Positions 1 through 42,058 of a DNA stretch of 42,058 bases are shown piece by piece. Under the pieces are notes generated by a model. It ran no database searches. It had not been told where the DNA came from and worked only from the letters and a program-made list of their open reading frames with translations. The translations under genes and the position numbers were made by a program. The stretch's first letter is position 1. Each line of letters begins with the position of its first letter. This DNA is from Atractiella rhizophila (lineage: Eukaryota): contig MU271490.1 of assembly GCA_021432655.1 (NCBI GenBank), positions 11,684 through 53,741 on the forward strand, in the 5' to 3' direction.

Positions 1-699
1 TTGAAAAGGCATCATCAGGTCAGGAACTGTATGGAAAGGATGAAGGAGCTACACGAACGCGAACTTCTCCTCCTCCACCAACAACAAATTGCGACCGACC
101 AGAATGGATGGGGTCAAGTGTATTTCGTCCATCCCTCGACTAATCTTAATTCTGAAACCGTTAATGTCTGTGTCTCGCGTAAGTCTCCCTTCTCTCCATC
201 GAATAAAATCTTTTTTGGCTCACCATTTTGTATTGCGTATAGCGGACTCTCTCCCTGCCCATCCTTTGCAATCCGTTTTGTTCCCATTCAACGTCATCCA
301 GCATTGATATTGACTCTCAGAAACGAATCATGACGCCAAGTAAAGACGGTTTGAGCCTAGTTCGCATTGCTTCTGACTTTCGTACTTGTTTGTCTCTTTC
401 AAGCAAAAGTTCTTAGCTGTTGGCAACATTACTTATAATTCCTCTCTTCTATGTCTCGGTTGAGTGAAAATTGCTCTGTTCGTCAGGTGCATGTGAGTTT
501 TCATGTGTATGCTTCCTGAATAAGTGAGCTGTCCAGTGTTAGAGATCCAGGTGTAAGACAAATTGTCAGGATGAAGAAAAGCGAAATTGTAATATTGTAT
601 CACTTTATCGTTGCAATCAAAGCCTACTCTAATGATCCATATTTACTATAAGCGCGCCAGTGCCTGTTGATAACTTCTGACAATTCCACACCCCGTCGC

Positions 700-3625
700 T
701 CAGGTATCACCACTATGCCTGATGAACAAGCGGGTCAACCGATTCTTCGCCCACTTGATGTCCTGCCAGAGTTCCGTGTCCCTTTCCGTCTTCCCACCCT
801 CAGCAACGTTCTGCCGGTCATCAAGGTAATAGTTTGTCATAAAGAGGGCGAGGAAGACGGGGATGACCGCTGCCTCTCCAGGTTAGATGCAATCAACAAT
901 CAGAAAGAGCGGAACTTACAGACAATCAAAGACGCAAGATAGAGCGGGTACACGGTGTCGTTATAAGCTAGAATAACCGCGGTCCGGATCTCAGGAGGCG
1001 AGAATCGAGCGACAGTGATAGAGTTGTAGATCTCGTTGATTTCCGTCTCGTTTGCTAGACCTTTCAGCTCTCTAGCCAGGTTTTTCGGCATGCCGTCGCT
1101 GACCAGATTTCTCCTCAGTCAATTGTCGTAAAAGAGCATAGCACCTACGTCCAAACAGCCGTGGCGATGGCGTTGCCGATGGATCCTCCAAGAAAAGAGT
1201 AGAGGGAATAGATGGCTTGAGCAGACGCGAGGGTTCTGTGAGGAACCGAACCTTGAGCCGCGGACTGAAGATTTGCTGAATCAGTGAGCTGTGGTGAAAG
1301 TGGCGTGCCTACCGTATTGCAGACAACGTGAATACCTGCACTGAACGAGCTTAAAACTCGACTCCAAACTAAGGCTACATCTCTGCAGCTTATGATGAAC
1401 TGGTAATCCGCGAGGCTGAATAGGCTCACGTTGCGTTCTCGCCCATGGCATACAGCTGAATGCCTTTTGCACTGTGGGAAGGGGCGTGAGCTTGCGCATA
1501 CCTCTAGTATGCCCCCTTACATGATCTGAAGTGCTAAACCCGCAAAATTGAAGTACTACATGTCCAATGGATGAGTCCTGATACCGTTGAGACGAATGAA
1601 GCATTACCTTAAACCTTTTGTGTACTCTTAGGACGGTTCCTGCAACGAGGCCAAAGAAAGAGAGCCCAACCGTCGAGATATTCTGAACATCATAAGTCAG
1701 GGATGACCAGGGATGGAACTCTGTCCTCACAGAAAAGTAGGTGTAGTTTTTAGTTGACCTGTTGCGGTCCCCTCGGCCCGGCTCAGAAGGAGAGAGGAAA
1801 CTCAACATACCAGTCCTTAATGACATAGATCCAACTGAGATAATAGGTGTCCGCAAGTGAGGTTACACAGAAGGCAACAACCTCCGCTTGACAGGCTATC
1901 AGGAAGTTCTATGGCACGGGTACGAGGCATGAGGGTGGAAAGTCTGCTTGACAAGTGGGCTCACCTTGTTCAGGATGTCTTTCGTGATAAGTGGCCGAGT
2001 TGCGACCTTGATCTCCCAGTAGAAAAAACCAACTTGAAGGACGCCACCGACCACAAACATGGCGATGAGTGAGGCTACAAAGCATACATAAGTATCAAAT
2101 AGACATTGTGATGTATGTACCATTGGCCCATCCATGGTCTGCAGTAGCGGATAGTGTGAACGGCAGCAGCAATAACGTCCAGGAAAACCCTGTCAGGATC
2201 AAACCGAAACCGTCGATCTCATTGTAATAGTGCCACGCGAGGTCAACGAAGCGAAAACGCAGAGCAGGAACGTAGAGCGCGGCCTGCTTGGACTTGGGCG
2301 GTAACAAACGCTTCGCCTTGTAATCACCCCAGAACAAGATGATCTGACAAGGGTTAATACTGTGAGAGGGAAGGCTTCATCGGCTTACGATAGCTGGAAT
2401 GGTCACCGCGGGAACTATGTTCAGGTTTAGATTAATGGTCCAACGTGTTGAACTGACATACCCATAATGGCAAACATTCCGTAGGCTGAGGACGATGTCA
2501 GTTACCACTTAGCTTTCGAGGTTGGAACCTAGTACCCCATCTCCAATTGGATAAACCGATACCTGACAAATGGATTGTCAGTACACAATACAACGGACTA
2601 CACACATCGCATACCTTCGGTAATGTAACCAGAGATGAACGGGAACACTGTACGATCAAGCTATTCAGGGGAATTGTGCACCAGAAAATGAAGCCGTTTA
2701 CAGATATATGGGACGGAGCTGAGGCCGTTAGCTGACAAGAGAGTGAACAACCGCGGAACAGATACAAACCAACAACAGACCAAGCGCCCTCCATTTCAGC
2801 GATGTGATGTCAGCGATCAGGATGCCCTGAAGCAGAAATAATCCACCCGACCCTACAGCATATATGACCTGACCTGGAACCATATCAGTCTCTCGTTGCT
2901 CTTCTTCCTCGCCTGATACACACCTCCTGCAATCTGCTGCACGGTCTGGCTGGCAGCAACCACTGCAAAACCGATAGCGAACAAAACGATTGCTGGATCC
3001 CACATTCAGAAAAGGAGTCCGAGTCGCATTGAGAGACACACTCAGCGTCAATGCAACGGGGCGAGTCCCCACATCTGCTCAATGCCAAATTGTTGAGCTT
3101 CGGTCTCTCACCTAGCTGAGTGACGAACCTGCAATTTTTGCGACGAAGGGCTGACAGACCGATCTAATCGAAGCGTATCAGATGGAACTTTGAAGGACAG
3201 AACAGGCGGCATACTGCGCTATCCCAACTACCACTTGAATTGTCCCATAGAAAGCATGATGACCGAGTCCAGAGGTTGCGAATTGAAGAAAAATAAGGGC
3301 AGTATTCGAACTGACTGCTTTCAGCCTTCGTCTCTTCGAAAGGCGAGAAAGCACACCTAAGGGCATATGCTGTCGCTAGCAAGCCGATAGAAATGTAAAG
3401 CAACCAGATCGCGTTACCGCGATCCTTGAAAACCTGATAAAGCAGAGAAATTCTCGTCACTCCTTGTACTGCTTCATTTAGCTCGTTTTTCGAGTTGGTG
3501 GTACCTGCAGGGAGGCTCTGAAGAGTTCTACAGGTGGCAATAACGTCGGCCTGCTCGATATCGATACCATGTTTCTCATCAGAAAAAGAGGTTTGTTCGG
3601 CTTTCGAAATTTGGATATCAGACAT
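700..3625 (-). CDS. Siderophore-iron transporter, MFS SIT/MirB/Arn family (multi-exon)
   Basis: Spliced translation gives family motifs: YAVGSGGLFLLQGILIADITSLKWRAL, NWRWAYGMFAIMVP, EIDGFGLILTGFSWTLLLLPFTL, AAQGSVPH, GGSIGNAIATAVWT, RTAVILAYNDT. ATG 3625; TGA at 700-702 after ...NYYLDDRQNVAEG... Confidence 0.9.
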
Positions 3626-4349
3626 CTTTGTGTCTTTTATTGCGAAGGTAAAAGCTTGCTAAAGAGGAAGTGGGAGGGTCGACCTTTTATGTCCGCCTGC
3701 TGACATATATGTACGAATCCAAGCAAGCAGGCTTTTCGCTCATCCGGAGTGGTCCTCAAAGCACCACATGCATATTGAGCACCTGAACAGCAGGAAATCT
3801 AAAGGACCCTTCACGGATTTATGAAACCTCCATCCTGATCAGAACATTGAAAGAGGGCATGCAGGGCTAGCAATTACGCCAGTCAGCTCTCTGCTTGCAT
3901 TAGTAGTAGGTATATCATAGTTGAGCGTCCAAAGCAATGTTTGCTGTGAAGCATAGACGGAGCATGACGCACTCTTTTCTCTTACTCTTTGATGTAGAAA
4001 GCAAAAATATCTCAAACGGAGATCACCCCACGAAAGAAGACTAAGAGGTCTTTCTGCTTGCAATGAAATGACGGCCTCCAACACCCAATTTGATCACAAA
4101 GTCATGTCAGAACGTACCATGGGCTCGAAAGTTGAAACAAAGAGTCCATGATTGAGTTCGCTCTCCCACACTGATAGCTACGTATCTGTTCCTTTGCATC
4201 ATAATATTCGATGGCTCGCACAAGTGGCTCTACGGCATTTGTGCGAGCTGTGTGAGGTGCTGCAGTTATACCCTTTGGGGCCAGTTAGAAATATTTTCTC
4301 GCAACTGAACCTTCCCTTCCCGCTTGCTAGGTCGCGCTTAGGACACGAT

Positions 4350-4688
4350 ATGGGTAAAGCCAAGCAAGCAGGGGAGAAGAAACGAACGTCGAAAATGTCG
4401 GAACAGGCGTCCCTCAAAAAACCGAAGAATGATCGAGCAGCCAAGAATGTGAAGGTGAAAAAGGCACAGTCTGAAGCTTTACGACACTCTCTGGACTCGG
4501 ATCGAGCTCAACTTGTATTGAGGTTGAGTATGGGACACCATCCGGGAAGCGAAGTTGTGCGTTTTTCTTTCTACTTGTTCACTTCACCTTGACGATTGAC
4601 GGACTGTTATGCATCAAAGGCTTTTAAACGAAAAGAACCAACGGATCTATCTTTCCTAGACTCCTTACAAAAGCTCTCGACTGACTGA
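4350..4688 (+). CDS. Small Lys-rich hypothetical protein (~91 aa, 2 exons)
   Basis: ATG 4350 MGKAKQAGEKKRTSK...; phase-0 intron 4557-4619 (GTGCGT...TTGAC...AAG) joins AFKRKEPTDLSFLDSLQKLSTD* (TGA 4686-4688). No family recognised. Confidence 0.5.
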
Positions 4689-5797
4689 AGCATCACACGA
4701 GCTCTAAAGCTGAGTATGCTGCCGAAGAACGATGGGTCACAACCACCCAATACAGGGAGGAAGGAGGAACTGATGAAGTCGTAACGATGTGTGATTCTAT
4801 CGTAGGAGATGTGAATTGCATGTTCCGTGCGCATCCCATTTCGTAATTTTCTCTTGTCTTCTGGTGAGAAGGCAAATATCCTCCGACCGTCGCTGTCAAA
4901 AGCTTTCTATGCTGCACATGTTTTCATCTCCTATAAATAGGGGGAGGCGTGTTTCCGTCCCTGTTCATTCCTTTTCGTTAACCACAAGCGGCACTTCCGT
5001 TCGATGGAGAGGGGAAAACTCAAAGTTGTCTGAACTGATAGGCTTCGATGGAGCGGAGATGAACAACTCAGCAGCAGCAATGTCTCGAAGTGAATTGGAG
5101 CTATTTTCAGCGGTTGGCCTCCCTGTGGTCGGATAGACTACATAACTGAGGCTTAATATTATCAGAATAATGTCGATACTTCGGAGCTTTGGAGGCACGC
5201 TATACACTTGGTTGATGGTGTTGTTTCGCTTTACCCCTACTGTGTAACTTCATTAGGAACAGTTTCTAAGTTCGTTCTTCACACGGTTCATGCCGACTAT
5301 CGCAGAATAGTTAGACATTGTTGGACAAGAACATGTTCATCCCTTTGATGTCATTGTCATCAGACAAGGAGTTGAACAACTGGCGGGTCCGGGAACTTAG
5401 TTTTCTGCATCAAACACTCACTTGGCGACTTCAAACATGCTATTTCTCGTCCTCTGAACTCATTCAAAGCCTTCAGAAAGCTCTCTCAGCGCTCAAAAAC
5501 CTCGGATAAACAGTTCTGCTCACGTAATAAGCTTTAGTCCTGAGTAATAGAGTTTGCACGAGTTGGAATTGAGAAGAGGACGAATAGAGGATGAGCAGCT
5601 CCCCTTCATCCCGGATGTCGTAAATTATTGTCTGAATTGAGCCGAGAAACGGATCACAGGTTTAAGAAGTGGGGACTAGGTCGTTCGAGAACGCCGGGGG
5701 CTTTAAAAACGAAGGCACTTTCGTTTCACTTCCCCAAGCTGTCACCAGTCGCAACTCGAGACATCCATCAGTTTTCCTTTAGCTACATCATTTCAAA

Positions 5798-7406
5798 ATG
5801 GTCAAAGTGAGTGCGATTCGGCGCAAGTAGTGCACTGTTGAACTGAGGACGGTTGCAGATTTTGATGGTCCTTTACAAGGGTGGGGAGCACGCGGTGGAA
5901 CAACCTCGTCTCTTCGGAACCATTGAGAACAAGCTTGGCCTTGAAGAGTGGATTAAATCTCAAGGGCATGAGCTCATTGTGGTATGTCCTTTCCTGACTA
6001 CTTCTGCTTCGTCGAATAACGTGGAAAACAGACGGACGACAAGGAAGGAGAAAACTCTGTCTTTCAAAAGGAGATTGTTGAAGCCGAGATCCTCATCACA
6101 ACCCCTTTCCACCCAGGATACGCGACCAAGGACGTGATTGCAAAAGCCAAAAACCTCAAGCTCTGCGTTACAGCTGGTGTCGGTACGTCTGCTACATTCT
6201 ACCCAAACCACATTCAAACGGGAGACCGTCTAGGTTCCGACCACATCGATCTGACAGCTGCCAACGAGCGCAAAATTACCGTCGCTGAGGTCACGGGTTC
6301 CAACGTAGTGTCTGTCGCTGAACATGTTGTCATGTGCGTTTTCGGACCTTCTCTCTTGCTGCTGAATGGCCCTATTTACATCTTTGGTGCCTGAAAGGAC
6401 GATCCTCAACCTTGTCCGCAATTTTGTTCCCGCTCACGAACAAATCATTGGCGGAGACTGGAACGTTGCTGCCGTTGCAAAGAACGCTTATGATCTGGAG
6501 GGCAAGGTGGTAGGGACTTTGGGTAAGGAACATTGTGGCACGGTCAGCCTCTCTAATGGTTACGTCATGCAGGCGCCGGTCGCATAGGTTACAGAGTTTT
6601 GCAGCGACTTGTCCCATTCGACTGCAAGGAGTTGCTTTATTACGACTACCAACCTCTTCCCGCGGAAGCCGAAAAAGCAGTAAAGGCGCGACGAGTTGAA
6701 GATCTGAAAGAGTTTTTGGGACAACTTGGTTCGTTTCCTTTCCCGCGCTTTGTCGTATCTGACGCGAGTTACAGATGTCCTTACTGTCAACTGCCCTCTT
6801 CACGAGGGAACGAGGGGATTGATCAACAAGGAAACTCTTTCGTATTTGAAGAAGGGTGCATGGATAGTGAACACCGCTCGTGGTGCCATTTGTGTGAAGG
6901 AGGATGTTGCGGAAGCATTGAAGAGTGGACACATTCTTGGATATGGAGGAGACGTCTGGTTCCCCCAGCCTGGTTTGTGTTCCTACTTTAGGGAGAGATG
7001 ACATGGGTGACTTTTGTTTCCATCACAGCGCCGAAAGATCATCCCTGGAGGGACATGCGCAATGGCTCGGGTGGTGGTAACGCGATGGTAGCGTGCGTTA
7101 GTTCTGTTCTTCGTGCGTTCGAGTACTGATGAGACCTGCAGGCACTATTCTGGTACAACTGTGAGCGTCATTCCTTCCTCGACCATTTTGAAAGCAAGCC
7201 TAATGATGACCGAAACAGCTTGACGCTCAAGCGCGTTATGCTGCAGGAGTGAAACGCATCTTGACCTCGTACTTCGGAAACAAGGATTATACCCCCAGCG
7301 ATATCATTGGTACGTTTCGTCACTTTAATCCAGCCCTAATGTTGCGCTCATGCTCCATTCAGTGATCGATGGACAGTATGCCAGCAAGGCTTACGGGCAG
7401 CGTTAA
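5798..7406 (+). CDS. FDH1: NAD-dependent formate dehydrogenase
   Basis: MVK|ILMVLY...[98 protein letters not shown], ends KAYGQR* (TAA 7404-7406). Confidence 0.97.
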
Positions 7407-8119
7407 ATTTATGACGTGTATTAAATAGCATGACGGGACAAACAAGGTGCAAGAACAGCAATGTAGTTTTAACGGCCGGCAACCACACAAATGATGATCA
7501 ACAATTCGTGATTGCAATGTGTGATCCAGATTGAAAGCATTAGCTGTATGACACTCTGAGATATGAGAGATACCTTTTGCAGTTTAGGCCAAACTCCAAA
7601 ACAATAGCGCTAGCTATTCTGTCATTGACCCTGTGACATGCCTGCTAGTGGTCCATGTCCTCTCGATGTTGGTTACGACCTAATAAGGCCGGAAACAGTA
7701 TATTCCAACTTCCAACAAGGAGAACTCATGGATGTACGATGTTGTATGTGAGGCTGTGCCCGTGGGGGAAGGGGTAAGTTTAAGGCAGCTCACTAAACTC
7801 GTCATACGCATTCTCCGACCAGACGAAAATCTTTGTCACGACCTCTTCCCTCGTCCGCCACTTCCCATCCACATCCCTCCCCCTGTCACACTACTAAACT
7901 CGCCGTGGAGACGGCGTCAGCTCAAGTCCAAACCTGGTCACCTGCCAGAGCACGCTGGACAACACTGTTGAGAGTTTCGGTTCGGATCAAGCTGCGCTGG
8001 GTATGTATTGTAAGCTGGGATTGACGTTGCTCACTGCGCCTCTCAGAGTCGTACGATCACTTTAGGACGTCCAGCCTAACTTTTACTTTTACAAGGCTCC
8101 TAAGTTCTGAGAGCGAACG

Positions 8120-9906
8120 ATGAGCTCTCCTCAGTCGCAACCAGACGGAGCTCCCATCCGGCCTGCATCAAGCTATGGCACCATGGATAGATATCAAGTC
8201 CCATCCGCTACGGCATTGTCCCCTCCACCTCGAAGGTCGGGGTCCATTAGGAACAGCTATCGTCCCCCGTCCACATCCGCATCCGCATATTCCATTACTT
8301 CCGCTCGCACACTCAGATCTCCTTCGGTCCTCAGCAACCCTTCTACCTCCATGTCCATCGAAGCTAATGCGGCCAAACATGCTAGGAGGAGGTCGATACC
8401 CAATGTCTCGAGCTTCTCAATGACTGCGGAGAGAGGAAGGTTTTACGGTTACAGAGATTTTGACGTCGAGGGCTCTTCACGCTTTGCGCCGCTTAGTCTC
8501 GAGAAATCCCCGGAACGGGCGCCGCCTGTGGGTGTGAAAGAGGAGGAGAATGAGGAGGAGGAAGCCGAAAAGGTTCTAGAAGAAGAAGAGGAGGTGTTGG
8601 ATGCATCTACCTCTACATCCGAAGGGTCTAAGGATAAAGGGAAAGGAGTGGAAAGAGGAACAAGTCGGGAGCGCCGCTCGACGAACGCCTCAACTAGCTC
8701 TTCCGTGGACAAAACGTCCCTGATTTCGAGTTCAATAATGGAAGAGACCGAACCGGAGTTGATGGCCAATCCTCAATTCTCAACCTCTTCGGTCCTCCTC
8801 ACTCCCTTCTCATCAACCACCCCTTCCCTCAGCCAGGTCAACACCACTTCCTACCGCACTCATCAATCTTCTTCCTCTGGCGGTTTCTCAGCTGGCGCAT
8901 ACAAAACGAACGATTCGCCAATCGAGAAACCGATCAACTACTCGCTCCCCACATCGATACGAAACACACAGGACCCACAATCCCCTACATCACTCACCTT
9001 CGAGAAACCGGACCAGAATCGAAACTCGACACTGACCGTTCAACCGAACGTTTCGAAGACCGATCTAGTCTGGAATGAGCAGGAGGAGGCTGAGGTCCCA
9101 GTCACGGCGGAGAAGGAGCCGAAAAGGAGAGAGGGAAGTGCGGACGCGTCCAGCTGGATGTTCGGGGTTGAGGATAGCTGTGGGAGTAGTTTGAGGAGTA
9201 GCGTTCGAGATGGGGATATCAACGTTCGTCGTCATGTTTTCACGTCTGCAATGTGTGTAACTCGCTCCGGGCAGTCGATAGCACATTCTATTGGATCCTC
9301 CGTTGCTTCGGCTTCTCAATCGCAATCACCAACTCGCTACAACTCTCGTCAAGTAGCAAGAGAGAGGATATATCACCATGCACCACTCGACTTCGGACTC
9401 GCAGATATGAACAATATGAGTCCTACCGAACAACAATACCGGAGAATCGTTAACGAATACCAAGCCATTCAAGCGAGTTTTAAACGTACGAAGGAACAAA
9501 TAGAGAAGAAGCTCACAACAGTATATATATTTCTCCCTCCCATCAATGCTTCCATTTCTGATCGGGAGTGAAGGATGAGAAAATCGCGCTGGGCAACGCG
9601 GTCAACAAATTATGCGACTTCCGAGCATATAAAGGTGTGTTTCCACTGCTTTGCCTGTTCCTATCACTGATGTCTGGACTTACACTTGCTGTAGTGAACT
9701 GGGAAGCATACAATCGAAAAGAGATCCACAAATTCCAACTGGAAGCGCATATGGAATTCCCTCAGAAACTAAACAAATCGTCTAAAGACGTAGTCGGTTC
9801 CAGCGGGCCTGGATCGCCTCCCAGTGCCTCGAATAGCACTTTCTCATCCACAGGGAGCGGGACATTGGGGAGAAAGCTGTTTAAATTTGGCGGTCGAAGG
9901 ACATAA
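8120..9906 (+). CDS. Ser-rich, largely disordered hypothetical protein with C-terminal coiled coil
   Basis: 483-codon ORF, continued via two predicted introns (GTATAT...AAG near 9521-9574; GTGTGT...TAG near 9635-9694) to stop at 9906. Probable 5'UTR intron 8001-8046 (GTATGT...CTCAC...CAG). Confidence 0.75.
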
Positions 9907-10200
9907 TTTTCTTTACGTTTGACACGTCGTTCCGTGCTTCTTCAATCATTACTGTTGGTTTCATTTCTTGTACCATTTTAACGTAATCTTGGGATGCCCA
10001 GTATTTAAGTTTTTTGGATTAGTTGGATAGCAGTAGAAGTACAGTTCGTTTATCGTTGTTCTTTCCGTATTTTGGGTGGAGTTGGCCAGATCCCTCTTCA
10101 TTCGTTTGAGGATTATACCATGTCTGTATTACTCCAGTCTTTCATCGACACATAGTAACACTATTGCATTCGATTCCTAAAGAATCCTGCAGTAACGAAC

Positions 10201-10870
10201 CTATCCAAAGAATGTATCCTTCTTTGGAGCCCTCACTCGTCCCAAATAAAGGCTCGACGTCTTCTCCGCCATTTGCACCAACCCAGCAAGCGCATTCCAT
10301 GCCTCCTTCTGAATCTTATCGTCCGTCCTCGCATTCTCCCACTTCTCTTTATTCAATGGATTCCTCGGACCAGGCGCCTTTCCTACGCTCTCCTCGACTT
10401 CAGGAATCATGTACCCTGCCTCTTTGAGCCGGTTTCTATACGTGAACAGAGGATTGTTAGTCCACTGTATTGGTCCTGGATTGAGAGCATAGGGTCTATA
10501 TATGCCGCGAAGGGTGGAGAACTGAGGACGTTCGCGAGTGTGTGGAGGGAGGAGGAAGTACGTGAGATGAGACAAAGTGGTTGTTAGACGGTGCGGTAAG
10601 GAGCGACGGTAGTGCGCTGAGTAGTGTAGCATTCGCAGTGTATTTTCAACTGCGTTTTCATTACTGTCGTATCCGCTGGGGAGAAGAGAAAAACAAACTT
10701 CTCGATACCACAGTTGGAGGCAAACTCCCGTCATGCTGCCGGAGCAGGTACCGTAAGTGGTGGGCATAGAGATGTCGCAGGTGAGCAGTGGGATAGCGCT
10801 TATAGCCTACCGACGCGGCGGAGTAGCGTAGAAGCTGACGATAGAGTGAGCGAACGGATGCCAAATCCAT
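10201..10870 (-). CDS. LYR-motif / DUF1763-like probable mitochondrial protein
   Basis: MDLASVRSLYRQLLRYSAASV... joined by a 49-nt intron (GTTTGT...GTAAT...CAG) to IENTLRMLHYSA...LPHRLTTTL, ending DTFFG*. Confidence 0.7.
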
Positions 10871-11165
10871 GGTTTCAACATCTTGTGCATGCGCAGCACA
10901 CTCAAATGCTAGCACCCAGATAACATTTGCTGCGATTTCAATGCGACGCACAATACCATCAATGCCTAAGATACCAAAAGAGTTAAAGCTGTTGAATGTG
11001 CTTCATATTAGAAATGAGATGCAGCATATGCGGTGTGTACTGCTCTGCCGAAAGTGGTGAGCCAGTGGAAAGTTGTGTAGCATTCCTGTGCTCCGAACGA
11101 CACTTTACTTCATACATGGACGTCGCTGTCATAAAATAACCATTTTTTCTCAGAATCCCAAGCCG

Positions 11166-13405
11166 TCAGGCACCAACTGTTTCTCTCGCATGCTCCTCAT
11201 ATATTTCTCTCGCCTTCTCCTCGTGAATGTCATCTTGTTTTTCGAGGCTGTACAAATCCTCCTTGGAAGTGACTACAAAAGAGTAAGATAAGCCACAAAT
11301 AGTACGTCACTGAACGTACCAGTCATTGGTGGTGGTGGAGTATGATCTATTTCTTCTCCGCCTCCTTCTTCGGCGGCCGTTTTAGCTTTCTCGAATTCGG
11401 AGCCGTGATATTCACTTCCAACCAAACACCAGAAGATGATCCACGCAGCAACGACTCCAATAAAGATGGCTACATGGAGCCATCAGTATATTCCACCTGA
11501 GACAATAAAGGCAACCAACCTTGAATTTTGGCATAATCCGGCACCACTTTTCCATGGACGGTCGTTTTGGATGATTCTCCCGCTGTAGCTTCGATTTGAG
11601 ACGAAGCAGAGGACACCATAGTACCCAATTGATAGGCGACGCCGGGGAAAGTGGCTCGGAAGGCAGGAGGCGAGATTTCTTGCAGGTACGCAGGAACGAT
11701 TCCCAATGCGCCTTGCACTCTGTATAAAGGATCGGGACCGATTCAGCTGGAGTAAGGGAACCTACCCGCTCTGAACAAAGAATGCTCCAGTAGCCAGACC
11801 ACCAAACGTGTCCGGAAGGGTCTATGATTAGATCGTTAGAGGCAGCTCCCAAAAGAACCGCAACGAACCCACTATTCTCAAGGAAGCAAATCAGCATTTC
11901 CACGCTTCGTCTGACATAGAGGTGGAAGGAACATACAAGAGGGATCCAGCACGCAGTCCATAAACAACAGGCAATGATCATAACGCGTCTTCCCAAGGAT
12001 TGCGACAGGTAACCGCTTAGAATTCCACCGACAATAGCGCCGCAATTACCTTGCACATTGTGATTAAGACCTAGAACTACAGAAAGTAGCAAGAGTTTTA
12101 CCGATTATGGTTGCCACTGGTCTTCTGCATTAGCGACGTAGCCAATGCGAGAGAACGAACTTTACCTGTAGCCTGATGATTGGAAAGCAGCTTGGCTTCC
12201 TGGAGGTAAGTGGGATAGAGATCCTGGCTACCGTGGGAGAAGAAACTGAATCCGGCCATGAGCAACACTGTGAAGATGCATCGTTGCCAGTGTAACTTCA
12301 AGGCTGCCTTCACGCTCTGGAAGAAGTACTTCGATTTGCCTCCAGTGTTGCCGGCCGCTTTGGACTTCAAGAAGAACTCGCTTTCAGGGAGGAGAAGACG
12401 GAAGACAGCACCCTGTAGGGCTCTCAGCAGGGTGAAGATGTAGAATATCAAAGAGGAAGTACACCGAGGGAGAGGCCAGAGCCGAGGTAGAAAAGCGGTC
12501 TCCATGAATTTTTATCGTGCACCAAAGTCAGATTGACGACAGATGCGATCAGATATCCAACGGCATAACCTTGCTGAAGGATCCCGGAAAATAGGCCGCG
12601 TGCTGTTTTCACCATGTCAGCGCGTTCATGATGAAGGGATACAAGCCTGCCTTCAACTGGCATATTTTCCAATCCGTTCGATGCAGCGAGTCCCCAAATT
12701 CCGCCCATTCCAATTCCAAAGAGGGATCGAACAGCGAGGAAAGCGTTCCATTCGTGAACAAAACCGGTTCCAAGCTGTGGCTCAGTCATCACTTATTTCC
12801 AGGCAAAAAAAGAGCGGTGTCACTGACTTGCAGGACAGCGATGATCAACAAATTAGCCACCAACGGCCATTTACGGCCATATCTGTCTGAAATGATCCCG
12901 AAGATCACAGCTCCCAAACTTCTAAATAGGAGTGTGAGGGTGATAGAAGTCGTAATCGTGTCTGAAGTCATTGTTCAGAATCCTCTCATCTCCAGTGCTG
13001 GTCACTTACGGGTAGATTTATCAAATTGCTTGGATAATCGGCCAACCGTGAGAGAGACGCAAAAGAAGTCGTAAGCTAATGGAATCGAGAGTTGTCAACC
13101 GAACATCTTTTGTTGATACAGGTTGAAACAATGTACCATCCATGGTCCAGGCTGCGAAGTATCATTCAGATGTTAACGACAACTAGAAATGCAACCAACT
13201 AACCATACCATCCACTGAGGAACAGAAGCCATTGCTTAATCGTGAGAGATCGCAAAATAGCAAACAGACTATAAGACCTCGCTTGGGCCCTCTATCAACC
13301 CGATCTTGTCTCAGCTTGCAAACAGAATTCAAGGTGACGACACACCTGTTCCCTAGAGGGACGCTTTGGAAGGTTAGCTACAAATTCGCTCCAGTTCTTA
13401 ATCAT
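11166..13405 (-). CDS. JEN1: Carboxylic acid transporter, MFS JEN1/SHS family (copy A)
   Basis: Spliced motifs GWYAWTMDAYDFF, TLLFRSLGAVIFGIISDRYGRKWPL, RSLFGIGMGGIWG, GILQQGY, SHGSQDLYPTY, GRR, QGALGIVPAYLQEISPPAFRATFPGVAYQLG. ATG 13405 (an upstream exon is not excluded); TGA 11166-11168. Confidence 0.93.
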
Positions 13406-14657
13406 CCTGTGGAAATGTAGGCGTTCAAGACTTCTCGCTTCTGAGCAGAAAAGCTGGGGAAGCGGAGAGGGTGATCCAGCAGAGCTTTTGTACCCCACGA
13501 AAGAGACCGAAGCGTCCGCTTCGACTACGATCCGCGCCAGTTATCGGGCAAAGCTCCCTCATTAGATCCATTCAAGAACCAGCCCAAATTGTCTACGCGA
13601 TAGATTGGTGACCAAGAATAAGCATTCGCTCCAGGGAAGGCAACGGAAAGTTCTTCCATCCTTGATTAAATAATACATGCGAGACTGACGCTTGAATATA
13701 CAATCCGGAGCTGCCCGAAGTATGTCTGAACTTGCGGCTTTTCGCGAGGGTCATGATGCTCAGCTCTGATCGATGGTAGGGATATTTTCACTGCCTGCCA
13801 CAATAGCGATACTACTGCGGTTCTAAACTCGGCTTTGGGTAGCAGTAATGAATGACACGCATGGTCCCATTTACACTTCAACGCTGTCAATGGACAGCCG
13901 TCACTTCCGCGCGTAGGATGGACGTGACCCATTACTGTAAGGGCTGCATCACGGCCGCGCTTCTGGAATAGTGTTGAATTTGGTCAAAGATTCTCCGCTA
14001 TGACGCAATGAAGAAATGCTCTGGAATGTGGGGTATTTTCGCAGAAAATAAGTATTGTACTCACTCGCTCGACATCTATTTCTCCTCAGACTGATACCCG
14101 ACACCAGCACTGAACTGGGGCCATGCTTTCCCGCCTAAATGTCATGGAGTCAAGGCAGCACCATGATTGGATAAGACTGGTGCATGCATTCTCAGATGAT
14201 TCATTCTACAAACACAGACTGCATAAGGCTGGCAGCATGTAGATATGCTACTGTATCAATTGTGGAGGCCTTTGCACGATCATAGAAGGATGTTGTGTAC
14301 AATTTTATGTAACTACCTCTTCTTCAAGGAGTAATCAATATTTATACAATTCTCCAACTCTCCTTACCATCAATCTTTAGAAAGTTTGGCCACTCACCTC
14401 GTTATGTTGAATTCATATGTGCCTTTCAAGTGTATCCTTTACTGTGAGTGGTAGTAGCACAGGTTTTCTACAGATTCTGCTCTACCCTCTACTGTGTTGT
14501 AATGATCAATATCAGAGAATCAGACACTCTACTAGCGAAAGCCACTTGTGCGTATGGTATTGAAATGCTGTGAACCTTGCAAGGAAGATAAGATTTGCTG
14601 CGCATTCTTTTGGACAACAACCTGCAGGAAGCTCAAGTCACAATTACACCAGCAATC

Positions 14658-15545
14658 ATGAACATTATCGTAAGTTAACGCTTGGAGGTTACGCGGGCTA
14701 AAAGGAAGATAGGAATCTCTTTTTGGTCGGTCTATGACCCCGGCGGAAAAGCTGCGGCAGCACCAGCGAGCACTCGCGAAGGCACAACGTGAGCTGGAGC
14801 GAGAGAGGATGAAGCTCGAACAGGGAGAAAAGAAATTAGTCATGGATATTAAGGCTGCTGCACGGAAGGGTCAAATGGTGCGTACTTTCATTTTGAGAGG
14901 AGAAGAAGGAGCTAAAGGATGGCGCTGCTATAGAACTCTTGCAAGATCATGGCCAAAGACCTTGTCCGCACTCGACGTTACATCTCCAAGTTCTATAATA
15001 TGCGGACACAACTTCAGGCGATTGGCTTGAGGATTCAAACTATGAGGAGTAATCAGCAGATGGGAGAAGCAATGAAAGGTGCGACTCGGGTACGTTCTCT
15101 CACCTCGGACACGGCAGTGAGGGTGGAGTAACTGTAGAAGTAGTCCATGGCGCTCATGTCGCGAAGTATGAACCTCCCTGCAATGCAGAAGATCCTTCAA
15201 GACTTTGAGAAGGAGTCAGCCATGATGGATATGAAAGAGGAGATGATGAGCGAAAGCATCGACGACGTTATGGTTTGTCCTTCTCTTGCTTGATGCCAGG
15301 ACTCTTTCTCATTGATGTGATAGGACGATGAAGCCGAGGAGGAGGAAGAGGGCGATAAAATCCTTAAGGAGGTTCTTGACGAGATTGGTGTGTCAGTTGG
15401 ACAACAACTTGGCGATGCTCCACCGACCAGTCTTGGGCCCACGAAAGTCGCTGAAGATAGGATGGCTGTACCGATGGGTGCGGACGGGGGAGGAGAGGGA
15501 ATGGATGACCTCCAGGCGAGGTTGGATAGTTTGAGGAAGGACTAA
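14658..15545 (+). CDS. VPS2: ESCRT-III subunit Vps2/Did4 (Snf7 family)
   Basis: MNII|ESLFGRSMTPAEKLRQHQRAL...AKDLVRTRRYISKFYNMRTQLQAIGLRIQT; C-terminal MIM1-type DDLQARLDSLRKD*. Confidence 0.96.
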
Positions 15546-15674
15546 TAGCTGTTTGTGACCCCAGAATAACCTGAGTTCTCTTGTTGTATGTCTTTATGGC
15601 CATCCGTTTGCTTCATTCTTCGAAATCGAAGTACATCTTATTTCTAACAACACATTACATCAACCTTTGAAACC

Positions 15675-17320
15675 TCAATCGCCAGCCAGAGTTGCTACTT
15701 CCCCTTCTGGTACCTCTGGAACGACCGTATCCCCATCCTGCGGCTTGTTTCTTCCCTTCCCTCGACTCCTCTCTACACTGGCCCAATCCCTCTTCGCCTG
15801 CTCCACAATCTTGAAGCTGCCATCATACACATTATAAAACTCCTCGCATGCCTTCGTGAATGTAGGTTCCCCCCTTTCCATCTCCTCTCGGACACTCTCC
15901 ATGAAGCTTCGCATCATTACCGTATTGTGCATGGCAAGGAGGACGAGGCCCGTCATTTCATGCGTCATCAGCAGATGGTGGAGATATGCCCTTGTAGGTG
16001 CTGTTCCCTCTTTATTGAAAGGAATCGGGTAACGCAATGTGAGCGGAGAAGATGAAAGCAGGCTTGCGTCCTCCTTATATCGAGGATCGAAAAGATTGAT
16101 CGCTATCGGGAGAGCCGAAGGTGAATTTGAAGTGGGAGGAGGTGGGAAAGTAAAATCGAGGGCAGCGCCGACAGTGGAGAGAGTGGCGGACCAGTGGTCC
16201 ACGATCAAGTCGACACCAACTTGGGATATAAGGGAGAGGATCTGGTGCGGTCCATTAGCGGCAAGAACGAGACGTGGCTTCTGTTTTGTGAGCGGAGCGA
16301 AGGAGGCCCTTAGAAGGTCGATCGTGCTCTCTGTTAGTGGCTCGCCAGTCGCCGATGAGGGAACTAATGTTTCATTGGACTTCGAGTGCTCAGATGGCGG
16401 GAGGAGCAGGACGGCGTAGCCAGATATTCCGTCGTCTATTTTCCGAAGGGTGGAAGGATCTTCAAATACTCCATTGATAAGGAATTGCGAATAGCCAGGC
16501 GGTCCCATCAAGACCTCAGACCAATCTTCGCGCGTCTCAGCTGACGATCCTCCTAGCAAGGTAGCGAAAATAGGCGCGTTTCCCTACGCACTCCAATGTT
16601 CGACATTCGTTACAAATGGATGAATAAAGGAACTGACCGCATTGTGTGATATAAGCTGCTCCAGCCATTTGATGGAGCGATTGAACGACTTTTCCAGTCG
16701 CTTTTTCGAATTATGAGAACCAACTTGATCCGATAAGGCTAGTAGAATGTCGGGAGGCTTGGAGCTGCCAATCGATGCAAAATCAGACGGAGTAATCTAT
16801 AGATAACACTAATCAACAACAAAAGAAATAAGAGATGAATACAGCGGATGAGCACCCTTGCGATTCCCAGCGGACAGCGAATGGAAACATAGCTATCCGT
16901 GTTGTAAGGCACGTCGACGGTATCGCTCGGATCTCGAGTACCGAGGACAATAAGCGGACTGTTAGGAAATCTCGAGGTGTTGTGAAGCCCAAAATATCGC
17001 GCCATTTCGAAGGGAGCTTGAACATAGGCAGGCGGATTGAAATCCATGCTGTGTCCTCGACAGGCCATCAGTTCCAACGACGAAACATAGACTAAACCTC
17101 ACAAATGCTCCAAAGACATATGCACCATGTCAATCGGTAACCTCTCAATATTATCGCGAGTCAAATGAGGAGGAGTCCCCCTTTTGGAGGAGGGGATGAT
17201 GGCTGGGGTGGACACCGTTTTGCCATTGATCGACAGCGTCCCGACTCGCAATTTTTCAGAGGTCAATTTCGAAGAGAGCTCGAAAGAGAACTCTCTTCGA
17301 TGGGAGCTAGCCTGGCTCAT
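15675..17320 (-). CDS. QTRT2: Queuine tRNA-ribosyltransferase accessory subunit (Qtr2/QTRT2-like)
   Basis: RVGTL...TPAIIPSSKRGTPPHLTRD, KPRLV...GPHQILSLISQVGVDL, INLFDPRY, TRAYLHHLLMTHEMTGLVLLAMHN; 3 introns. Confidence 0.85.
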
Positions 17321-17475
17321 CCGGAGTGCACAGGATATTCAAGCAAATGGGAAGTTTGAACGAAAACACACTTTGATCGCTGTAGTTTGAATCATGATCT
17401 GGTTTGGAAGCTCCCGAAAATTTCGATCAGCGCAGAAACTGCAGTGAACATCAGGACGTTAGCAGAACGCGCGAG
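17321..17475. promoter_or_regulatory. Probable bidirectional promoter QTRT2/ADE1
   Basis: Head-to-head start codons only 155 bp apart. Confidence 0.5.
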
Positions 17476-18628
17476 ATGTCTAGCATATCTTCTACAGACT
17501 GTCCAACTCTTACCCTCGTCGCGCGTGGCAAAGTCCGTGACATCTACTCTGTCCCCAGCCATCCAGATCGTCTCCTTTTCGTAGCTACCGATAGGGTATC
17601 AGCTTTTGACTATGTCATGAAGACGGTAAGCTCCACTTCCTAAGGTTAGGTGCTTCGGATGGGAGGTTCTGATTATGCTTTCTTGCTAGCCAGCCCATCC
17701 CTTCCAAAGGTTCTCTTCTCAGCCTTCTTTCGCTGCACTTCTTCCAATCTATCTGTCCACTCCTACCCATCGAGCACCACGTCGCAGGTTTCATTCCGTC
17801 ACCTAAGAACTCGCCTTCGATCAAAGCGTCTCTGGGAGCTGGATTATGGGAGGAACTGCCTGAGGAGGTGTTGCAATATAGGGAACAGTTGGAGGGGAGG
17901 AGCATTTGGGTGAAGAAGTGCGAGGTATTGAAGGTGGAGGCTATTGTTAGAGGATATCTGACTGGTGCGTCCTTCCGTCAGGATTGGAGGATAATGTTTC
18001 ATGAGAGGATGATGAAGGGTCGGCATGGAGAGAGTACGAGAAAAGCGGCACAGTCCATGGAATGAAGATGCCAGAGGGGCTCAAGAATTCATCCAAGTTC
18101 CCCGAACCCATATTCACTCCTAGCACGAAGGCAGATCAAGGGGAACATGACGAAAATATTCATCCGGATGAACGTACGTCCTCTAATCATTCTCGAGCTT
18201 ACAAATGGAGTTGAATAACTGTAACTGCAGTCCACAAGCTCCTTCCCGATCCTTCGCTCGCAGAGAAGATCAAATCTGTGTCCATATCTCTATACAGTCA
18301 TGCCGCCGCATATTGTGAACAACATGGCCTTCTGTTGGCCGATACCAAAATGGAATTCGGACTGTATACGCCTGCTGGCTCCTCCGAACGTCAACTAATG
18401 CTGATTGACGAGTTCATTACTCCCGACTCCAGTCGATTCTGGATCAAAGAAGAGTACAAGGAAGGAAGTGCGATGGTTGGCATCGACAAAGAGGGATTGA
18501 GAGCTTGGCTCAAAGCTCGTGATGGCGGTCCAGGTGAAGTTGAGCTGCCAGAAGATGTGGTAGTGGGCTTGAAAGCAAGATATACTGAAGCTTGGAAGAG
18601 GTTGACGGGGCATGAGTGGGTAGATTGA
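17476..18628 (+). CDS. ADE1: SAICAR synthetase
   Basis: [66 protein letters not shown]. Confidence 0.97.
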
Positions 18629-18744
18629 TCTCTGTCACAGTTTGTGTATTTGTATTTCAAAGGGAATGCCACAATAGATTTTCCATCCTCGTCAAGGTAT
18701 TGACGGCTAGCAAGTTCATTTTCCTACACATATGTGTGGCTGTC

Positions 18745-19872
18745 TCAATCCAACAAGTTTTCTTCCTTTTCAATTTCTTCTTTGCTTGGGCACCACCGCG
18801 CCTTTGTTTCTTCAGTCATTCAGTGTTCCAACCTGGAAGGGAATGACGCACTTGCAGTTCCTTATCCAGTGTGGCTCCATAAACATCTTTCGGCCACCAC
18901 TCGCCCCAACTCGTGAGAAAGATCTGTTCGGGATCCTGGGGGAAATCGTCTATTGTGAAGGCGCGCCACAGATTTTGAGCACCTGTGAACACAAGATATC
19001 ATGAGCCAGCGTCCAGGCTTGTATTCGGCCACAGACCTTCAGGGACTGATTTTGCGTCAGGCATGTCCATGGTCAGCTTCATTCCAGCACCAACGCCGAG
19101 TCCAGTGTTGGGAATGAGACCTGGAGAAACGGCGAGCACCGTGCATGATGGCAACTCCCGACGCCAATAGTGGGCGCTTAAGAGTTGAATGAATTTTGTG
19201 GCTGGATAGATTGTACGGCCTGTTGCTCCGGATCCTGCTCTTACATCTTTATCCAGTGCCTCTGCAGAAAATGTCACCGTCAAATATCGCAATTCAAGGG
19301 AACAACTTGCTCGTTTCCGAAACGATCTTGACAGCGCCAGAGGAGACCACAACGACACGCGATTGTGATGAAGTAAGCTTTTCACGGAGTAGGTGAGTTA
19401 GGTAATGCTGAGCTGATTATCCATACTGTTAAGGCGGCACGACGGTCGAAACAAAGATTTACAGAGGTGATTGACAATGTAAGAGTCACACCACTTCGAG
19501 CCGTTTGGCCCAGTAGGTTCTTCAGCACCAAAGCTGATGGCGGCATTGAGGAAGAGGTAGTCCAACTTATCCTTCCCGAGCCGCTCAAGGGTTGTTCGAC
19601 TGAAAGTCTTGACTTCTCGAAGGTTTGAAAGATTGAGAGGCAAGATGGTAAGACTGTGTTTATCTGCGTCGTATTTAATGTCATCATAAGCTGCTTGCGT
19701 CCTCTTCATATCCCTCGCGCCCAGGATGAATCGGTAAGGCTCCGATTTCAGTAGGAGCTGCTTGACCAGCTCAAACCCCTTTCTTGAAAAGTCAGCATCT
19801 TGTAGGTGACCTGATGCCACTTACGAGTCCAGAGGTAGCGCCGGTAGCAACGATTGTCTTCATGGCTGACAT
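18745..19872 (-). CDS. Short-chain dehydrogenase/reductase (NAD(P)-binding Rossmann fold)
   Basis: TIVATGATSGLGFE (TGxxxGxG), LFLNAA, VNHL, VVVSSGA, YPATK (YxxxK), AVSPGLIPNTGL; ends EENLLD* (TGA 18745-18747). Start ATG 19872 or 19863. Confidence 0.88.
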
Positions 19873-20566
19873 ATTGCCTCTGTTTCAAAGGGCCAGGCTT
19901 TTTAAACAGATTGAGCACGGAAAGAATCCGTATGAATGAACCGATCCTGGGATGCGGCCACGCAGCCAAATGGGCCGCGCACAAGGCGAAGCTGACTTAT
20001 CGCCTTTAAATGGCTGAGGCATCGTCTACAGGAAGATCCAACGATATCCCATTAGGCAGCAGCGTCTGGCTAGAAACAACTTGAACATCTTTGAGAAGTG
20101 ATGACATGCCCAATGCCGACTCTCGGCATCTTTCCAAAACATCCTTCTCCTCATTTGAGCGACGGGGTATTGTTCTCGCGTTGTTCGTTGAGCCGTTGAG
20201 CTGTTCCCTGAAAACCATTCATGGCAGCATTTGGGGACCCCAACTTTGAAAGGGACTGGAGGAACGGAAGAGCCGCCTTTGTGCCAGACTTGTTCCGGCC
20301 CAATTCCGTCAGCAGTCCCCGGATGACTATAAAGTGACTTGTTGCTCCAATAAGCCGTATAAAGCTCAGGAGCTCAGGCGAGGGTTCGAGAACTCAACTC
20401 ATCAAGAGAAGAGAATATAAGACCCGCGGTTCAAGTACTCAAGAATTGCTCAAGCTTTGCGCCATACAGTGTCGTCAGCATCCATTGAAGCGGGAAGTGA
20501 CAAACTAGTTCGTCAAACAATATCAATATCATAGTCTTCTCCCGAGACGGCCACAGCTCCTCAGCA

Positions 20567-20962
20567 ATGCTTTTCTCAAGAACTTCATTCTCCCTCGCAC
20601 GACGACCTCTTCAAGCTTCACGCATAACAGCCAATCACGGCGTGCAGAAACGGCTCGCGACGATGGAGCACTTTGCTCGAACCAAGTGCTCACAGTGCGA
20701 TCCCACAAGCGGCTGTCCTGTTGGGATGCAGAATGGAGTGATGATCAAGCGATCATGTCCCGTTCCTTCGAACTTAGCTAGGGTCACCATTCTGGCGAGT
20801 CTCGCAAGCTTCGTACGTCTGTTTGCCCGTGATTTAGCAGGTGCAAATAAGTATTGCAAACAGTTATACCTCTGCAGCTTGGACGACTCCGAACGTATCT
20901 TCGATCATAATCCTCCTCGTTCACCGCTTTTCTTCAAATCGCAAACTGCCCATCACGCGTGA
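20567..20962 (+). CDS. Small putative mitochondrial membrane protein with Cys cluster (~114 aa)
   Basis: Arg/Ser/Leu-rich, acid-free N-terminus (MLFSRTSFSLARRPLQASR) resembling a presequence; in-frame 51-nt intron 20813-20863 (GTACGT...CAG); hydrophobic segment LARVTILASLASFLYLCSL; TATA-like AATATAAG near 20415. Confidence 0.55.
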   Translation: MLFSRTSFSLARRPLQASRITANHGVQKRLATMEHFARTKCSQCDPTSGCPVGMQNGVMIKRSCPVPSNLARVTILASLASFVRLFARDLAGANKYCKQLYLCSLDDSERIFDHNPPRSPLFFKSQTAHHA

Positions 20963-21283
20963 GCTGGTGTGTGGAAGGATATGCTGGTACTCTGTGTGCT
21001 TTGGTTTCTCCCTTCTTGTAGTCAGTTGCATTCGTACACGCAAGTTCGCTTTATATTCGACATTCGCAGATTTCCTTGGTCCTCTTTCAAGGCCAGCTTC
21101 GTTTCTTGTTCATCTTTTGTTCCACCCGTTCCTCGTCAATCTGTCTGAATACCTGATTGAGATTCTCTCCTGCTTAGAATGAAGCGTCGAATTTTGGGAC
21201 TATCAAGCAATGAAATGCACTTGTCAAGCGCGTCGGTTTCGTCGCGTCATGATCAGTTTGAAGGATACGCACCAGGTATTGAA

Positions 21284-21773
21284 TCAAGAACGAAGCTCTT
21301 CTAACTCTTTTAGTAGCTCATCTTTCCGCATCCTCAACTGCTCTAAACGTTCAAGATCTTCTTGGGTTTCCTCACCGCGCTGCCGCAGTGCCTAGTACAC
21401 CTAGTCAATTGAGACCTATACAAAGAGTGAAGGAAAAGCGCGCACGACAGACTGTCTCAACTCTTTATCCATGATCTGAAATAGACCTAATCCATTCTCT
21501 GCCTTCAAAACAATGTTTTCAATTTGTGGCTCGATCGCATCATGCAGCTCTTGCTTCGCTTCTTCGACATCTGTCTCAGTGATAATCTCGTGGGATCGAT
21601 GTTGCTCAATCAGCTTTGTGATCCGTTCAGTCTCTGGGACGCGTTCTGCTAGTAAACGGGCGACGCCCGAAAGCTACACAGGAGGGCGGTCAGACGCGGA
21701 AGGAGCGTGCTCGAGTACATACCTTCCGCGAAGCTGAAGCCAAAGCAAACGACCCAATCTCTATGTTGCTCAT
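21284..21773 (-). CDS. SPC19: DASH/Dam1 complex subunit Spc19-like
   Basis: Three exons, not in the ORF track: MSNIEIGSFALASASRK|LSGVARLLAERVPETERITKLIEQHRSHEIITETDVEEAKQELHDAIEPQIENIVLKAENGL...|...ERLEQLRMRKDELLKELEELRS*. Matches my recollection of the Spc19 pattern. Confidence 0.6.
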
Positions 21774-21925
21774 TGGACGTCGATCGACAAGTGCCGCGCC
21801 AGGAAACCCCTGAGGGTCCTTAGGCACCACGACTTTCTTCGTCCAAGACCCAGCTGAAACATCTTTTCTCTTTCTTCAAAAGCATTACTTTCATCGCGAA
21901 TTTCTAGTACAACTCTTAATTTATC

Positions 21926-23313
21926 ATGGTGAGATTTTTTCTTTGATGGTCAAGAGGGAACTAGTGCGCTCTGACGCGTGTATTGTTCAGAGCAACCTGG
22001 ACAGAAGTCTCGACGACATCATCACGAGCAAGAAGAAAACCACTCGGGGACGCATCTACCGTGGTGGAGGACTCCCTCGTCGAGGTTCTGGTCGAAAAGT
22101 CTCTGCCCCTTACGACCGCAACGTTCGTGCCGTCCCTAGTCCCGTGCTCGCCAAAAGGGCCCAGGCTCCTGCCTCTGGTGGCGCTCCTTTGCCTGGAGGG
22201 AGTAAAATCATTGTCAGTGGCTTCCCACAGGATGTTCTCCGCGAGCAGATCCTCGTACGTGACTTCCTTATCCGTTTTATGAAGTGGCAAGTTTATTGGT
22301 TGGTGGCGAAGGAATTGTTTCGAGAGACCGTTGGACCCGTGGTATCCCTCATTTTGAGCTTTGACGACAAAGGAAGGTCGAGGGGTATCGCCGAAGTCGA
22401 ATTTAAGTCTTCCGAGACTGCCCAGAAGGCGTACCAACAGTTTAACGGAAGGTTGATTGATAACAGTTAGTATACTATTCTCATCCTTAGGTTTCCCTCC
22501 TATCCCCATTTGCATCGTCACACACGTCACCGGACGCGGTCTGGCCTTGTCGCTGGCTACCTTGATTGAAGGGAATAGCAAGAGCAAGGTGCATCTCAGT
22601 TGGGCTACGCGCCGCACTTGAAACAGAAGAGTCGAGAAGACCTGACGTAGTCCAGGCTGCGCAGCCTTCTAGACGATTCCTTGCTCTGCGAGGAGTCTCA
22701 GGGTTCGGACGTTCAAGCCGTTCAAGTTCGTGGCCGTAGCCCAACTCTCCATGACCACAGTCCTGCACCTGTGCGATCTTGTTCTGCTTCTCCTAGTCTA
22801 TTCTTCTATCTCCTTGGCCACTCTCGACGTCGAACCCGTTTCTGACCAATCCTATGCCTTCATCTTTGCCGTGCCCTCGATTCGCTCCGTACACTTGCTC
22901 GTCATGTCACACAATCCTCGGATCGGTTTCAACCTTTTTGTCTACTCTACTCAACTACGCCAACGATGGACAACAGAATTCAAGATGAAGGTGGAGATGG
23001 TTGTGGATCCCTCCAAAGTCCCACCCAAACCCCTCTCGACACGCTTAAATCCAGCACCCGCCGTCACTGCGCCAACGGCCGTGAGGTGAATTACTCGCTT
23101 TCAGGATCGTGGGCCTAACTGATACCTTGGCTGTCGTGGAACAGACCGACTGGAGTGGTGGGACCAAGGGGCAGGGGATTCAGGGGGAGAGGAGGGAGGA
23201 TTGGGAGGGGTGGAAGGGGAGGCGGAAGGAGAGATGGACCACCACCCACTAAGGATCAGCTCGACGTTGAGATGGATGATTGGACTGCGCAAGCACAGAC
23301 TGAAGCGAAATAA
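21926..23313 (+). CDS. YRA1: mRNA export adaptor Yra1/ALYREF (RRM)
   Basis: ATG-only first coding exon, N-terminal box SNLDRSLDDII, RRM (KIIVSGFP...SRGIAEVEF...FNGRLIDN|KFKMKVEMV), RGG tract, C-terminal box TKDQLDVEMDDW; TAA 23311-23313. Confidence 0.93.
22578..22782 (+). ncRNA. Predicted structured RNA element inside the 511-nt YRA1 intron 3
   Basis: Nested complementary arms: GCAAGA 22578-83/TCTTGT 22777-82, AGGTGCA 22587-93/TGCACCT 22764-70, AGTTGGGCTACG 22598-609/CGTAGCCCAACT 22735-46, ACTTGAA 22616-22/TTCAAGT 22721-27, plus inner hairpins at 22654-67 and 22675-97. Confidence 0.6.
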
Positions 23314-23796
23314 GGCTAGAGTGGATTGGTATGTTAGTTCCTTTCGGATTTAGAATCTGTCTAACACTAGGTTGCTTAACTTTAGTTAACCGTGGTCCTA
23401 TGCTTTTCTTATCCTCCTGCCTGTCGCAGTGTGGTATATGTTGTTATATTTGTCGGTTATGTTCTCTAAAATACAACTGGGTGCCAAAGGACAGCCATGG
23501 TGCCGTGGTTTCAATGCATATTGCTGCTCATGCACGTGCTCTAGGGATGATGAGTACTGATAGCGAATGTTTCCATGGCCATCAAAGAACCGTTATTAAG
23601 GCATTATCTCATCCCCAGGCTGTTGGAGGAAAAAAACTGAAAGGTTGATGATACTGGTTGCGCACGTGAATTTGAGCTGTTCTTGAGTGAATATCGATCA
23701 ACGGAGAACGTTTTTACTCGTTCGTTAAATACATTGGCATCTCAGAAACAATATATCGGCCATATATCATCTAGTAAACTCTCTAGATGTTATACC

Positions 23797-24572
23797 ATGA
23801 CTTGTGTCATCGCTGTTGCAGAAAGCTCATGTGCAGCTATCAGTCCAACCCAAGATGAACAAGTCTACTTTCTAGGACCATTAGGAAGTTACTCGCATCA
23901 GGTCCTGTTCCTATTTTCTCCTGACAAGCGCTTTGTTGATGATTATGCAGGCAGCAGTCAACACTTTCCCGTCATCGTCTCTCATTCCAATGCCCACCTT
24001 TCCAGCAATTTTCGAAGCTCTGGTTCAAGCTCCAAAGGGTCATGTTCACGGTGTGATACCGATCAAAAACTCATATCATGGTGCCGTAACTCAAAACATC
24101 GACTTGCTGGAACAACACCAGCATCAAATCGATGTTGAGAAAGGACCATCTCTCAAGGTCAGCCATTGTCTGCTGAGGAGGAAGTGTGGAAGAGCCACCA
24201 ATCCGACTATGATTGCGAGCCACGAACAAGTGAGTGTGTAACCCTTCCCCATTGACTTCAGCCTTAGATGGATTGTGCTCAGGCTCTTGGACAATGCAAG
24301 AATTATCTTCAGAAACACTATGCCGAGGTACGAAGGAAAGAAACCTCATCCACTTCCGAAGCTGCAAGGATCGCTACTTCTCCAGGATCAGGTGAGGTGT
24401 GGGCGATTGCTTCTGAGCTGTGTGTGGATGTCTTCGATGGATTAGAACTGGTGGATCGGGATATACAAGATGCAGAAGGTCAATTCTGTTGTTTTTTATC
24501 GAAACTTTGCATTGACTGAAGGAACTAGACAATATAACAGAATTTGTAATACTCACACCTAGGGATAGATAG
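23797..24572 (+). CDS. PHA2: Prephenate dehydratase-like protein, catalytic domain only, atypical motifs (~207 aa)
   Basis: FLGPLGSYSHQ|AA, GVIPIKNSYHGAV, HCLL, SHEQ|ALGQC, SSTSEAA, IQDAE|DNITEFVIL; TAG 24570-24572; 4 exons. Confidence 0.8.
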
Positions 24573-24659
24573 GGACTGTCACAATATAGTTACTCTAAGA
24601 TATAATTGTACAAATACAAGTATGCTTCCTTCATTTCAGATTTTGGATTCTACATGCCC

Positions 24660-26807
24660 TCAAGCGAGGGCTTCGGCAACTTCTTTCCTCCACCTCCTCT
24701 GAATATCAATACACTCTTTGTAGATTTTGTATTTAACGTCCAAGAGCTTCTTCTCCTTCTTCCCGTCTTCTCCCTTTAGACTGGGTTGAATTACCGTCCC
24801 CTTCTTTGACATCTCCTTGATAATCTTCCAATTCCTGTCGCTTGCAGCTTGTCCTCTTTCCTCAGCTTGTTCCTGTGATTTTATTTCTCCTTTTTCCAAC
24901 TCTTCTGGGTGGGCAGCCATGGCGGCGATCATGGCACTACCCAGAACGACCGATGAAGAAGAAGACGCAGGCAATTCGATCGGAACATCAATCACATCGG
25001 CCAACAGTTTCATAAGATAACTGTTCTTGACGAGTCCACCTGTATCAACTTTTAAGCCACTGAAGATTGATGAGTGGGGAAGGGAGAAACTCACCACTCA
25101 TGCAGATCACTTCGATGTTATGACCCTTCGCATTCATATCTTCTACAATGTGCCTCGTCTGGAACGCTATTGCTTCGCAAGTGGCGAAGTAACGCAGCGC
25201 GAGGTCAGAAAGTCCCTTATCGAGCGATATGCCAATCAACATTCCCCTCATAGAAGGGTCGGCGAGGGGAGAACGATTTCCTGCTTCTGCATCAACGTCA
25301 GAGCCAATGGAAGAGAACGAGCGCACCGTGAAGATCAGGGTAAATGTGATACTCCTTTGTCAGTTCAGTCAAGAACGACTTCCTTCCACTTGCTTTCTCG
25401 TTCGCCTGCAACAGACGGCCCAGCTCACCCTCAAGGACCTTATAGATGTCGGTCTGCTCAAATTTTGCGATCTCAAGCAGCTCGTTATAAGCCGGATGGG
25501 TGGTGAGCATGAAATCGAGAAGTTGACCAGTAGAGGATTGGCCGCCTTCGTTCAACCAATCTAACAAAGCGTAATTAGCTTGTATTTTGCTCAATCAAAC
25601 AATGTCATGCCTACATCCGGGAAAGATAGCGTCACGATAAGGTCCCCAGACGCCTGGGACAAAGATCGGTTTTTCATTCTGGATCAGATGGCATGTACTG
25701 GTCCCAGCAACAGCGGCAAGGAGCTTGAAGCTATTGTTCAGGGCACCTTGAATGCTCTCGAGGGAAGCAACGAAGCCGGCATAGGCATCGATCAAAGCTG
25801 AAGAGACTACAGTGCCTGGGAGCAGTCCTAGATCCTTCGCAGCATTTTCAGACAGTCCCTTACCCACAGGTTGTCCAGCCGAAAGCGTCAAAAGGGGAGT
25901 GTGTCCTTCTTGGGCTGGTACAGGGGACCCGCCTAGAGGAATGTAAGATTTCGAGATCTATCACTTGTAGCGTGAGAACACATAATGTGGACAGACGAAA
26001 AAGACAAACGAATTCCTCCAACCCAATCTTGGTAAAAAACTCATCATTCCATCCTCTGGTTCCTTTCTCACCCCACTTCTCTCCTACAAAATTGCATTTA
26101 CACCCCAAAGAGCAAAACGATCTACTCCTGTTCCCTCCAGTCGCCTTATAGGTTAACCAATCGGGGAGATCCCAAAATTCGAGCTGATCAAATATTTCCT
26201 TCGGCATGTTCCGCTTCAACCAGAGAGTCTTCGGAATCTCCATCTCGATTGAGACCGTCCCGCCGACGAATTTGAGGATGGGGTGTTTAGTACCATTGAT
26301 GATAGCAGCTTCCTCGGATGCTCGATGATCGGCCCATAAGATAATGTTCCGCGTGTACCCTGAAGCTTCCGACTGGGAGGACGAAGAACCCCATGAGCCA
26401 GGAGTGACGGAGACTGGAGAGCCGCATTCAAGCTTGCAGACTGCTAGAGAGCAAGTGGCGTCGAATCCGATGCCCTTGATGTTTTCTGGAGGAATTTTAG
26501 AGGTCCTCATCACCTCCTTGCAAGCTTTGGAGATCCGTTCCCAGACTATCAAACGAGCACTGAATTATCATGTCGAAGAAACAAGGGCGAGCTCACTCTC
26601 GTCAGTAGATTGCTCAAAGATGTTATGATCCTTTTCATCCCTCCAAGTGGTGGTATTCTGTGTTGATTCTGCGAGTATGTCTCCTGTGGAAGAAACAAGG
26701 ACCGCACGAGCTGATCCTGTCCCTCTGTGGATAATCAGCATGTTTACAGCAGGCAAATTCGAGGCTCATGCTCACACATCTACACCAATGAAATATCTGT
26801 CACTCAT
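24660..26807 (-). CDS. FGGY-family pentulose (D-ribulokinase-like) kinase
   Basis: YFIGVDVGTGSARA, GIGFDATCSL, NIILWADHRA, SIEMEIPK, DLPDWLTYKATG, LIDAYAG, AGTSTCH, VPGVWGPY, NEGGQSSTGQL, GNRSPLADP. Confidence 0.93.
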
Positions 26808-27205
26808 CCTGGCGCAGCGAGTGCGGATACTGTGTATGATTTCTAGGAGTGGAAAGATATTAGCTTGATAGATCAAGGTTATCAAGGTTAATGCTTAATA
26901 GCGTCAGGCTGAGCTACAACGCCGTCAGGCTCAGTGACGTGATCAAAATGCGATTGCAAATTGATCTAGTTTGCTTGATTTTGATTCCAGTAGTAGTATA
27001 ATTCTTGAATCTCGTTTGATCTTACAGAGACAACTGTTTTGAGCATTGTTTCAACCCTGAGGAAAGTAAGTTATCAGGACATATGAAAGCACAATATTTG
27101 CCACAATGGTGTCCCTTCAGTTTGTCGTTTCGACGTACTACTTACTAGTAGATGGTGACCTGACTTAATATAACTCTGACGGGCTTAGATCAAAATCTGG
27201 AAAGA

Positions 27206-33161
<5,956 letters not shown>

Positions 33162-33606
33162 CGTGTGTAGAATGCACCGGAACACGATACATACAATGTT
33201 AGGAGTGTTAGACACCGTCTTTTCCTGTCGCACGAAAGGTGGTAAGTGTCTTGATCAATTATCAATGACTGGAGGTCACTGCGTCTTCAGAACCAGTACA
33301 ACAGTGTTAGGTTGACGCCCTTTTTCCCCTTGTGCACATTGGGCTTGTGCAGCCAGAGTCTTGTATTGCGCATTCGTTATTTGAAGCATCGTTGCAGGCT
33401 AAATGACTTGTCAGTGCGATTCGGGATGCTCTACCATTTCATGATGTAAACAAGGAAACGATTCGATGATGTATGGATGCTTCTTCTCATTACACTATCA
33501 TGATGTTACGCTCCCTCTGAGTCTCTTTTTGTTTGCGGATCGCCTAGTATGCCCAGAGTGAACTTATTCTATTCTGTCAACAGTGACACAATTAAGAACT
33601 CATCAG

Positions 33607-34558
33607 ATGAGTCGGGAAGAAGCAGCGAATGACAAAGGGCTAGTCCGAAGTTGGTACCTCTGTTTCCAAGTCAAGGAAATCATGCTAACTCGACAAGAAA
33701 GCCTTTCATCCTCCTTACACATTCCAAGAAACCGAATGGATCCCCGAATGGATCCAAGCCACATCTTCCGCTATCGTTCTCCCACCGCCTCCTAAGATGT
33801 TTCGCATCGCATCGTGGAATGTCGACTTCCAAGGTCAAACCCAGTACATGCGCTGCAAACGCATCATCGAGTACTTGGAGCAAAGAAATTCCAAGACAGC
33901 TATAGATATCATCATACTGCAAGAAGTTGTCAGAGGATCTCACCAGGCATTAGAGGAATCCGATTGGATCAGACAGAACTGGACCCTCTCCTCTACTTCG
34001 GACAACCCTCCCCCATCGTGGTATTACACCGTCACTTTGGTCAATCGTTCGAGTAGCCTATACGACGCCCATCGCGGCGATGTTCGTGTCACGTCCAGAT
34101 ATCCGACCACCCAAACCCGCGACGCGCTCGTTTCCTCTTTCATATTCAACGAGGGCAAGGAACTAAGGGCGACAAACGTCCACCTCGAATCGCTGCCACA
34201 CGCAGAAGAAGAACGGCGTTTTCAGCTCGCTCGTTGTAAGCAACTCTTGGAAGAAGCAACTTGGGGTCTGGTGATGGGTGATTTCAACGCCGTTTGTCCG
34301 GGGGATAACGAGCTTATCGGTTCGTTGGGACTCGAAGATGGATGGGCTCAAGTTTATCCCGATAAGAGAGACGATCCGTCAGGTTTCACTTGGGGAGTTC
34401 AAAGAGAGGAAAGGTTCGCTCCTGGGCGCTTGGACCGGTTGGCCATCTTGAGGCTGAAGGCGAAAGACGTTACAGTCCTCCATTGTGGCAAGCTTGAAAG
34501 AAGCGAGCGATTGTGGTCGGACCACTGTGGTTTGTTGGCTGAGATTGAAGTGCCTTAA
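33607..34558 (+). CDS. Endonuclease/exonuclease/phosphatase family hydrolase, TDP2-like
   Basis: SWNVDF, LQEV, RDAL, HLES, MGDFN, TWG, RLDR, WSDHCGL. Short first exon from ATG 33607 with predicted intron 33650-33701 is tentative. Confidence 0.88.
33732..33755 (+). repeat. Perfect 12-bp tandem duplication CCGAATGGATCC x2
   Basis: Read directly; encodes EWIPEWIQ in the predicted N-terminal extension of the EEP hydrolase. Confidence 0.9.
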
Positions 34559-34737
34559 CCTGATTCGAAGTCTATCTTGGATATTGCGAATTTCGTCCTC
34601 CTTTAGATGTCCCTCCAGATTCAGACAGGAGTTGTACTACATAACGACAATTGTTTCTTGATTTACATCTTAGCTGTACTTTTACATTGACGTCTCCCAA
34701 CGCCTCTGCTTCGATTAGACACTCGGTTGGAGGAGCT

Positions 34738-37614
34738 TTAGAAAGAAATGAGGGAAGTCAACCCGTCCTCCTCCCTCTTCCAGTTCCTATGCTTCGCCAA
34801 CTCCTTTGCGAAGACGGAAAGAAATCCATTTCCGGTGAAAAGTTCCTTGACAGCATCGATGGCCGTGTACTTGTTGGCAGTCACCACTCCATAAGTAGAA
34901 GAGACCTTGTCGTCCCCTTCTGCCGGGTATTCTAGTTGAGGGAGTGGAAGTACATTTTTCAGAATCGTCACACCTTCACCACCAGACTTCAGAATGTAAA
35001 GCCCGTGAAATGAGATGACGCACCATCCCCCACAGCACCGACAACCTTACAATGTCCAAACGCCTCGCTGATCCAATGTCGGGCACGACCATTCTTGACT
35101 AACTTGTTGAGATCTTTACCAGGGAGGACGATGATGGCGTCAAAGAGGAAACTTCGAGCTCCTTCCAGGTAATGACCTGGAGCGATGGTAGTGCCTGAAG
35201 CAGAGGTGACGGAGCGACGGTTTGGGCCGATAGGAATAACCATGGCGCCAACCCCTTCGTATGCCGCTTTTATGCCACCATAAATCTTCTCGTCGAAACC
35301 ATCATCGATGATGACCGCAATTTTACGGGACCTAAATAGGCAAATCAGCTTGATGGCGATAGAAGGAAAAGGGCGGAATACTTGATGATCGGCTCACTAG
35401 GGATGAACTCCATCTGGCTGAGTTGAATAGTCTTCCTTCCATCGTTTGGCGTCTCCTCCTTCTCTGGAATCCTTCCTCCAACCTTTTCCGCAACCTCCCT
35501 CGCCAGTTTGTTTGAGATGTTATTGAGTTTGATCATCATCTTATCGAGCACTTGAGAGTCGTCACACTTGTCCAGTTCAAAGGAGAGAGCATTGGCAAGA
35601 TGGTTTTGTTCGACTGAAGACAGGGAGTTGTAGAACAATTGAGCTTGCTTAAAATGCTCGTTGAACTTGGGTCCTCGCATCCTAGCCTTCACTCCCTCAT
35701 TTATGCGCTCGCGATACCTTCACAAATTCCAGTGAGAAGAAGGGGACGGTTATCTAGGAATCTGGACATACTCGGGGTTGTGTTTCAGGGTTTGGGGAGG
35801 AGCAGCGTCGAATCGATTGGGGTGGTAATTCGGTGTCAGGCGTGTAGTGATACGGTGTCTCATCGCTCCATCACTTGTTAAAGTGTGTCAGTGCATCCTC
35901 TAGGTAAATTTTTAAACGAGCTAACCGGTTGATGAGATTTCTCATTGGACAAATGGGCCTATTGATCGGCAACTCCTGCCAGTTGGCTCCCAACCTGGAA
36001 AGCTGAGTGTCAAAATAGGAAAAGTTACGGCCCTCTGAACATTTTGATGAGATGATCATCAGAATCCGTTAATGACATGGAGAAGATCAGGCATACGCAA
36101 GAGAGGGTCATTCGAGAATCCGATACCAGGAACGATGTGAGAAGTGCAGAAAGCGACTTGTTCGGTTTCCGGAAAGAATTCTGCGATCCATCAGAATTCA
36201 AGAGCGAGAATACACTGACAAGAGAAGCACAAACCGTCCACACATCTGTCCAAGACCAATTCTCCAATATCGATCTTTGGCACCAAGTCCTCCGGCCAGA
36301 TCTTTGTTGCGTCCAAAATACTATGTTCAAAGCATCAACATTCAATCGACTTCTGGCAAGAGGAAGAAACCGTACTCGAAATCAAAACTATCTTCCTTCT
36401 CCTCGGGCAGAACTTGAATGGAGAACGTCCACTTCGCGGGGGCGCCGTTTAGTATCGCTTCCTCTAAATCCTTGCGATGAAAGTCTGGATCTGCGCCGCT
36501 AATCTTGATCGCTTCATCCCACACGATAGAATGTACACCGAGTTCAGGCGTGAAGTGGAACTTGACAAAATGACGCTTCCCCTCGGCATTGAGCAGAGTA
36601 TACGTGTTCACCCCGAACTAAATAACCATGGAAACATCATGTTTCGTTATCACGGAGTGGAGAAAATGGAGACGTACACCTTGCATCATTCGATAAGATC
36701 TTGGCACAGCTCTATCCGACATCACCCACATCAACATGTGCGAAGTTTCGGGTTGGAGGGAGATGAAGTCGTAAAAAGAGTTGTGAGCGGATTGGCCTTG
36801 AGGAACTTCATTGTGAGGCTCTGGTTTGACGGCATGAACGATGTCGGGGAACTACTCCACAAGAAAAACAAGTTTAGTAAATTGAATATCCCTGAAAAGG
36901 CTGCAGTAACTCACCTTGATTGCGTCTTGGATGAAGAAAACGGGAATGTTGTTGCCTACGATATCCCAATTACTGGAGAACGATACAGGTTCAGCTTTGC
37001 TATCATCAATTGCAATTGAGTGAGCTCTCACCCTTCATCAGTATAAAGTTTAACCGCAAAGCCTCTCACATCCCTGACGGTATCCGCGCTGCCCTTGCTC
37101 CCTTGGACAGTTGAAAAGCGTACGAAAACTGGTGTCGTCTTCGAGGTATCATTGAGTACTTTGGCGAAGCTGTATTCAGGAATGGGGCGATGTAGCTTGA
37201 AGTATCCATGCGCTCCAGTTCCTACTCGACGAGTTGTCAGCTTCAAGCTGCCGGGTGAGGAAGGTCAAACGAATGCAGGCTGACCTCTAGCATGTACTAC
37301 TCGTTCGGGAATACGTTCGTGGTCAAACCGCATGATCTTCTCCCGCGCAACTTGGTCCTCCAATAGAGCTGGACCCACGGAGTTGCCGGAAGAGACTTTG
37401 AGCCACGTATCCGTATCGATAATTGGCGCGCCTGTTTTTCGGACGCCGCAAGCATAAGACGCGTGGTTTAGAGGAATAGGGACAACAAACCAGCGTCCGT
37501 AGTCATTACTCCTTTCCCTCGAAACTCGTTTGGATCCCACATTTCCCTCTTCAGATCCTTGACTTTTGCACTGTCCATGACTGCGTCTTTGATTGCTGTG
37601 CCAATGGAAGCCAT
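34738..37614 (-). CDS. Large-subunit (clade 2) heme catalase with C-terminal DJ-1/GATase-like domain
   Basis: [65 protein letters not shown] (heme-ligand Tyr), C-terminal FDAIIVLPG and EAFGHCK...KHRNWKRE. Confidence 0.97.
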
Positions 37615-37691
37615 CTCGATGTTTTTCCTGAAGGTGAAAGCAGGAAACGAAACGAAGGGCTTCGCCTTTATGCAGGAGAGCAGTCTGCATT

Positions 37692-37707
37692 TGACGTCTT
37701 GTGACGC
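37692..37707. promoter_or_regulatory. Tandem CRE-like sites (TGACGT, TGACGC) upstream of catalase
   Basis: Two TGACG cores 10 bp apart, about 80-90 bp before the catalase ATG. ATF/CREB factors are known regulators of fungal catalases, but short motifs can arise by chance. Confidence 0.3.
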
Positions 37708-38132
37708 AAGCTAGATTCTGTGATATTCTGCGTTCGAATCCGATGATCGCGACCCATCAGAAGCGCTGGATTGTCATGAGCTTGCAGATCGCAGCGCTTG
37801 AGCTCATTACAGACATTTCCATTTGCTTAATAACATGCTCAGAATAATTCAGCCGTGGACTTCGCAGCTTGGATCCTTGAACGTCGCTGGTTGCCATCTT
37901 CGTGACTTGGCGCAAGATTGACAGTAGAGCGTGGGCGCTGCCCAGAAATGATCGAATGTGACGTCGACAATTGCCAACTGCACTTCTACCACTCTCCGCC
38001 TGCATCGCCACAGTACCCGCACGAACAGGCTCTTTGTCCCGCCAGCACTTCCACAGACATTAAACGCCGAATCAAACCATTTTCTAGAATCGATACCAAA
38101 GCGATCTATAACAAAAGGGATCTCTTCACAAT

Positions 38133-40281
38133 ATGCAGAAGGAAAAACCAGGACTCGATCTCTCCCTTTACCTGGTAACTCAGCGAGAAGCACTTCCCAC
38201 AGGGGTCAGCTTCGAGAGGAATATCGAACAGGCCATATTGGGAGGCGTAACAGTTGTCCAGCTCAGGTGGGTTGTCTGGATGTTGTACCATCGGCTCGCT
38301 CTTTTTATTCATCAGCTAAGAAGCGAGTACAGGAGGTTACTTAAAGTACACTCCTATTTATCTAATCTATGTGTCCAATTCTCTTGCGTCCACTCCAGGA
38401 ATGAATCGCTGGCTAACTAACTCTGTGTCATGCAGAGAAAAGCACGCAGATACAGGTCCTTTCTTGGATTTGGCGATGCGCGCAAAAGCAATATGTGACA
38501 AAGTCTGCCGTTCTCCTTTCTCTGGATTATCTTTCTAACTGAAATTTGCAGTACTCCATTCCTCTGATCATCAACGACCGCCTGGACATCTGTCTCTCCA
38601 TCGGTGCTTCCGGGATACATGTCGGACAAAGCGATCTCCCATGTTCCATCGCCAGAAAAATCCTGGGTCCCTCTGCTTACATTGGAGTGTCTGTGAACAC
38701 TGTCGAAGAGGCACAGAAAGCGGTGGAGGATGGAGCGGACTACGTGGGGATTGGACCTTGCTTCGTGACGAAGAGCAAGAGCGATATCAAGGGTTTACTT
38801 GGAACGGCTGGTGTGGCGGAGATCGTTGATTGCTTGCCGAAGGAAGTCGGATGCGTGACCATCGGTTCGTCCTATCCTCACTTCGTCCTCCGTGTTTTGC
38901 CTCGTCGAACAAGGAGGCTGATTCCGCTGATTGTCAAAAGGCGGAATTAGCGAAATGAATGTCTGGCGAATTATGCACGGAACTGTTGGAACTAACACTG
39001 GGAGGTGTCTGGATGGCATCGCCGTCATCTCTGCGATTGTCTCTTCCATTGAGCCTCGAGAGGCATCGAAACGTCTTTCGGAAGAAGTGGATGCCTTCAA
39101 AACCTCTCACAAAGACTTCTGCGCCACTAGAGAGGTGCAAAGCATAGATTCCATTTTAAAAGTAGCTGGGAATCTTTTTGAGAAGATGAGACAGAGCCCT
39201 AAGGTCGTACAGCAAATTACAAATGTAAGTCTACACCTACCAAAATGCATTTGAAACGAAATGGACAGCCTAACTTGGGAGAGGGAATAGACAGTTGTTC
39301 AGAACGACTCAGCAAATCTTACGTTGGCACTGTCAAGCTCTCCAATCATGTCCTCCTCGCAAGCAGAAGCTGAGGACCTATCGAAAATCATCGGGTCGCT
39401 AGTCGTCAATCTGGGGACACTGAACCCAGAGCAAGTGGACGGAATGCGTGTTTCTGGTTTGCCTTTGAATTTTCCAACTAAAGTTCAGCTCTAATGTCTG
39501 GCGTTTAGGCCAGTTCGCCAACCAGCAAAAGAGACCTGTAGTATTCGATCCCGTCGGGGTCGGCGCTTCTACACTTCGAAAGGAAACCACAAAAGGTATG
39601 TGACTCCCAGAGAACAGCTAAGATGAAGCTGAGAAGTGGGATTTAGAGCTACTCGCACATTGGCAGGTGTCGGTGATAAAGGGGAACGCAGGAGAGATCG
39701 CCACTCTCTCCGGTTTCTCAGGCGTGCGCCGTTACTTTATCTTGTTTTGCCCCATCAGCTGACGAAAACGCCAACAGGCTCAATCGCGAGGTGTCGACAG
39801 TGTCGGTGCTGTCTCGAATCCTTCCCAAGTGGCGCTACATCTGGCTCGTAAAGAGAAGTGCATAGTGGCTATGACTGGGAAGGAGGACTACGTTTCTGAC
39901 GGAACATCTGTTTATAAGATCAGTAATGGCCACAAGTATCTCGCAGCAATCACAGGCTCGTGCGTGTTGACTCTTTCTCCCACCATCCGTTCGTTCGGTG
40001 CTAAAGTAATTCGTATCGTTTTGTCTGTCAGGGGATGTATGACAGGGTCTGCAATAGCCTGTCTCGCTGCCCAGGCCAACAACATCCACCATTGCGAACA
40101 TCCAGACCTGCTTGCAGCAACAATTGCTGGTCTGCTCCTCCTCGAAGTCGCAGGAGAACTGGCAGCTGAAAGAACAGAGACTAGAGGCCCGGGAACGTTC
40201 AGGGCGGCGCTTATTGACGAAACCTTCAATCTGAAGTGGGATGTCGTATTGAGACGAGCCAAAGTTGAACGGATTGTGTGA
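38133..40281 (+). CDS. THI6: Bifunctional thiamine-phosphate synthase / hydroxyethylthiazole kinase
   Basis: DLSLYLVT, GGVTVVQLR|EK, PLIINDRLD, GIHVGQSDL, ADYVGIGP, IGGI, DGIAVISAI; kinase half QQITN, FDPVGVGAS, IKGNAGEI, RGVDS, ITGSGCMTG, GPGTFRAALIDE. Confidence 0.96.
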
Positions 40282-40453
40282 TGGCAAAAGTGTCCATCAT
40301 GAGACCTCCAAACTAATGGTGTCTTGGCTCTGTATGATATTACGCGGTGGAAGAACTGCATTGCAATCGCGTACGCTTTCGAAGTCGGCAACTTTACATG
40401 CCAACGTCGCTGTCATCATAAATAACACCGTTTTTTCTCGGAAATTCAAGACG

Positions 40454-42058
40454 TTAGGCACCGCCTGCTTCTCTGGCCTTCTCGTCGTGTACTTCTCTGG
40501 CCTTCTCTTCATGAAGATCGTCTTGTTTTTCGAGGCTGTCTTTTTCCAAGTCATCCCTCGATGTGACTGCCAACTAGTGAGCAGATAACCTGGAAACAGA
40601 TAACTCGACGTACTACCCGTTGGCGCAGGAGCCTCGTGATCTGCTCCAGCTCCCTCTTCAGCAGCGGTTTTGGCCTTCTCGAATTCAGAACCGTGATACT
40701 CGCTTCCAAACAGACACCAGAAGATGATCCATGCAGCAACGATTCCAATGAATATGGCTACATAGAACCATCAGTGTTTTTCATGCGGGCTGAAAGGTAG
40801 CTGACCTTGAATTTTGGCATAATCAGGCACAACCTTTCCATGAACAGTCGTTTTGGATGATTCTCCTGCGGTAGCCTCGATTTGGGAGGACGCGGAGGAC
40901 ACCATGTTACCCAATTGATATGCGACACCAGGGAAGGTGGCTCTGAAGGCAGGAGGCGAGATTTCCTGAAGGTAAGCAGGTACGACTCCCCATGCTCCTT
41001 GAACTCTGCAAAGTATCGATTCAGTTTCAACTGGGGTTTGGGATGGAACTGAAAGTTACCCGCTCTGAACAAAGAATGCCCCAGTAGCTAGACGGCCAAA
41101 CGTGTCAGGCAGTGTCTGTAAGCTCCATCGTCAAAGACCGCCTCGAGAGGAAGAGGACAACAGACCCACTATCCCAAAGATGCACATTAGAGTTGGTCCT
41201 TCGGATTCAGATAGTTGAATGAACATACAAGAGGAATCCAGCATGCAGTCCACAAGCAACAGCCAATGATGACAAGACGCCTTCCGAAGTATTGCGACAA
41301 ATAACCACTGAGAGTGCCACCGACAATAGCACCACAATTACCTTGAGCATTTCGTGGTTAGACACATCGCCGACGGAAGATAACGTAGAGTAATACCTAT
41401 TATAGTTGCGACTGCTCTCCTGCATTAGTGACTTTACAGCAGCCAAAAGAAAGAGTTTTCACCTGTTGCCTGATGGTCGGAGAGCAGCTTGGCTTCCTTG
41501 AGATAGGTGGGGTAGAGATCCTGACTGCCATGGGAGAAGAAATTGAATCCGGACATAAGCAACACTGCGAAGATGCATCGTTGCCAGTGTAACTTCAAGG
41601 CTGCCTTCACGCTCTGGAAGAAGAACTTCGATTTGCCTCCAGTGTTGCCGGCCGCCTTGGACTTCAAGAAGAACTCGCTTTCAGGGAGGAGCAGACGGAA
41701 GACAGCACCCTGCAGGGCTCTCAGCAGCGCGAAGAGGCAGAATATCAAAGAGGACGTACACCGAGGGAGAGGCCAGAGCCGAGGTAGAAAAGCGGTCTCC
41801 ATGAATTTTTATCGTGCACCAAAGTTAGATTGACGACGGCAGCGATGAGATATCCACAAGCGTAGCCTTGCTGGAGGATTCCGGAGAACAAACCTCGTGC
41901 TGTTTTGCTCCGTTAACGATTTCAAGAAGGAGGGATACAAGGCTACCTTCAACTGGCATGTTTTCCAATCCGTTCGATGCCGCGAGTCCCCAAATTCCAC
42001 CCATTCCAATTCCAAAGAGGGATCGAACAGCTAGGAAAGCGCTCCATTCGTCAACAAA
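40454..42058 (-). CDS. JEN1: Carboxylic acid transporter, MFS JEN1/SHS family (copy B, 5' part outside window)
   Basis: Same exon structure as copy A with high identity; NFFSHGSQDLYPTY, QGAWGVVPAYLQEISPPAFRATFPGVAYQLGN; TAA 40454-40456. Confidence 0.93.
40468..40507 (-). repeat. 16-bp direct repeat with 24-nt period (EKARE repeats in JEN1 copy B tail)
   Basis: CTTCTCTGGCCTTCTC at 40468-83 and 40492-507; a degenerate equivalent (EKAREIYEEHARE) is present in copy A. Confidence 0.85.

Follow-up and report, generated by a model that had tools for sequence, protein, structure and literature searches.

A 511-nt intron with a large predicted RNA rod and a candidate distant branch site in an ALY/REF/Yra1-type gene of Atractiella rhizophila

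Could a fungal gene of the ALY/REF/Yra1 type limit its own output by means of one intron that is built to splice slowly? This question is raised by a gene of Atractiella rhizophila, whose third intron (hereafter intron 3) is far longer than the other introns of the same gene. The dosage of Yra1/ALY is tightly controlled, and the papers of Preker and Guthrie in 2006 and of Dong et al. in 2007 are said to be the key ones on the autoregulatory intron of YRA1. A preliminary description of the window (that is, the whole 42,058-nt stretch of DNA analysed here) had suggested that intron 3 is a protein-sensing splicing switch or the host of a non-coding RNA (ncRNA). Here, we explore the gene, the RNA contigs that cover it, the predicted fold of intron 3 and its splicing signals. 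The reading that we favour is that intron 3 is a spliceosomal intron built to splice slowly, which would provide the gene with a tunable non-productive outlet, and we consider that this reading stands about an even chance of being right.

The gene, its third intron and the retained form

The gene extends from start codon to stop codon over positions 21926-23313 on the forward strand of the window, and its translation within our script gives an ALY/REF/Yra1-type protein of 232 aa. The coding exons, based on the translation together with RNA contigs, are located at 21926-21928, 21991-22254, 22312-22465, 22977-23085 and 23145-23313 (forward strand); only these joints keep the reading frame open, and each of them is found in RNA contigs. 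The exon-by-exon profile scan identified an RRM_1 match in exon 3 (6.6e-11) and a FoP_duplication match in exon 5 (3.4e-8), with no domain match in exons 2 and 4, and the YRA1-type identity that had been proposed for the gene is borne out by these two matches. An RGG run is visible in the translated protein. Furthermore, an N-terminal LDxSLDDII-like motif and a C-terminal LDxEMDxY-like acidic motif could be seen by eye in the translation, the former being invariant across an alignment of five sequences (alignment A1). We take these two to be the short helicase-binding motifs of ALY/REF/Yra1 adaptors, for which Sub2/UAP56 is the partner helicase. The protein therefore combines the features by which such adaptors are recognized, namely a central RRM, RG-rich flanks, a C-terminal FoP/REF-type box and the terminal motifs.

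Public runs containing the stretch or part of it amount to at least 24 rows, 8 of which are recorded as RNA; four runs were used (X19, X3, X1 and X13), all of them in the form of assembled contigs. Among these four runs, the joint of intron 1 (62 nt) is present in X19, X3 and X1, the joint of intron 2 (57 nt) in all four, and the joints of intron 4 (59 nt) and of an additional intron in the 3'UTR (23328-23384, 57 nt) in X19 and X1. For intron 3, contigs of X19, X3 and X1 join 22465 to 22977, and the rows that appear to skip 513 nt with AG between correspond to this joint in a form that carries A>G at 22978, a synonymous change. Therefore, intron 3 and its borders are real: the intron occupies 22466-22976 on the forward strand, begins with GTTAGT, ends with CAG and has the length of 511 nt first read from the sequence. 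As had also been noticed, it is located at the end of the RRM, since exon 3 covers positions 17-66 of the 70 positions in the RRM_1 profile. The other RNA-confirmed introns of the gene, three coding and one in the 3'UTR, have 62, 57, 59 and 57 nt. Intron 3 is thus about 8.7 times longer, a comparison made within this gene only, and the approximately tenfold excess over typical introns of the window stated in the preliminary description holds in this restricted form. One intron far above the norm (511 vs. 57-62 nt), which is typical for YRA1-type autoregulation, is therefore found here. Joints indicating nested or alternative splicing inside intron 3 are absent from the contigs of the four runs. 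A joint of 22445 to 23223 in X1 was rejected as an apparent artefact, with a shorter side of 23 letters and 7 shared letters. Crude counts of donor hexamers are uninformative on the strength of the donor GTTAGT.

If intron 3 is retained, translation reads ...LIDN-S-stop, that is, a serine followed by an in-frame TAG at 22468-22470 (forward strand), one codon into the intron, exactly as had been predicted for the retained form. The resulting product of 141 aa lacks the C-terminal box and the RGG region, as well as the last strand of the RRM. Such a product is present in the protein library. The library-wide phmmer search with exon 2 as the query gave six matches, among them the gene itself and four fragments, and the library protein P0001 has 141 aa with 100% identity over exon 2. 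It corresponds to the removal of introns 1 and 2 and the reading of intron 3 through to the TAG. In other words, the library's protein for this Yra1-like gene is the retention form, and the long intron appears to mislead annotation, because the library product is the truncated one.

Two of the four runs, X19 and X3, have intron-bearing contigs that extend across the acceptor. In X19, a contig of 541 nt over 22466-23006 contains the whole of intron 3 and 30 nt of exon 4, bridging the acceptor. X3, a root metatranscriptome, has contigs at 22546-22872 and 22936-23026, the second of which bridges the acceptor; the depth figure of the first is similar to that of the exons. DNA carry-over in the RNA library is possible for these intron contigs, and contigs of the same run are spliced at introns 1 and 2. 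In X1 and X13, the body of intron 3 lacks contig cover, which is uninformative on absence, and X13 covers exons 2-3 only. As a rough guide only, the depth in X19 is 108 for the intron 3 contig vs. 637+370 for the joints, 12 vs. 986 for unspliced intron 2 and 44 vs. 1624 for unspliced intron 4. It should be noted that contig depth cannot rank the parts of the gene and that contigs cannot quantify retention. The presence in X19 of unspliced contigs for introns 2 and 4 as well counts against the slow-splicing reading.

The 5' end of the X19 contig deserves attention. Among the records listed, it starts exactly at base 1 of the intron. The contig of this run across intron 2 has a 30-nt exon overlap at both ends, whereas the intron 3 contig is without the 5' overlap. 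This may hint at RNA cut at the 5' splice site, either a lariat intermediate or an excised intron.

A predicted RNA rod and a remote branch motif

The core of intron 3 (22570-22790) folds at -94.3 kcal/mol with a z-score of -4.98, and 0/200 shuffles are as stable. In the minimum-energy fold, the core rod (22577-22783, forward strand) is composed of stacked helices closing a three-hairpin junction, with 80 pairs, 10 of which are G-U. For the reverse complement of the core, the values are -79 kcal/mol, a z-score of -1.51 and 14/200 shuffles. The stability of the core is sense-strand specific (z-score of -4.98 vs. -1.51) and therefore depends on the G-U pairs of the sense RNA. When folding energy was regressed on composition, the core ranked first among 2092 segments of 221 nt from both strands of the 42-kb window, with a residual z-score of -4.33. 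The folding check against shuffles that the preliminary description had recommended is thus clearly passed by the core, while the intron as a whole (-146.1 kcal/mol, z-score of -1.57, 6/100 shuffles) is not significant.

Short helices continue the rod outward, the outermost being GUCA at 22526-29 with UGAC at 22843-46. This extended rod (22526-22846, forward strand) has about 115 predicted pairs, 15 of them G-U, and the segment 22520-22865 folds at -128 kcal/mol (z-score of -3.98, 0/100 shuffles as stable). Consequently, the predicted rod measures about 207 nt in its core and about 320 nt when extended. The stems that had been picked out from the letters are all present in the minimum-energy fold. 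The longest is a perfect helix of 12 bp, whose 5' arm (22598-22609) pairs with the 3' arm (22735-22746) at a probability of 0.99. There are also three helices of 7 bp, located at 22587-93/22764-70, 22616-22/22721-27 and 22577-83/22777-83, all on the forward strand; the last had been given as 6 bp (22578-83/22777-82), and is one pair longer. Within 22631-22719, the fold contains three inner hairpins (22631-74, 22675-97 and 22702-19), the second with the stem 22675-84/22688-97. The 14-nt palindrome noted at 22654-67 does exist in the sequence, but the fold uses another hairpin there, that of 22631-74.

In the two other strains seen, only one position in the core differs, 22638, which is changed from A to T in X19 and from A to C in X3. 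In the fold it pairs with 22667, and both variants break the pair with no compensating change. According to refolding, the loss is about 3 kcal/mol for either variant, and the rod persists. The variation at 22638 is mild evidence against constraint on the first inner hairpin, in which it lies, and is silent on the main helices.

Then, where could the branch site be? There are only two CTRAY motifs in intron 3, both CTGAC, one at 22642 inside the rod and the other at 22842. The latter (22842-22846, forward strand) is the candidate branch site, with its A at 22845 and a distance of 131 nt from the acceptor; it overlaps the base of the rod, and is predicted to be unpaired with a probability of 0.23. 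The motif scan of intron 3 found neither CTRAY nor YTNAY in the 114 nt closest to the acceptor. The preliminary description was right that CTRAC is missing near the acceptor, the nearest canonical CTGAC being 131 nt upstream. The parallel it drew with a non-consensus branch point is probably mistaken, because a consensus CTGAC is present at 131 nt and is followed by an AG-free tract: the branch point is probably consensus but remote, and not degenerate. One degenerate candidate, CTCAAC, occurs about 22 nt upstream of the acceptor, and may be used instead of the distant one.

The AG-free tract extends over 178 nt (22797-22974, forward strand), and is pyrimidine-rich and unstructured. A run of this length without AG was obtained in 4/20000 shuffles of the whole intron and in 56/20000 shuffles of the tail only. 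Among the 16 dinucleotides, AG is the sole one absent from the tract (0 vs. 4.8 expected), while GA, AA and GG occur 7, 7 and 4 times, respectively. The stretch from the candidate branch site to the acceptor is predicted to be without structure (22846-22976, z-score of +0.82). In X3, there is an extra A after 22799, and by eye a loose contig end of this run suggests a deletion of 11 nt in the AG-free tail, which creates no AG. Distant branch points, for which step 1 of splicing takes place far upstream and the first downstream AG is then used, have as their hallmark a consensus branch site located within an AG exclusion zone (PMC1431707). Both features are found in intron 3, that is, a zone of 100 nt or more from which AG is excluded beyond what composition gives, and a consensus motif inside it with none near the acceptor.

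Proposed slow splicing and its alternatives

If intron 3 is indeed built to splice slowly, branching would occur at the CTGAC of 22842-46, 131 nt upstream of the acceptor, and after step 1 the acceptor would be recognized as the first AG downstream. AG would be excluded from the tract because the acceptor has to be the first AG after the distant branch point. The rod may aid the recognition of the branch site in the manner of a zipper, or may gate it, since the outermost helix pairs the branch motif. RNA left unspliced or half-spliced would be non-productive, and would probably be degraded by nonsense-mediated decay (NMD). By analogy with known YRA1 introns, slow splicing probably limits the gene's own output, and a feedback of the protein on intron 3 may be envisaged on the same ground. 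From the predicted fold, we infer that the rod could have a role in splicing.

Could the rod instead be a constitutive zipper, which merely helps a spliceosome tuned to introns of 57-62 nt, with no regulation and no protein sensing? In the zipper-stem introns of yeast, such as those of RPS17B, RPS6B and RPL7B, a segment that follows the 5' splice site is complementary to one that precedes the branch site (PMC2536676). The rod has this geometry, its base overlapping the branch motif and being separated from the 5' splice site by 60 nt. Stable pairing between the 5' splice site side and the branch side is found in the helices that run inward from 22526/22846 (z-score of -3.98), and with them the predicted distance from 5' splice site to branch site is reduced to 41, compared with 374 without structure, the median of the ensemble being 29.5. 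It would also agree with such an aid that the spliced contigs of X19 are deeper than the intron contig and that X1 shows the spliced joint. However, shuffled sequences shorten the distance about equally (median 56, with 44/150 at or below 41). Therefore, by the distance measure, the zipper idea is without support beyond chance. Moreover, a constitutive aid leaves unexplained the long intron, the distant branch point and the immediate stop in a gene whose homologues repeatedly have long introns, and we regard it as unlikely, although it deserves some weight.

The intron might also have been lengthened or created by an insertion (an introner-like element, a foldback element or a MITE), so that the structure would be an inherited relic without any present role. 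Introner-like elements of fungi are described as longer than regular introns and as having stable predicted secondary structure (PMC3609843), which suits a long and structured intron, and a lineage-specific gain may be considered since the long introns of the homologues are located elsewhere. Yet no second copy occurs in the 42-kb window, where the matches reach at most 19 nt with E >= 2.6, and no terminal inverted repeats were noticed on reading the sequence. The folds of the two strands differ greatly, as would not be expected of a simple DNA palindrome, and the downstream AG exclusion indicates selection on splicing signals. Such a relic therefore seems improbable to us.

Still less credit is given to the suggestion that the rod is a stable ncRNA, freed from the excised intron and acting elsewhere, which we think quite improbable. 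The sense-strand-specific stability, the exon-like depth figure of the X3 contig at 22546-22872 and the start of the X19 contig at base 1 of the intron, which also fits an abundant excised intron, are what such an RNA would lead one to expect. On the other hand, the search of Rfam found nothing in the intron at E<=10 and nothing at the gathering score in the window, the sense strand has no C-box-like motif, and one closed rod is unlike the two-hairpin layout of H/ACA RNAs. Since the X19 contig continues past the acceptor and includes part of exon 4, it represents more than a processed fragment. The intron-hosted ncRNA put forward in the preliminary description is thus left without support from Rfam or the C-box search. 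Finally, a structure that arose by chance in a long intron under no selection, with which the whole-intron z-score of -1.57 would agree, is very improbable in view of the shuffles (0/200 as stable for the core and 0/100 for the extended rod), the first rank among 2092 segments, the perfect 12-bp helix and the fact that 22638 is the sole core difference in two other strains.

Homologues and comparison with known systems

We return to the slow intron as a tunable outlet, and to the question of whether the homologues have something similar. Alignment A1 identified nine loci (L001-L009) in metagenome contigs. Based on tblastn and reading of the DNA, four of them (L001, L002, L003 and L005) look like spliced cDNA, and two (L004 and L009) carry exon 2 only. 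Among the others, L006 and L008 represent a yeast-like gene with an intron of about 840 nt, and L007 has an intron of 723 nt. The long intron of all three is located at the position of intron 2 of the present gene, according to single-exon tblastn and reading of the DNA, and these distant genes have no intron at the position of intron 3. The z-scores of their long introns are moderately negative, the lowest being -3.2 and -2.8 (30 shuffles). BLAST of intron 3 against the nine loci returned chance matches only (E >= 1.5). Exon 3 against metagenome contigs gave 597 pattern matches and no relatives, and exon 2 against longer proteins gave 482 candidates, none of which scored. To judge from these sequences, long introns recur in the Yra1/ALY family but at differing positions. 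Because the long introns of the homologues are at the intron 2 position, the intron 3 feature is not simply inherited.

What, then, would the locus mean? If the module recurs at differing positions and with differing handicaps, selection would act on having a slow intron and not on one particular sequence. The handicaps do differ: it is the deviant branch motif in the yeasts, and here the candidate distant branch point together with the large rod. The locus would bring a mammalian-style AG exclusion zone and distant branch point into a compact fungal setting, and would also make it possible to test what a very stable intronic structure does when it lies over a branch site. As a long shot, we may even imagine that this lineage has independently rebuilt the control by a long slow intron at a different intron, with a design undescribed in fungi. 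Here, a rod of about 320 nt would hold the branch site in its basal helix, step 1 would depend on a helicase (Sub2/UAP56 being the obvious candidate), the AG-free spacer of 131 nt would slow exon ligation, and the lariat intermediate would accumulate. The gene would then sense its own complex by RNA unwinding rather than by sequence-specific binding. This elaborated version seems doubtful at present. Among the matches listed, none combines Yra1 with a zipper stem, a distant branch point or an AG exclusion zone.

Distant branch points are associated with regulated splicing, including the NMD switch of PTB exon 11 (PMC1431707). Intron 3 resembles the human PTB exon 11 and alpha-tropomyosin exon 3 systems as described there, in which a zone of 150 nt or more is free of AG, with a consensus motif inside and none near the acceptor. 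However, those are metazoan cassette exons, many of them regulated by PTB (PMC1431707), whereas the present case concerns intron retention in a fungus whose normal introns are very short. Distant branch points in yeast, for example that of COF1, rely on a stem-loop between branch and acceptor (PMC3239191), whereas the tail of intron 3 is unstructured (z-score of +0.82). Compared with the zipper stems of yeast, the rod is far larger, with about 115 predicted pairs. In RPL7B, a protein-bound alternative structure switches the zipper off (PMC12311795), and by analogy this switch could be a plausible model for intron 3.

The preliminary description had also cited CHTOP as a precedent for an intronic stem-loop in autoregulation, and this precedent is in print: intron 2 of CHTOP is retained with an early stop, and the protein binds predicted intronic stem-loops (PMC5175361). 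Like the present gene, CHTOP encodes an mRNA-export factor and shares the FoP/C-terminal domain family; it is, however, a different gene, and the introns are unrelated in sequence.

The comparison with YRA1 itself, drawn in the preliminary description from the yeast gene, proves apt, as long introns or NMD-sensitive retention are described for hemiascomycetes, Yarrowia and Cryptococcus in two reports (PMC2911113; PMC5006051). All the hemiascomycete YRA1 genes considered in the first have a long intron and a deviant branch motif, and in Yarrowia the intron of YRA1 has 850 bp, is inefficiently spliced and yields an unspliced RNA that is a target of NMD (PMC2911113). In Cryptococcus neoformans, the retention of a YRA1 intron (gene CNG03240) rises in upf1 mutants (PMC5006051). 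In Saccharomyces cerevisiae, the YRA1 RNA undergoes Edc3-dependent decay via modular intron elements, with Mex67 involved (PMC2864733). Intron 3 is like its hemiascomycete counterparts in belonging to the same family, in being the one atypically long intron in the RRM-coding part and in giving a non-productive unspliced RNA, and the gene apparently shares with YRA1 of C. neoformans the occurrence of intron-retaining RNA (PMC5006051). Unlike in the present gene, the yeast-type long intron is located at the intron 2 position and not at that of intron 3. Instead of the deviant motif described for the yeast genes (PMC2911113), the candidate here is a consensus motif, which lies 131 nt away from the acceptor and precedes a tract free of AG. 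What intron 3 adds to the known YRA1 introns is the combination of this consensus CTGAC with the 178-nt tract free of AG. The locus thus fits the general YRA1 scheme, and differs from the known cases in the position of the intron, the type of splicing handicap and the size of the structure.

The library protein and RNA contigs at intron 3

The protein-library match P0001 (141 aa, window 21926-22470) ends one codon inside intron 3 (22466-22976) of the Yra1-type gene. Therefore, the public model or transcript of this gene corresponds to the retention form, and it lacks the genuine C-terminal 91 aa.

Two public RNA runs, seen as assembled contigs, bear on this intron. In X19, the intron-bearing contig has the full 30-nt overlap with exon 4 and none with exon 3, its first base being the first base of the intron (22466). 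At the contig level, such a start could come from lariat-intermediate or branch-junction reads. In X1, one contig links exon 3 directly to exon 5 (22445 to 23223, with 777 nt skipped); the two sides of the joint share 7 letters, the shorter side comprises just 23 letters, and the joint is probably a template-switch artefact.

The AG-free tail of the intron may also vary among strains. In one contig of X3, a root metatranscriptome, the 13 loose letters 5' of 22936 are, read by eye, the same as 22912-22924 save one change, which suggests an 11-nt deletion at about 22925-22935 in the tail of the X3 strain. No AG would arise from this putative deletion.

The 3'UTR intron and other features of the window

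The same gene contains a 57-nt 3'UTR intron (23328-23384), which starts 14 nt downstream of the stop codon and is spliced in both X19 and X1. Some X19 joints at this intron are variant: they carry 1-2 additional letters, leave out 51 or 52 nt, and look like an indel allele.

Elsewhere in the window, the region ranked second for over-stability in the window scan is located at 17100-17341 on the minus strand, with a folding energy of -86.7 kcal/mol (z -3.94; none of 200 shuffles was as stable) and a perfect 13-bp hairpin. This region has no Rfam match at the gathering score, and the ORFs around it are all short.

In addition, a segment of about 1.6 kb occurs in two copies in direct orientation (11139-12762 and 40427-42058), which are separated by 29.3 kb and share 80-92% identity, piecewise. 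They are probably a paralogous gene pair, the second copy being cut off by the window end.

Long introns in distant homologues

Long introns are also found in distant homologues of the gene at metagenome loci, namely 840 nt at L006 (2528-3367; L008 is identical in sequence) and 723 nt at L007 (605-1327). Several folding windows in these introns reach z-scores of -2 to -3.2, and the branch region of L006, near the acceptor, reads AACTAAC. In each of these homologues, the single long intron sits where the Yra1-type gene has its short intron 2.
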